From the NCBI GenBank assembly GCA_963745035.1, contig CAVUVW010000027.1:1-64000 (forward strand): a stretch of DNA of 64,000 bases. Direction: 5' to 3'. This document shows, in pieces, positions 1 to 64,000 of the stretch. Within the stretch, counting starts at the first letter, position 1. Each line of letters begins with the position of its first letter. Both the position numbers and the translations under genes were made by a program. The notes beneath the pieces are model-generated. The model made no database searches. It was not told the DNA's origin and saw only the letters and a list, made by a program, of their open reading frames with translations. This DNA is from an uncultured delta proteobacterium. GTDB taxonomy: Bacteria > Desulfobacterota > Binatia > UBA9968.

Positions 1-576
1 GGATCTGCTCGCCGCGGACTGGAGCCGATTGAAAGGTATGCGCGTGATTACCGAAACCAGCTTCGGATATCCGACTCCAGCCGCGCTCCGGGTCGGCACG
101 AAGGTGCTCTATGTGCACGGGCGCATCGACCGCATCGAAATTGCCGGAAACAAGGCGATTATTCGAGATTTAAAACGGCGCGCGCTCATCCGAGAACCGG
201 CAAGGAAACGGAAGCGAGTCCGGCACTCGACGTGCAGATCGCGGTGTATGGCCTCATTGCGGAGTTGCTGGCTCGAGAATGGCAGCTGCCGCAACAAATC
301 GAAGCTGGCTATGCCTATGTTGGCCGGCCGAGCGGCGAGCGCTTCTTCGGCGCAGACTTTCACACGGCTCTGAAGCCGGCCGCGAGTAAATGGCTGGAGA
401 CCGCAGCCGATCTGCTCAGCGAGCGGCAGTTTCCGCGGACTCCGAACAAAGACGACTGTCGCTACTGTCACCTCCAGCCGGTTTGCGGCGATGAAGTTTA
501 CAGCCGCGCGACGCTTTTACTCAACGAAGGGAGCGGCGCCGTCGCAAAGTTTGCCGCTTTGAAATTGGCCCAGTGA
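1..576 (+). CDS. AddB-like PD-(D/E)XK nuclease, C-terminal part (5' end outside window; frameshift near 178)
   Basis: HGRIDRIE...IRDLK nuclease motif, Q-x3-Y (QIAVY) and C-terminal CRYCHLQPVC Fe-S staple motif; directly upstream of an AddA-like gene. Confidence 0.8.
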   Translation, partial: GSARRGLEPIERYARDYRNQLRISDSSRAPGRHEGALCARAHRPHRNCRKQGDYSRFKTARAHPRTGKETEASPALDVQIAVYGLIAELLAREWQLPQQIEAGYAYVGRPSGERFFGADFHTALKPAASKWLETAADLLSERQFPRTPNKDDCRYCHLQPVCGDEVYSRATLLLNEGSGAVAKFAALKLAQ

Positions 577-590
577 AGGACTCCTAACGC

Positions 591-3500
591 ATGGCACAGC
601 CCAAGGAAAAGGCGCCTCCCGATCAGGAACAACGCGACGCAGCTATTAGGGAGCGGCAGCGCAACGTGCTTGTCGATGCCGGCGCAGGGACCGGCAAGAC
701 CACGATACTCGTCGAGCGCCTCGTCGAACTGGTGGCGCCCTTTCGAGAAGCCGCGCCATCCCGATGTCACGGATCGCTGCGATCACGTTTACGCGAAAGG
801 CGGCAGGCGAGCTCCGCTTGCGTATTCGAGAGCGATTGCTCGGAGAGCTCTCGAAAGTCAAGCCGGGTACCGAACGGGAAGGGCAGCTTCGCGATGCGAT
901 TGCGGATCTCGATACCGCCTATGTCGGCACGATTCACAGTTTTGCCGACCGGTTGCTCCGACTCAGACCCGTAGAGGCGGAACTCAGCCCCTCGTACGAG
1001 ATCGCGGAAGATGACCAGGCTTTGATCCGCGAAACTTTCGACGTTCTGTTGCAGGCAGTCCAGAGCGGAACACTGGCCTCGGAACTCGAAGGCAGCGCTG
1101 TTGCTGGAACTGCCGCGGAGGTCACGCAGACCATTCTCGATGCTCTCGACGCCGGTTTGCGCGCGGACTCGCTCGATTTGGAATTTATTGTGCGTTACGG
1201 GCTCGATGAGCTGGTCGCCGACTTTATCCGCTACCGAGATATCCCACCGCCTAACTTGCCGCCCGCTCCGTTCGATGCCGCCGTGTTTCGGGCAGCGGCC
1301 GATGAATTTGTAACCATGGCGAGATCGGTCAAAAACGGGTCCCTTGGCGCCGATTGGATCGTTCGCACGGCAGGTGTTTTAAAGAAGCTGCGGGAGCTCG
1401 ACGATCCGGTAGAGATCTTTCGTGAAACCCGCCTGCAGCTCGAGCACGCACCACGGAACCCGGTAACCAAAAGAGATACCTTCGCTGGCGATGATGATGC
1501 CTGGACTCTATGGAAAGCCTTTAATGGGCAGGATAAGCAGCGGCAGCGATCGCTCAAGGATGAGCTGTGCGCTCCGCTCGATCGCTGGATGGCAACACGG
1601 CTCGCGCGTCTGTTTCCGGTCGTCATCGTTCTGTACGAGAAGGTAAAAACGCGCCGGCGGCAGTTGGATCAGCTCGATCTTCTTTTGAAGCTGCGAAATC
1701 TGCTGGCCAAAGACAAAGAAGCAAGGGCCGAGTACCAGAACCGCTTCGACCATATTTTCGTCGATGAATTCCAGGACACCGATCCGCTTCAAGCCGAGAT
1801 CGTCCTCTATCTCTGCGAGCGCGAGCCGCGCGCCGACCGCTGGGAGGACGTTGTTCTATCGGAGGGCAAGTTGACTCTGGTCGGTGACCCCAAGCAGTCG
1901 ATTTATCGATTTCGCCGGGCCGACATTGCGATGTATGAGCGAGTGCGCGCGATCGTCGCACGACAAAAGCACCTAGAGGTGACGCTATCGACAAACTTCC
2001 GCAGCGTGCCGCCGCTCATCGATTGGTTCAACGACCGTTTCCCGCGCATCCTGGGAACGTCTCCGGACGGCAATCCGTTCGATCCAGCGACCGGCAAAGT
2101 ATTCCATCAAGCGCTGACGCAGGGGCGGAAGGGTGGGACAGAGCCGAGCGTGCGCATTTTGCAGTTCGACTTCGGCGAGGGCGACAAGCACAACGTCGAC
2201 GAATATCGGGAGTTGGAAGGGCGCGTGCTCGCGCGCTATCTCCGTTGGCTGGTGGAGGAGGGCGGATTTAGCATCATCGATGCGGTGGACGGGCGCACGC
2301 GGCGCATTCATTATGGGGATATTGCCATCCTCGCCGTTTCCACATGGCAACTGTCGCTACTGTTTCCAAGACTCGATGCTGAGGGAATTCCTTATGCATC
2401 GCGCGGCGGAAGGATGTTTTTGGAGGATCCGCTGCATCGGCAATTTCTGCTTGGATTAAGAGCACTGGCCGATCGGGACGATGGGGTAGGGGAGGCAGCA
2501 CTACTGCGCCCGCCGTTTTTTGCGGTGGATATCGCCGATCTGCTGCGGGAGAAGGCTTCAAGGAACAATGGAAGCCATAGCGAAGATGAACGAGTGAATC
2601 GAGCGCGAGCGGCTCGCGAGCTTGTGCGCGAACTCCGCCAACGGCGGTTCGATAGATCACCGGGAACGACCGCCCGGGAACTTCTGGACCGAACTGCCTT
2701 CGCCCGCGCAGTGGCGCTCGGCCCGAACGGTGCGCAGCGCTTGGCCCGTTTGCGCGAGCTCTGTCACATTTTTGAAAAAATCGCGGCGGACGAAAGGCTC
2801 GACTACGATGCCGCCAGCGCTCAGGTCCGAGACTGGATTGATAATCCCGTTCAGCTCGATCCACCACATCCGGTGGGAGCGGAAGCTGTCCAGGTACTGA
2901 CAGTACACCAAGCGAAAGGACTGGAGTTTCCGGTCGTTGCGATCTGGGACGGAAAGGGACAGTGGAATGCGCGCTTGCAGGCGAGTCCCTGGCGCATGGA
3001 GCGAGATGGCCGTGGTTGGATGATCAACCTGGACAAACTCACGTGGGAAGAACCAGCCGCGCTTGGCATTCGAGCAGCCGAGCAGCAATATCTGGATGCC
3101 GAACGGAGGCGCGTCGCCTATGTTGCGGCGACGCGAGCGCGGGATCTGCTTATCATACCTAAGGCGGGCAGTGTTCCCCCCGGAAAATTTATCTGCGGCG
3201 ACTTTTTGGCCGATGTGCCTCGGCGTCTGGTACAGACGATTGACGCCTATGTTCCGGGTGCAGAGCCGGCATGGTCGCGGCAGCTGAAAGCGATCGAGCG
3301 CAAAGCACCCGGTGACGGAACCGAACTGGAAAAACGGGTCGAGGGAGAATGGGGAAAAGCTTCGGTGGAAGCCGCACGCCCTCGTTTCCGTCCTGTAAGC
3401 GTGTCCGCGCTCGCGCGAGTTTCGCCGCGTGAAGAGGCCGAAGATGCGATTGAAGCGCTCCCGCTGAAAGACCGCGAAGGCAGGTACGGAGGTCTTTTCG

Positions 3501-3967
3501 GCAGCACGGTTCACCACGCGATCGGACTGATGCTCCGAAGCAGCGGAACGAGTGCTGGAGAAGCTGTGCAACGCGCCGCCAAGCTTTACGGTCTAACGGA
3601 GCATCTCGAAGAAGCGGCTGCTGACGTGACGCGAGGACTGGAAGCTTTGAAAGCCGCCGGCTTCGCACGATCACCGGGCTCTGATTTACAGCTCGAATAT
3701 CCCGTCGCCGGCCCATGGACCGACGGCCAGCTCGCAAGCGGCTATATCGATTTGGTTTCCGTTCAAGACGGTCGCGTAGACCTTATCGATTTCAAAACCG
3801 ATATGCCGCCGGCCGGCCCCGTGGAGCAGGCCTATCCCAAATATGCCGCCCAAGTGCGGATCTATGGAAAGCTACTTGAAGCCGCCGGCATCCTGAAAGA
3901 TCGCCGTCTGCGTTGTGGCTTGTTGTTCACCGCCGAAGGATCGATTCGGTGGATTGAGCATGAGTAA
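591..3967 (+). CDS. AddA-like UvrD helicase with C-terminal RecB-family nuclease (frameshift near 755)
   Basis: AGAGTGKT Walker A, ITFTRKAA, VDEFQDT, VGDPKQSIYRFR, TVHQAKGLEF, YVAATRA, GYIDLV...IDFKT. Confidence 0.9.
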
Positions 3968-4605
3968 AGACAGGATCCGATAATCTGCAGAAAATTCATC
4001 AGCCCTCTCGGATGAACGCATGTCCTTGCTGTCGGGTGCCGTGAGCGCATTGCTCCTTTCGCTCTAAACATCCGCGCTATCACTGGCTTTTAAACGATCT
4101 TCTTCAATCCTTCTCTACTGTGAAGTGTGACACCCTGGCTCGTTGGTGTGCAATCAATCGTCACGTCCATCTTGCCAGAATGGGAGCCTGACCTGCCTGC
4201 CTGGGCAGCCGCCATTTTTTGAAGCGTACGTACGCCAAAGTATGGTTTCACGCTGATTGGTCAAACCAAAAACAACCTTGCAAGATAAAACCGATAGCGT
4301 CGATCTGCATATTTTCTGGCTGTAGCCGCAAAGTCATCCCAAGCCGCCATCATCGCGTCGGCACCCTTTCTTCTCGATATGATTTTGTTCCGCGGCAATT
4401 TCAGAGATAGGGTCTTGGATCCGCGCTGGCCTATCCTCTTCCTAGATACGGACTGAATGGCGTATTTGGATATCGTTTACTCCGGGACCTCGCTTATGGC
4501 TTGTCAGGACGCGATCTCGAGCTTGCGGTTCAACTACTTAGAGCAGCCCGGGGCAGCTCTCCAAAATTTTAAGGATGGGTCAGGAGCACATCGGCCGTAA
4601 AGTGT

Positions 4606-4634
4606 TTGCAAAAACTGATTTAATGTTATATAAA
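4606..4634 (+). promoter_or_regulatory. sigma-70-like promoter
   Basis: TTGCAA-17 nt-TATAAA in an AT-rich stretch, followed by AGGAG and the ATG at 4669. Confidence 0.55.
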
Positions 4635-4668
4635 ACTATACAAGTGTTAATCACTTAGGAGCGTTTCA

Positions 4669-5151
4669 ATGGACCCAAAAGATTTGCTTAAGACCTGGAC
4701 TGGACCGGACAACTCGCGTCTTATGCGCAACCAAACCTCAATGCGGCTCTCAATGCATGTGGCGGCGAAAATCTCTGCGCTCTGCGAAATGTTCCCGCAA
4801 AGAACGAAGACTCAGATTATCAACGATCTGCTATCGACAGCATTGGATGAGTTGGCGGCCGGTTTGGAAGTTACTCATCCATTTGAACAATCCGAAGAGG
4901 GTCTTGAAAACCTTCCAACGCAAAAAAGCAGATACGACAAGCTGGTCGAAAAGTATGTACAGGAAATTGAAGCCGGGAATAGCGACGAAACCTCGGAAAC
5001 AGGAAACGCCGGTAGCACTAAACAGAGAAGGAATAGTGGGCTCGATATTTGCCGGATTTGGCCCATGAGCCATTCTTCCTACGACAATGATTGTCATCGA
5101 TCCAATAAGACTCGCGGCTGCCCTTATAGATGCTGGTCTCGGCCAAGTTGA
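4669..5151 (+). CDS. Hypothetical protein, possibly ribbon-helix-helix-like DNA-binding (true 3' end uncertain)
   Basis: Good RBS and promoter; TSMRLSMHVAAKISALCEMFPQRTKTQIINDLLSTALDEL fits a strand-helix-helix pattern. Confidence 0.5.
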   Translation: MDPKDLLKTWTGPDNSRLMRNQTSMRLSMHVAAKISALCEMFPQRTKTQIINDLLSTALDELAAGLEVTHPFEQSEEGLENLPTQKSRYDKLVEKYVQEIEAGNSDETSETGNAGSTKQRRNSGLDICRIWPMSHSSYDNDCHRSNKTRGCPYRCWSRPS

Positions 5152-5287
5152 AATTTGTATTAAGGCCGGAGTCGGTCATCAAACACTGGCCAAAATGTTG
5201 AAGGGGGAGATGGTTCGCGTTTCGTCCGTTAGCCGGATATGCAAAGTCCTTAACGTGCCTGCGGCTCAAATAATAAGGGAGGCCTGA
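5087..5287 (+). CDS. Small XRE/Cro-like HTH protein
   Basis: QVEICIKAGVGHQTLAKMLKG...RICKVLNV HTH pattern; stop overlaps the integrase ATG (TGATG). Confidence 0.7.
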   Translation: MIVIDPIRLAAALIDAGLGQVEICIKAGVGHQTLAKMLKGEMVRVSSVSRICKVLNVPAAQIIREA

Positions 5288-6366
5288 TGAAAATATATAA
5301 ACGTAAAGGCAGTCCGAACTGGTATTTGAGGCAGGGAGATACGTTAATCAGCCTCAAGACCACGCGCAAGGCGTACGCGCTAGCAGCTGCTGGAAGAGTA
5401 TCAGGCTAAGCGGCTCGGCATTTACCGCGTCCCGCACAAGCGGGTTTCGCGCTTTTTTGAGCCGTATCTGGAGTACTGCAAGCGGTACAACAAGGCCAGC
5501 ACAGTCGACGATAAAGCACGGACGCTTGGCTATTTCAAAGAGCAGGCCGGCGATCCATGGCTTCGAGAAATAAACGCCAAAACAATCCAGGGTTATCTTG
5601 ACTCACGTGTCAGCCATCTGTCGAAAGCGGAAATTTCGACGGAGCGATTCAATAGCGAACGGCAAATACTCAACAACTTTTTCAATTATCTGATCAAGGA
5701 AAAAGTTTTCAAGGAAAACCCGGTAACCGGGATCCAAAAGAAAAAGATAGTCAGGAACAAAAAACCTAAATCACTTTCCCGGCTCGATGAGGCGATCTTG
5801 GACGCATGGCTCCGCGGCGAGCGCGAGGATCAAAAGAAGGCGGACGGCACGAAGCCAAAAGGGATTTCGCTTGAGGCGAGACAAGAATTGATAACCGTCA
5901 AAACCGTCACCGCCAATTCAGGGCTCCGCGCCGCCGAGCTTACCAATCTTTGCTGGTCTGATGCCGACTTTGATAGACCAACGGTGGCGGTTACCGAAAA
6001 ACCCGACTGGAAGCCGAAGGATTACGAAGAAAGGGAAATCCCGTTGAACCGAACGGCCGCGTCAGCTTGCGCGAGCACAAGCTCCGGCGGGTGGTGATGG
6101 GGAAGTATATTTTCTGCCGGCAAGATGGGCGAAAGTACGGCCGCGGTCTCGGTCTGCTCATGTGCCGGGCATTCAAGCTCGCCGGTCTGGGATCCGGCGG
6201 GCTACACACTTTACGGCACACGTTCGCGACGCGATATCTTGATGCCGGTGGCAATCTCAAAGACCTGCAGAAGCTGCTCGGTCATTCAGATTTGAAGACC
6301 ACCCAGCGCTATCTCCACGCCGACGAAGAGCAGATGAAAAAGACCGTTGAACGGATGGGGAGCTAA
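5287..6366 (+). CDS. Tyrosine recombinase/phage-type integrase (frameshifts near 5380 and 6066)
   Basis: N-terminus [13 protein letters not shown]; catalytic [25 protein letters not shown]; lies beside a tRNA 3' end. Confidence 0.9.
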
Positions 6367-6371
6367 TCGCG

Positions 6372-6554
6372 ATGACTAAACGTAAAATGATCGAAGCATT
6401 GATGTTTGTACAAGAGAACTTAATCCACGTTCACGAGGTTTTGGCCAAAGTCGATGATCGTGTTGAACAGCTTAGGGATGCACTGGAAGACACCCGAGAG
6501 AGCGAGCAACCTGTCAAAAACCGGACAGTCAGAAAGCGCGGAGTTCGCAAGTGA
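6372..6554 (+). CDS. Small hypothetical coiled-coil protein
   Basis: 60-aa ORF directly after the integrase. Confidence 0.35.
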   Translation: MTKRKMIEALMFVQENLIHVHEVLAKVDDRVEQLRDALEDTRESEQPVKNRTVRKRGVRK

Positions 6555-6564
6555 TTGAGAACAT

Positions 6565-6639
6565 TGGTGGTCCCAACGGGAATCGAACCCGTGTTCCCGA
6601 CGTGAGAGGCCGGTGTCCTAACCGCTAGACGATGGGACC
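6565..6639 (-). tRNA. tRNA-Glu (anticodon CTC)
   Basis: Minus strand GGTCCCA...CCGGC-CT-CTC-AC-GTCGG...GGTTCGATTC...TGGGACCACCA; cloverleaf with encoded CCA. Confidence 0.97.
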
Positions 6640-6640
6640 G

Positions 6641-6716
6641 TGGCTGAGGAGGAAGGACTCGAACCTTCAATCGCCTGATCCAGAGTCAGGTGGCTTACCA
6701 ATTAGCCGACTCCTCA
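6641..6716 (-). tRNA. tRNA-Gln (anticodon CTG)
   Basis: Minus strand TGAGGAG...CCTGA-CT-CTG-GA-TCAGG...GGTTCGAGTC...CTCCTCAGCCA. Confidence 0.97.
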
Positions 6717-6744
6717 ATTACGCGAATGATAAAAACTAAAAGAA

Positions 6745-8175
6745 TTACCGGATGGAGTCAAGTTGAGTGATGTATTCGAGCGCGCTCTGAAGACGCCGAA
6801 TCGTGCGCTCTCTTCCGAGCACCGCGATGACATCGTGAATGCCGGGACTGACCGTGCCGCCGGTGAGCGCGACGCGCACGGGCTGGGCAAGCGCGCCCAT
6901 CTGCAGCCCATGCTCTTCCAATGTGTTTGCGAAGGCCTGCTCGATGGTTGTCTCGTTGAAAGTATCGAGCGCCGAAAGTTTCTCGATCAGACCGCGCATC
7001 GGCGCGGCCGCCTCTTTCGTCAAGAACTTCTTTGCCGCTTTGGCATCGAAGACGAGATCGTCGGAAAGATAATAGTGCGCGGCTTCGACCAGCTCGGTCA
7101 ACGTTTTTGCACGCTCGCGCAAGGTGGCGATCATCTTTTCAAGCCATGACCGGTCTGACGGAACCGGATACGCCTTTGCCCGAATGAACGGGAGGATCTC
7201 GTCTGCCAGCTCGGCCAGGGGTTTGGACTTCAAATACTGAAAATTTACCCAGAGAAACTTTTCTGGATTGAACACGCCGGCCGATTTGCCGACGTTTTCG
7301 AGGGTAAATTTCTCGATCAGCTCGGCGCGGGAAAAGATCTCCTGGTCGCCGTAGGACCATGCGAGGCGGACCAGATAATTGACCACCGCTTCGGGAAAGT
7401 AACCCATGTCTCGATAAGCCGTAACCGAGGTCGCGCCGTGGCGCTTGCTGAGGCGCGCCTTGTCGGTGCCGAGGATGAGCGGCACATGGGCAAATTGCGG
7501 CAGCTCCCGCTCGAAGGCCTGATAGAGCTGAATTTGGCGCGGCGTATTCGACAGGTGGTCGTCGCCGCGAATGATGTGGGTGATCTCCATCGCGATGTCG
7601 TCGACGACCACGCAAAAATTGTAGGTCGGCGTGCCGTCCGAGCGGGCGATGATCAAGTCGTCGAGCTCGCGGTTATCGAAAACGACGTCGCCCTTGATCA
7701 GATCCTTGACCACGGTGGCGCCCTCGCGCGGCGAGCGGAAGCGCACGGTATACGGTTTGTCCTGCGGCAGCGGGACGATGATCCCTTCGGCCGGACGGCA
7801 GGTGCCGTCGTAGGCGGGCTTGCGTTTTTCTTTTTGCGCCAGTGCTCGTTTGGCGTCGAGCTCCGCCGGCGTACAGACGCACGGGTAGGCGTTGCCGCTC
7901 GCGAGCAATTCCCTTATTTTTTCCTTGTAGAGCGGAAAACGCTCGGTTTGATAAAACGGCCCTTCGTCGTAGTCGAGCTCGAGCCACTGCATCGCGTCGA
8001 GAATGGCTTGAATCGCTTCCGGGGTGGAGCGCTCGCGGTCGGTATCTTCGATGCGAAGAATAAATTTGCCGCCGTGGCGACGGGCAAACAGAAAATTGAA
8101 CAGCGCCGTGCGCGCGCCGCCGATGTGCAAATAACCGGTAGGGCTGGGAGCGAAGCGGGTTCGGATTTGCGCCAT
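6745..8175 (-). CDS. gltX: Glutamate--tRNA ligase
   Basis: RFAPSPTGYLHIGG (HIGH), LRIEDTD, IIRGDDH, RLSKRHG (KMSKS-like). Confidence 0.97.
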   Translation of the reverse strand: MAQIRTRFAPSPTGYLHIGGARTALFNFLFARRHGGKFILRIEDTDRERSTPEAIQAILDAMQWLELDYDEGPFYQTERFPLYKEKIRELLASGNAYPCVCTPAELDAKRALAQKEKRKPAYDGTCRPAEGIIVPLPQDKPYTVRFRSPREGATVVKDLIKGDVVFDNRELDDLIIARSDGTPTYNFCVVVDDIAMEITHIIRGDDHLSNTPRQIQLYQAFERELPQFAHVPLILGTDKARLSKRHGATSVTAYRDMGYFPEAVVNYLVRLAWSYGDQEIFSRAELIEKFTLENVGKSAGVFNPEKFLWVNFQYLKSKPLAELADEILPFIRAKAYPVPSDRSWLEKMIATLRERAKTLTELVEAAHYYLSDDLVFDAKAAKKFLTKEAAAPMRGLIEKLSALDTFNETTIEQAFANTLEEHGLQMGALAQPVRVALTGGTVSPGIHDVIAVLGRERTIRRLQSALEYITQLDSIR

Positions 8176-8269
8176 CCGGGTAAGCTAACAGGGGAGGGAA
8201 AAAGCGTCAACGCCGCGTTAAAATGCGCATGGGTTGTGTTATGATCCACGATTACAAGGAGAAGGGCCT

Positions 8270-10027
8270 GTGGAAATGAAGCCGACGGGCGCCGGCGCTA
8301 AGGCGTCCGCGGACGGCGCCGACCCCGCGCCGTCCCATTTTATTCGCAATATCGTCGCCGAAGATCTGAGACAGGGCAAAAACGGTGGACGGGTGCATAC
8401 CCGTTTTCCGCCGGAGCCCAACGGCTATCTTCATATCGGCCACGCCAAGTCCATTTGCCTCAATTTCGGCCTCGCCGCGGAGTTTAACGGCCTCATGCAA
8501 CCTTCGCTTCGACGACACCAATCCGAGCAAAGAAGACGTCGAGTACGTCGAGTCGATCAAAGAGGACGTGCGCTGGCTGGGCTTTGACTGGGGAGATCGG
8601 GAATTCTACGCATCTGACTATTTCGAGCAGCTCTATCAGTTTGCGCTCCGGCTGGTACGGGACGGCAAGGCTTTCGTTTGCGATCTCAGCGCGGATCAGA
8701 TGCGCGAATACCGCGGAACACTGACCGAGCCGGGCAGGAACAGCCCGTTTCGCGACCGCTCGGTCGAAGAAAACCTCGATCTCTTGGAGCGGATGCGCGC
8801 CGGGGAATTCGCCGACGGCAGCCGCACGCTGCGCGCGAAAATCGACATGGCCTCGCCGAATATCAATCTTGCGCGACCCGGTCATGTACCGCGTGCTGCG
8901 GGCGACCCATCATCGGACCGGCGATACCTGGTGCATCTATCCGACCTATGACTTCGCGCACGGCCAGTCGGATTCCATCGAGGGCATCACCCATTCCATC
9001 TGCACCCTGGAGTTTGAGGACCACCGGCCGCTCTACGATTGGTTTCTCGATCAGCTGAAAGTTCACCATCCTCAGCAGATCGAGTTCGCGCGTCTCAACC
9101 TCACCCATACGGTGATGAGTAAGCGCAAGCTCTTGCAGCTCGTGCAGCAGAAATACGTCAGCGGGTTGGGACGATCCGCGAATGCCGACGCTCGCGGGCA
9201 TGCGCCGCCGGGGTTACACTCCCGAGGCGATCCGCAATTTCTGTGAACGCATCGGCGTGGCCAAAAGAAACAGCATCGTCGATATCGCGATGCTGGAGCA
9301 TTGCCTGCGCGAGGACTTGAACAAGCGCGCGCCGCGGGTGATGGCGGTGCTGCGGCCGATCAAGATCGTTCTGGAAAATTACCCGGAAGGTCAGGTCGAG
9401 GAGTTGATCGCCGTCAACAATCCGGAAGACCCGGCGATGGGCACGCGCAAGGTGCCTTTTTCCCGGGCTCTTTACATCGAGAAGGACGATTTTCGCGAAG
9501 AGCCGCCGAAAGGATTTTTCCGCTTATCCCCGGGCAAAGAGGTGCGGCTGCGCTACGGTTACATCATCAAATGCGTCGGTGTGGATAAAGATCCGGCCAC
9601 CGGAGAGATCCGCGAATTGCGCTGCACCTATGATCCGGAAACAAAAAGCGGATCGTCGCAAAGCGGCCGCAAAGTCAAAGCGACCATTCATTGGGTATCG
9701 GCGGCTCATGCCCTCGAAGCGGAAGTGCGACTGTACGACCATTTGTTCACGAAAGAGGACCCGGACGATGTCCCCGAAGGAAATGATTGGCTCGCGAATA
9801 TTAATCCAAATTCACTCGAACGGCTAACGTCCTGTCGCATTGAACCCCATCTCGCCAATGCAAAGCCAGGTGAGCGTTACCAGTTTGAGCGGCTGGGTTA
9901 TTTTTGCGTGGATTCAGCAGATTCGGCGCGCGAAAAATTCGTCTTCAATCGGTCAGTGACGTTGCGGGATACGTGGGCGAGAATGGAAAAAGGTTCCAAA
10001 GGCAGTAGCTCGACTGTAAGGTCTTGA
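8270..10027 (+). CDS. glnS: Glutamine--tRNA ligase (three apparent frameshifts near 8495, 8870, 9170)
   Basis: [55 protein letters not shown] spread over four ORF pieces. Confidence 0.95.
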
Positions 10028-10051
10028 AGAAGAAACGTTCCTATTGGAAAA

Positions 10052-10909
10052 CTAATCAAGCAATTTTTCTCGAGGGCTTCGTTTCCTTGCTTCGTCGCGA
10101 ATACGAGAAACGTTATTAAACCAATCAACAGCGCCAATACGGCGCATGATCCATTCACCTAGAGACGGAGAGAGTTCGCCAAGTGCGGACAGTAGTCGTG
10201 TGGGACCAGGGTTGATTACGATTTCGGGGATATCTTTCTTGATGGCGCGGACGATCGCCTGAGCCACCGATTCAGCCGAAGATGTTCCCAAGAGCCAGGG
10301 AGCTGTCAACCCCGTCTCGTCTACTATACGCTGATAGATTCCGGCGGTAACAAAGCCGGGACAAATAACTGATGCGCTAACGCCTGTCCCTCGGTATTCC
10401 GCGCGCAATGCCTCAGTAAATGCGATAAGTCCAGCTTTGGTAGCGGTATAGGGTTCGGCGCAGGGCGGTCCAGCCTTCGCCGAGAGGGAGGACATGTTGA
10501 CGATGTGTCCTCGCCGGCGGTCTAACATTTCTGGAAGAACAATGCGTGTCAGGACCATAGCGCTCGTTAGGTTGATGTTTATACTGCGCTCAATGTCGTT
10601 GATGGGAAGTGTATGATAGTGAGAAAACATCTCGATTCCCGCGTTATTTATCAGGACATCGACTGCGCCAAAGCTCGACCTCGCTAACCGGTGCAAACGC
10701 TCCAAATCTTCAAGACGTGAGACGTCTGCCCGAAGGACGACGACTTTTGTAAGTGGCGAAAGTCTGTGAGCAAGTTCGTCGAGGGCGTGTGTTGATAACC
10801 CCGCAAGAACCAAATTCATTTTTTGATCAGCCAATGCACGGCAAGTAAACGGTCCAATTCCTCCTGACGCACCTGTAAGAACGGCAGTGCTTTGCGCAAG
10901 GATTCGCAT
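10052..10909 (-). CDS. Classical SDR family oxidoreductase
   Basis: TGASGGIG, NNAG, YTATK catalytic motif. Confidence 0.92.
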   Translation of the reverse strand: MRILAQSTAVLTGASGGIGPFTCRALADQKMNLVLAGLSTHALDELAHRLSPLTKVVVLRADVSRLEDLERLHRLARSSFGAVDVLINNAGIEMFSHYHTLPINDIERSININLTSAMVLTRIVLPEMLDRRRGHIVNMSSLSAKAGPPCAEPYTATKAGLIAFTEALRAEYRGTGVSASVICPGFVTAGIYQRIVDETGLTAPWLLGTSSAESVAQAIVRAIKKDIPEIVINPGPTRLLSALGELSPSLGEWIMRRIGAVDWFNNVSRIRDEARKRSPREKLLD

Positions 10910-11014
10910 CTTGATTCACTTGCCTCGTTTCGCGTCGAATATGGGGCACGGATTGGTTAGCCGGTAGTTGCAGCGCGTGCTTCTACCCGCGAAAGCGGCA
11001 ACTCCGAGGATATA

Positions 11015-12319
11015 TTAAAACTGATAGCGAAGATTCATAGCTACGAAATTCTGGAAGATCTCGTATTTGTCGCGGCCCGGCACCCCTGGATAGGGTAGGG
11101 CGGCAGGATTATTACCTGTTTCTAGTGCATTATTTCGCACCCGCCTATCCTCATAAAATATAGCCATATAACTTATATCTAGATGAACGCTATTCCAGCG
11201 ATAACCAATACCGCCGTTCAGTGTTAATATGTTGGCACCGGGTATTGTAGGATTGAGTGTTCGATCAGGGATTGGGGTTTGATCCAAGGAAAAACCCGTT
11301 CGTAGTTCAAGGGCGTCTGTCAATGCGTAAGCAGTTCCTGCTCGTATTGTGCTTGTATCTTTCCAATCCTGTGGCAGCAAGAAGCCAGGGATCAAGACGG
11401 CTCCCCCCAATGCAGGCAGGGGTGAGTTAAACCTTGCCTTGAGATGATTGAACTCACTCCAACGGGTAAAGTTGTAATCTACTTCCAGTTTCCAGCTTGG
11501 CGTAATCTGCCACTGAATCCCAGCATTGATCACTGGCGGTATCGGAACATTAATGCCGCTGGCTCTTGTAACCGTTGAGGCCCCGCCCGTCGCGAGGGCG
11601 TCCGAGAATTTAACATCAGAACCGTCAAACTCCAGAGCTACTCGGCTACGGTAGGTAAAACCCAATTTTATTTTCTCGTGGGGTTTAACGAGTATACCAA
11701 TGTTGTAACCATAGGCGTCGTCCGTACCCGTGATGCGTAGTCGCCCTTCCCCGATCCCCTCGACCCCTAAGAAAAGCCGCCGCGACAATAGCGCCGACGA
11801 ATGGACAAAGCTTATGCCTCCGCCAATGGAAAGGTAAGGTGTCGGATTCCATGCGATCGAGGGGGTGACATAGAGAGTCTTGAGCTGGGAACGAATAGCA
11901 GCAAAACGTGTGAAGCTTGCTTCATCATACGACGTTGCCAATCCGAATGGTGTGTAGCTCCCGAGTCCGAGGGTTAGTTCCGTGCCAGGAACATGGTAAT
12001 TCGCGAAGAATGTCGGAAGCAGATCATCGTCGTGGGCGTTTTTGGAACTTCGGCCATTATTTTTTACTCGGCTGATGGTGTTTACGTAATTAACCCCCGC
12101 CATCAGCTGATTACCGGGAACGTTTATAAGGGCTGCCGGGTTTATGTATGTCGCTGAGGGATCTGCAACTCCTGCGGTAATCGCATTCGCCAGCCCTACA
12201 CCGAACGCAGTTTGTTCCGCGATTGCAAAACCACCCGCCTGGAGCACCGTACCGCTCAGATGTAGTGAGCCGATACAGGAGGCAAGTCCGATATTTAAAA
12301 GCAGAAGTTTAACTTTCAT
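11015..12319 (-). CDS. FadL/OmpP1/TodX family outer-membrane transporter
   Basis: Signal peptide, AGGFAIAEQ, NPAAL hatch motif, PFGL, C-terminal YQF. Confidence 0.9.
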   Translation of the reverse strand: MKVKLLLLNIGLASCIGSLHLSGTVLQAGGFAIAEQTAFGVGLANAITAGVADPSATYINPAALINVPGNQLMAGVNYVNTISRVKNNGRSSKNAHDDDLLPTFFANYHVPGTELTLGLGSYTPFGLATSYDEASFTRFAAIRSQLKTLYVTPSIAWNPTPYLSIGGGISFVHSSALLSRRLFLGVEGIGEGRLRITGTDDAYGYNIGILVKPHEKIKLGFTYRSRVALEFDGSDVKFSDALATGGASTVTRASGINVPIPPVINAGIQWQITPSWKLEVDYNFTRWSEFNHLKARFNSPLPALGGAVLIPGFLLPQDWKDTSTIRAGTAYALTDALELRTGFSLDQTPIPDRTLNPTIPGANILTLNGGIGYRWNSVHLDISYMAIFYEDRRVRNNALETGNNPAALPYPGVPGRDKYEIFQNFVAMNLRYQF

Positions 12320-12437
12320 TCATGCTCCGAAACGATTGACTAATAGACGTAACTCAAATATAGGGATGATAAATATCGCCAAATCGTGCCATAACGATTT
12401 AACATATGCAAGAAAATTTCAATTGCCGCCATGATCG

Positions 12438-14060
12438 GTGGGGAATATTCGGTATTGCTTCAATCAACAAAATTCCTTTCCCCAGATAATAGGGCGTTCT
12501 ATGACACTCAATACCAGCGATAGTTGCGTCCATGGATGGGATCCAATTTGTCAGCCTAAGATTCCGAGCCTTGCCGCCGAGAAACCAACTGTTCTGAGTA
12601 GCAAAGCACTGAAAAGAATAATCGGGATTACGCGTAGTATACCGATGACTCCTGCTGAGATGGCGAGATCCCTTCGAGTCGCGTTCTATCCCTCCGCTAC
12701 AGCAAGTGAAAGGTTAACGTATTTTCTTAACGGTCTGAAAGACGCTCTTCTACGTGCGGGTAGTGAAGTGCTGGATTACCAGCAAGCGTTGGCCGAGGGG
12801 GCTGATGATCGGATAGGCGAGGGAATTGTTTTGATTGCGACTGGAGAGGGAGAATCTGGTAATTTGGCCATCGATCATGTGTCCAATCTCCGAAACAACA
12901 CCGTAATAGCCGTTTTGGACGGCACTTTGCCAAATATTAGAGGGGGGGTGTTTCAAAAAAGGATCGATGCGCTCGTTGGTGCACTGGTCTGGCATATGGC
13001 GCATGTGGTGATCTATGTTGACGAATTGTCATGGACCGTCTGCACTATGAATGGAGGAATCGATACATTTGGTATGGAAAGCATGGGAGACCGAGTTGTT
13101 GACTCATTAATTCCAAAGCTAGCTGCACCCATCCAGCCTCCAAAAAAAGAAGATTTCAGATTCCGTGACGAACCGTTTAATCCGGCGGATCCTGTGTATG
13201 AACTCAGTGTTCACGATTTGCTCAGGGGCGCAGAAATTTGGGGCCGAAGTGGGCTACTGCCATCGCAGACGAAACTTGAAACGCTTGGTTTTCGCAACCA
13301 TAGATACCGCAGGATCGCCTTGGCCTTTTTGAACGAACGAACCGGCATGAGCTACGGGTTTCTTGCTCGGCAACTACCGGGCAAGGTTTGGCCAGCGATG
13401 CAATTGGATGAGACCGATTCGATGCTGCAAAAAGTCGATTGGGACGAACAGGACTTCATGGAGCTTGATGGCGGGGTCATAGTTGCGCCCATGGTCGGAA
13501 AACAACGGTTTGTCGTTCGCGTTCCGGAGGTCGCGGTCTTATGTACTAGATCTGGTTGTGAGAAAATTCGGCTTGATCCTTCCACAGATTTGGTACAACT
13601 CATTTTGAGCAATGGACAGGTGCAATTGAGGTCTCCCGTAGGGCTAATGTCGGAGAGTGATTGTCAACCTTCCTTTGATACCCTGACAATCCTTTCCCAT
13701 GCGGTAGGAAACGCGATAGCTGCCAGCATTCTTTATCGAGTTCGTCGTCAATCAAGTCTTGTTCGTTCGCTGGAGCAAGATGGATTCGCGATCGCGCATT
13801 GGCATGGATATCCGGCTATTCACGCATTGCCGAAGGGGTACCATATGCACGGCCAACTAAATCCGCCTGTTTCTTGTTCCACACCGCAGGCGGCGGTTTT
13901 CTCGCTGTCCGGAAAGTTAGAGGTGTTAGCATCGAGCATCATATCGGGCGATGAGTATCTAGGGGATGTGCACATTGAGCTGTCTCATGGAACGAACTTA
14001 AATGGTTCAACGTTGATTGAGCTCGCGAAAATGGCCACTGCCGGTGATTGTCAAATTTAA
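12438..14060 (+). CDS. Hypothetical protein with probable C-terminal class II aldolase/adducin-like domain (start may be 12501 or 12645)
   Basis: CTRSGCEK..LDP..DLV, QPSFD, HWH and a later HG follow the class II aldolase motif order. Confidence 0.6.
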   Translation: MGNIRYCFNQQNSFPQIIGRSMTLNTSDSCVHGWDPICQPKIPSLAAEKPTVLSSKALKRIIGITRSIPMTPAEMARSLRVAFYPSATASERLTYFLNGLKDALLRAGSEVLDYQQALAEGADDRIGEGIVLIATGEGESGNLAIDHVSNLRNNTVIAVLDGTLPNIRGGVFQKRIDALVGALVWHMAHVVIYVDELSWTVCTMNGGIDTFGMESMGDRVVDSLIPKLAAPIQPPKKEDFRFRDEPFNPADPVYELSVHDLLRGAEIWGRSGLLPSQTKLETLGFRNHRYRRIALAFLNERTGMSYGFLARQLPGKVWPAMQLDETDSMLQKVDWDEQDFMELDGGVIVAPMVGKQRFVVRVPEVAVLCTRSGCEKIRLDPSTDLVQLILSNGQVQLRSPVGLMSESDCQPSFDTLTILSHAVGNAIAASILYRVRRQSSLVRSLEQDGFAIAHWHGYPAIHALPKGYHMHGQLNPPVSCSTPQAAVFSLSGKLEVLASSIISGDEYLGDVHIELSHGTNLNGSTLIELAKMATAGDCQI

Positions 14061-14167
14061 GTGGTCGCCAAAAACCAGAGTTGTGACAGGTCAATAATTC
14101 GCAACGGTGGCTAGGCTGAAGCCATGAACGCTAACTCAAGTTCTCACTGATAAAACATTTAATTTGG

Positions 14168-16335
14168 ATGTATTGGTACACCGTAAACTACGGCTTAGGG
14201 ATACTTTTCCCATTTGTCGTCGGGCTATTCGTGCTCTATCGCGGAGAGTCGCGACAATTAGTCCGCCGAACGTGGTTTTCTCTGTGCGTCTTCGTCACAC
14301 TGTGGCATGCGGGCAAGTTTTGGATCGTCCTCTCGGATTCCGAATTAATTGCCGCTCAGGCAGCAACACTAATTTATGTGGCAGCGATACTGATTCCACC
14401 CGCGTATTTGCATTTTATTTTGGCGCTGCTGACACAGGAAAAACGACGAAGTGTTTTTCTAATCGGTTGTTATGGTTTTGCGGGGGTGGAGCTCCTGCTA
14501 CTGACCTCTGGTCATTTAATTGATGGAGTTAGAAATTATGAAGGTTTAGGATTTTATGAAGTTCCCGGCAGGATGTTCTGGTTGTATTTCTTCAGTTACA
14601 CACTCGTACCGGGTTTCGCCGTCCTCCAGTTAATTCGTGAAATTGGCCGTACTGACAGTGCGGTAAAAAGCAACCAACTGCGATACGTCATCTATTCTAG
14701 TCTCATTGGCTTCTTGTCAGGTATCACTTCATTTTTTCCTTTTGTGAGCGTTGCGATTCCACCGCTCGGAGCACCTCTAGTCTACTTCTATACTCTCCCT
14801 ATTGCGTACGCCGTCGCACGATATCGGCTGTTGGATATCGATGTGGTAATCAAGAAGAGCGTAATTTATGCAATACTACTTCTGTGTTTGCTGTTGCCAT
14901 GCTATGTCGTCGTCATTTTAGGTCAAAAGATCGCCTTTGGGGTTGTGAGTTACGATTTTTCAGTCGGAACGCTCGCGCTGTTGATAGTCGTCGGATTCTA
15001 TTTTCCAAAGTTACGTTTCAGAACAGAGGAGGCCTTGGAACGCGTTCTCTTTAACAAGCGCATAGATAGTAGAAACGTACTTCTGCGGTCGAGTCGGGAT
15101 ATGGTCTCCATTGTGGAGATAAACGCTTTGTCCGACAAGCTTGTATGCGCGATCAAAGAGTCACTAGACATCCGAGCGGTGTCGCTGCTTTTGGCGGAAG
15201 AGAATGCCGGGGATTATTATCTGCGGGCAAGTGTAGGTTTGAAAGTAGAGCAATCTGAGCGTGTAGTCTTGCCACGAGAAGGACCTCTGATTCAGTTGCT
15301 TCAACGTAGACAGGAACCAATTGTGCGAGAAGAGTTGGAATGGGTTCCGGTCGGCCCGGGAACTCCGCAAACCATCGCGACGATGGCAAACTCGGGGCAG
15401 AGATAAGTTTGCCCATCATATCCAAGGAAAAACTCATCGGTATTCTCAACTTGGGGCATAAGGAAGACAAGACGCTTTACTCCAACGAAGATCTCGAACT
15501 GCTCTCCACTTTGGCGAACCAGGCGGCGATCGCCATCGAAAACGCCCGCCTCTACGAAAACCTCAAACAGTCCCAAGATACGCTCCGGCGCGCGGATCGA
15601 CTGTCGTCTTTGGGGTTGCTTACTGCCGGTTTGGCGCACGAGATCCGGAATCCGCTGGTGGCGATTCGCACCTTCACCCAGCTTTTGCCCGAGCGGTATG
15701 ACGATGCGGAGTTCCGCGAGGGATTCCAGGGGCTCGCGCTCAAGGAAGTTGATCGGATTTGCGGGCTTATTAACGACCTTTTGAGCTTTGCACGACCTTC
15801 CAAACCCAATGTCGCGCCAGAAAACGTCAATGACGTCGTCGATAACATCGCGCGCATCTTGGAGACGCAAGCAAAAGAGAAAGGAATGGCAATTTCGCGC
15901 GAATTCAATGACAATCTACCGAAGGTCTGGATTGACAGGGAGCAGATGAAGCAGGTATTTATGAACCTAATTTTGAACGCGATCCAGGCAATGAGAGAGG
16001 GCGGGTCGATCAGCATCGCGACCCGCGCGGTGCAGCGAAACGGAGCGGAGCCTTCCGGTGAGTTTGTCCAGGTGGAAGTTCGAGACACGGGTATCGGTAT
16101 CCCCGAGGAAAATTTGCAGCACATTTTCGATCCTTTCTTTACCAGCAAGGATGAAGGCAGCGGGTTGGGTCTAGCGGTCTCCCACCAAATCGTGCAGGAA
16201 CACGGCGGTTTTGTCACCGTCGAGAGTACCGTGGGAAAGGGTACGGCGTTTTTCGTCCATGTCCCCGTCGGCAAGCCGATTCGTCCGGCGCCCAATCCGC
16301 GCGCTCACGTGAATGAAGCGAATCTTAGTCATTGA
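14168..16335 (+). CDS. Multi-TM (7TM-type) + GAF sensor histidine kinase (frameshift near 15390)
   Basis: Hydrophobic N-terminus, YAVARYRLLDI, GAF ending AIENARLY, LAHEIRNP, NLILNA, DTGIGI, GSGLGL. Confidence 0.9.
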
Positions 16336-18211
16336 CGAATCGGAAGTCGTCCGAGAAACACTGGCTCTTATTCTCGGAAGAGAGTTTGCCGTTGTAAAGC
16401 GGCCCCTGGCTTCACGAGGCGGAAGCCTCGCGGACGCGCGCGAGGATGTCGACCTTTTAATTTTAGGTGTGACGCCGCAATTGGGTTCCCAAGTCGCCGC
16501 GCTGCTGCGCTTGGCCGCGCAGCTCCCGTTCGCGGTGCTTTTTCTGGTCGACTCCAAGTCGATTGCGCGCAGCATCGAGAGCGAGGCGGAGGTCGGCTGT
16601 CTCGCCAAGCCTTTCAATCCCTACGAGCTGCACGAGAAGGTCGGGCAGCTTCTCGCGCGGCGGCCGAACTTTCCCGCAAGCGCCTATCTCGGCCGGGAAC
16701 CCGCCGCGCTGGATCTGTCCGGCTATTTGAACTTCCCGTTTCTCAGCCGGAGCGCCGCCAGCCTCGTGAGCAGGTTTGCCGCGGCGCGGTTGCCGTTGTT
16801 GCTGTCGGGAGAGACGGGCTGTGGCCAAGAGCGCGTCGCCGCCGCGATTTGCGGCCTCGATAAAGTTCCCGGTTTGCGGCTCTCCATGAACGCGGCGGAA
16901 GCCAGTGAGGAGGTTCTTGCCGAGCTCCGCCTGCGACTGTCTATGCAGGAAGACTTCGGATCGATGCCGGTCACTCTCGTGATCCAGAACCTCGACAAGA
17001 GCTCGCGCGCGGCGCAAGCGCTGATGCTGGATTTTTTGGAAGAGGCGGCGTGCAGACGGGACGGCGTCCGATATCTCACGACGGCCCATGCCGACCTGTT
17101 GGAGCAAGTCTATCGCGGCGAGTTTCTCGAAGCTCTGTATTACAGGCTTGCGACCTTGACGCTACGCTTGCCGCCGTTGCGCGAACGGCGCGACGAGATT
17201 CCGGCCTTGGTGGAGTGGCTTGCCCGCGCCTATGCGCGAAAACTCCAGATGGGGGACCCGGAGTTTTCCCCGGAGGCGAGGCGGCGCTTGAGCACCTATC
17301 TCTGGTTCGGCAACGTGTGCGAGCTGGAGACCGTCGTCGCGCGCACGCTCGCGTGCCATCGTAAGCCGCGCATCGACGACGGCGATCTGATTTTCGATTT
17401 CAGCCGCGAGCCAGCGCCGCTGCTGCACGTGGATTTCCAGTCGGCGGGATTCGTCGAACGCCGTGAGGACACGGAAGCGCCCGAGCCCAAATTCGAGCTT
17501 TATGGCAGCGCTCCCACCCCGGCGGGCTCTGCCAACGGGCATGCAACGATGGCCGACTTGCACGTCGTGATTCACGAGCTTGCCCACGAGCTCAAGAATC
17601 CGATGGTCACCATCAAAACCTTCGCGCAGCTGCTCGGCGAGCGTTACCAAGACGAAGACTTTCGCAGCCGCTTTCAAGAAGTCGTCGGCAGCGACATCGA
17701 GCGCATGGACGATCTTCTGGAAATGATGATCGAGTTTGCCGACTTTGCCGGACCGCGGTTCAGCCGAGTGTCACTGTCCGAGAAGGTGCGCGCGGTGCTC
17801 ACCAAGATTCACGGCGAGTGCGCCAAGCGCCAAGCCCGCTTCGAGTGGAAGGGGAGCGGCGGCGCGGGCGAAATCCGCGCGGACGAATCGCAACTCGAGT
17901 ACATTCTGAAAAATGTGTTGATCGTGACTCTTTCGGAGGCGCGCCTGGGCAGCGAGATTGAGCTCGATCTGTCGGCGCACGGCATGCTGGCGGTCAGCTA
18001 CCAGCGTGAAGGTGGACGGGTGGCGTCGATCTCTCGCTATTTGGATGAGCAAAGCCGGCGGGCCGACGAGAGCGTTCTTCCCCTGCGCGTCTTGTTAGCG
18101 AAGCACTTGCTGGAAAGAAACGGCGGTCGGTTCGCGGTCGATCCCGCCGAAGGCGAGAAAGAAACGTTGAGACTGGAGTTTCCGCTTGCAGAGCACCGAA
18201 ATGAAGACTGA
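16313..18211 (+). CDS. Atypical pseudo-receiver + degenerate sigma-54 AAA+ + HisKA protein
   Basis: ILVIDE...KPF, GETGCGQE, LYYRL, LPPLRER, WFGNVCEL, LAHELKNP. Confidence 0.8.
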   Translation: MKRILVIDESEVVRETLALILGREFAVVKRPLASRGGSLADAREDVDLLILGVTPQLGSQVAALLRLAAQLPFAVLFLVDSKSIARSIESEAEVGCLAKPFNPYELHEKVGQLLARRPNFPASAYLGREPAALDLSGYLNFPFLSRSAASLVSRFAAARLPLLLSGETGCGQERVAAAICGLDKVPGLRLSMNAAEASEEVLAELRLRLSMQEDFGSMPVTLVIQNLDKSSRAAQALMLDFLEEAACRRDGVRYLTTAHADLLEQVYRGEFLEALYYRLATLTLRLPPLRERRDEIPALVEWLARAYARKLQMGDPEFSPEARRRLSTYLWFGNVCELETVVARTLACHRKPRIDDGDLIFDFSREPAPLLHVDFQSAGFVERREDTEAPEPKFELYGSAPTPAGSANGHATMADLHVVIHELAHELKNPMVTIKTFAQLLGERYQDEDFRSRFQEVVGSDIERMDDLLEMMIEFADFAGPRFSRVSLSEKVRAVLTKIHGECAKRQARFEWKGSGGAGEIRADESQLEYILKNVLIVTLSEARLGSEIELDLSAHGMLAVSYQREGGRVASISRYLDEQSRRADESVLPLRVLLAKHLLERNGGRFAVDPAEGEKETLRLEFPLAEHRNED

Positions 18212-19619
18212 CAGGAGCCAGCCGCTGCTGCTGGTCGTGGATGACGAGGCGGGAGTCCGGCAGTCTCTGCAGCTGGTCTTCAACAAATCCTACAATATCT
18301 TGGAAGCGAGCTCCGCGGACGAAGCCATCGAGAAGACTTCGAGTGAAAAGCCCGACGTGATTCTGCTGGACATCATGATGCCGGGGACCGACGGCCTCGG
18401 CGTCCTAAAGCAGATCAAATCGGTTCATCCGGACTGCCAGGTCATCATGCTGACCGGCCTCAACACGGCGCGCACGGCGTTTGTCGCCAAGGGCACGGGC
18501 GCCTTCGATTATGTGACCAAGCCCTTCGACGTGGAGGAGCTGCGCCTGCGCGTGGAGCACGCGCTGGAAAAGATCCAGCTGTCGCGCGAATTGGAGCGTT
18601 TAAAGGAGGAGGTCGGTCGGAAGTACGGCGTCGAGCAGATCATCGGCAGATCCAAGCAGATCATCGACGTCTTCAAAGCCGTGAGCATGGTGGCGGGGAA
18701 GAAAAGCACGGTCTTGATCACCGGAGAAAGCGGCACCGGCAAGGAGCTGATCGCGCGGGCGATTCACTATAACAGCGACCGGCGCGCGAAGCCGTTCGTC
18801 GTAGTCAACTGCGCCGCCTTGCCGGACACGCTGATCGAGAGCGAGCTCTTCGGCTATGAAAGAGGCGCGTTCACCAACGCTTCGCAAAAGAAAGTCGGAC
18901 GTTTCGAGCTGGCGCATGGCGGCACGCTCTTCCTGGACGAGATCGGCGAGCTCAATCTCGGTACCCAGGCAAAATTTTTGCGGGCCATCGAGCAAGAAAC
19001 CTTCACCCGCTTGGGAGGCACGGACGAGATCAAAGTAGACGTGCGCGTGGTGGCGGCGAGCAATCGTGACCTGGAGCAGATGGCCAAAAACGCGGAGTTT
19101 CGCCCCGACTTGTTTTATCGCCTCAATGTCGTCTCGTTGTTTTTGCCGCCGCTACGGGAGCGCCGCGAAGATATCGCGGTGCTGCTCGATCATTTCCTCC
19201 GCCTCAAAGCGCGGGAGCATTCGATCACCTGCAAGACTCTTTCTCCCGAAGTCGTGGATTTTTTCGTGTCCTATCCTTGGCCGGGTAATATCCGCGAGCT
19301 CGAGAATCTCATCGAACGACTCACCATTTTGACCCCGCACGAAACCGTGATGTTGCGCGATCTTCCCACCGGCATGCGCTCCGCCGATCAAACCGCCACG
19401 CTCAAGGAGGATGTGTTGAGCGGGTCGCGGCCGCTCAGCGATGCGGTGGACGAATTCGAGCGGGAGCTGATCGTCAAGGCCTTGCAGCGCACCGGCTTTA
19501 ACCAAACCAAGGCCGCATCCTTGCTCGGAACCAGCCGGCGAATTCTCAAATATCGCATTGAAAAGCTTAAGATAAACGACCCCGACGAATCCGACTCGGA
19601 AGTGAAGCTTTCGACATAA
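18201..19619 (+). CDS. NtrC-family sigma-54-dependent response regulator
   Basis: REC (DD, D, KPF), GESGTGKE, GAFTNA, LFLDEIGE, WPGNIREL, Fis-type HTH. Confidence 0.95.
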   Translation: MKTDRSQPLLLVVDDEAGVRQSLQLVFNKSYNILEASSADEAIEKTSSEKPDVILLDIMMPGTDGLGVLKQIKSVHPDCQVIMLTGLNTARTAFVAKGTGAFDYVTKPFDVEELRLRVEHALEKIQLSRELERLKEEVGRKYGVEQIIGRSKQIIDVFKAVSMVAGKKSTVLITGESGTGKELIARAIHYNSDRRAKPFVVVNCAALPDTLIESELFGYERGAFTNASQKKVGRFELAHGGTLFLDEIGELNLGTQAKFLRAIEQETFTRLGGTDEIKVDVRVVAASNRDLEQMAKNAEFRPDLFYRLNVVSLFLPPLRERREDIAVLLDHFLRLKAREHSITCKTLSPEVVDFFVSYPWPGNIRELENLIERLTILTPHETVMLRDLPTGMRSADQTATLKEDVLSGSRPLSDAVDEFERELIVKALQRTGFNQTKAASLLGTSRRILKYRIEKLKINDPDESDSEVKLST

Positions 19620-19729
19620 ACGGACAAATTTGTTCCGCAATTCCCTTTTTGGTGAGTAAAGAGAGTTGCCGAACATCCCCTCTCGCTGTTTTTTGCTGCT
19701 AAAATAGCTGTTTAGGCCTGGTTTTTTGG

Positions 19730-19745
19730 TGGCATATTCCTTGCT
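19730..19745 (+). promoter_or_regulatory. sigma-54 (-24/-12) promoter
   Basis: TGGCATATTCCTTGCT: GG-N10-GC, close to the TGGCAC-N5-TTGCW consensus. Confidence 0.7.
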
Positions 19746-19759
19746 CGAATATGCTTTCC

Positions 19760-20881
19760 ATGAATGCCACCAAGGCCAATATTTTGGTCGTTGACGATGA
19801 AATGGGCCCGCGGGAATCCCTTAAGATGATTCTCAACCCGCATTACAACGTTTACACGGCTGATCGGGGAACCCAAGCGGTGGATATGCTGAAGCAACAT
19901 CCGGTGGATCTGGTCACTTTGGATCTCAAGATGCCCGGTTTCAGCGGCATCAACGTCTTGGAAAAAGTGAAGCAGCACGATCCGGACATTGAAGCGATCA
20001 TTATCACCGGATACGGTTCGCTCGATACCGCGATCGAGGGCCTGCGTCTGGGAGCGTTCGACTACATTTCCAAACCCTTCGACGTCAACCATATCCTCGC
20101 CCTGGTTCGCCGGGGTTTGGAGCGGCGCAACGCCAAATCGCAGCTTCGCCAAGTCAAATCGGATTTCCTATCCAACATTTCACACGAGTTGAGAACGCCG
20201 CTCAGCGTCGTTGTCGGATTCGTCTATCTCTTGCTCAATCAAGTGATCGGCAAGCTCACCGAAGAACAGCAAAAGGTCCTCGAGACGGTGTACCGCAATT
20301 CCGAAGAGTTGCTCGAGCTGATCGACAACGTGCTGTGGATGACCTCGCTCAACGCCGGCGACGCCAGCGCTACCCTCGAACGGTTCGATGCTCGGGACGT
20401 CGTGAACGAGACGATGAAGCGCTACGAAAAGACTATCCGGGAAAAGGGCCTGCGCCTGAATATCCAATTGGGCGACGGCGATACCTCACTGGTCAGCGAT
20501 CGGACAAAGTTCGAACGCGTGTTCCAGAACGTGTTCAACAACGCGGTGAAATTTACGGCCGAGGGCGAGATCGCCGTCAAAGTGCAGCCGTCGCCACAGC
20601 ACAACGGCGTCGAGTTGGAAATCCGTGATACGGGAGTCGGCATCGAACAAAGCAAGGTCGATTCAATCTTCGAGCCATTCCATCAAGCCGATAATTCGAT
20701 GCAGCGGCCGTTCTCGGGGCTGGGAATCGGCCTGACGGTTGCGCGCCGTATGGCGGAGTTGATTGGCGGTAAGCTGGCGGTGGCGAGCAAACCCGGCGTC
20801 GGCACGCGCGTGAGCATAAATTTTCCTTCGCAAACGAGCGCGGCTGCTCTGTTGGCAACTGCCCAACGAAAATATGGCTGA
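19760..20881 (+). CDS. Hybrid REC-histidine kinase
   Basis: N-terminal REC, ISHELRTP, NNAVKF, DTGVGI, GLGIGL. Confidence 0.93.
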   Translation: MNATKANILVVDDEMGPRESLKMILNPHYNVYTADRGTQAVDMLKQHPVDLVTLDLKMPGFSGINVLEKVKQHDPDIEAIIITGYGSLDTAIEGLRLGAFDYISKPFDVNHILALVRRGLERRNAKSQLRQVKSDFLSNISHELRTPLSVVVGFVYLLLNQVIGKLTEEQQKVLETVYRNSEELLELIDNVLWMTSLNAGDASATLERFDARDVVNETMKRYEKTIREKGLRLNIQLGDGDTSLVSDRTKFERVFQNVFNNAVKFTAEGEIAVKVQPSPQHNGVELEIRDTGVGIEQSKVDSIFEPFHQADNSMQRPFSGLGIGLTVARRMAELIGGKLAVASKPGVGTRVSINFPSQTSAAALLATAQRKYG

Positions 20882-21022
20882 CGATCGCTCATATTTGGTG
20901 CCACAGCGACGATGTCATGGCGGTGGTCAAGCGGCGCCCCGTGACGGTCGAAAAAATACCCGAGCATTCCGCCCCCCAGACCTACGCTTTCTACCGGCGC
21001 TAACTTTCTTATTGCGCGTTTG

Positions 21023-21050
21023 GCAGTCCGCCGAGTACTCGTCGGACTGC
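21023..21050. repeat. Near-perfect palindrome between convergent genes
   Basis: GCAGTCCGCCGAGTACTCGTCGGACTGC. Confidence 0.6.
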
Positions 21051-21188
21051 GTTAGCTTCCTCTTTGGCGAATCCGGAACCGGTCCCGGAGAAAACATTCG
21101 GAGATGACGCCTCTTTTTTCTGATGTGGCGTTCCCCGTTGCGTGATCACTCCTTGCGCGGGACGCAGGGCGGGAGGTGTCAACTTGTC

Positions 21189-21731
21189 TCACTCGACTAA
21201 CACTTCGTCGCTCTTGTCGACTTCTTTCAGCTTCACCTGAACATTGCCGCCCCCGCCCAAACGGATCTTCTTTCCAACGTAGTTGGCGGCGATGGGCAGC
21301 TCGCGGCCGCCGCGATCGATCATCACCGCGAGATGGATCATCCGCGGCCGGCCGAGATCGATCAGGTGATCCACTGCCGCCCGCGCGGTGCGGCCGGTAA
21401 ATAACACGTCGTCGAAAAGCACGACGATCTTATTGGCGATATCGAACGGAATGCGCGTGTGATCGATGGTGCCGCCGGGCAAAAGCGCGTTTAGATCGTC
21501 GCGGTAAAGAGTGATATCCATCTCGCCGACGGGGATGTCTTTGCCGTGGCGTTTCCTGATGATCTCGGCGAGCCGCTTTGCTACGTACGGGCCGCGCGTG
21601 CGCACGCCAATAAAGACGACCTGATCGAGATTGCCGTATTCTTTCGCCATCTCTCGGGCAAAGCGCTCGAAGATGGCTTTGACTTGCGTCGCGCCGAGAA
21701 TCTGCTTCTTTTTCCGGTTAGAGTTTTTCAT
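21189..21731 (-). CDS. pyrR: PyrR-family pyrimidine regulator/uracil phosphoribosyltransferase
   Basis: IGVRTRG, DITLYRDD, DDVLFTGRT, DRGGRELPI. Confidence 0.9.
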   Translation of the reverse strand: MKNSNRKKKQILGATQVKAIFERFAREMAKEYGNLDQVVFIGVRTRGPYVAKRLAEIIRKRHGKDIPVGEMDITLYRDDLNALLPGGTIDHTRIPFDIANKIVVLFDDVLFTGRTARAAVDHLIDLGRPRMIHLAVMIDRGGRELPIAANYVGKKIRLGGGGNVQVKLKEVDKSDEVLVE

Positions 21732-23007
21732 TGGCGACTCGAACCATGGTTTCCATGAGCAGCTGGGCGCCAAGCGCGATATCGGCCGGATCGGTCCACT
21801 CGAGTGGGTTGTGGCTGATGCCGCGCTTGCTCGGCACGAAAATCATTCCTGCCGGCGTGACCTTGGCCATCTGCATGGCGTCGTGGCCCGCGCCCGACGG
21901 CATGATCTCATAATCGATGCCCTTTTTCTCGCATAGCTGTTGGCTGACCCGCAACAAGCGCTTGTCGAGCGGCACGGGGTCTTCTTCGCGGATGGTCAGA
22001 ACTTCGAGGCCGATGCCGCGCCGTTTGGCAATGGCGCGGGCTTGCTGTTTCACGAGCCGCGCCACATGGTTTTTCGACCGCGCCGAGGCGCCGCGGATGT
22101 CGACGGCGAGCTCCGCTCGTCCGGGGACGGCGTTGATCACGCCCGGCTCGATCTTCAGGGCGCCCACGGTCCCGACGACTCTGCCTTTCGCCATCGAAGC
22201 ATATTTCCGGCAGATCTTCTCGATGTATTCGATCAAGAGCGCCGAGGCGACCAGCGCGTCTTTGCGCATGTCCATGGGCGTCGTTCCCGAGTGATCTGCG
22301 CGGCCGTGAAAGATCACCCTGAAGCGGCTCGGCGCCGCGATCGAAGTCACCAGGCCGATCCTTTTGCCGATCGCCTCGAGAATTGGCCCCTGCTCGATGT
22401 GCAGTTCCAAATAGGCTTTGAGACCCTTGGGGTCACGCTTGATGGATTTCAAGTTGCGGCGCGTGATGCCGAGACCGGCAAGCACGCTTTCGAGCTTGGT
22501 TCCTTGCGGGTCCACGGCGTTGGTCAAGTCGTCTGGATGCACCTCGCCGGCGGCGAGGCTGCTACCGAGAGTGGAGAAACCGAAACGGCTCGACTCCTCG
22601 CCGACGAAGCAGACGACTTCTAGGGAGGAGCGAACCGGAATCTTGTTCTCGCTGATCGTGCGGACCGCCTCGAGCGCGCCGATGACACCCACCGGACCGT
22701 CGTACTTGCCGCCGTGAATCACGGTATCGAGATGCGAGCCGGCCAGAACGGCGGGCGCGCGGCGATCGCCGCCTTCGAACCGGCCAAAGATGTTGCCGAT
22801 GGCGTCAATGCGGATATCCAACCCCGCTTGGCGCATGAGATGGAGCAGCACCTGGCGGCTGCGCAGCTCCTTGATCGAAAATACCAGCCGCGTGACCGCT
22901 CCGTGGTCGCCGATGCCGATGCGGCCGATGGCGTTCAAATCGCGCATCAGCCGCCGTTCGTTGACCGCCGGCGACGTCGTTGTCCGTTGGGGAGTGCGCT
23001 TCATCAA
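21718..23007 (-). CDS. M20 Zn-dependent N-carbamoyl amidohydrolase (beta-ureidopropionase/allantoate amidohydrolase family)
   Basis: GSHLDTV..GG.YDG, EESSRFG, ELHIEQG, DHSGTTPM, SGAGHDA, ISHNP. Confidence 0.92.
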   Translation of the reverse strand: MMKRTPQRTTTSPAVNERRLMRDLNAIGRIGIGDHGAVTRLVFSIKELRSRQVLLHLMRQAGLDIRIDAIGNIFGRFEGGDRRAPAVLAGSHLDTVIHGGKYDGPVGVIGALEAVRTISENKIPVRSSLEVVCFVGEESSRFGFSTLGSSLAAGEVHPDDLTNAVDPQGTKLESVLAGLGITRRNLKSIKRDPKGLKAYLELHIEQGPILEAIGKRIGLVTSIAAPSRFRVIFHGRADHSGTTPMDMRKDALVASALLIEYIEKICRKYASMAKGRVVGTVGALKIEPGVINAVPGRAELAVDIRGASARSKNHVARLVKQQARAIAKRRGIGLEVLTIREEDPVPLDKRLLRVSQQLCEKKGIDYEIMPSGAGHDAMQMAKVTPAGMIFVPSKRGISHNPLEWTDPADIALGAQLLMETMVRVANEKL

Positions 23008-23131
23008 GCGCGCATCTTATCAGCTTAGGCATGCGCTGAAAAACCGCTTCCTGAAATGGACGGTTTCGTTGGCAAGCCCACGTCGCTGTGTTATGACCAG
23101 CCTATTCCAGAAATTTGAGAGGTCTTTTCCG

Positions 23132-23800
23132 ATGAGCGAAGTTTCCAAGAAAATTGCAGAGATGCTGCTGTCGACGGAGTCGATCACAGTTTATCAAGAC
23201 AAGCCGTTCGTGTTCGTATCGGGTCGCATCTCGCCGGTGTATATCGACTGCCGCAAGCTCTTGTCCTTTGCCGCCGAGCGCGAGTACATCGTTACGGCGC
23301 TGGCGAAGATGGCGGAGACGGATATCGGTTTGAACAATATCGATGTCGTCGCGGGCGGCGAGACGGCGGGCATTCCATACGCTTCGTTCGTGTCGCATAT
23401 CATCAAGAAACCGATGATCTATATCCGCAAGCAGCCCAAAGGCTACGGCGGCACCAAGCAGATAGAAGGTATCCTGGAAGCCGGCCAGAGAGTGTTGATG
23501 GTCGAGGATCTGATTACCGACGGTTTGAGCAAAATGCGTTTCAACATCGGTATTCGCGGCGCCGGCGCGAAGATGACTCACTGCCTGTGCGTCTTTGACT
23601 ACGCGTCGGATCGCTTAAATCTGCACGAAGGAAAAACCAATTTGGCAAAGAACGGCATCGCTCTCCACGTACTGGCGAACTGGGATGACGTTTTAGACAC
23701 CGGCTTGAGCAAAAGTTATTTCAGCGAAGAATCGAGCCGGCAAATTCTTGATTTCCTAAAAGAACCAGAAAACTGGGGTCGCAAGATGGGGTTCGTGTAA
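23132..23800 (+). CDS. pyrE: Orotate phosphoribosyltransferase
   Basis: SGRISPVYIDCR, AGGETAGIP, IRKQPKGYG, VEDLITDG. Confidence 0.88.
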   Translation: MSEVSKKIAEMLLSTESITVYQDKPFVFVSGRISPVYIDCRKLLSFAAEREYIVTALAKMAETDIGLNNIDVVAGGETAGIPYASFVSHIIKKPMIYIRKQPKGYGGTKQIEGILEAGQRVLMVEDLITDGLSKMRFNIGIRGAGAKMTHCLCVFDYASDRLNLHEGKTNLAKNGIALHVLANWDDVLDTGLSKSYFSEESSRQILDFLKEPENWGRKMGFV

Positions 23801-23927
23801 GGGCGTGGTTTGCGCCGCAAACCGGCGGTTCAAATAGTTCAAATCGTTCAAGCCGCCGGAGCACCCGGCGGCTACTTCTCGGCGAGGCTTTGTTGTCGGT
23901 ATTTCCCCGCTTGAACTTGAGACCGCT

Positions 23928-25392
23928 ATGAAAACGCTGATTCGTAACGCTTTGATCGTGACGATGAATGATCAGCGCGACGTGATTGAAAACGGCGCAA
24001 TCGTTCTCGATGGCAATCGCATTTCCTATGTCGGGCCGCAAGAGTGGACGCCCACTGGACCTTTCGACAAGACCATCGAGGCCGGCCGCTTAATCGCGAT
24101 GCCCGGGATGATCAACGCCCATTGTCATTCCCCGGCAAACCTCGTGCGCGGCATGATGCCGAGCAAGCCGCTCGAGATTTGGCGCGCCTACTATCGAGCG
24201 TCCTTGCGCGATATGCGCGACGATGATTTTTACGCGAGCGCGCTGTTGGGCGGGATGGAGATGCTCAAAAACGGCGCGACCACCGTGCTCGATCATTTCG
24301 CCGGCAATCAAGCGTGCCGGTTCATGGGCGCGGGCGCGGCCATCCAGGCGATGCGCGACCTCGGCTTGCGCCACGTCGTCGCGCTGACGATTACAGACAA
24401 GAACTACGAAGACACTATCCCGCTCGGCAAAACGAATGCGGATCTCACGGATGAAATTAAACGGATGAGCGCGAATGAAGCGAAGTCGGCGCATTCCTGG
24501 CTCGAGGAATGCGAAGCCTTCATCGAGGCCTTCCATGCGCCGGAGACGCTGACGACGGCGTGCCTCGGCCCCTCCGCCGTGCAACGCTGCACAGACGAGC
24601 TGCTGATCGGGCACCGCCGAACTGGCGCGGCGCAGAAAAGTGCCGATGCACATTCATCTCGCCGAAACCAAGGCGCAGGCGGTGATGGGGCGGCAGATTT
24701 ATGGCACGTCGCTGCTCAAGCACTTGGACTCAATCGGTGTATTGGATGCCAATCTCTCGTTGGCGCATTCAATCTGGCTTGAAGACGACGATGTCGAATT
24801 GTTCGCGCGGCGAGGCGCAACGCCGGTGCACAATCCGGCAAGCAATCTGCGCATCGGCAGCGGGCTTGCGAAAGTCAGGGAATTTCTCGCCGCCGGCGTC
24901 GCCGTTGGGTTGGGAACCGACGGCGCGGCTTCCAACGACGGGCAGAACATGTTCGATGCCCTGCGGCTGGCGGCGCTGATCCACAATCAGGCCGGAACAG
25001 ATTTCAATGATTGGGTAACTCCGTCGCAAGCGCTGGCCATGGCCACGCGCAACGGCGCGCGCGCATTCGGCCTGGAAGCCGGCGTCCTTGCGCCCGGAAA
25101 ACTCGCGGACCTGGTGCTGCTGCGCCGCGACCGGCCGGCGTTCACGCCGCTCAACGATGTCGTCGCGCAACTGGTATTTTGCGAGAACGGCAGCGACGTC
25201 GATAGCGTCTTCGTCAACGGCGAAATCGTTGTCGAAAGCGGACGGCTAACGAAGGTCGATGAGGACGAAGTGCTCCGGCGCGCCGAACAGGCGCGCCGGC
25301 GGCTCGAACCGTCGCTGCAAAAAGAGCTGGCCGCGGCGAAAATGATGGAGCCGAGCCTGGCGGAAATGTACTTTCGCATGTTCGGACGATAA
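23928..25392 (+). CDS. Amidohydrolase, AtzA/TrzA/MtaD deaminase-like (frameshift near 24610)
   Basis: PGMINAHCH, HIHLAE, AHSIW, HNPASN, LGTDG, PGKLADL. Confidence 0.9.
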
Positions 25393-25419
25393 CGGTGAAG
25401 CGCGGTGGTCCTCGCGAAT

Positions 25420-25689
25420 CTATTGAACGCCGCGATTGCTTCCCGAATGTCTCATGCGCGCGCGACCATCGTCCCGGCGAAGCTCAGGGCTGTCGTATCC
25501 CCGAACGGCGATGTCCCAAGAACGTAAATCGAAGATACTCGTTGGGTCGGTGAAGGCCGGGCCGTAGGAATTTCTAGATCGCGAGTGCCGGCGAGGGGGT
25601 TGAGTCGCTTCACTCAAGACCAAGCCGGCCAAGGCAAAGCCGATCGTCGATGCGATAATCGTTCCGGCCACTAAGAGGATCCGATGCAT
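25420..25689 (-). CDS. Small hypothetical membrane-anchored protein
   Basis: GAGG RBS and N-terminal hydrophobic helix. Confidence 0.4.
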   Translation of the reverse strand: MHRILLVAGTIIASTIGFALAGLVLSEATQPPRRHSRSRNSYGPAFTDPTSIFDLRSWDIAVRGYDSPELRRDDGRARMRHSGSNRGVQ

Positions 25690-25773
25690 AGCTGAGCTTC
25701 CTCGTCGAGTTTTCGCAGTCTATAGCCCAAAACGAACGAAGGGGTCAAGCATGTCGCCTGCGGATTGCCGCAT

Positions 25774-27183
25774 TCAGCGCGACAGCTCGGGCCTGCGTTG
25801 CTGCCATTCCGTCGCCTGTTCGTAGGTGTACGCGACACGAAGACAGGTTGCTTCGTCGAACGGCGGAGCGATGATTTGCAATCCTGCGGGGAGATTCCCT
25901 TCAGTAAAACCGCAAGGCATCGAAATCGCCGGCAGGCCGGTCAGGTTGAACGGATTGGTAAAGCTCGGGCGGAGATTCTGCTCGTTGGGATCCATCGTCG
26001 CGAACGCTTCCGGCGGGCGCGGCGCGCCGGGCACGGCAAAAACATCGACGTGGGAGAAATGCGCGCGGATTTGCTGGTTCAGGACCGAGCGTGCACGCTG
26101 CGCGCTGAGGTAATCCGCCGCGCTCAGGAAAGCGCCCTCGAGCATGCGTCTTCTAACCGTGCTGCCGAATTTCGTCGGCGTCTCCTGAAAAGTTTTCTCG
26201 TGATAGGCGTATCCTTCGCAGACTAGAATCGTTTGATTCGCCTTACGGGCAAGAGAGAACGGCTTGCCGTCGATGTCGCTGACGATCGCGCCCAGGCCTT
26301 TCAGCACGTCGAGCGCTTGATCGAAGACCGCTTCGGTTTGCGGATCGATTCCTAAATTTTCGTCGAACCAGCCGGCGCGCGGGACGCCGACCCGAAGTCC
26401 ACGGATGCCGTCCTTTAAGTGCGATTGAAAATCTGCCATGGGAACGTCGGCCGATGCCGGGTCTTTCGGATCATAGCCGGCGATCGCCTGCAGCAAGATC
26501 GCGCAGTCTTCGACCCTGCGCGCCATCGGACCGGCGTGATCAAGAGACCAGCTGAGCGGCACGACGCCGTAGCGGCTAACCCGGCCGTAAGTCGGCTTGA
26601 TGCCGACGACGCCGCAATGCGACGACGGCGTGCGAATCGATCCGCCGGTGTCCGAGCCGAGCGCGCCGTAACAAAATCCCGCGGCGAGCGCCGCGCCCGA
26701 GCCGCTGCTCGAGCCACCCGGAACATGGTCGGTATTCCACGGATTCCTCACGGCCGGAAACGGCGCGTCGACGGACGGCCCGCCGAAGGCGAACTCATGC
26801 ATGCCGAGCTTGCCTAGCAGGATGGTGCCGGCGTCGCGAAGTTTGACGACGGTCGTCGCGTCGTATTCGGGCACCCAAGTTTCCAGCACGGCGGAATGAC
26901 AAGTCGTGCGGATGTCCTTGGTCATGTAAAGATCTTTGAGCGCGATGGGAATGCCGTGCAGCGGCCCGCGGTTAGCGCCGGATCGCAGTTCTTGTTCCGC
27001 TTGGCGCGCTTGGTGGCGCGCGAGACCGGCGGTCACAGTGATAAAGCTGTGCAGCTTGCCGTCGAGCGCTTCGATCCGCTCGAGGAGCGCATCGGTGATT
27101 TCAATGGATGATACTTCCTTGCGGCGAAGCGCGGCGGCAATTTCGCCGATGGTGGAATAAAAGAGGTCGTCTGCCGCGATCAT
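25774..27183 (-). CDS. Amidase signature family enzyme (GatA/AtzE-like)
   Basis: GIPIALKD, GGSSSGS, GSDTGGSIR (Ser-cisSer-Lys triad). Confidence 0.93.
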   Translation of the reverse strand: MIAADDLFYSTIGEIAAALRRKEVSSIEITDALLERIEALDGKLHSFITVTAGLARHQARQAEQELRSGANRGPLHGIPIALKDLYMTKDIRTTCHSAVLETWVPEYDATTVVKLRDAGTILLGKLGMHEFAFGGPSVDAPFPAVRNPWNTDHVPGGSSSGSGAALAAGFCYGALGSDTGGSIRTPSSHCGVVGIKPTYGRVSRYGVVPLSWSLDHAGPMARRVEDCAILLQAIAGYDPKDPASADVPMADFQSHLKDGIRGLRVGVPRAGWFDENLGIDPQTEAVFDQALDVLKGLGAIVSDIDGKPFSLARKANQTILVCEGYAYHEKTFQETPTKFGSTVRRRMLEGAFLSAADYLSAQRARSVLNQQIRAHFSHVDVFAVPGAPRPPEAFATMDPNEQNLRPSFTNPFNLTGLPAISMPCGFTEGNLPAGLQIIAPPFDEATCLRVAYTYEQATEWQQRRPELSR

Positions 27184-27380
27184 TATTTCTCCACCGCTCG
27201 GACCGGATGGAAGGCTACCGCTGGCTCATCCGGCGCGCCGATGATCTCGCGCAGCTCGCCGGCTTGTTTTCTTGCGCGATTGACTCCGGGGAGGAGGCGC
27301 CGCAGTTCTTCGTCGCCGAGGTTCAGTCCGACTCCTTGTGCCATGATCCGCAAGGCTTCGAGGGTGATCTCCGGTACCAT
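27183..27380 (-). CDS. Small GatC/AtzG-like amidase partner
   Basis: 65-aa ORF coupled to the amidase start; helical, ends ...DEPAVAF. Confidence 0.6.
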   Translation of the reverse strand: MVPEITLEALRIMAQGVGLNLGDEELRRLLPGVNRARKQAGELREIIGAPDEPAVAFHPVRAVEK

Positions 27381-27397
27381 GGGGTCCTCGCTTGCCG

Positions 27398-28429
27398 CTA
27401 GTTTTTCGGCACCAAGACGTCGCGGATCTTGGCGACGTTTTTGGCGTCCATTTGAAATAGCTTCTTCACGATCCCGTCGACTTCGGCGCCTGTCAGCGCA
27501 TTGATCTCGAGCTTCGATTTTTTCATCTCGGCGAGGAATTCCGCATCTTTCATCGTCGCGTTGAAGGCGCTGCGCAAAACCTCGACGCGGTTTTTCGGCG
27601 TGCCGGGCGGCAGGGCATAGGCGCGTAGAATTGCGGACGGAGCGTGGATGCCGGATTCGATCAGCACGCGGGCGTCAGGCGTCTTCGCGTACTCGATCGC
27701 GTTGGGCACGTTGGGGATGTCGGCGGCTTTTTTCGCGTTGACCTGGATGATGGCTTTTGCCATGCCCGTTTCCAACCCGTTCGCCCACGTGGTGCGAATC
27801 GACGCCCAGGTCCAGCAGCCGCCGTCGACCTCCCCGGCTTCGGCGGCGACGCGGATATTCGACGTGCCTTTGAATCCTTCGATGAGTTGTATCGGCAGAT
27901 TCAGCGCCGCTCTTAACACGCGCGGGATGTCGGAATCGTTGGCGCCGGGCGCCTCGCCGCCGAGTTTTACGGGCTTCTTGGCGGCGAACCAGTCATCGAG
28001 CGAATTGACGCCGCTCGCTTTGGTCAGCGCGCAAACGCTCTCGTCCTGAACCGGCGCACCGAGCCATTCGAACTTCGCGCCGTCAAATTCGATCCCCTTG
28101 TCGCCCATGATCTGTTGAAGGATGAGCGAGCCAATAAAATTGCCGATGACCAAACCGTCGGGCTGAGCTTTGAAAAGAAAGTTTGCCGATACCCGGCTGC
28201 CGGCGCCCGTCATGTTTTCGACGATGATCGTGGGATTGCCGGGCACATGCCGGCTCATGTGGCGGGCGATGGCGCGCGCATAAGCATCGAATCCACCGCC
28301 TGCGGCGAAACCAACGACGACGCGAATCGTTTTGCCGCGGTAGAAATCCTGGTCAGCCGCGGCGGCGCGCGCCGAACGAGGCGCAGCGATGAGCAGCGAC
28401 AAGGCCAACAGGCCGGCGATCTTGAGCAT
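27398..28429 (-). CDS. Tripartite tricarboxylate transporter (Bug/TctC) substrate-binding protein
   Basis: FYRGKTIRVVVGFAAGGGFD, VENMTGAGS, PDG. Confidence 0.9.
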   Translation of the reverse strand: MLKIAGLLALSLLIAAPRSARAAAADQDFYRGKTIRVVVGFAAGGGFDAYARAIARHMSRHVPGNPTIIVENMTGAGSRVSANFLFKAQPDGLVIGNFIGSLILQQIMGDKGIEFDGAKFEWLGAPVQDESVCALTKASGVNSLDDWFAAKKPVKLGGEAPGANDSDIPRVLRAALNLPIQLIEGFKGTSNIRVAAEAGEVDGGCWTWASIRTTWANGLETGMAKAIIQVNAKKAADIPNVPNAIEYAKTPDARVLIESGIHAPSAILRAYALPPGTPKNRVEVLRSAFNATMKDAEFLAEMKKSKLEINALTGAEVDGIVKKLFQMDAKNVAKIRDVLVPKN

Positions 28430-28561
28430 GGCTTTCCCCTCTACGACGTTTGGCTGGATTTTGCAGGTCCTTACTTACTGGATTTCACGTGCCGAAGGCA
28501 AACTTCTCGAAATTATCCGCCGGTTGGTAAGCAGACGGATTGCGTTGCGCGGGTGGTTCGC

Positions 28562-29737
28562 CTACCGCAGATTCCCGGTGTGACCCAACGAGTATCTTCC
28601 CGGCTGCGGCCAGACGGTGAGGCCGTGAGGCTCGCTTTTCACCGGGATTTTCTTGACGCTGCCGGAAGTCGTGTCGAAGACGTAGACCTCGTTGTCGTAG
28701 CGTCCCGATAGCCAGAGCTGTTTGCCGTCGATCGTGACGTTACCCATATCGGGACTGCCGCCCCCGGGGATGGGCCACGTTTCGATTACTTTGCGCGTGG
28801 CAAAGTCGATGATTGAGACGCTCCCTTTGCCTTTGGGCGGACCATACACTCGCGCGACGCCGCGGTTCGCGACGTAGAGCTTGGTGCCGTCGCGGCTGGG
28901 GTAAAGCCCGTGGGTGCCGAGGCCGGTCTTGATGTGGGCGAGCTCGACGAATTTATCACCGTCGACGACGAACACGCCTTCGGCCTTCATATCTGCGATG
29001 TAAAATACTTTGCCGTCGGGCGAGACGCGGACATCCTGAGGCATGCCGCCTTTGGATAGCTTCAAATAGCCGAGCACTTTTCTGTTGACGAGATCGACTT
29101 TGGCCAAGGCGCCGCCGTATTCACAGGTAAAAATCGCGTATCGGCCATCGATGGAAAAATCGGCGTGGTTGATGCCCGGACAGCTCGGCGTGTCGATCGA
29201 ATACTTCATCGCCATGGTCTGCGGATCGCGAAAGTCAAGCCGCTTACGCGCTTCGGCGACGATGATCGCCGCCGAGCCATCGGGAGTGAAGTACATGTTG
29301 TAAGGATCGTCGACCGGAATATTTTTTCCGGGCTTGCCGGTGAGCGGGTCGATGGGCGTGACGCTACCGTCATGGCGGCCCTCTGCGTTGTTATTGACCC
29401 AGAGCGTCTTCAAATCCCACGAAGGCACGACGTGCTGAGGATGAATGCCGACTTTGAATTTGTCGATGACTTTGAGCGTGGCGGGATCGATCACCCAGAC
29501 ATCGTTGGAACTGCGATTGGGTACATAAACGCGCGACAGATGATTGGCGACGACGGGACTAAGTTTGTCGGAGCGCGTCTCGCTGTAGAGATTGTTCGGA
29601 TCGATCACCGGCGGCATGCCGGGAATGGTCTGAATAGCGCGCACGGCGGGTTCCGCGGCGTAGGAGGCTAGAGTGAGAATGAACGGGGAAATCGTGAAGA
29701 GCACGAACGCGATAGCAAAACTTCGCAGATCCCGCAT
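28562..29737 (-). CDS. Secreted YVTN/YncE-type beta-propeller protein
   Basis: Signal peptide; repeated YV.N / SPDG / V.VID blades. Confidence 0.85.
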   Translation of the reverse strand: MRDLRSFAIAFVLFTISPFILTLASYAAEPAVRAIQTIPGMPPVIDPNNLYSETRSDKLSPVVANHLSRVYVPNRSSNDVWVIDPATLKVIDKFKVGIHPQHVVPSWDLKTLWVNNNAEGRHDGSVTPIDPLTGKPGKNIPVDDPYNMYFTPDGSAAIIVAEARKRLDFRDPQTMAMKYSIDTPSCPGINHADFSIDGRYAIFTCEYGGALAKVDLVNRKVLGYLKLSKGGMPQDVRVSPDGKVFYIADMKAEGVFVVDGDKFVELAHIKTGLGTHGLYPSRDGTKLYVANRGVARVYGPPKGKGSVSIIDFATRKVIETWPIPGGGSPDMGNVTIDGKQLWLSGRYDNEVYVFDTTSGSVKKIPVKSEPHGLTVWPQPGRYSLGHTGNLR

Positions 29738-29836
29738 GAAGACGACCTCCAACAACAATGCGCACATGGCGAGCCGAAATTTGCTCACCGGTGTGCGTAT
29801 GTTAGACGAAAAATAGCGGGAATTCGAGAAATTTTG

Positions 29837-32153
29837 CTACGCGGCGCTCTTTTTCTTGCTTTTCTGCAGCGCCCAGAAAACGTTCTCGGGCTTGAGCGGC
29901 AGATCGTAGACGCGCACGCCGATGGCGTCGGCTACCGCATTGCCGATCGCGGCCGGCGTCGGCGCGAGTCCGGGTTCGCCCAAGCCTTTCGCGCCGTAGG
30001 GACCTTCGGGCTCGGGGCATTCGACAATGATCGGAATCATCTTCGGCACGTCGAGCGACGTGACCAGGTGATAATCGAGGAAGGACGGGTTACGTACCTT
30101 GCCGGTGTTGTCGATGATCATCTCTTCGTGCAGCGCCGAGCCGATGCCCATGGCGACGCCGCCCTCGATTTGCGCGACACAATTGAGCGGATTGATCGCT
30201 TTGCCGACATCGTGCGCCGCCGACATGCGCAGCAGGCGCACCCGGCCGCTCTCTTCATCGACCATGACTTCGGCGGCTTGAGTCGCGTACATATAAAACG
30301 CCGAGGCGTGGTCGCTGTGGCCGGTCTCGAGATCCAAATCCTTGCCGATCTCATAGGTGTACGAGGCGTCGCCGCGCACGATGCCGTTGATGCCGAGCTT
30401 GCGCTTCACGACTTCGCCGATGGGCAACGCCTGCTGGGGCTGGTCTTTGAGAAATACTTTGCCGTCGCCGCAGTCGAGATCTTGCACCTTGGCTTCGAGC
30501 ATCGGGCTTGCCGCTTCCATGATCTGCTCACGCGCGTGGATCGCCGCGCCGCGCACCGCATTCCCCATGTGGTAGGTGCTGCGGCTCGAAGTCGTCGAGG
30601 CGTCGTAGGGGATCACGTCAGTGTCGAGCTGGTGCATGCGAACTTTGTCCATCGGCACCTTGAGCTCTTCGGCCGCGACTTGCGAGAGAATCGTGTTGCA
30701 GCCTTGGCCGATCTCCACCGTTCCCGCGAACACGGTCACTTCGCCCTGCGCGTTTACGGTGACGCCCGCGTTCGACGTCGTCGGCGAGCGGGTGGGCTTC
30801 TGGATGCAGGCGAAGCCTTTGCCGATCTTCACGCCCGGTTTCGTCGGCTGAGCCGGTTTGCCCCAATCGATCGCTTCGGTGGCTTTAACGAGCGTTTCTT
30901 TGAGTCCGACCGCGTGCAGCTGCTCGCCCCAATAGGACATGTCGCCGTCGACGAAGATGTTTTTCATGCGAATAGCGAGCGCATCCATGCCGAGCTTTTT
31001 GGCGATCTCATCCATCTGCTGCTCGCCCGCCCAAGCGCCTTGGGGAATGCCGTAGCCGCGATAGGAACCCGCCACCGGCTTGTTCGTGTAAACCGCGTAG
31101 CCGTCGACTTTCACGTGGGGAATTCTGATAGGGTCCCGGCGCCGGCAGGCTGCCGCGGATGCAAACCGTCGGGCTCTTTTCGGCATAGGCGCCGGCGCCC
31201 CAGTAAATCGTCATCTCGCGCGCCACCAAGGTGCCGTCTTTTTTCACGCCGGTCTTCGAATAGACCACCGCTTCGTGGCGGGTGAGGGTCGAGATGAAAG
31301 TTTCTTCGCGATTGAATTTCACGCGCACCGGCCGGCCGTTGGTATGAAAGGCGAGCGCGACCGCGATGGGCTCGACTTTGAGTCCGCCTTTGGAGCCGAA
31401 GCCGCCACCTTGGGCGGGGTTGATGAAGCGGATTTTTTCCTTGGGCATATTCAGCGCTTCGGTGATCTCGTGCAGGGCGCGGAACGGCGCGTCGTTGGCG
31501 ACCCAAAGCGTCAAACGACCGCTCTCTTTGTCGAACTGCGCATGTGCCGAATGCGGCTCCATGGCCGCGTGCTGGATCATCGGCACGAAATATTTTTCTT
31601 CGACGACGAGGTCGGATTCCTTGAAGCCTTGCTCGACATTACCGGTGCGCAGCTTGAAGTGCTCGGCAATGTTGGCGTGGGTCCCAGGGACGATGAAATT
31701 GACTTTGCGGTAATTGGGAAAGTCCTCGTGAATCGCGATCGCGCCCGGCTTGCAGGCTTCTTCCGGGTCGGTGTAGACGGGGAGGTCTTCGTATTCGACT
31801 TCGATGAGCTTCACCGCGGCTTGCGCCGTGTCTTCGTCTTCCGCCGCCACCGCCGCGACCGGCTCGCCGATATAGCGGACTTTGCCTTGAGCGAGAAACG
31901 GCTTGTCTTTGATCGACTCGCCGTGGGTCCACGGCGCATCTTCGCCGGTCACCACCGCAACGACGCCGGGGAGCTGCTTGGCTTTTTCCGTGTTGATCTT
32001 TTTGATCTTGGCGTGGGCCTTGGGGCTGAATAGCGTCTTGCCGTAGAGCATGTTGGGCAGCACGAGGTCGTAGCCATAGACGATTTGCCCGGTAACTTTT
32101 TCGTCGGCATCGACTCGGGTGACGGGTTTTCCGACGACGGTGAGTTCAGACAT
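29837..32153 (-). CDS. Xanthine dehydrogenase family Mo-binding subunit (frameshift near 31130)
   Basis: GGGFGSK, YRGYG, EIGQG, QIEGG, KGLGE. Confidence 0.93.
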
Positions 32154-32173
32154 TCTTAACTCCTCTACGAGTT

Positions 32174-32281
32174 GTTCAAGCCGTTCAAGGCATTCAAGCT
32201 GTGGTGCGGAGGCTACATTCCTTAAAACCGCTCGAAGGATTCAACGATTTGAACGGAGCGAAGCGGTTGAACGGCTTGAAC
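32174..32281. repeat. Intergenic inverted repeat built from 9-mer GTTCAA units
   Basis: GTTCAAGCCGTTCAA (32174-32188) pairs with TTGAACGGCTTGAAC (32267-32281); related units at 23828-23852. Confidence 0.75.
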
Positions 32282-32764
32282 TTATTGAACGTGTTTGTTT
32301 CGCATCATCGCCGCCGCGTCTTGCACCGCTTGAATGATCTTTGCGTAGCCGGTGCAGCGACAGAGGTTGCCGGAGAGCGCGTAGCGAATCTCTTCTTCGC
32401 TGGGATTTTGGTTTTCATCGAGCAGCGCCTTGGACATCATCAACATGCCGGGCGTGCAGTAGCCGCACTGCGCCCCGCCGTCTTGAATGAATGCCTTCTG
32501 GATCGGGTGCAGCTCGGGACCGATCTTGAGGCCTTCGATGGTGACGATGTCGGCGCCTTCGAGCTCGGCCGAGAGAACCAAACAGGAATTCACCGGCTTG
32601 CCGTTCAAAAAAACCGTGCAAGCGCCGCAGTCGCCGGTGCCGCAGCCTTCCTTCGTGCCCGTTGCGCCGATCTCATCGCGCAAGAGATCAAGCAAGAGAC
32701 GATGGTTCGGGACCTCACGGCTGACGCGCGTGCCGTTCAAGGTAAATTGAATCTGCTTCTTCAT
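32282..32764 (-). CDS. XDH family (2Fe-2S) subunit
   Basis: GCGTGDCGACTV, QCGYCTPG, NLCRCTGY. Confidence 0.95.
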   Translation of the reverse strand: MKKQIQFTLNGTRVSREVPNHRLLLDLLRDEIGATGTKEGCGTGDCGACTVFLNGKPVNSCLVLSAELEGADIVTIEGLKIGPELHPIQKAFIQDGGAQCGYCTPGMLMMSKALLDENQNPSEEEIRYALSGNLCRCTGYAKIIQAVQDAAAMMRNKHVQ

Positions 32765-32781
32765 GGTAACCTCAAATTCAC

Positions 32782-32853
32782 TGGAGTACTGGAGTATTGG
32801 AGTGATGGGTCTCGGATTCTCTTGCCCAACACTCCAATACTTCCATTACTCCA
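32782..32853. repeat. Intergenic inverted repeat built from 8-mer TGGAGT units
   Basis: TGGAGTACTGGAGTATTGGAGTGATGGG ... CCCAACACTCCAATACTTCCATTACTCCA. Confidence 0.75.
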
Positions 32854-32858
32854 TTCTT

Positions 32859-33768
32859 CTAGTATCTTCTTTCGCGCCGCTCGACCCACGACTTCGCTGG
32901 TCCAACGGCGGCGTTGAGAAGCGCCCGCTTGGTCATGACTCCTACCATGGCGCGGCGGTAATCGGCGGAGGAGCGCACGTCGCTGATGGGTTTGCTTTCT
33001 CGCGCTGCTTCGTCGCCTACTTGGGTGGCAAGCTCTTCGGTCAAGAGCTTTACCTTCAAGCAACGCTTCGGAATTCTTGGCTCGGATCGGCGTCGGGGCC
33101 ACCGCGCCGAGCACGATCCTGACCCCGGTACACTTCTTGTCACTGCCAAGATTGTAGGCGACCGCCACGCCGATGTAGGCGAGGTCCATCATGTCGCGCG
33201 GCGAAAATTTGATGTATTCGCCGACCAATTGCGCGCCGGTTTTGGGGATTGTAATTTCGGTCAGGATTTCGTCGGCGCTCATGGCGTTTTGTCCCGGGCC
33301 GCGGAAAAACTCTTCCAGGGACATGGTTCGTTCACCGGCGGTGCCGGCGATCTTCGCCGTCGCGTTGAGCGCGATCAGGGTCGGCGCCACGTCGGCAGAC
33401 GGCGTAGCGTTGGCCATGTTGCCGCCAATGGTGGCGCGGTTGCGAATCTGGATCGAGCCGACTTCGGCGGCACTTTGAGCGAGAAAAGGATACTTCTTTG
33501 TGATCACGGGCGAGGTCTCGATCGCGTACATGGTCGTCAGCGCGCCGATGGCGATGCTGCCGTCGTTGTTCTCGCGAATGCCGCTCAGTCCCGGCACGCG
33601 TTTGAGATCGACGATGTATTTCGGCAGCAAGCCTTTTTCTTTCATCGCGATGACCAAGTCGGTGCCGCCGGCAAGAAAGCGGCCGCCGGGGCCGTTTTCT
33701 TTGAGCAGCCGGCTGGCCTCTGCAAGAGTCGCCGGTTGGTAAAAATCAAATGGCTCTGTGCGTTTCAT
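32859..33768 (-). CDS. XDH family FAD-binding subunit (frameshift near 33040)
   Basis: LAGGTDL, QIRNRATIGGN, GAVAPTP, DVRSSADYR. Confidence 0.93.
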
Positions 33769-33780
33769 AAACAAAAAGAC

Positions 33781-33810
33781 TGTAGGGGCGACCGGCCGGT
33801 CGCCCCTACA
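33781..33810. repeat. GTAG-type REP-like perfect palindrome
   Basis: TGTAGGGGCGACCGGCCGGTCGCCCCTACA equals its own reverse complement. Confidence 0.85.
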
Positions 33811-33837
33811 AATAATCACTCCTGTTGTTGCCGGCCG

Positions 33838-35208
33838 TTAAATAAGCGGCTTGAGCGCTTTGCCGATCGCCTTGCCGCAGGGCTCGCCGTCTCGCATCTG
33901 GACGTGGCCGCGCACGACGGTCAACACCGGCATGCCTTTGACTTTCCAGCCATGCCACGGCGACGGTTTGTTCTTGCTGTGGAGTTTGTTGACGTCGATG
34001 GTGCCTTCCTTGTCCATGTCGACGACCGTGATGTCGCCGTCCGAGCCGAGCCGAATTGCGCCCTTCTTCGGATAGACCTGCCAAACTTTCGCCGGGTTCT
34101 CGGAGGCGACTTTCACATACTGGTTGAGGGTCAAGCGGCCCTTGTTCACTTCAGTCAAGATCAACGGCACGCCGGTTTCAACCCCGCAGAATCCGGAGAT
34201 GCAATCCCAGATCGCCGGCTTCGTGAGCTTGCCGTAAATGTCGGAGCCTTTCTCATCCAAGGTGTGCGGCGAATGATCGGTTGCAAGTGTATCGACGTAA
34301 CCTTCGCGCAGACCTTGCCAAAGAACTTCCGCATGGTCCTGGGTGCGGACCGGCGGATTCATCTTGAGCAGCGAGCCGACTTTGTCCATGTCGTTCGGTT
34401 CGCGCAGGAGATAGTGCGGGCCGGTTTCGGCCGTGACTCTCAAGCCGCGCGCCTTGGCGTCGCGCACCATGTACGCCGCCTGCTTCGAGCTCATATGGAA
34501 GACGTGCAGCTTGGTGCCGAAAGTTTCGGCGAAGAAGAGCGCGTGGTGCACCGATTCCGCCTCGCAGATATCCGGCCGGGAGGCTTCCCAGTAGCGCGCC
34601 TCGTTCTTGTTTTCCTGTTTCAGTTTGTTGGTGCAGTAGGCCATGATCTGGCGATTCTCGGCATGGATGCCGAGCGGCAGCTTCGACTGCGCGATGTAGT
34701 CGAAGGCTTCCATGCACATGCCGTCGTCGGGGAAGGGAAGATTGCCGATGGTTTCGCCGAAGAAGATCTTGTAGCCGATGGCGCCGGCGGCGGCCATGGG
34801 GAGAATGTCTTTGGTGTTCGTTTGCACGACGACGCCGGTGATGCCGAAATCGACCAGCGATTTGGCTTCGCCCAGTTCCTTCTTGACCTTCACCTGCTCG
34901 GCGTCGGACGTCGGCGGCACCGTATTCGGCATGTCGACGACCGTGGTGATGCCGCCGCAGACCGCCGCGGTCGATCCGGTGGTGAAATCTTCCTTGTGGG
35001 TCATGCCGGGTTCGCGGAAATGAACGTGGCCGTCGAAGAGGCCCGGCAGGATATGCTTGCCTTTGACGTCGATTTCTTCTTTGCCCTGAGGCAGTGAATC
35101 GTCCGCGCCGATGGCGACGATCTTTTCGCCGCTGATGGCGACACCGCCTTTGAACGTCGCGTCGGGTGTCACCACCCAACCATTTTTAATAACCAAATCT
35201 GCTGCCAT
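33838..35208 (-). CDS. Cyclic amidohydrolase (allantoinase/dihydroorotase/dihydropyrimidinase family)
   Basis: DGHVHFREPG, DMPNT, HAEN, KMNPP, TDHSPH. Confidence 0.92.
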   Translation of the reverse strand: MAADLVIKNGWVVTPDATFKGGVAISGEKIVAIGADDSLPQGKEEIDVKGKHILPGLFDGHVHFREPGMTHKEDFTTGSTAAVCGGITTVVDMPNTVPPTSDAEQVKVKKELGEAKSLVDFGITGVVVQTNTKDILPMAAAGAIGYKIFFGETIGNLPFPDDGMCMEAFDYIAQSKLPLGIHAENRQIMAYCTNKLKQENKNEARYWEASRPDICEAESVHHALFFAETFGTKLHVFHMSSKQAAYMVRDAKARGLRVTAETGPHYLLREPNDMDKVGSLLKMNPPVRTQDHAEVLWQGLREGYVDTLATDHSPHTLDEKGSDIYGKLTKPAIWDCISGFCGVETGVPLILTEVNKGRLTLNQYVKVASENPAKVWQVYPKKGAIRLGSDGDITVVDMDKEGTIDVNKLHSKNKPSPWHGWKVKGMPVLTVVRGHVQMRDGEPCGKAIGKALKPLI

Positions 35209-35242
35209 TGTCTTTCTTTCCTCCTTCTTTGATTTCCAATAT

Positions 35243-35966
35243 CTAACCGTCGCTGGCCACAGCCCGCAGCCCGCGCATCGCTTGCCGCTGCTCAAGATCA
35301 GCCATGACATTTTTCTTGCCCGCTTGAATGTGATTGCGCAGGATCGCCACCGCCTGCCCCGCATCGCGCCGCTCCATGGCTTCGAGCAGACATAAATGCT
35401 CCTGATGCGCCGACATCCCGCGCGCCGGATCATACAAACCGTCGGTCCGGCGCTTGAGCACGATGCGCTCGAACACGTGGCTCAAAGTGTTTTTGAGCGT
35501 CTCGTTACCGGTAAGCTCGGCGATCGCAAGATGGACGTCCTGATCATAAATTAAGCGCTCGCGCGTGAATCGGTTTTGCACGTCCAGGCCGTAAACGTTC
35601 ATCTTCTCCCGCAGCTCGCGAAGCGCCGCATCGGAGACGGTTTGCGATGGCTTTCTCCACTGCGAAAGCTTCCAAGGCTTCACGGAGCTCATAGAGCTCT
35701 TCCGCCTCTTGCATTCTAATTTCTTTGCAGGTAAAACCGCGATTCGGTAGAAAGGAAACGTATCCTTCCTGGACAAGCCGAGTCAATGCTTCGCGAATAG
35801 GCGTCCGACTCACGCCGAGACGTTCACTGAGCTGTTGGTGATGCAATTTTTGTCCCGGCATAATCTCGTTGCACAGAATCAGATTCTTAATTTGATTGTA
35901 AACGCGGGCTGAAAGGTTTTCGACGGCGCGCGTTTTGGTTTTGGCTCTCTTCAGCGGGTAAGGCAT
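35243..35966 (-). CDS. GntR (FCD) transcriptional regulator (frameshift near 35640)
   Basis: LGVSRTPIREAL wHTH; FCD His motifs. Confidence 0.9.
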
Positions 35967-36215
35967 CAGCTGGTTTTTTGCATGCAAAAGTTTATGCAAT
36001 GTCGCGAAACCTATCTGATCCAATCTGTGTTGTCAACGAAGGTTACTTTCCGCTTGAAAAATCAAATTAAAATGATAAGAAGCTTCCGACCTGATGGTCC
36101 GAAGGCTACGCGATTGTTGCGCTAAGGAAGAATTTTCAGCGTCGAACGTCGAGAATGGAGCGTCGAGGACTTATTTGTCGGGAATTTATTTCGGGAATTT
36201 ATTTAAGGAGGGATT

Positions 36216-37031
36216 GTGGCACAGACTAAATTACAGGCGATTGGATTGCGGCACGAGTACTACCAGCCGCGAACGGGCGGCAGACTTTTGGCGCTGGACA
36301 ACATCAATCTGCAGGTCGAAGACGGCGAGTTCGTGACCATCGTCGGGCCCAGCGGTTGCGGCAAGACAACCTTTATCAATCTCTGCGACGGCTTGCTCAA
36401 ACCCACCGCCGGAAAGATCATGATCGACGGCAAGCAGATTACGGGCCCGGGAACTGACCGCGGCATGGTGTTTCAGGATTCCTGCCTGATGCCCTGGCGC
36501 ACGGTGTTCAAGAACGTGATCTTTGGTCTCGAGTGCCAAAAACTCGATAACGGCGAAGGGCAGGCGCGCGCCAACAAGTTCATCAAGCTGGTCGGTTTGC
36601 AAGGATTCGAAGAACACTACCCGCACGAACTTTCCGGCGGTATGCAGCAGCGCTGCAATCTGGCGCGCGCTCTCACGGTCGATCCCAAGATCCTGATCAT
36701 GGACGAGCCGTTCGCCGCTCTCGATGCGCAAACGCGCGAAATCATGCAGGCGGAGTTGCTGCGTATTTGGAGCGAGGCCAGGAAAACGATGCTTTTCATC
36801 ACTCACCAGATCAACGAAGCGATCTATCTGGCTGATCGAGTGATCGTGTTCGGCGCGCGCCCAGGAAAAGTCAAAGAAATGATCAAAATCGACCTGCCGC
36901 GGCCGCGCGAACTGTCGATCAAGCGCGATCCCATGTTCTTGCAATATGAAGACAGCTTTGGAACTTGATCGAAGAAGAGGTCAAGAAGACCATGGTCGCA
37001 AGACCAGATCGTGCACAACATCAACAACTAG
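36216..37031 (+). CDS. NitT/TauT-type ABC ATP-binding protein (3' end reconstructed across frameshifts)
   Basis: GPSGCGKT, LSGGMQQR, MDEPFAALD, DLPRPR. Confidence 0.88.
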
Positions 37032-37033
37032 CA

Positions 37034-38751
37034 GTGTCGGATCAGGAGTTAGCACATGGGGAGTCGTTCAATTCCCAATCCCTGATTCTAATCGGCTGTA
37101 CAGCTTTCGTCCTATATCTTGCGGGGATTCCGCTTCTGATGCTGCTTTACGGCAGCATCAGAAGCGCACCCATTGGCGAGCCGGGCGCGACTTACACGAT
37201 TCAGAATTACATCAAGGCGTACTTCGATAAGGAGTTCTATCTCCTTCTTCTCAATTCGGTCTATTACGCCCTCGGCACTTGCACCCTCACGTTTCTCATC
37301 GGGACGTTTCTCGCCTGGGTGAGCGAGCGGACGAACACGCCGTTCAAAAAACTGTTCATCGTCATGTCCTTGATCCCGTTCATTATTCCCGGGATCTTGA
37401 GCACGATTTCGTGGATACTTTTGCTCAGCCCGAAAATCGGCTTGATCAATATTGTCATTAAGGAAGCCTTCGGACTCGAGGCGGCGCCGTTCAACGTCTA
37501 CTCGATGTGGGGAATGATCTGGGCGGAGTCGATTCATCTCTATCCGCTGGTGTTTCTCTTGATGTCGGCGGCTTTCCGCAACATGGATACCTCTTTGGAA
37601 GAGGCGGCCCTCACCGCCGGGTCGAGCACCTGGCAAACTTTTCGGAAGGTGACGCTGCCGCTCATGCGCCCGGCGATGTTCAGCGTGTTGTTGATCAATT
37701 TCATCCGTGGCATCGAGGCTTTCGAAGTGCCGGCGCTGATCGGCGTGCCGGCCAAAATTTCGGTTTTCACCACCAAGATTTTTCTCGCTATTCATCAGTT
37801 TCCGTCCGACTTCGGGCTCGCCGGCGCCTATGCGGTGACGCTTTTGGTGATCAGCACGGTCGGGGTGCTGATTTATGGAAAGATCACGCGCCGGGAAGAA
37901 CGCTACGCAACGGTGACCGGTAAAGGTTATCGGCCGCGGGTGATCGATCTCGGGAGCTGGAAGTACGTCACTCTGGGAATTTCCTTCTTGATATTTTTTT
38001 CTGGCCGTCATCATGCCCGTATTCGTTTTACTCTGGTCATCGTTCATTCCTTACTATGGCGTGCCTTCCATGGAACTGATGCAGAAGATGACCTTTGCCA
38101 ACTATCACTACATCATCAATTATCCGTTGGCGTGGACCGCGTTTAAAAATAGCTTCTATCTGTCCGTGGGCTCCGCGACATTGGTCATGCTGCTGACATC
38201 GGTGATCGCTTGGATCACCGTGAAGACCAAGTTGCCGGGAAGAGGCTTCCTTGACACGATGACTTTTATCCCGATCGCCATGCCCGGGATTGTCTTGGGC
38301 GTGAGCTTGATCTGGGTTTATCTCACTTTGCCCATTCCGATCTATGGAACGATTTGGGTCTTGCTGCTTGGCCTATATGACGAAATACATTCCCTACGGC
38401 ATTCGCGCCGCCTCGGCCTCGATGATTCAGATCAATAAAGAGCTGGAAGAGGCCTCGTTCACCGCCGGTGGAACATGGTTTCAGACTTTTCGGAAAATCA
38501 TTCTGCCGTTGTTGATGCCCGGCTTTACAGCCGGTTGGATCTATATCAGCATCATTGCATTGCGCGAATTGTCCACGTCGATTTTGCTCTATTCATACAA
38601 CAGCACCGTTTTATCGATCATGGCGTTTGATCTTTGGGAAGGCGGCCAGTACACCTATGTCTGCGCTCTGGGCGTGTTGATGGTCTTGCTGCTGGTCAGC
38701 ATGGCTGCCGTCGCGCGCAAGCTCGGCGCCAAAATCGGTATCGCGGAATAA
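37034..38751 (+). CDS. FbpB-like duplicated-domain ABC permease (frameshifts near 38000 and 38370; start uncertain)
   Basis: Two EAA motifs (LEEAA..AG, LEEAS..AG), YATVTGKG linker. Confidence 0.88.
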
Positions 38752-38817
38752 GATACTCGGTTCTGAGTCTGACCGGTCGCCGCTCTCGTTGCGGCTGCGG
38801 GGTCATCTGGAGGAGAA

Positions 38818-39968
38818 ATGGCAGAAAAAAGAGACATGGTGCAAATCGGCGCGCTGGAGAAATATCTTCGGCGAAGACAAGGAACGCGTCCATGTTCTTA
38901 AGGGAGTGACGCTGAACATTCCCGAGGGATCGCTTTACACGTTTCTTGGCCCGAGCGGCTGCGGCAAGACCACAACGCTCCGCTGCGTGGCCGGTTTGGA
39001 GCGTCCGGACGGCGGCAAGATCAGCATCGGCGGGCAGACCGTTTATGCTTCGGGCGAACGGGTCTACGTGCCGACCAACAAGCGGCCGATCGGGATGGTG
39101 TTCCAATCCTACGCCATCTGGCCGCACATGACGGTGGCGGAAAACGTCGCCTATCCGCTGACCATCCAGCGGAAATCCAAGGACGTGATCAAACGCAGAG
39201 TCGGCGATGTTTTGAAAATCGTCGGGCTAGACGGTTTGGAAGATCGTCCGGCGCCTAAACTGTCCGGCGGGCAGCAGCAACGGGTTGCCTTTGCGCGCGC
39301 TCTGATCAACGAGCCGAAAGTCATGCTGCTCGACGAGCCGTTGAGCAATCTCGACGCCAAATTGCGCGTGCAGATGAGATCCGAGATCAAGGCGCTGCAG
39401 CGCAGAACCAATATTACGACCATCTTCGTCACCCACGACCAGGCGGAGGCGTTGGCCATCTCGGACCAGATTGCGGTCATGCACGGCGGGGTGTTGATCG
39501 AAGTCGGCGCGCCGCATCAGCTTTACTCTCGGCCAACTCGCCGCTTCACCGCGACATTCTTAGGTCTCACCAACTTGATCGACGGCAAGATCGTCGAGCT
39601 CGACGGCGATGGCAAGCCGGGAAAGATCCAAACCAAAAAAGGGCTGCTCTCGTTCATCCCGGCGCCGGGACTGAAGAAAGATCAAGCGGCGGTGATATCG
39701 ATCCGGCCGGAGAACATTCCCCTATACAAGGAGAAACCGCGCGATTTCGGAAAACGTTCTGGAAGGCACGGTCAAGGAAGCGGTTTTCATGGGCGACTCT
39801 TATCAGTGTAAAGTCGCGGTGGGAGATGATCTCCTGGCCGTGCATACTCATCCTTTCAACTCCGTAAGCCCTGGAGACAAAGTTTATTTGCAATTGGATC
39901 CCGCGAGTTGCAACGGCTTGCCGGCGGACGATAAAGAGGGTGTTGATGAATCGATGTTGGGGGACTAG
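38818..39968 (+). CDS. PotA/FbpC-type ABC ATP-binding protein (frameshifts near 38865 and 39750)
   Basis: GPSGCGKTT, FQSYAIWPH, LSGGQQQR, DEPLSNLD, TOBE-like tail. Confidence 0.9.
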
Positions 39969-40006
39969 AATGCGCCCAAGCCGAGATTGAAAGGAGACTT
40001 ATTGAA

Positions 40007-41497
40007 ATGACCGCACTAGAGGCTAGGAAACTAGCCGAAGACGAAATGAAAGCCGGGAAAACCCCGAAGTACACCGACCTGCGTGAATGGTTGGAGATCG
40101 TCGACAGCGTCGGCGAACTGAAAAAGATCGATGGCGCCGATTGGAACCTCGAAATGGGTACCCTGGCCGAGCTATTATCCCGCGAAACCAAAAGCGGCTC
40201 CGTGCCGGCGGTTCTATTCGACAACGTCCCCGGTTATCCAAAAGGTTTCCGCACTCTGTTCGCCCAAAACGCTTCGTTCAAACGCATGGCGTTGAATTTG
40301 GGCCTGGACATGAACCTTTCCAGTCTCGATTTGGTGCGCGCCTTCCGCCAAAAGCTCGTGACTCACGAGCCGATCAAGCACAAGGTCGTCACCAAAGGGC
40401 CGATTCTTGAAAACGTCGATTCCGGCGACAAGGTCGACCTGCTCAAATTCCCGGTTCCTTTCATGCACGAATTGGATGGCGGCCGCTTCATCGGCACCGC
40501 TTGCTTGGTGACCACTCGCGACCCCGATGAAGGCTGGGTAAATTTCGGCGCTTACCGCGGCATGGTGCATGACAAAAATAGCATGGGCCTCTACATCTCT
40601 CCCGGCAAGCACGGCAGCATTCAGCGCAACAAGTATTTCGAACGCGGCAAGCCTTGCCCGGTCGTCGTTTCGGTCGGCCAGGATCCGGTGTTGTTCATGG
40701 TTTCCGGTAACGAGATCGACTACGGCGTGTCAGAATTCGATTATGCCGGCGGTCTCAAGGGCGCTCCCATCGAAGTCATCGAAGGCAAATCCACCGGCTT
40801 GCCGTTCGCGGCGCAAGCGGAAATCGTCATCGAAGGTTGGATGGATCCGACCGACCGAAAGACCGAAGGTCCGTTCGGCGAATGGACCGGTTATTATGCC
40901 AGCTCGAGCCGTCCGGAACCGGTGATCCGCGTCGAAAACGTTTATTACAGAAACGATCCGATTCTCTGCTGCGCTCGTCCGGGCCGTCCGCCGTCGGATT
41001 ATTCCATCGCCAAATGCATGGTGAAGGCGGCGTTGATCTGGGAGCAGGTCGAAAAAGCCGGCGTTCCCGATGTCAGAGGCGTATGGTGCCACGAGGCCGG
41101 CGGCGGCCGCCTGTTCAACATCATCTCGATCAAGCAGCGCTATCCCGGCCATGCGCGCCAGGCCATGTTGGTCGCTTCCCAAGTCCATGCCGGCGCGTAT
41201 CTCGGGCGTTACGTGATCGTCGTCGACGAGGACATCGATCCGACCAACACCTTCGACGTGATCTGGGCGTTGGCCAGCCGTTCCGATCCGGTGGAGTCGA
41301 TCGAAATTCTCCGCCGCTGCTGGAGCGGCCCGCTCGATCCGCGCATTCAACCCGGCAAGAAGGGCTTCAACTCCCGCGCGGTGATCGATGCTTGCCGTCC
41401 GTTCGAGTGGATGAAAGATTTCCCGCCGGTCGCCGAGTCTTCGCCTGAGCTGAAGGAGAAGATCTACAACAAGTGGAAGAAGGTTATCGAAGGATAG
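40007..41497 (+). CDS. UbiD family (prFMN-dependent) decarboxylase
   Basis: DLREWL, DGGRFIGT, EGPFGEWTGYY, VDEDIDP, LDP. Confidence 0.93.
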   Translation: MTALEARKLAEDEMKAGKTPKYTDLREWLEIVDSVGELKKIDGADWNLEMGTLAELLSRETKSGSVPAVLFDNVPGYPKGFRTLFAQNASFKRMALNLGLDMNLSSLDLVRAFRQKLVTHEPIKHKVVTKGPILENVDSGDKVDLLKFPVPFMHELDGGRFIGTACLVTTRDPDEGWVNFGAYRGMVHDKNSMGLYISPGKHGSIQRNKYFERGKPCPVVVSVGQDPVLFMVSGNEIDYGVSEFDYAGGLKGAPIEVIEGKSTGLPFAAQAEIVIEGWMDPTDRKTEGPFGEWTGYYASSSRPEPVIRVENVYYRNDPILCCARPGRPPSDYSIAKCMVKAALIWEQVEKAGVPDVRGVWCHEAGGGRLFNIISIKQRYPGHARQAMLVASQVHAGAYLGRYVIVVDEDIDPTNTFDVIWALASRSDPVESIEILRRCWSGPLDPRIQPGKKGFNSRAVIDACRPFEWMKDFPPVAESSPELKEKIYNKWKKVIEG

Positions 41498-41522
41498 TCG
41501 AGACTTCGAATTCAGATAATAG

Positions 41523-41557
41523 AATGGCGGCCGTGCTAGACGGTCGCCATTTTTTTT
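41523..41557 (+). terminator. Rho-independent terminator
   Basis: AATGGCGGCCGT-GCTAG-ACGGTCGCCATT followed by a T run, after ubiD-like gene. Confidence 0.8.
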
Positions 41558-41643
41558 GGCCATGCGGGCGCAGCGAATCGAGGACTATTTCAAATTTCTT
41601 CGTTGTGGCGCAGAGAAGCGGTCGCAGATCTCTCGCTGCGATT

Positions 41644-43571
41644 TTACAGACTTCGACCTCGTGGCCGGCTGCTTGCAGTTTTCGTCTGAGTCATTGTGGT
41701 TGCGCTGCGACCTGCGCCGCTTGCGGCGCGGCGCTTGATGAGTTGGGTCACGATTACCATGGCCCCGAGGCCGCCCCCTGCCAGGTCGGTCCAAATTCCA
41801 GGAAAAACGAGGCATATTCCACCACCGATGAGCAATGCTCGCTGCCAGTAGGAAGCGGCGGTGAGGAAATAGCCGTGCAGTCCGCCGGCGAACAGCGCGA
41901 TGCCGACCGTGGCCGTCGCAAAGCTCCATACGATGGTCGGCCAGTCGCCGATCATCAATAACGCGGGCTGATAGACGAACATGAAGGGGATGATGAAACC
42001 GGCGGCGCCGATTTTCATGGCGGCCCAGCCGCTGTCCCACATGTCCGCTTTTGCCAGGCCGGCGGCGGCGAATACCGCGAGCGCCACGGGCGGCGTGATC
42101 GCCGAGAGAATCGCGTAATAAAAGGCGAACATATGCGCCGCCGGCTCGATGACGCCGAGCTTCATGATGCGCCGGGATGAGCAACGCGGTGAGGACGATG
42201 TAAGAGGGGGTGGTAGGGAGGCCGGTACCGAGCACGATGGCCGCAAGCATCGTCATGAACAGCGCGATAAAAAGGGTGTTCTGCGCCAGCGCGACGACCC
42301 ATTGGGTAAAGACGATACCCAGCCCCGACAGAGTAACCACGCCGATCATGATGCCGGCGGAAGCGCAGGCGAGCGCTACCGGGAGCGAATTCTTTGCGCC
42401 GTCCACCATCGCCTCGATGACGTTGGAGAGCGTGACAGTGATCGCGCGTCGACTTGCGCAGAGCGGCCGCCGGGAAGCAGGCGAGCGTTCCGGCAAGCGC
42501 GGCGAGCGGCGCGCTGTAGCCCGAATACATGACGGCTAAAAGTATGATGATCGGCAAGAAGAGGTGTCCGCGCTCTGCCACGACCACGCCGAGCTTTGGC
42601 AGCTCCGAGCGGGGCACGCCGACGATGCCGCGGCGTTTGGCCTCGAAGTGGACCGCGCCGAAGCAAGCGACGTAGTAGAGAATGGCGGGGATGATCGCCC
42701 AGATCACCACTTGCCTGTAAGGAACGGCAAGGAACTCAGCCATCACGAAAGCAGCGGCGCCCATGATCGGCGGCATGAGCTGGCCGCCGGTCGACGCGGT
42801 CGCTTCGACGCCGGCGGCGAAATGCGGCGGAAATCCCGAGCGCTTCATCAGCGGGATCGAGATCGGTCCGTCGACCATGACGTTGGCGACCGCGCTGCCG
42901 GAGATCGTGCCGAACAGGCCGGAGCTGATGACCGAGACTTTGCCGGGACCACCGGCGCTGTAACCGGTCAGCGCCATGGCAAAGTCCATGAACAATTGGC
43001 CGATGCCCGTCCGCTCCATGAAGCTGCCGAACAGCACGAAAATGATCACGAACGACGCCGACACTCCGAGCGCCTGGCCGAAAATACCCTCCGTCGTCAT
43101 GTAGAGCTGATCGAGCATGCGCATCGGCTCGAGCTTGGCAATGAACAGCCCGTACAGGATGAAAATAATCGAGATGACGGGCAGCGACACATCGACACAA
43201 CGGCGGGTCGCTTCGGTCACCACCACGAGCAGGATCGTGGCGCAGATCATGTCCGAAGCCGTCAGCGCGTCGATGTAATAGATGCGCGTAACGACGTACT
43301 CGTAATTGATGAACAGGTAGAGGAGCGACGCTGCGGCGAGCGCCAGCCACGCGTAATCGATGGCGGTTGGGATCGGCCTTTGGGTGCCTGCCTTGGCGCC
43401 GTAAATCAGGAAGGCTAGAACTAGCGCGAACAGCAGGTGCGTGCCGCGAAAAATGATCGCTTCCGGCTGGCCGGCCAGAATCACCCACATGTGATAGAGG
43501 CCCATGGCGACGGCGGTCACCGTCACCGCAAGACGGGTCAGGGCGGCGTAACTGAAGTGGATCTCTTTCAC
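41644..43571 (-). CDS. TRAP fused 4TM/12TM permease (frameshifts near 42440 and 42170)
   Basis: GGPGKV, GTISGSAVAN, STGGQLMPPIMG, ITPPVALA. Confidence 0.9.
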
Positions 43572-43655
43572 CCGAGCTTCCGGCGCTCTCTTATCGTGCG
43601 CAGGCGAAAATCGCAGCTCATCGGTGTGCCGACAAGCGCGTCGCCGCCGGTTCGG

Positions 43656-44609
43656 CTATCTCACTTTCACCGTGACGCCGGCTTCTTTGTAGAACTTGGC
43701 CGCGCCGGGATGGAACGGCACGCCGATGTCTTCGGCCATCCCTTTCGGGCTCAGCGTCTTGATGTCCTTCACGATGGCTGACAGTTGCTGGGTGTTTTGC
43801 GCGATGGTCTTCGTCATAGCGTAGACCAAGTCTTCCGTGAGCTTGCAGGAAGCGACGATGTGGGTAGCATAGCCGATCACCTGCACATCCTTGTCCTGTT
43901 TCGGATAGGTGCCCTTGGGGATCGTATTCAGCGTGTAGCCGGGATTGAGCTTCTTCATCGCCTCGATCTGGTTGCCAAGATCGAGCAGCTTGATCTCGCG
44001 CGAAGTCGCGATGTCCATCACCGCGCTGGAGGGAATCGTCGTGCCGGCCGTGAAGGCGACGGCGTGGCCATCCTGCACCTGGGTCACGGCATCGGTGTAG
44101 GACACAAAGCTCATCTTTACGTCGTTGTAGGTCAACCCGTTGACCTGCAAGAGCTGCTTGGTGATCTCCTCGGCGGTGTTGCCGCGCGGTTGCGCGGCAA
44201 TCGCCTTGCCTTTGAAATCCTTGATCGAGTTGACCCCTGCATCAGCGCGTACGACCACCTGGAAATATTGCGGGTAGAGCGTCGCGACGTTGCAGACGTT
44301 GCCGTGCGGCTTATTGAACGGCGCTTTGCCGGCGACTGCATCGACCGTAGAAATCGAGTTGCCGATGCCGATATCGGTCTTGCCTTCTTCGATGCCGCGC
44401 ACGTTGGCGATGCCGGCGCCCGGCAGCGCTTGCACCGATGTGTTGGCAATGGCCTTTTCCCACAAGTCCTTGAGTTGGCCGCCAAGCGGCACCCAAGCGC
44501 CGCCCTGCGGCCCGGTCATAAACTTGAGCTCGGCCGCGGATGCGGTCGGTAAAACCGTGGTACTAAGAATGAGCAAACCCAACGTCAAAACACAGCAATG
44601 TTTTTTCAT
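43656..44609 (-). CDS. TAXI family TRAP solute-binding protein
   Basis: TGPQGGAW..LG, N-terminal signal, PFHPGAAKFYKE. Confidence 0.92.
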   Translation of the reverse strand: MKKHCCVLTLGLLILSTTVLPTASAAELKFMTGPQGGAWVPLGGQLKDLWEKAIANTSVQALPGAGIANVRGIEEGKTDIGIGNSISTVDAVAGKAPFNKPHGNVCNVATLYPQYFQVVVRADAGVNSIKDFKGKAIAAQPRGNTAEEITKQLLQVNGLTYNDVKMSFVSYTDAVTQVQDGHAVAFTAGTTIPSSAVMDIATSREIKLLDLGNQIEAMKKLNPGYTLNTIPKGTYPKQDKDVQVIGYATHIVASCKLTEDLVYAMTKTIAQNTQQLSAIVKDIKTLSPKGMAEDIGVPFHPGAAKFYKEAGVTVKVR

Positions 44610-44745
44610 GGCGTTTCTCCTTTCGTGCGTACCGCCGAGCGAGCAGCACTGACAGCGGCGCGCTCGGAGAGATTCGCGTCGGCGTGTGACTACCGTCTTT
44701 TTTTAGGTCGAGTTCCAAGGATTTTATAAAAATGCTGACCGGGAG

Positions 44746-45150
44746 TTACTTGGTTCCCAGCCAGCCATGCTCCGAAAGGTCGACCGTGACGCCGTCCGGC
44801 ACGATGAACTTGACCTCGACATTGCCGCGCTTCGCCATTTCATCGGTTCCGGGATAGGGACGATGCACGGCGCCCGCCTTCTCGATCCGGGCACGTCCCT
44901 CGGCCATACTCTCGACTTCGAAACCGAAATGATGCAAGCCCGTGTACTTGGGCGCGCCTTCGGTGGTGGCCGGATCGTCGTACTTGAACTTTAAGATCGC
45001 GAGATTCACATGGCCGTCGCTCAGATAATAGCCCTCGGAAGTAGGGGTGTTGACCTTGCCGACTTGCTGCAAGCCGAGGCCTTCGATGTAAAATCGCGCC
45101 GTCGCCTCGGGATCACGTGTGCCGATCGCAATGTGCCGAATGCGTGCCAT
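44746..45150 (-). CDS. VOC/glyoxalase family protein
   Basis: IRHIAI, GLHHFGF, PDG. Confidence 0.88.
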   Translation of the reverse strand: MARIRHIAIGTRDPEATARFYIEGLGLQQVGKVNTPTSEGYYLSDGHVNLAILKFKYDDPATTEGAPKYTGLHHFGFEVESMAEGRARIEKAGAVHRPYPGTDEMAKRGNVEVKFIVPDGVTVDLSEHGWLGTK

Positions 45151-45358
45151 TGTCTACCTCCATTCCTTTGCAGGTTCGCTAATTATTTCTGCGGAAATGA
45201 CACTCGGTGAGTGAATCGCGAAGGGGCGGTGTGCCGATTTCCGCGAAGTGAAATCGCCGCTAATCTAGTTCTATCGCTGGAGCATTGCAATCTCATTGCG
45301 TGCGCGACTTCCAGCAGCATCCTTGTCATTCCGCGCAAACTGACATATTTCTCCGGCC

Positions 45359-46426
45359 ATGCGCTACGGGCTTTTCTATTTGCCGTCGTCGCTGCCGGCG
45401 ACACGCGCCGAAGGTGCGGAGCGGTTCCGCACCATCATCGATCAGGTTGTCTACGGCGAGGAGATCGGCTTCGATTCCGTTTGGCTCGCCGAGCACCATT
45501 TTCATGCGTTCGCGGGGATGTTTTCGGCGCCCACTGTGATCGGCGCGGCGATTGCCGAGAGAACGAAAAGGATGCGTATCGGCACGGCGGTCCTGCTCTT
45601 GCCGTATCACAATCCGCTTCGTGTCGCGGAAGATTACGCGACCCTCGATTGTTTGAGCAACGGCAGGCTCGAATTCGGCATCGGCCACGGATTCGTGAAA
45701 TGGGAAGCGCTGACATTCGGCATCCCGCTCGACGACTTGCGTGTTCGTTTCAAGGAAAATATCGAGGTGGTGCTCAAAGCATGGAGCGAGCCCAAGCTCG
45801 ATTACAAAGGCCGGTTCTACGACTATAGCGGCGTACAGGTCTGGCCGCGGCCGTTGCAGGAGCCCTATCCGGCCGTCTGGATGGCGGCGACCACTTCGGT
45901 TGAATCCTTCGAGCTATCGGGACGCTGTGGGTTTCACATGATGCTCATCCCGTTTCTGAATGAAGTCGAAGAGCTTCGTCGCAAGATGCAAGCTTATTTC
46001 GAGGCGCGCCAAGCGGCGGGGTTTGATCCCTCAACGGCGCGCGTGCTGGGCGCATATCATGCCTATGTCGGCGAAACTGCCGCGGAAGCACGCTCGGCTG
46101 GCGCGCGAGGACTCGCCGAATACAACTCGGCGGCGAGAGAGGCTCACAGCCTGACACCGGGCATGGCCGATCCTGCGTCTTATCGTAGTCATGAAAAGCA
46201 CCGCGAGCAGATGAAAGCGCTCACGTTCGACGAATTGGTCGATCAGGGTCGAGTGCTTGTCGGTACGGCGGAACAAGTGCGCGAAAAATTGGAATATGTT
46301 CGCGAGCGGCTTTATCTCACCGATGTGGCGGGAAACTTCGCCTTGGGTGGATTGACCGATGCGCAGGCGCGCGTGTCGATGCGACGATTCATGGAAGAAG
46401 TAGCGCCGAAGATTCGTGATCAGTAG
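45359..46426 (+). CDS. LLM class flavin-dependent oxidoreductase
   Basis: GFDSVWLAEHH, PLRVAEDYATLD, GRLEFGIG. Confidence 0.92.
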   Translation: MRYGLFYLPSSLPATRAEGAERFRTIIDQVVYGEEIGFDSVWLAEHHFHAFAGMFSAPTVIGAAIAERTKRMRIGTAVLLLPYHNPLRVAEDYATLDCLSNGRLEFGIGHGFVKWEALTFGIPLDDLRVRFKENIEVVLKAWSEPKLDYKGRFYDYSGVQVWPRPLQEPYPAVWMAATTSVESFELSGRCGFHMMLIPFLNEVEELRRKMQAYFEARQAAGFDPSTARVLGAYHAYVGETAAEARSAGARGLAEYNSAAREAHSLTPGMADPASYRSHEKHREQMKALTFDELVDQGRVLVGTAEQVREKLEYVRERLYLTDVAGNFALGGLTDAQARVSMRRFMEEVAPKIRDQ

Positions 46427-46513
46427 CATTCATTCTTCATTGAGAATAACATTGACATGAAAGAAACTCAGGAATAAGAAGCAGCCAGCAGATTGTAATC
46501 CGTGGAGGTGAAC

Positions 46514-47281
46514 ATGGGCAAGCTCAGGCATATCGCGTTTATTTCGGCGGAGCCGAAGAAGCTGAGCGATTTTTATCAGAAGTATTTCGGCTTCGAGGAG
46601 TGCAAGGTCTTCCCGAGCGGATCGAGAATGGTGATCGATCCGCTGTTCAATCTGGCATTTCTGCAGAGCCGAGGCGACCAAGCAGGGGCCGTTGTCGGCA
46701 CGCACCGGGCGGACGGCGCCGAAGTCGAGCGCCAACCTGGAATTCATCACTACGGTTTTCTTGTCGATAATTTGGATGAAGCCGTGGCCAAGCTGCCCGC
46801 CTCGCTCAATCGCGGCGCAAGTCCGCAAGTGTCAGCCGGAGTCGGCGGCGCCGAAGGTGCGCGACCGGCGGAGATGCGCTTTGTCGATCCGTGGGGCAAC
46901 AACGTCGATCTATCCTCGCGAGGATTTTTAGGCAGAGAAGAGAATAAACTTCCGGGAGTGCGATTGCTCGCCGTGCATGTTCCCGATTTGGCCGCGGCCT
47001 GTGAATTTTACCAACAGCAGTTCAATCTCAAGGTCGTCGGCTGGACCGATGACGGGACAATTCGCCTGAGCGACGGCACCGTGACGCTCTTGCTTACCAA
47101 GTCACAAGTGCGGCCGAAGAGCGGCGTGCAATACTTCGGCATTCAGGTTGACGATCTCGCAGGCGTTAAGAAGCGCTTGCGGGATGGTGGTGTGGAGATC
47201 CGAGAAGGGTCGCAGGAGATTCGGTTGACCGATCCGGAAGGCAATCAGGTGGCAGTCTCGCAAAGTGGTTGGGCGAACTGA
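46514..47281 (+). CDS. Two-domain VOC family protein
   Basis: LRHIA, IHHYGF, DPWGN, DPEGN. Confidence 0.85.
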   Translation: MGKLRHIAFISAEPKKLSDFYQKYFGFEECKVFPSGSRMVIDPLFNLAFLQSRGDQAGAVVGTHRADGAEVERQPGIHHYGFLVDNLDEAVAKLPASLNRGASPQVSAGVGGAEGARPAEMRFVDPWGNNVDLSSRGFLGREENKLPGVRLLAVHVPDLAAACEFYQQQFNLKVVGWTDDGTIRLSDGTVTLLLTKSQVRPKSGVQYFGIQVDDLAGVKKRLRDGGVEIREGSQEIRLTDPEGNQVAVSQSGWAN

Positions 47282-47296
47282 TCCGCAAACCTCATA

Positions 47297-47324
47297 GTGG
47301 GGGCGACCGGCCGGTCGCCCCCAC
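47297..47324. repeat. Second REP-like perfect palindrome
   Basis: GTGGGGGCGACCGGCCGGTCGCCCCCAC between convergent genes. Confidence 0.85.
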
Positions 47325-47326
47325 AT

Positions 47327-48283
47327 CTACCGTAGACCCAACTCCTTCTGAATTTCTCGTAGAATACTGAAATCGGCGATCTCGCCGAGTGGCACTTCGC
47401 GAGTGATTTTTGCGTCGCGCTTGGCCTGATCGATCAGCAGCTTCAATCCATCCTCAGGGATGCCGCCGTCGGCGCTGATGACTTTTACCGTCGCATCATA
47501 GGACGCGTAGGCGTGTTCCGGCTTGGCCTTTCCCCACTCCATTAAAATTTTTGCGGCTTCCTCCCGATTGTCGCGAATGAAACGGCTTGCCTTGATCAAG
47601 GCTTTGGTCGTCCGTTTAACCTGGTCGCGGTTTTGCTGAATCGATTTCGCGTTCAATCCGACACCGGACAGCGGATAATTCAGATATTCATAGGCGCGCG
47701 CCAGAACGTTGAATCCCGACTTCTTGCCCTCGAAGTCCCATGGCGGTGAGGTGACCACGGCGTCGGCGAGTTTTTGTTGCAATCCCGCAAACCGGCCAGA
47801 ATCCGGGCCGAGCGGCACGAATTGAACTTCCTTGTCGGGATCGACGCCGTTGCGCGCCAGGATAATTCTTGCCAGGACTTGCGTGGCGTCGCCGAAGCCG
47901 GCGAGACCGATTTTTTTGCCGCTCAGATCTTTAATCGATTTGATATCCGCGCGCGCGAGCAAGACGTGCGGAGAGCTGGTCATCAAACCGGCCACTAAGC
48001 GAACCGGCAATCCGCGAATCGCCGCCCGAATCACGGTACCGGTCAACAGAGTGAAATCGATGTCACCGTTCGAGAGCGCAGCGATCGACGGCGCGGCGCC
48101 CATGACGACAATGTCGGCGTCGAGTCCTTCGTCCTTGAAAAATCCCTTACGCTGCGCAACTCCGGCGGGTAGAAAAATCATGTTGTAGCCGCCGGAGACC
48201 GAGATGCGGATTTTTTCCGCGGCGTAAGCATCGAAAACGCCGAAGAAGACGGCTAGGAGCAGGCCAAAGCGGATTCCCGTCAT
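47327..48283 (-). CDS. NMT1/SsuA-type ABC substrate-binding protein
   Basis: Signal peptide, KGFFKDEGLD, DLSGKKIG. Confidence 0.88.
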   Translation of the reverse strand: MTGIRFGLLLAVFFGVFDAYAAEKIRISVSGGYNMIFLPAGVAQRKGFFKDEGLDADIVVMGAAPSIAALSNGDIDFTLLTGTVIRAAIRGLPVRLVAGLMTSSPHVLLARADIKSIKDLSGKKIGLAGFGDATQVLARIILARNGVDPDKEVQFVPLGPDSGRFAGLQQKLADAVVTSPPWDFEGKKSGFNVLARAYEYLNYPLSGVGLNAKSIQQNRDQVKRTTKALIKASRFIRDNREEAAKILMEWGKAKPEHAYASYDATVKVISADGGIPEDGLKLLIDQAKRDAKITREVPLGEIADFSILREIQKELGLR

Positions 48284-48383
48284 AATGAACCTCCGAACGG
48301 CTCGACGCTTTACGAAGTTTATAACCGCCAGCACGAACTGCTTCCCGACCTACAATGACTTAGACGCGTTGTAAGGCGGTTGG

Positions 48384-48866
48384 TCATCTTTTTTGGACTC
48401 CAATCAGCGCAAAGAACTCTGTCTCCATGTGATGAAGCGCCTCAGCGTTGCCGTGCTTGAAGTCTCTGAAGGGCTGCCAAAACCGAAATATTCGTGTACG
48501 GCGGAAGGGGCGAAAAACGACGGCGAGCGGATTGAATCGCCGGTAGCCGCCGAAATGATGGAACGCTAGCCGAGCTAGTGAAATGCGCCAGCGCTTACGC
48601 TGCGACCAATTGAGAACAACGGCCCGTTCGCCGATGTACGGAAGAATGTGTTGATCGATATATTCGCGCCAAATGGGGCTTTCGGAGTAGACGAAGAGGA
48701 TGTCACGCCCGCGCAAGCACCACCACATCCAAATGGCGATGTGTAGACAAACCGTTGATACGACAAAGAACAGAAGCGCGACCGTTATAAGGATGATTAT
48801 TACCGGAGCGAAAGAAATGATGAGTGCCAGCTGCCACCATTTGAATTTCGATTCTCGACTCTCCAT
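48384..48866 (-). CDS. Hypothetical membrane-anchored protein
   Basis: 160-aa ORF with N-terminal hydrophobic segment. Confidence 0.55.
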   Translation of the reverse strand: MESRESKFKWWQLALIISFAPVIIILITVALLFFVVSTVCLHIAIWMWWCLRGRDILFVYSESPIWREYIDQHILPYIGERAVVLNWSQRKRWRISLARLAFHHFGGYRRFNPLAVVFRPFRRTRIFRFWQPFRDFKHGNAEALHHMETEFFALIGVQKR

Positions 48867-48889
48867 GAGCCTGCTGACCAGGTTAACCG

Positions 48890-49420
48890 CTACCGCCGGT
48901 TGTCGTTAGACTCGGGCCGCAGATTGTCGATCGGCTGAATAAGCTGCGTCTCGACATCGTCGGGTATTTCAGCACGGCGCACAATCTTTGGCCATAGCTC
49001 AAGCGGCGGTGCTTTGATCAATGACGCATCGAGCGCGACATCATCAAGATCGTCGTGCAAAAAAGGGCGCTGGCCGCAATGACGGGCATCGCACGAGGCG
49101 CGGATCCCCGGACGGCACTCGCGCCAATGGCAGATGCGGCCGATGTAGTTACCGGACGGATCGGCCAGAAAGATGTCAGCACCTCTATTTTGGCTCTGAG
49201 CGTGTCCTTTCAGTCTTCGACCCGCGGCTGCTAGGTGAGTGAGATCGGCGTCATCATCGACAGTGACCAGCACGTCGGCATCCTTCGGATCGGTTTTGCC
49301 TGTTGTCAGCGAACCGATGAGCGCGATGCGACGAACACCTGGAAAAAATCGAGCATGCTCGACAAACTGCCGGACCTCGGAGAGTAGAACAGTTCGAATT
49401 GTTGACTCGCCGTTTGTCAC
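48890..49420 (-). CDS. Pol-beta-type nucleotidyltransferase-like protein with Cys/His-rich insert
   Basis: LIGSL...PKDADVLV motif; CHWREC...CDARHC. Confidence 0.65.
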   Translation of the reverse strand: MTNGESTIRTVLLSEVRQFVEHARFFPGVRRIALIGSLTTGKTDPKDADVLVTVDDDADLTHLAAAGRRLKGHAQSQNRGADIFLADPSGNYIGRICHWRECRPGIRASCDARHCGQRPFLHDDLDDVALDASLIKAPPLELWPKIVRRAEIPDDVETQLIQPIDNLRPESNDNRR

Positions 49421-49816
49421 CTGTCATTGCCTAGCATGTAAATAAGGTTGCTGGCCCATTGTTCTATCTGCGTTGAGGCGAATCGTTCAAACATCCCGCG
49501 TGGAACGTCCGCTATGCCCGATACTTCCAAGGTCGAGTCATCGTTATTCGCGATTTACCTTCTTGATCGACATATTGTCAATCGTGGGTCGCTGGCGAAC
49601 CTTCAACACAGCTGGTCAGTAGAGAGCACGCGCGATCAGAGGTTCTCAGGATGCGACTTGGATTAGGAGCGATTCTAGAGTCGATCCTTACTCCGTCGCA
49701 ATCTACTTGACCTGTTCCAAGCGCGGGGTGTAGTTGTGGCGAAGCAAGGACGGGCGGCGTATGCAATACGCCTTTACAAAGAATCATTGGGCGACCATTC
49801 AAGACTAGGAGGTAAG

Positions 49817-50191
49817 ATGCGCGTACTTAAAATTGGTGAGCTGCAGGAAAAACCGATGGATACCGCGACGCCGATCGCCGGGTGGACTGGTGGAGAGGTG
49901 AGCCGGACGCGGCAAGCGGTGATCGGCGACGGGCAGTCGGAAAATTTTCGCTGCAACGTCGTCAACTTTCGCGTCGGGGCGACCACGGGGTGGCATGTGC
50001 ATGATTGCGACCAGATTCTCGTCGTTACGGCGGGGAAGGGCAAGGTTGCAACTGAAGGCGAAGAGCGCGACATCGCCGTCGGCGATATCGTGCATATCAA
50101 AGCCGGCGAGCGCCACTGGCACGGCGCGACAGCGGAAACTCCGATGTCGCACATCACGGTGACGACGGTCGGCAGCACCTCGAAGCATTGA
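49817..50191 (+). CDS. Cupin domain protein
   Basis: AGGAGG RBS; WHVHDCDQ and GERHWHGA motifs. Confidence 0.9.
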   Translation: MRVLKIGELQEKPMDTATPIAGWTGGEVSRTRQAVIGDGQSENFRCNVVNFRVGATTGWHVHDCDQILVVTAGKGKVATEGEERDIAVGDIVHIKAGERHWHGATAETPMSHITVTTVGSTSKH

Positions 50192-50233
50192 GCAGCGTAC
50201 TGATCCGGCTTTAGCTTCGGAGGAGGAATAGTC

Positions 50234-51124
50234 ATGCAAATTCTCAAAGGCGACTTGAGTAACGTCAAAGGAATCCCTCCGAGCGGGCTCTGCGTCGGTG
50301 TTCATCGGGCGGGCGCCGTGCACCAGAAGATGGTCGCGAAGCACGGCGAAGGTCTTGCGGTCTGGTCGCTCAGACCCGATCTTGATTTCATCGCTTTCAA
50401 AAAGGAAGGGTTGGGGGAACAGGGAATTCGCTCGACTAGCGACATGGAATCAATAGACGCGGATGAAAAACTGATATACGGCGTGCGCGGGGCGCCGCCC
50501 GAGGTGAGAGAAAAAGCGCGCGAAAAAGGCCTCACGCTGCTGGCCGACGCGACCTGTCCTTTCGTGACTCAGCAGGAAGAGGCGGAAATCGAGCTGCTGA
50601 ACGCCGGCTGTCACCTGGTCGTTCTCAGCAGCCGCACGCATCACGGCATCCCAAGGCTCCAGGGGATTGCGCAAGCGAAAGGCAAAGAGGTCTTTATCGT
50701 CGAACGCGAAGAAGAAGTCCATTCGATTCGTCTCACTCGTTTCGAGCCCATCGGCGTGATTGTGCAGACGACCTTCTGGTTGGAAACTTACAAGAAAATT
50801 ATCGGGCGCATACTCGAGCGCTTCGCCAACGTGCAGATTCGCAACACAGCTTGCATCGACTCGCTGCAGCGTCTTCCAGAAGTCGAGAAGCTTGCCAAAC
50901 AAGTCGATGCGATCATTATTTTCGGCTGGACCGAAGGAATGACAACCCGAATGGTCGAAGTTGCGCGGGCTTTCAATGCTCATGTGCACAAAATTGAAAA
51001 AGTCGACGATCTCCAGCTCGATTGGCTGCGGGGAAAAGAGAAGGTGGGCATCATCGGCGCCAACGAGACTCCCGAATGGATGATCAATGAGGCAATCGAG
51101 CGCATCAAAAGCATGGCGGCCTGA
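50234..51124 (+). CDS. IspH/LytB-like [4Fe-4S] protein with non-canonical active site
   Basis: GLCVGV.RA, DATCPFV, VQTT, NTAC, TPEW. Confidence 0.85.
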   Translation: MQILKGDLSNVKGIPPSGLCVGVHRAGAVHQKMVAKHGEGLAVWSLRPDLDFIAFKKEGLGEQGIRSTSDMESIDADEKLIYGVRGAPPEVREKAREKGLTLLADATCPFVTQQEEAEIELLNAGCHLVVLSSRTHHGIPRLQGIAQAKGKEVFIVEREEEVHSIRLTRFEPIGVIVQTTFWLETYKKIIGRILERFANVQIRNTACIDSLQRLPEVEKLAKQVDAIIIFGWTEGMTTRMVEVARAFNAHVHKIEKVDDLQLDWLRGKEKVGIIGANETPEWMINEAIERIKSMAA

Positions 51125-51127
51125 GCT

Positions 51128-51409
51128 ATGCCGAAAGTGACTTTCATGCCGGCCGGACAGTCCTTTGAAGTGGCGGCGGGCACGACGATCCTGGTTTCGG
51201 CGATCCAGAACGGCTTACAGCTGCGCCACGACTGCACCGAAGCGATTTGCGGCACGGACCGGGTGAAGATCCTGTCCGGTAAAGAACAGCTGAGCGAAAA
51301 GGATGAGAACGAGGAATTGACCCTCGAAATGATGAACGCAGAGCCGGACGACAGGCTGGCTTGCGTCGCGCGGATTATCGGCGACGTGACTGTCCTAGTG
51401 ATCGACTGA
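51128..51409 (+). CDS. 2Fe-2S ferredoxin-like protein
   Basis: HDCTEAICGTDRV...RLAC. Confidence 0.85.
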   Translation: MPKVTFMPAGQSFEVAAGTTILVSAIQNGLQLRHDCTEAICGTDRVKILSGKEQLSEKDENEELTLEMMNAEPDDRLACVARIIGDVTVLVID

Positions 51410-51458
51410 ACAACCCAAGGAAAACCGAGAGAGCTTACCGCCCGATTAAGGAGTAGCG

Positions 51459-52013
51459 ATGGCTTACATCAAAACCATCCCGCCTGCAGAGGCGACCGGC
51501 AAGCTCAAAGAGGTTTACAGCGCCAGCAGCGGGCCGTCGGCGGCGCGCGGAAAGGTGGCGATGATTCGCCAGGTACAGAGCTTGAATCCTGACGCTCTTG
51601 CGGCCTGGAGCGCCCTCGGCGCTGAGATCATGCATGGCCGGTCGCGGATCACGCGTCGCCAGCGCGAGATGATCGCCACGGTGGTATCAGCAGCCAATCA
51701 CTGTAGTTATTGAATGACGGCGCACGGGGAGGCTCTCCGTACTGAATCGAACGACGATCCTCTGGTCGAAGGCATCAAGCGGGATTACACCCAGTTGAAT
51801 TTGCCGGCGGCCGAGCGGGCGATGTTGGATTACGCCGTAAAACTGACGGCGGCGCCGTCGAGCGTCGATGAAAGCGACATCAAAAACTTGCGCTCCCACG
51901 GCTTCGACGACCGGGATATTCTAGATATCGTCTACGTGATCTGCCTGTACAATTTTAACGACCGGATGGCGGACGCGACCGGAATCAAAGGGCATGATTT
52001 TCTGGCGGGTTGA
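51459..52013 (+). CDS. AhpD/CMD peroxidase-related enzyme, probable selenoprotein (UGA at 51711-51713)
   Basis: Two ORFs join in frame: REMIATVVSAANHCSY-TGA-MTAHG matches N.C.YC...H; hairpin follows the UGA. Confidence 0.8.
51724..51740 (+). promoter_or_regulatory. Candidate bacterial SECIS element
   Basis: ACGGGGA-GGC-TCTCCGT stem-loop; G-leading loop starts 17 nt after the UGA. Confidence 0.55.
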
Positions 52014-52042
52014 ACTTCAGCGCGCTCAAAAGGCAAAGAATG

Positions 52043-52116
52043 CTTCGACGAGTCAGCATGAACGGAACATCACCAATAACATCCAATCCCCTCCGCTCGT
52101 CCTGAGACTGTCGAAG
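52043..52116. repeat. Degenerate intergenic inverted repeat
   Basis: CTTCGAC..TCAGCATGAACGG pairs imperfectly with CCGCTCGTCCTGAG..GTCGAAG. Confidence 0.55.
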
Positions 52117-52181
52117 GACTGGATTCCCGCGAAACATGCGGAAATGCGGATTTTGGAGCCGGTGGCTCGGGAGATTCAGCG

Positions 52182-52289
52182 ATGATCGAGCTTTATCACA
52201 ATGACATGTCGGTTTGCGCGCAGAAGGTGCGCCGGCTGCATCTTTACGAGGAGAGAGTGTTTTTTAAGTCGTCGCAGAAGTACGCCTAG
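52182..52289 (+). pseudogene. Glutathione S-transferase N-terminal fragment
   Basis: GGAG RBS; MIELYHNDMSVCAQKVR, then similarity ends and a stop follows. Confidence 0.6.
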
Positions 52290-52462
52290 ACTTTCATGCT
52301 AGATCTTGAGTTCGGGCGTCTGGTCTTTAGATATCGCTTCCGTGCTGGTTCAAGCCTACCTGCAGCCAACATCGCACGTCCGATTTGTGCGCAGAAATCG
52401 TCATCACCGCATAGAAGCGCAAAAAACTCGGTGCCTCCGACGGGGTCGGCCCTCAAATTTCT

Positions 52463-52522
52463 GCATAACAGCAAGTTAAGCCGCCAATCGGTTCCTTGGT
52501 CAGCTTCAACTTTATGTTAGGC
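52463..52522 (-). mobile_element. Integron attC site (60 bp)
   Basis: Minus strand GCCTAAC-ata-AAGTTGAAGCTGACC-aaggaaccgatt-GGCGGCTTAACTT-gct-GTTATGC. Confidence 0.85.
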
Positions 52523-52994
52523 ATACGCGCTCCAGAATTTGCTCTACAACTTCCTTTAGCGGCGCCGATGTGTCTATCTCATACGATGCACCACGACGTA
52601 ACAGTGGCTCGACCTCGTCCATATTCCGAATCACTTCTTCGCGCTCCGCAGCGGTCTTACCATAAGGATTATTGGTCCGGGTGGATAATCGGTTAAGAAT
52701 GACGTCCCGAGGTGCACTCAGGAGGACAACATCTGTAAGTTGGGAGTAGAATTTGACCTGATTTTCGGCACATCCGCTGATGAATAGCGGGAGTGCTCCG
52801 GCATTGCTCAAGGCTTTCTCAACTAAATCCTCACACCAAACCTGGTTCCCAGCTGAGTCCCGATAGGAATGCGCCGGATCGTCCATGTCAATGGCACGAA
52901 AGCCCCTTTTCCGAAGCTCTTCGACGACACTCGATTTGCCGGTCGCAGACATCCCGGTGAGCAGGACCCTGGGGGCTTTCATTGGCTCGTTCAT
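52512..52994 (-). CDS. P-loop small-molecule kinase-like (AAA_18-type) protein, integron cassette gene
   Basis: LTGMSATGKS Walker A, R..R.NNPYGK; bounded by GTTAGGC and attC. Confidence 0.85.
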   Translation of the reverse strand: MNEPMKAPRVLLTGMSATGKSSVVEELRKRGFRAIDMDDPAHSYRDSAGNQVWCEDLVEKALSNAGALPLFISGCAENQVKFYSQLTDVVLLSAPRDVILNRLSTRTNNPYGKTAAEREEVIRNMDEVEPLLRRGASYEIDTSAPLKEVVEQILERVCLT

Positions 52995-53292
52995 GTATGC
53001 CTAACTATTAAGTGAGGCGCTGTAGGCGCCGAAAATGCGGGTCGGCTTATCTCCGGCGGCGGCTGACAGTACAATCTAAAATTTGCTGCAATATCCATCC
53101 GCTACCCCATCCTGTCAAGGTCAGCATTACCGAAAAAAGCAGACCGGAGCGGCGGGTTGTTTGCCTGCGTCGACAAGTAGATCCTTCGGCATCGCCTCAG
53201 GATGACATTGGGGCCCTCTAAGTATTGAGCTTTACGCCCTTGCCCGGCAGGAAGGTTCCGTCGTAAAGAAAGATAGGGGACGAGGGACGATT

Positions 53293-54451
53293 ATGAAATT
53301 CTCGATCTTCATGATGCCGCTGCATCATCCGACGGAGAACCCGTCGTTGGCGTTTCGATCGCGACATCGAGTTGATTCATTACGCCGAGGAGTTGGGCTT
53401 TGACGAGTTTTTTATCGGCGAGCACCACTCCGGCGGCTGGGAAACCATGCCGGCGCCGGAGATGGCGCTGGCCAAAGCCTCGGCGCGGGCGCATCGCATT
53501 CGCCTCGGCACTTCCGTCATCAGCGTGCCGTTTCACCATCCGTTTCACGTCGCCGAGCGTATGGCATTTCTGGACCACCTGACGCATGGTCGAGCCATTC
53601 TCGGCGTCGGTCCTTGCGCTTTGGTTACGGATAAGAATCTCTTCGGATTGGCGACCGAAAAGCTATACCCGATGATGGCCGAATCCGTGGACATCATCGT
53701 GCGCCTGCTCGAGTCGCCGGAGCCGGTCGATTACGACGGGCAATTCTGGAAAATTAAACAAATGCGCCTGCAACTGCGCTCCTACCAGCAGCCGCGCATG
53801 CCACTCGCCATCGCGTCATCGGGAAATCGGGTCAGCATCGAACTCGCCGGGAAGTACGGCATGCTGTTCTTGTCGCCGGCGGGGAAAAATATACGGAACA
53901 ATCAATCCAAAGCCGAGCAGTGGAAGGCGGTCGAAGCGACCGCCGCAAAGCACGGCATGCAAACTTCTCGCGACAACTGGCGCATCGCTACTTGCGTGTA
54001 CCTCGCCGAGAGCCGGGAAGAAGCGTGGCGCGACGTCGAAGCGAGCATCGATCGCGACAAGGAGTATTTTTTTTCCATCGGCTTGAAGGCGCCTTACGAA
54101 GCTTATCCGGGGCAGCCGGCGCATGAAATCACGGCGCGTTCGGGCGCCGACCGCCGCGATTGGATCATCGGCACGCCCGACGACGCTATTGCTCAGATCG
54201 AGCGCATGCAGGCGGAAACCGGCGGTTTCGGTGGCTTGATGGTGACCACGCACGAATGGACTTCAACCGATAAGCTGCGCCGATCCTATGAACTATTCGC
54301 GCGCTATGTGATGCCACATTTTCGCGGCCACACCGACGGCTATCGCGACCAATGGCGGCGTATTCAGGAAGCTGTCAATAATGGTGGGAATGTAAGTGAG
54401 AGCGCCGGCAAGTCGGGCAACGCTACTCTTAAAGAGGGTGCGCGATCATGA
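53293..54451 (+). CDS. LLM class flavin-dependent oxidoreductase (frameshift near 53355)
   Basis: GFDEFFIGEHHSGGWE, PFHVAERMAFLDHL, YELFARYVMPHF. Confidence 0.9.
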
Positions 54452-54517
54452 AAGACGAACAGCGCTGTGCGCGCGGTAAGTGAGCCCGCCGGTCAGCCGG
54501 GAAACCATTGCAGGGGA

Positions 54518-54871
54518 TCACTCGCGTTGAGGCATAAGTTTATAGATCTCGTCTGCCGCAAGCCTGCGTTTCGCGGTGGCGCGTGCTATCTCCGCCCTTT
54601 TCTCGGTGAGATAAACCAGATGCTCGACCTCGGCGACGTCTTTTTCCGTCGCCCATAGACGCTCGGCCTTTTCCATAGTCAATCTAGTCTGGTCCAGAGC
54701 CACCGCTGCGCGCCCGACAACATTGGGATCCTGTCGGGCGCGTTCATAGGCGTTGCGCGCGCGGTCCAAAGCCGGATTTCGCGCCGTTACGCATCCGACG
54801 AAAAAAAATGCCAGTAGCGCGAGGGACGCAAGGCTCGCTCGGCAGCGATCCGGCAAGGTATCCAACCTCAT
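54518..54871 (-). CDS. DUF4398-like lipoprotein
   Basis: Lipobox FVGC; alanine-rich helices; VEHLVYL. Confidence 0.7.
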   Translation of the reverse strand: MRLDTLPDRCRASLASLALLAFFFVGCVTARNPALDRARNAYERARQDPNVVGRAAVALDQTRLTMEKAERLWATEKDVAEVEHLVYLTEKRAEIARATAKRRLAADEIYKLMPQRE

Positions 54872-54874
54872 GGG

Positions 54875-55310
54875 TCACTCCTTGGCAGTGGTCCTGGTCG
54901 GGCTGCGCTCCATTTCCTGTCGCAGCGCGTCGATCGTTCGCCGCAGGCGATCCGCGGCTTGGTACGTAATCTCCGCGTCGGCTTTGGCTTCCGCCAGCTC
55001 GGCTTCCACTTCCGCCGTTTCCGCCAGCCGGCGGGCTTCGTCGTATCTGCCCGCGGCCATGGCTTTCTTCGAGCTTTCCAGCTTTTCGCGCGCGCGCTGA
55101 AGGTCCATGGGCGCCAACTCGTCGGCCCGCGCCTCGGCAGCCGTGCGCAACTGGACCTCCGCCCGCGCCAAAATGTCGGTCGGCGGTTTGGCGGTGGCGC
55201 AGCCGCCGGCGAGGAAGGCGACCATCAAGAACAAACAGGCAGCGGTCGCCGCCCGCGCGAGCGCGGGGCGCCGCATCCCGCTACGTTTCGGATCGAAGAT
55301 TTTTCTCATG
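54875..55310 (-). CDS. DUF4398-like lipoprotein (start uncertain)
   Basis: Lipobox AGGC; ELAP.DL..AREKL, ARRLAE.AE..AELA. Confidence 0.75.
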
Positions 55311-55452
55311 ATTTTTCCCTCGCTCGGGACTCTCTGCGCGATTTGCCGCTGCCAAAATTGTATAACTCTCAAAGCCAAGTACAAGATGGAAGCGGACATG
55401 CGCCAAGCGGGTGTTTTCGTGCCATCGAGTAACGCGGCCGTCGGACATTACC

Positions 55453-56655
55453 ATGTATTTCTATCGCGTGCCTCTCGCCGTGCCTTATTGGAGCGGCGCC
55501 ACGTATCAACGCGTTCTCCAAGCGCTTCGATCGGGAAGCGTGGTCGAAGGCATCGACCTCGATGATCTGCGATCTCGCATCGTCGAGACGCTCGGCGTCC
55601 GGGACGCGATTCTCTGCTCGTCGGGAAGCCTGGCGCTCGAGCTGGCGCTGCGCTGGTGCGGCGTAGGGACGGGCGACGAGGTGGTGATCCCAACGTTTTG
55701 TTGCAGCACGGTGGTCCCGCCGATCCTTGCAGTCGGCGCCCAGCCGGTCTTGGCCGACGTAGGCGAAGAGCTTAATCTTACCGCTGACACAGTCGGCGCG
55801 GCGCTCACGCGGCGCACCCGCGCCGTCATCGTGCCCCATCTGTTCGGCAATCCCGCCGAAATCGCCGCGATTGCCGGCCTCATCCGAGACAAAAATATCC
55901 GCCTCATCGACGACGCGGCCCAGGCGCTCGGCGCCAATCTTCATGGACAGCCGCTCGGTAGCTTCGGCGATATCGGGATTTTGAGCTTCGGCGCCGAGAA
56001 GGTCTGCTTCGGCGTGGGCGGGGGCGCGGTGGTTTCGCGGCGCGAAGATTTTTCGCAGGTGCGCGCTCAACCGGCGTTGCAGCGGCCGCGAGCTGCTGCC
56101 GCGCTCGGCGTCTTTGCGTCAACCCTGTTCTGGCGCCGCTGGCGGCGCTTCACGGTGCCGCTGCAAACCGTGATTGCGCGCAAGCGCGGCCGAGACCCCG
56201 CGGCACCGCCGCGCGGCTATCAAAGCCAAGGCATGGCCAATTTGCAGGCGGCGATCGCGTGCAGCTTGATGGAAACCCTGGCCGAAAATATCGCGGCGCG
56301 CCGGACGCGCGCGGACGCCTATCGGCGATTCTTGGCGGGCACGGCCGGCGTCGAATTGATCCCGCACCGGCCCGGCTCGGCTTGCTTGACACAAGTCATC
56401 CGCTGTCTACCTCCCGCCGGCGGGCGCGATGCGGCCGCCGAAGTGATCGCGGCGCTCGGCCGGCGCGGCTATGAAATCCAGGGCAGCTACGTGCCGATTC
56501 ACCTGCTGCACAACTTTTTCATGTGCGTCTGGGACCGTCTGCCGCATGCCGATCGGATCTGGAACGATCTCGTCGAGTTACCGTGCGAGCCCGGGGTGCC
56601 TCTCGCGTACGTCGAAAAGATCGCCGCCGTCGTCAAGGAGACGATCCATCGCTAG
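55453..56655 (+). CDS. DegT/DnrJ/EryC1/StrS PLP-dependent aminotransferase family
   Basis: GDEVVIP, PHLFGNP, DDAAQALG, SFGAEK (PLP Lys). Confidence 0.9.
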   Translation: MYFYRVPLAVPYWSGATYQRVLQALRSGSVVEGIDLDDLRSRIVETLGVRDAILCSSGSLALELALRWCGVGTGDEVVIPTFCCSTVVPPILAVGAQPVLADVGEELNLTADTVGAALTRRTRAVIVPHLFGNPAEIAAIAGLIRDKNIRLIDDAAQALGANLHGQPLGSFGDIGILSFGAEKVCFGVGGGAVVSRREDFSQVRAQPALQRPRAAAALGVFASTLFWRRWRRFTVPLQTVIARKRGRDPAAPPRGYQSQGMANLQAAIACSLMETLAENIAARRTRADAYRRFLAGTAGVELIPHRPGSACLTQVIRCLPPAGGRDAAAEVIAALGRRGYEIQGSYVPIHLLHNFFMCVWDRLPHADRIWNDLVELPCEPGVPLAYVEKIAAVVKETIHR

Positions 56656-56733
56656 CCAAGCGTTCGAATTTTCTCGTGCTCTGCTGTCCGGCCGCTCGCG
56701 GGCTCTTTGCTCCTCGACTGGAAGCGGAATTGT

Positions 56734-59331
56734 ATGATAACCAGCAGGAAGATGATCGCTTGCACGAGCCGTCATTTTTACCTTTGCGCGCTTCTTGCCG
56801 TGGTCTTGTTCTCGTCGTGCAGCTCCGCGCGCACCAGCTCGCGATATATTCGGTTGATCGCCTCGGTGGCCTCGGACGGGTTTACCAACTTCGAAACCGA
56901 GCCGGTGCGGCCGTTGGCCCTCTCGCCGGACGGTCATTTCCTTTACGCCCTCAACACGGCCGACGACCGCTTGGAAATCTTCGATACGCGCGGCGCGGAA
57001 CTGCGCTCGATCGGCGAAACCGCAGTCGGCCTACGGCCGGTGGCGATTGCCCTGCGCGGCAATCAGGCGTGGGTGGTCAATCATCTCTCCGATTCGGTCA
57101 GCGTGATCGATGTCAGCGAGCCGAGCCGGCCGCGCGTCGTGCGCACCCTGCAAGTGGGCGATGAGCCGCGCGGCATCGTGGTGGCGGGGCCGGGCCGCGA
57201 TCGGGTATTCGTCGCCAGCGCGTATCGCGGCGAAACCCTTACGCCCGGCATCGGCCGCGCGCAGGTGTGGATTTTCGAGGCGGCACGGCTCGACGCGGCG
57301 CCGAAGGTGCTGACTCTATTCGGCAGCAAGCCGCGGGCGCTGGCCGCCTCCGACGACGGACGCAAGGTTTACGCCGCCGTATATCTCTCGGGCAACGGCA
57401 CAACGACGGTCTCGGGCGAAGACGCGGCGCGCTTGGGCCGCGCCGCGCAGTTGTATCTCGACAACGTTCCCTACGGCGCAGTTCCCAAACAGGGACCGAT
57501 CGTGCGCCGGGTCGATGGCCGCTGGCGCGACGATGCGCAGCGCGACTGGAGCGCCGCCATCCCTTTCGATCTGCCCGACTACGACGTGTTCGGGATCGAC
57601 GCGGCCGTGGAGAACCCCACTGTTGTCGAGTCGATCGGCGGGGTCGGCACGGTGCTGTTCAACATGGCGGTGCAGCCCGGCAGTGGCGAAGTCTGGGTGT
57701 CGAACACTGAAGCTTTAAATTTTATTCCCCATGAGCCGCGCCTCCGGGCAAATTTCGCGCAAAATCGGGTGACCCGGATTCTTCCCGACGGGGTGGGTGG
57801 GAAGAATCCGGAAACTAGTTTTGCTGAAAAAGTCCGCGCGGTCGATTTGAACCCGCACATCGATCGTAGCGCCGCCGCCGGTTTGCCGACGGCGCGCGAG
57901 CTGAGCCTGGCGCAGCCGCTGGATCTTGTGTTTCATCCCGACGGCAGCCGGGCCTACGTCGCAGCTTTCGGCTCGCGCAAGGTCGGCGTGCTCGATGGCG
58001 TGGGAAAAGTCATCGACCGCATCGCGGTGGGCTTCGGACCCGGCGGCTTGGCGCTCGATGGGCGGCGCGAGCGGCTCTACGTTTTGAATCATCTCGACGC
58101 GACGATCTCGCTCGTCGACTTGCGGACGCGCCAAGCCTTCGCCACCGCGCGGCTGCGCCACGATCCCACCCCCGGGTTCGTCAAAGCCGGCCGTCCGTTT
58201 CTTTACGACGCCGCGATCAGCTCCAGACACGGCGATCTTTCCTGCGCGAGCTGCCATGTGTTCGGCGACGCCGACGGCTTGGCCTGGGATCTCGGCGACC
58301 CGGCCGGTCCGCGCATCGACTATCCCGTGAAACTCAAAAACTCCGGACTGCTTGAGCCGCGCCAATCGCTTCACCCGCTCAAAGGACCGATGGTGACCCA
58401 GAGCCTGCGCGGCCTCGCCAACGCCGCGCCTTTCCACTGGCGCGGCGACCGCTTCGGCGCTGCCTACGCGCCGGGAGAGGACATCGCGAGCTTCAAGGAT
58501 TTTAATCACGCGTTCGTCGATCTGCTCGGACGCGCGCAACCCATCGCCGACGGCGCGATGGAAGCTTTCGCGCGTTTCGCGCTGACGATCCGCTACCCGC
58601 CGAATCCCCATCAAAGGCTCGACCGGCTCATGGACGCCGAGCAGAAGGCGGGTTTTGAATTTTTCGCCGGACCGTTTCTTTCCGCGTCGGGTGCGGAGAA
58701 CTGCGTCGGATGCCACAGCCTGCCGACTGGAACCAATCAACTGGTCAATTTTGAGCATACTCAAGTGGGGCGCGACATGAAGACCGCCCATCTGCGCAAC
58801 GTCTACGATAAGATCGGACGGTTCAATGTGCCGGGGCCGCAGGTCTCCGGTTTTGGTTTGATTCACGACGGTACCTTCGACACAGTGGCGAACTTCCTGC
58901 GCATGGACGGATTTGTTTTTCCCGGCAAGACCGAAGAAGAGAAGGACCTGATCCGCCGCCAACTGCACCATTACATCATGGCCTTCGATACCGGCATGGC
59001 GCCGGCGGTAGGCTGGCAGCTCACCTTCACCGGTGAGCCGAGTGCCGGCGAGCGCCAACTGCTCCATCTTTTGGAGATTCGATCGGCGGCAGAGGAATGT
59101 GATTTGACGGCGCGCGTCTGGGAAGGGAGAGCGCAGCGCGGTTGGTTGTATCGCGAGTATGCGTATTACGGCGACCGGCGCGACGAAAAGCCGATCGAGA
59201 CGGACGCTTTACTCGGCCGTTATCGTGAGAGCGGAGAACCGATCACCTTTACCTGCGTCCCGCCCGGAGACGGGCGGCGCAGCGCCCTCGATCGCGATCT
59301 TAACGGAGTCTTGGACGGCGACGAGTACTAG
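56734..59331 (+). CDS. Lipoprotein with YVTN beta-propeller and diheme c-type domain
   Basis: FSSC lipobox, propeller repeats, CASCH and CVGCH, PFHWRGDR, terminal DRDLNG.LDGDE. Confidence 0.85.
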   Translation: MITSRKMIACTSRHFYLCALLAVVLFSSCSSARTSSRYIRLIASVASDGFTNFETEPVRPLALSPDGHFLYALNTADDRLEIFDTRGAELRSIGETAVGLRPVAIALRGNQAWVVNHLSDSVSVIDVSEPSRPRVVRTLQVGDEPRGIVVAGPGRDRVFVASAYRGETLTPGIGRAQVWIFEAARLDAAPKVLTLFGSKPRALAASDDGRKVYAAVYLSGNGTTTVSGEDAARLGRAAQLYLDNVPYGAVPKQGPIVRRVDGRWRDDAQRDWSAAIPFDLPDYDVFGIDAAVENPTVVESIGGVGTVLFNMAVQPGSGEVWVSNTEALNFIPHEPRLRANFAQNRVTRILPDGVGGKNPETSFAEKVRAVDLNPHIDRSAAAGLPTARELSLAQPLDLVFHPDGSRAYVAAFGSRKVGVLDGVGKVIDRIAVGFGPGGLALDGRRERLYVLNHLDATISLVDLRTRQAFATARLRHDPTPGFVKAGRPFLYDAAISSRHGDLSCASCHVFGDADGLAWDLGDPAGPRIDYPVKLKNSGLLEPRQSLHPLKGPMVTQSLRGLANAAPFHWRGDRFGAAYAPGEDIASFKDFNHAFVDLLGRAQPIADGAMEAFARFALTIRYPPNPHQRLDRLMDAEQKAGFEFFAGPFLSASGAENCVGCHSLPTGTNQLVNFEHTQVGRDMKTAHLRNVYDKIGRFNVPGPQVSGFGLIHDGTFDTVANFLRMDGFVFPGKTEEEKDLIRRQLHHYIMAFDTGMAPAVGWQLTFTGEPSAGERQLLHLLEIRSAAEECDLTARVWEGRAQRGWLYREYAYYGDRRDEKPIETDALLGRYRESGEPITFTCVPPGDGRRSALDRDLNGVLDGDEY

Positions 59332-59370
59332 TGGGGCAGAGCCGCAAGCAAGAAGTGAAAAGGATGATTT

Positions 59371-59455
59371 CACCGCAGAGACACAGAGCTCGCAGAGTTC
59401 GGAATAGTTGCTAATGACAAACTCTTATCTCGGCGTACTCTGCGCCTCCGCGGTG
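59371..59455. repeat. Intergenic inverted repeat
   Basis: CACCGCAGAGACACAGAG ... CTCTGCGCCTCCGCGGTG. Confidence 0.65.
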
Positions 59456-60601
59456 CGTTCTCTTCCGTATCACGGTTTGCTGCTGACGCTGCTTTGGCTG
59501 CCGGCATGCGCGGGGCTGCCGGCGCGCGGCAGCTTGGACGGGCAGGCGATCGAAACCCGGGTCGATTCTGAAATCGCGCGCTATTTTTTGGCGAGCTATC
59601 TCGGCGGTAAGAGAAGCGCGCCCGAGCTCGATGAGCGCATCGATGGACTCTATCGAAACAGCTCCGGCGTGCTCCCGGATCGCGCTGAGCTCAAGCGCTT
59701 GAGCGATGAGTTTTCGCCGGACTTTGCCGCGCTCTATTTCGCCGATCGGCTCGCGCGGTTTTCCGACAATCGCCGGCTGCGTCTGGCCTATGATCGGGCG
59801 CGCGCGCTGGCGCAAAATGATCTGCGCCGATCCGGCGCGCTCCTGGCGGCCATTGCCACCGACTATGAGATCGTGTTCGTGCCTGGCTATCTCTACAAGC
59901 GCCATCGCGTCACCGGCGCCGATCTCGCCGCGCCGCGTGCCGCGCTCCGGAAAGCCGGCCTCGCGCCGGGATTCATCGAAACCAGTGAAGATGGAGCCAT
60001 CGAGGCGAACGCCGAAATTATCGCCGCCGCCGTCCGCGCGCGCACGGACGGCCGCCGACTGATCCTGGTGAGCGTGAGCAAGTCAGGACCCGAGGTCGCT
60101 GCGGCGTTGACGCGTCTGGGCGCCGGCGGGGCAAGCAAAGTCGCCGCATGGGTCAATATCGCCGGCGCCTTGCAGGGCAGCCCGCTGGCGGACGAAAGTA
60201 TCTCGCAATGGGAGGACGTCATCGGCCAAGTCGATATCGCCGGGCTAACAAGCCTGAGCACGGCGCGGAGCCGGCAGCGTTTCGCCAGCTTTCACGTGCC
60301 GCGGCACGTGCTGGTGTTGAACTACATCGGCGTTCCGCTCGCCGCCAGCGTTTCCTGGCTCGGCCGCGGCGGCTATGCGCAGCTTCGCGTGCACGGACCC
60401 AACGACGGCCTGTCGTTGCTGCCCGATCTGATTTATCCGGCGGCGGCGACTCTCGCTGAAATCGGCCGCGACCATTTTCTTCTCGACGATCACACCGACG
60501 CCGCAACCATCGCGCTCGCAATCACCGTGATCCGTTATGTCGAGCTCGGCGGCGGCGCGGAGGTTGCCGCGGAACTCCGGCAGGAGAAAGCAAGACCATG
60601 A
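59453..60601 (+). CDS. Alpha/beta-hydrolase-like lipoprotein (start uncertain)
   Basis: LPAC lipobox, FVPGY, SVSKSG elbow, GSPLAD, NDG, late His. Confidence 0.7.
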   Translation: MRSLPYHGLLLTLLWLPACAGLPARGSLDGQAIETRVDSEIARYFLASYLGGKRSAPELDERIDGLYRNSSGVLPDRAELKRLSDEFSPDFAALYFADRLARFSDNRRLRLAYDRARALAQNDLRRSGALLAAIATDYEIVFVPGYLYKRHRVTGADLAAPRAALRKAGLAPGFIETSEDGAIEANAEIIAAAVRARTDGRRLILVSVSKSGPEVAAALTRLGAGGASKVAAWVNIAGALQGSPLADESISQWEDVIGQVDIAGLTSLSTARSRQRFASFHVPRHVLVLNYIGVPLAASVSWLGRGGYAQLRVHGPNDGLSLLPDLIYPAAATLAEIGRDHFLLDDHTDAATIALAITVIRYVELGGGAEVAAELRQEKARP

Positions 60602-62064
60602 ACGACATTCACATTGTCGATACCACGCTCCGCGACGGGCAATTGAGCCTCTGGGCTTTGGGGATGAGGACCGGCGCGATGCTGGCGATCGCCGAGCAGA
60701 TGGACCAATGCGGTTTTGAATCCATGGAATTTTTCGGCTTTGCCGGCTACATCAAGATGGTTCGCGAGCACAAGGAAAATCCATGGGACTGGATGGCCAT
60801 GGGGGCGAAGAAATTTCACCGCACCCGGCTGCGCTATCACGGCGGGCTCGCCACCGGCTTTGAGAAAATTCCTCGTTCGCTGCGCCTGCTGATGATCGAG
60901 CGGGTGGTCGCTCATGGCATCACCCTCACGCGCTCCTCCGATCCGTGGAACGACTACGAAGCCGCCGCCGTGGAAATCGACGCGCTCAAAAAGCTCGGCA
61001 TGGACGTCGTCATCAACATCATCTATTCGGTTTCGCCGCGCCACACCGACGCTTACTATGCGGAGCGGGCGCGCCAGGCGGCGGCGATCAAGCCCTATCG
61101 TATCTGCTTTAAAGACGTGGGCGGGTTGCTGACGCCCGATCGTGCGCGCGCTCTTATTCCGCTGATCCGACAGAACATCGGCGCCATTCCCCTCGAGTTT
61201 CACGGCCACTGCAACAACGGCTTAGCGCCGTTCAATTATCTGGAGGCGATCAAGCTCGGCGTGAATATTCTCCATACGGCGATTCCGCCGCTTGCCAACG
61301 GCTCCTCGCAGCCGTCGATATTCAATATTGCGTCCAACGCTCGGGCGCTGGGATTTACGCCCCTCGTCGATCTGGACGCGATCAAGCCGGTGGAAAAACA
61401 TTTTACTTACATCGCCAAGCAGGAGGGCCACCCGATCGGCGCGCCGCGCGAGTACGACCACGGGCAGTACCTGCACCAAGTCCCCGGCGGCATGATTTCA
61501 AATCTGCGTTATCAGCTTCGGACCATGGGCATGGAAAATCGTTTGTCGGAGACGCTGGAGGAAGCGGGACGGGTACGCGCCGAATTCGGCTACCCGATCA
61601 TGGTGACGCCGCTGGCCCAGTTTGTCGGCAGCCAGGCGGCGATCAACGTCATCACCGGCGAGCGCTACAAGGAAGTGACCGATCAATCGATCCAGTACGC
61701 GCTCGGACACTGGGGCAAAGAAGCGCCGCTGGTGATGGACGCCGGCGTCCGCGACAAGATCCTCGCTCGGCCGCGAGCGAAGGATTGGCAGCGTTGGTCG
61801 CCGCCCGATCTGTCACTCGCGGAAGTGCGGCAAAAATTCGGCGGCGCCGGCGTCTCCGATGAAGAGCTGGTTTTGCGGGTGATTGCCGGCGAGGCGGCGG
61901 TGCAGGCGATGCTCGCCGCCGGCGCGCCGCGCGAATACCTGAACGCGCGCCAGCCGCTTGTCCGGCTGATCGCGGCCCTCGCCGCTCGCCGCGACTGCAG
62001 CCGCGTATACATCCGCAAAGATGGTTTGCTGCTGCGTATGGAAAGAAATCAGACTGGGTTCTAG
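60598..62064 (+). CDS. Pyruvate carboxylase B / oxaloacetate decarboxylase alpha-like carboxyltransferase without biotin carrier domain
   Basis: DTTLRDGQ, FKDVGG, HGH, HQVPGGMISNL, GYPIMVTP; no AMKM motif. Confidence 0.88.
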   Translation: MNDIHIVDTTLRDGQLSLWALGMRTGAMLAIAEQMDQCGFESMEFFGFAGYIKMVREHKENPWDWMAMGAKKFHRTRLRYHGGLATGFEKIPRSLRLLMIERVVAHGITLTRSSDPWNDYEAAAVEIDALKKLGMDVVINIIYSVSPRHTDAYYAERARQAAAIKPYRICFKDVGGLLTPDRARALIPLIRQNIGAIPLEFHGHCNNGLAPFNYLEAIKLGVNILHTAIPPLANGSSQPSIFNIASNARALGFTPLVDLDAIKPVEKHFTYIAKQEGHPIGAPREYDHGQYLHQVPGGMISNLRYQLRTMGMENRLSETLEEAGRVRAEFGYPIMVTPLAQFVGSQAAINVITGERYKEVTDQSIQYALGHWGKEAPLVMDAGVRDKILARPRAKDWQRWSPPDLSLAEVRQKFGGAGVSDEELVLRVIAGEAAVQAMLAAGAPREYLNARQPLVRLIAALAARRDCSRVYIRKDGLLLRMERNQTGF

Positions 62065-62161
62065 CCCGGATGATTCGTGCGAGGGCGACGCTTGGGCAAT
62101 GGGCCCGTGCGTTTGTTGCGCCACCGAGTTGCCGGCAAAAACGTTTGGATCGGTGATGGAA

Positions 62162-62416
62162 TTACGCTGCTTGACTCACGGCACCGGCGCCCTCTTTCGG
62201 TGCCATTGCCGCGGCCCGCCGCCGCAGAACGTTTTGGCGCACGGCATCCGGATTCAATCCGATCTGATCGCAAATCCAGATGAGGCTGCCGAGAGCATTG
62301 TTTTTCGAGCATAGCCAGGCGCGCGCCGGCTTGGCGAGATGGTCCGGTCCGGAGAGATCCTGCATCGCCAAGCTGAGCACCGACATCCACAGAGTTTGTT
62401 CCGGTTCGTTCATCAT
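62162..62416 (-). CDS. Small hypothetical protein
   Basis: GAGG RBS; PE..LW..VL..A..D...A..W...IC..IGL.P..VR pattern. Confidence 0.55.
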   Translation of the reverse strand: MMNEPEQTLWMSVLSLAMQDLSGPDHLAKPARAWLCSKNNALGSLIWICDQIGLNPDAVRQNVLRRRAAAMAPKEGAGAVSQAA

Positions 62417-62423
62417 AATCTGA

Positions 62424-62663
62424 TTACCTCGATTTCGCGGCTTGATCGTTTTCGAGTTCCAGCGCACCGACAGCCATGCTGCCCAGTTTAGAGTTCGTCG
62501 CCGCCGAAGCATTGCCCCGGAGGATGAGCCACTTCAACGAGTGGTCGCATTTGCGGCAGATAGCGTTGATCGCGCTCATTGTCGGGCTGTATTTCAGAAA
62601 CATGGTCACCATTCTGGCGCGGCACTTGGGACATTGGCGGTTTTTGAGATACTTGAGCCTCAT
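62424..62663 (-). CDS. Small zinc-ribbon-like protein
   Basis: CPKC...CRKC; downstream of a sigma-54 promoter. Confidence 0.55.
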   Translation of the reverse strand: MRLKYLKNRQCPKCRARMVTMFLKYSPTMSAINAICRKCDHSLKWLILRGNASAATNSKLGSMAVGALELENDQAAKSR

Positions 62664-62696
62664 ATTCGATGACGATCTTACGGTGCAATCCCTTTG

Positions 62697-62712
62697 AGCA
62701 ACCAACATGCCA
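62697..62712 (-). promoter_or_regulatory. sigma-54 (-24/-12) promoter
   Basis: Minus strand TGGCATGTTGGTTGCT, GG-N10-GC. Confidence 0.7.
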
Positions 62713-62949
62713 ACGAAGTTGCCTGCAAGTCATAGAGTGGTTTTTCTAAGTTGGCGATAATCGGAGTTTTATTTCTTTCGCCCAAGCCGGCGGCGGTGCG
62801 CTCCCGCTCTTCGGCCGACATTTTCGACCCAGAACCTGACAAATTTGTATATCCCGTCCCAGGTAGCCCGTTGACACACCCGCGTGGCATTCGATAATCT
62901 CCGTCGCGTCATCGCTCATGAGCAGCCTGGCGCTCAAACGGAGGCAAAC

Positions 62950-64000
62950 ATGAAAAAGTCCCAAGGTTTCTTTCTGGCGACGGCGGCCTTCGCCGCCGCG
63001 ACATTGCTCTTGGTATCGTCAGCCCCGTTGAGCAGCCAACAGGGCGCGACGGTGAACATCGACAACGACGACATCGGTGGCGTGGTGAGCAGCGCCAAAG
63101 GGCCGGAGGCGGGGGTCTGGGTTATCGCCGAGACCAGCGATTTGCCGACCCGGTTCGCGAGGATGGTGGTTACCGATGATCGGGGCCGCTACGTGCTGCC
63201 GGATTTGCCGAAAGCCAGTTACAGCGTATGGGTGCGCGGCTACGGACTGGTCGATTCGCCGAAGGTCAAAGCGACGCCCGGCAAGAACCTCAATTTGAAA
63301 GCGGTGGTCGCGCCGAACGATGCCGCCGCGGCGCACTACTATCCGGCGATCTATTGGTATTCGATGCTGAAGATTCCCGACGGGAGCGAGTTCGGCGGCA
63401 AGGGAAAAATTCCCGCGAAGATAACGCAGAATCGAATGGGTGGATTCGATGAAAGACAATGGCTGCGTCAACTGCCATCAGCTTGGGACAGCTCGCCACG
63501 CGTACTTTCCCGAAAAACGTTCCGCATCCGCTTAACGATTTCAAGACTTCTGAGGAAGCCTGGTTTCGCCGAATCCAGTCCGGCCAGGGCGGCGAAACAA
63601 TGTTTAATCTTGCCGTCAACGAACTTGGTGCAGCTCCATTGCGCTATTTTGCCGATTGGACCGACCGCATCGCCAAAGGCGAGTTGCCTCACGCCAAGCC
63701 GCCGCGACCGCAAGGAGTCGAACGTAACATAGTCGTCACGACTTGGGACTGGCTTGACGATAAGCATTATCTGCACGACCTGATCGCTTCGGACCGGCGC
63801 TATCCAACGGTAAATGCCTACGGACCGCTTTATGGCTCTACGGAGCACAGCACGGACTTCATGCCGGTTCTCGACCCCAAGAAACATAACGCCGTCAACA
63901 TCGTTGCCCCGGTCCGGGATGCCAATACGCCTGATGGCGATCGGGGCCGGTTATGCGGCTAGCGATAAAATTATGCAACCGTCGCCTTACTGGGGCACTG
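62950..64000 (+). CDS. Secreted carboxypeptidase-regulatory-like domain protein with a CXXCH motif (frameshifted, runs out of window)
   Basis: Signal peptide, GPEAGVWVIAE, TDDRGRY, VRGYGLVDS; GCVNCHQLG in an intermediate frame. Confidence 0.8.

Follow-up and report, generated by a model that had tools for sequence, protein, structure and literature searches.

A divergent IspH paralog and an atypical ferredoxin form a pair separable from the cupin and AhpD-like selenoprotein genes around it in Binatia

The sequence analysed here (the window) is a 64,000-nt stretch, positions 1 to 64,000 of contig CAVUVW010000027.1 in the genome assembly of an uncultured member of the Binatia (GCA_963745035.1, G000 below). 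Four open reading frames on its forward strand encode, in order, a cupin, an IspH-like protein, a ferredoxin (Fdx) and an AhpD-like protein, and are separated by 42, 3 and 49 nt (Table 1). This layout agrees with the original prediction, which had described four same-strand genes with gaps of 3-49 bp. The non-canonical metal or redox sites were also real: the active site of the IspH-like protein is replaced, Fdx carries Asp44, the AhpD-like protein has a CSYU motif, and the cupin has an H-x-H-x3-Q motif. Ribosome-binding sites of the GGAGG or AGGAG type were read from the sequence ahead of the start codons of the cupin, IspH-like and AhpD-like genes. A metagenome contig of independent origin (L156) was collinear over 1812 nt at 86.9% identity and contained the identical Fdx-to-AhpD junction; given that the junction recurs in this contig, it is not an assembly artefact.

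Table 1. Coordinates of the genes and features at the locus, in window positions
Feature	Coordinates	Strand	Description
Cupin	49817..50191	+	124 aa; Cupin_2; H-x-H-x3-Q...H metal motif
IspH-like paralog	50234..51124	+	296 aa; IspH/LytB fold
Ferredoxin (Fdx)	51128..51409	+	93 aa; 2Fe-2S-type; C36-x4-C41-x2-D44...C79
AhpD-like selenoprotein	51459..52013	+	184 aa; TIGR01926; C82-S-Y-U85; in-frame TGA at 51711-51713
SECIS-like hairpin	51724..51740	+	7-bp stem, 3-nt loop; starts 10 nt past the UGA
GST gene remnant	52182..52289	+	35-codon ORF; N-terminus matches the GST of relatives
VOC/glyoxalase protein, two-domain	46502..47281	+	Conserved island flank, upstream
Luciferase-like (LLM) oxidoreductase	53372..54451	+	Conserved island flank, downstream

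Searches of positions 48800-53400 against Rfam (E up to 1) matched nothing, and a scan for promoter and terminator consensus sequences returned five weak promoter-like sites, none of them on the forward strand upstream of the cupin. Short contigs from three RNA-library runs fell within the cupin, IspH-like and AhpD genes; presence in such libraries does not prove transcription. Library X19 gave contigs at 50472-50647 (3 differences) and 50843-51007 (0 differences), and library X20 gave one at 51439-51685 (1 difference). None of these contigs spans two genes, and the stretches left uncovered carry no meaning. Flanking genes at related loci were identified by GC3-filtered ORF picking, and by tblastn for two lower-GC loci (L096 and L097) where the GC3 filter missed genes.

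The IspH-like protein was matched by the LytB profile (PF02401) with 154.9 bits over profile positions 6-267 of 267, that is, over its whole length. Its AlphaFold model (pLDDT 85.8) aligned to E. coli IspH (3KE8) in Foldseek with a TM score of 0.76 and an E value of 5.6e-20, and the next non-IspH matches had TM scores of ~0.2. At the [4Fe-4S] ligand positions, C20 and C108 were conserved in 67/67 paralog sequences and C207 in 66/67 (the remaining one has a gap in a partial sequence), all three aligning with ligand cysteines of 3DNF and of E. coli IspH. Binding of a [4Fe-4S] cluster with one free iron is therefore predicted by these alignments. H136, the equivalent of H124, was present in all 67 sequences, and Q178-T179-T180, equivalent to Q166-T167-T168, in 66 plus one with a gap.

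The remainder of the active site differs. According to the review PMC8837944, the diphosphate pocket of IspH is formed by H41, H74, H124, S225, S269, T168, N227 and Q166, and the E126Q, E126D and E126A mutants of the E. coli enzyme are almost inactive. In the IspH-like protein, the Glu126 position is occupied by Gly138 in both HMMER and MAFFT alignments, and glycine was found there in 67/67 sequences. H41 gives way to a D49-L-D51-F segment, H74 to R85, S225-x-N227 to E234-G-M236 and S269 to E278, with all five pocket residues replaced in every one of the 67 sequences. The original prediction of an atypical IspH-like enzyme was borne out by this consistent loss of HMBPP-binding and proton-donor residues. 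Positions that were invariant or nearly so across the same set comprise the three cysteines, R85, H136, H137, G138, R141, Q178-T180, D209, E234-G-M236 and E278; E234 and E278 are not fully kept in the most distant relatives of the paralog (P0130 and the P0134 group).

A canonical ispH, for which the original prediction had asked, was located elsewhere in the same genome, on contig C13. Its product scored 322.5 bits against PF02401 and 328.9 bits against the TIGR00216 equivalog model (cut-off 187.85) and contains all canonical motifs. The IspH-like protein scored 137.1 bits against TIGR00216, below the cut-off, and is ~25% identical to this canonical IspH. A second, ~25%-identical canonical match was present in 24 of 25 relatives that carry the paralog (the exception is G009), and a quick maximum-likelihood tree split 19 paralog-type rows from 80 canonical rows with an SH-aLRT of 99. 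We conclude that the genome has a real IspH paralog, distinct from the canonical enzyme.

These data bear on the reading in which the genome has two HMBPP reductases, the paralog being, for instance, an isozyme that tolerates stress and draws on a reductant of its own. The whole-length LytB fold, the retention of the three cysteines and of the H124 and T167 equivalents, and the name given to these proteins by JGI annotation pipelines all speak for it, as does a MerR-type regulator gene directly upstream in alphaproteobacterial loci of the pair; MerR-type regulators are frequent in stress regulons. The loss of Glu126 and of the five pocket residues, the sub-threshold equivalog score and the low identity to the resident IspH count against it, and we regard this reading as extremely unlikely. 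The substrate of the paralog is probably not HMBPP, and the pipeline label of HMBPP reductase is very probably wrong for these proteins, which should serve as a warning to annotators.

Fdx scored 41 bits against Fer2 (PF00111; cut-off 21), and its best relatives among solved structures were 1I7H (54.6 bits) and 9I2A (50.6 bits). It departs from the four-cysteine pattern C-x4/5-C-x2-C...C, as D44 aligns with the third cysteine of both structures. Aspartate was found at this third ligand position in 13/13 and 31/31 sequences of two alignments, the first of which (n=13) also showed H34, D35, C36, T37, E38, C41, G42, T43, R76, L77 and C79 to be invariant along with D44. To our knowledge, the only natural Cys3Asp 2Fe-2S site is that of E. 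coli succinate dehydrogenase SdhB.

Phyletic patterns were compared for Fdx, cupin, AhpD and UbiD-X (a UbiD group described below), that of Fdx across 123 genomes of the order, 59 of which carry the paralog. Fdx was present in 53/59 genomes with the paralog and in 0/64 without it; in a first sample the figures were 24/25 and 0/16. It lies immediately 3' of the paralog in 56/58 assessable metagenome loci and in 34/63 assessable genome loci, with 26 of the other 29 belonging to family f3, where an Fdx ortholog is present ~0.4-0.5 Mb from the paralog. Adjacency extends to all eight divergent loci of non-Binatia type (paralog identity 49-58%), seven of which are labelled proteobacterial (L090-L092, L094-L097) and one unclassified (L087), so that the arrangement occurs in two phyla, in Binatia and in some Alphaproteobacteria. 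Fdx matches were absent from six paralog-bearing genomes (G264, G294, G312, G314, G250 and G036; completeness 66-97% for five, 76% for G250), and Fdx may therefore be dispensable or these bins incomplete. No ferredoxin gene was seen downstream of the paralog at L123, the only locus with flanks among the P0134-type distant relatives, which is too little to conclude from. Complex predictions for the IspH-like protein with Fdx gave 0.32, 0.25 and 0.18 (median 0.25, against a mark of 0.32) and speak neither for nor against binding. The IspH-like protein and the Cys3Asp ferredoxin are a real unit, and their co-distribution marks Fdx as a dedicated partner of the paralog, to which it would pass electrons.

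Given that the catalytic glutamate is lost, that the pair has MerR and MarR regulator genes as neighbours in Alphaproteobacteria, and that the genomic context varies, the paralog might instead be a non-enzymatic Fe-S sensor, regulator or scaffold, with the ferredoxin-like partner acting in signalling or cluster handling; the loss of Glu126 could indeed signal lost catalysis. A domain search of the IspH-like protein returned no DNA-binding or signalling domain, however, and strict conservation extends to an entirely new complement of polar residues in the pocket, a pattern typically seen where an active site has been re-tooled. This alternative is considered very unlikely.

The cupin scored 45.8 bits against Cupin_2 and 83.5 bits against the (R)-mandelonitrile lyase model NF049940, whose cut-off is 140, and is therefore not an equivalog. 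Orthologs of at least 81% identity occur in genomes both with and without the paralog, including 9/15 same-genus genomes that lack it. The AhpD-like protein was assigned to TIGR01926 ('peroxidase-related enzyme') with 142.6 bits, above the cut-off of 81.8. Its prediction as a selenoprotein was confirmed. An in-frame TGA was found in 35 of the 36 listed matches of relatives (one TGA in 34, two in 1), the 36th being partial and confined to sequence past the site. Sec machinery is encoded in the genome, with selA (523 bits), the selB wing domain (76 bits) and selD (384.6 bits, itself containing one TGA) on contig C17, and one tRNA-Sec was detected using ARAGORN.

A candidate SECIS hairpin 10 nt past the UGA was compared across 14 AhpD-like genes. 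Five pairs were invariant, in a stem that overlaps conserved codons; one pair was GC/CG-compensated in 3 sequences, and another showed 3 G-U variants and one break. The loop reads GGC in the window and GUU in the AhpD-like paralogs. A single-sequence fold of 86 nt (51705-51790) was no more stable than most controls, with 185/200 shuffles at least as stable. The AhpD-like gene genuinely encodes a selenoprotein. AhpD-Sec orthologs were detected in at least 6/16 relatives without the IspH paralog, and within the genus such genes are arrayed in groups of as many as 4-5 paralogs, next to genes for an RDH-like protein, a PrdB-like selenoprotein and a GST.

Comparison of related loci showed that the cupin and the AhpD-Sec gene are members of a genus-level island consisting of VOC, cupin, AhpD-Sec copies, RDH-like, AhpD-Sec, GST and LLM genes. 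VOC orthologs (70-93% identity) lie upstream of the cupin in L117-L119, L033 and L048, and LLM orthologs (81-91%) downstream of AhpD-Sec or GST in L117, L119, L120, L122 and L033. An intact GST gene follows the AhpD-Sec gene in relatives by synteny, and the first 17 residues of the remnant in the window are 17/17 identical to a GST N-terminus (L019:10084-10869). G000 is missing the OCD-family and RDH-like genes and has the truncated GST; in many relatives an OCD-family gene accompanies the IspH-like/Fdx cassette.

The original prediction had joined all four genes in one dedicated electron-transfer pathway acting on one substrate, with a selenol-dependent AhpD-like step. The shared strand and short gaps fit such a pathway, and so does the recurrence of the gene order, unchanged in L156 and slightly altered in L145, L033 and L048; moreover, loci of this genus mostly have the cassette lying within the island, ~14/20 loci (at least 85% identity) having same-strand island genes beside it. 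The modules are separable in both directions, however. The four families occur together in just 3/68 genome loci and 5/72 metagenome loci, all of them close relatives with at least 85% paralog identity. The island, in the order cupin, three AhpD-Sec genes, RDH-like, AhpD-Sec, GST and LLM, is complete without IspH-like and Fdx genes in G018, G019 and G008, lies apart from them in G015, G012 and G004, and appears in L122 as cupin, AhpD-Sec and LLM, which is the arrangement of the window minus the cassette. Conversely, no cupin or AhpD-Sec orthologs were found in any of the 11 family-f3 genomes, all of which carry the paralog, and the alphaproteobacterial loci of the pair contain neither gene. 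A single four-gene pathway is thus quite unlikely, and the cupin belongs to the island rather than to the pair. What survives of the prediction includes a dedicated atypical ferredoxin for the IspH-like protein, and of the co-occurrence it called for, that of the pair, as the foursome was not found beyond close relatives. Some functional tie between the modules may still exist, given that the cassette is island-embedded in most loci of the genus.

Linkage to UbiD genes suggested a further alternative, in which the pair works with a prFMN-dependent UbiD, either by sharing a pathway with it or by serving its cofactor (e.g., through supply of a prenyl donor or prFMN maturation). One orthologous group, UbiD-X, lies within 2.6 kb after the paralog in 29/55 assessable loci (26 of family f3, L087, L094 and L095), and three linked UbiDs all best match the same G000 gene, C21:164139-165632 (71, 58 and 57% identity). 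All genomes bearing the pair are also UbiD-rich, with 52 matches in G000, 20-57 in 41 relatives and 14-38 in five non-Binatia genomes of 2.7-4.1 Mb. With ~50 UbiD genes per genome, however, some chance adjacency is expected, and the f3 cases represent a single lineage. UbiD expansion is equal (20-51 matches) in 15 same-genus genomes without the paralog, so the pair as supplier of all UbiD enzymes was rejected. UbiD-X as an obligate partner was likewise ruled out, by its orthologs of 85-94% identity in paralog-free genomes (e.g., G005-G008 and G013) and by best matches of ~50% identity or lower in four pair-bearing f2 genomes; in G000 itself UbiD-X is unlinked to the pair. A working partnership with UbiD is accordingly judged unlikely. 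Adjacency of an SsuA/NMT1-like binding protein gene was dismissed as chance because G000 has ~260 such genes.

We favour, with modest confidence, an explanation in which two modules are interleaved at this locus, an IspH-like/Fdx redox pair and a cupin/AhpD-Sec island. The first module (50234-51409) would consist of a divergent [4Fe-4S] protein of IspH/LytB fold and a Cys3Asp ferredoxin acting as its private electron donor. The paralog appears to retain what the fold needs to hold its cluster, namely three cysteines and the histidine and threonine beside the apical iron, and to have been stripped of HMBPP diphosphate recognition and of the Glu126 proton donor, with R85, H137, R141, D209, E234 and E278 as the putative replacement set of invariant polar residues. 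Judged from these residues, its chemistry may be of IspH type at the unique iron, a two-electron reductive dehydroxylation or a hydration/dehydration, directed at an allylic or similar C-O bond in a non-diphosphate and probably neutral or cationic substrate, while IPP and DMAPP are made by the canonical IspH. The second module would comprise the cupin, the CxxU selenoprotein, the GST remnant and the flanking VOC and LLM genes, and may serve the genus as a thiol/selenol redox or detoxification island, into which the IspH-like/Fdx cassette (with the OCD-family gene in many relatives) was presumably inserted.

More speculatively, and with doubts that outweigh our confidence, the pair could be a new Fe-S enzyme system in which the organometallic mechanism of IspH is turned on a substrate that lacks phosphate and may be cationic. 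It would be limited to soil bacteria whose UbiD and Amidohydro_2 decarboxylases are extremely expanded, and would have an ancestral link to one UbiD subfamily. If true, this would give the IspH fold a second natural reaction, placed before or after a prFMN-dependent (de)carboxylation. IspH is an intensively studied drug target and a rare case of organometallic Fe-S catalysis, for which we know of only a single natural reaction. A clade with a kept cluster site, a re-tooled pocket and its own ferredoxin would reveal further capabilities of the fold, and the IspH-like protein and Fdx offer a clean pair for expression and assay.

Literature searches on IspH/LytB paralogs, on IspH with UbiD, and on UbiD, IspH or LytB in Binatota/Binatia turned up no paper on such a clade. 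In passages of the IspH similarity-network paper (PMC4746011), fusions are reported but no active-site-divergent clade. The IspH-like/Cys3Asp ferredoxin pair is apparently undescribed, but the selenoprotein is nothing new in kind, since AhpD-like 1 and 2 selenoproteins with CxxU motifs were already tabulated by Zhang and Gladyshev (PMC2398784). The AhpD-like gene of the window shares with them the CMD/AhpD fold, CxxU in place of CxxC, a putative hairpin behind the UGA and Sec machinery in the genome, and has no essential difference from them.

The remaining proteins can each be set against a known family. With the Mn-dependent (R)-mandelonitrile lyases (NF049940) the cupin has in common a Cupin_2 barrel and the H-x-H-x3-Q...H motif, but it scores under the family cut-off; in the Granulicella enzyme, Mn is bound through His3Gln ligation. 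Fdx resembles ISC- and plant-type [2Fe-2S] ferredoxins (PF00111) in its ~90-residue Fer2 beta-grasp and in having cysteine ligands 1, 2 and 4 in register; unlike them, it has an invariant aspartate for the third ligand cysteine and is found solely alongside the IspH paralog. The paralog, finally, shares with IspH/LytB HMBPP reductases the whole-length fold, the three cysteine ligand positions, the H124 and Q166-T167-T168 equivalents and a ferredoxin as likely reductant. It differs from them in the change of Glu126 to Gly and of H41, H74, S225, N227 and S269 to Asp, Arg, Glu, Met and Glu, in its score below the equivalog cut-off, in forming a separate clade with a canonical IspH co-resident, and in being coupled to a private Cys3Asp ferredoxin.

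The four open reading frames were found as predicted, adjacent on the forward strand with intergenic gaps of 42, 3 and 49 nt (3-49 bp in the original prediction). This arrangement is no assembly artefact, because the IspH-like gene, the ferredoxin gene and the AhpD-like gene recur collinearly on a metagenome contig of independent origin (L156; 1812 nt, 86.9%). The genes were also predicted to form one system, and as such a four-gene system is not supported. The four families were found close together in 3 of 68 loci from genomes and 5 of 72 from metagenomes, every one from a close relative, and the neighbourhood survey separated the cupin and AhpD-like genes from the IspH-like gene and ferredoxin.

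Features of the window in and around the four-gene locus
Feature	Position	Strand	Description
UbiD-family copy	40070-41494		One of 52 in this genome
SsuA/NMT1-like solute-binding protein	47327-48334	-	One of about 260 paralogs in this genome
Two ORFs between binding-protein gene and cupin	48384-49420	-	176 aa, weak DUF6932/nucleotidyltransferase match; 160-aa predicted membrane protein, no family match
Cupin	49817-50191	+	First of four ORFs; Cupin_2, 124 aa
IspH-like paralog	50234-51124	+	Second; LytB/IspH profile, 296 aa; PF02401 154.9 bits over the entire profile
Ferredoxin	51128-51409	+	Third; Fer2 type, 93 aa
AhpD-like selenoprotein	51459-52013	+	Fourth; TIGR01926 (AhpD/CMD fold), 184 aa; frame open only with TGA 51711-51713 read through
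Truncated GST	52182-52289		First 17 codons identical to relatives' GST, then unrelated sequence

The cupin and AhpD-like genes belong to a genus-level island and not to the IspH-like/ferredoxin pair. Among same-genus genomes, 9 of 15 that lack the paralog and 7 of 9 that have it carry a cupin ortholog (at least 81% identity), in the latter often on a different contig, and AhpD-like orthologs were likewise distributed among genomes with and without the paralog. Neither ortholog was found in 11 genomes of family f3, every one of which carries the paralog. In the cupin regions fetched, the island runs on one strand through a VOC protein, the cupin, three AhpD-like CxxU paralogs, a reductive dehalogenase (RDH)-like Fe-S protein (304 aa; TIGR02486 119 bits, below the cut-off of 160), the ortholog of the window's AhpD-like gene, a GST and an LLM protein. 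Some relatives bearing the pair (L048, L034) have a PrdB-like selenoprotein before the GST (TIGR04483 115 bits, below the cut-off of 300). The island occurs without the pair in three genomes (G018, G019, G008) and apart from it in three others (G015, G012, G004); on one contig (G004 C5) the order cupin, AhpD-like gene, LLM is that of the window minus the pair. Elsewhere the pair directly follows the cupin or the three AhpD-like paralogs, and an ornithine-cyclodeaminase/mu-crystallin family gene lies downstream of it in 11 loci. Because its GST is truncated and both the cyclodeaminase-family and RDH-like genes are missing, the window locus resembles a reduced form of the island. Up to four to five AhpD-like CxxU paralogs were arrayed on one strand in seven loci of relatives (L117, L118, L119, L121, L035, L154 and L157; motifs CSYU, CRFU-TVAH and CRFU-GIGH). 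These arrays adjoin a short RDH/QueG-like Fe-S protein, a PrdB-like selenoprotein with an in-frame TGA (L019:9124-10026) and a GST.

The AhpD-like gene was correctly predicted to encode a selenoprotein. Its redox motif is C82-S-Y-U85, and an in-frame TGA was found at the same site in 35 of 36 matches in 41 related genomes (34 with one TGA, 1 with two), the remaining match being partial and stopping short of the site. The window's genome has one tRNA-Sec, and selA, selB and selD are neighbours on its contig C17. There selD (318816-319742) carries one in-frame TGA of its own, so SelD is probably itself a selenoprotein. A 7-bp hairpin lies 10 nt 3' of the UGA, and 14 AhpD-like genes from the group share it, with one GC/CG compensatory pair. 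A SECIS element at this position is graded as no more than probable, because the stem overlaps conserved codons, the single-sequence fold is no better than shuffles and an Rfam search around the hairpin gave no match. AhpD-like CxxU selenoproteins have reportedly been known since 2005-2008, and the selenoprotein part of the locus is of an ordinary, already known kind. 'AhpD-like 1' and 'AhpD-like 2' are tabulated as CxxU selenoproteins in PMC2398784.

Among functional links in this region, that between the paralog and the ferredoxin has the strongest support. Across the order, 53 of 59 paralog-bearing genomes and 0 of 64 others gave a ferredoxin match; in the first 41-genome sample the counts were 24 of 25 and 0 of 16. 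Excluding genomes flagged as unpublished (G284 and G298 in the order, G005 in the first sample), the affected values are 51 of 57 and 0 of 15, respectively, and no claim depends solely on those genomes. Related genomes are not independent, but the pattern nevertheless spans three families and a second phylum. Of the loci that could be assessed, 56 of 58 from metagenomes and 34 of 63 from genomes have the ferredoxin gene immediately 3' of the paralog. Family f3 accounts for 26 of the other 29 genome loci, and its genomes have a ferredoxin ortholog (65-70% identity) several hundred kb from the paralog; the last three loci (L054, L082, L084) have neither ferredoxin nor UbiD beside it. The ferredoxin is atypical, as had been proposed: its ligand pattern is C36-x4-C41-x2-D44...C79, where D44 takes the alignment position of the third ligand Cys in ferredoxins of known structure and is invariant in 31/31 and 13/13 sequences, proteobacterial ones included.

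A link of the pair to UbiD was also considered. In f3 loci, genes for a UbiD-family protein, a TIGR00725/SLOG protein and an AI-2E transporter come after the paralog, while three other loci (L087, L094, L095) have the order paralog, ferredoxin, (MarR), UbiD, with MerR and TauE-family genes upstream and a GST downstream. These linked UbiDs are orthologous to one another, but the ortholog also occurs in genomes that lack the paralog and was not found in four genomes of family f2 that have it. All these genomes, with or without the paralog, show a huge expansion of UbiD genes. The UbiD link is kept as an unlikely alternative and not as the main reading. The alphaproteobacterial loci L090, L091 and L094 have a MerR-family regulator gene immediately 5' of the paralog, a gene for a TauE/SafE-family membrane protein beyond it, and a MarR regulator gene separating ferredoxin and UbiD; such neighbours hint that the pair may be under stress- or ligand-controlled expression there. 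PF01977 (UbiD-family) matches number 52 in the window's genome, 20-57 in each of 41 related Binatia genomes and 14-38 in five unrelated 2.7-4.1 Mb genomes sharing the pair; PF02441 flavoprotein (UbiX/CoaBC-type) matches in the window's genome number only two. The UbiD expansion, with those of the SsuA/NMT1-like and Amidohydro_2 (PF04909, about 84 paralogs) proteins (the latter two counted from tblastn hits with query coverage of 60% or more), suggests a very large (de)carboxylase/uptake repertoire.

In a search of 1.84 billion representative proteins, no more than 29 matched the paralog at E 1e-30 or better, and full-length relatives beyond the clade representative and fragments were few (P0130, P0134, P0147 and P0149, 34-45% identity), followed by canonical IspHs. 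The majority of the 68 loci in GTDB species genomes are from Binatia MAGs, and seven are titled alpha- or gammaproteobacterial or 'Pseudomonadota' (49-56% identity). The paralog was present in 59 of 123 genomes within the order and in none of 200 genomes drawn evenly from elsewhere in the phylum. Seven contigs whose paralog is 87-93% identical to that of the window were in MAGs with the titles Verrucomicrobiia, Gaiellaceae and Candidatus Udaeobacter, and the Candidatus Udaeobacter bin had five such contigs along with four copies of the ferredoxin; the likely cause is mis-binning or a mixture of strains, rather than transfer. Sequence near-identical to window positions 49700-52100 was found in soil, rhizosphere and winery metagenome runs from at least seven studies, and three metatranscriptome libraries gave short matching contigs as well. 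The paralog is annotated as 'hypothetical protein' for two members (NCBI) and as 'HMBPP reductase' for many (JGI). No published account of such a clade was found in full-text literature searches or in the available part of the IspH network paper (PMC4746011).

A canonical IspH, as the original prediction had asked to be confirmed, is encoded on contig C13 of the same genome (PF02401 322.5 bits; TIGR00216 328.9, cut-off 187.85) with all usual motifs. The paralog is only about 25% identical to it and scores 137.1 against TIGR00216, below the equivalog cut-off. Aligned to solved IspHs and to this canonical copy, it keeps cluster cysteines C20, C108 and C207, H136 (H124 in IspH) and Q178-T179-T180 (Q166-T167-T168). 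Replaced are E126 (G138), H74 (R85), H41 (an Asp-containing segment, D49-L-D51-F), S225-x-N227 (E234-G-M236) and S269 (E278), and these replacements are invariant or nearly so across 67 sequences from Binatia and proteobacterial MAGs. The review PMC8837944 gives the diphosphate pocket as H41, H74, H124, S225, S269, T168, N227 and Q166, and the activity of E126Q/D/A mutants as almost nil. The AlphaFold model (pLDDT 85.8) matched IspH structures alone (TM 0.76 to 3KE8; next folds about 0.2). In a quick maximum-likelihood run, not a careful search, 15 clade members and 4 distant relatives were split from 80 canonical IspHs (SH-aLRT 99), the latter taken from the best 150 database hits as single-domain proteins 270-330 aa long, with longer fused forms excluded. 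Given the retained fold and cysteines, the replaced defining residues and the separate clade, the paralog is a LytB superfamily member and, judged by those residues, not an HMBPP reductase. The proposal of a substrate other than HMBPP agrees with this.

The paralog has the IspH fold, conserved cluster ligands, conserved new pocket residues and a private ferredoxin to which it is coupled. In the mechanism we propose, the ferredoxin would reduce a predicted [4Fe-4S] cluster, whose fourth iron would bind a substrate oxygen or pi-system, and a two-electron reductive dehydroxylation or a hydration/dehydration would follow; IspH carries out the latter with alkynes, according to the review PMC8837944. 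The proton-donor role of E126 may be taken over by D209, H137 or E234. Where IspH has a basic, serine-rich diphosphate pocket, the paralog has Asp, Glu, Glu and Arg instead, which speaks for a substrate that would lack a diphosphate.
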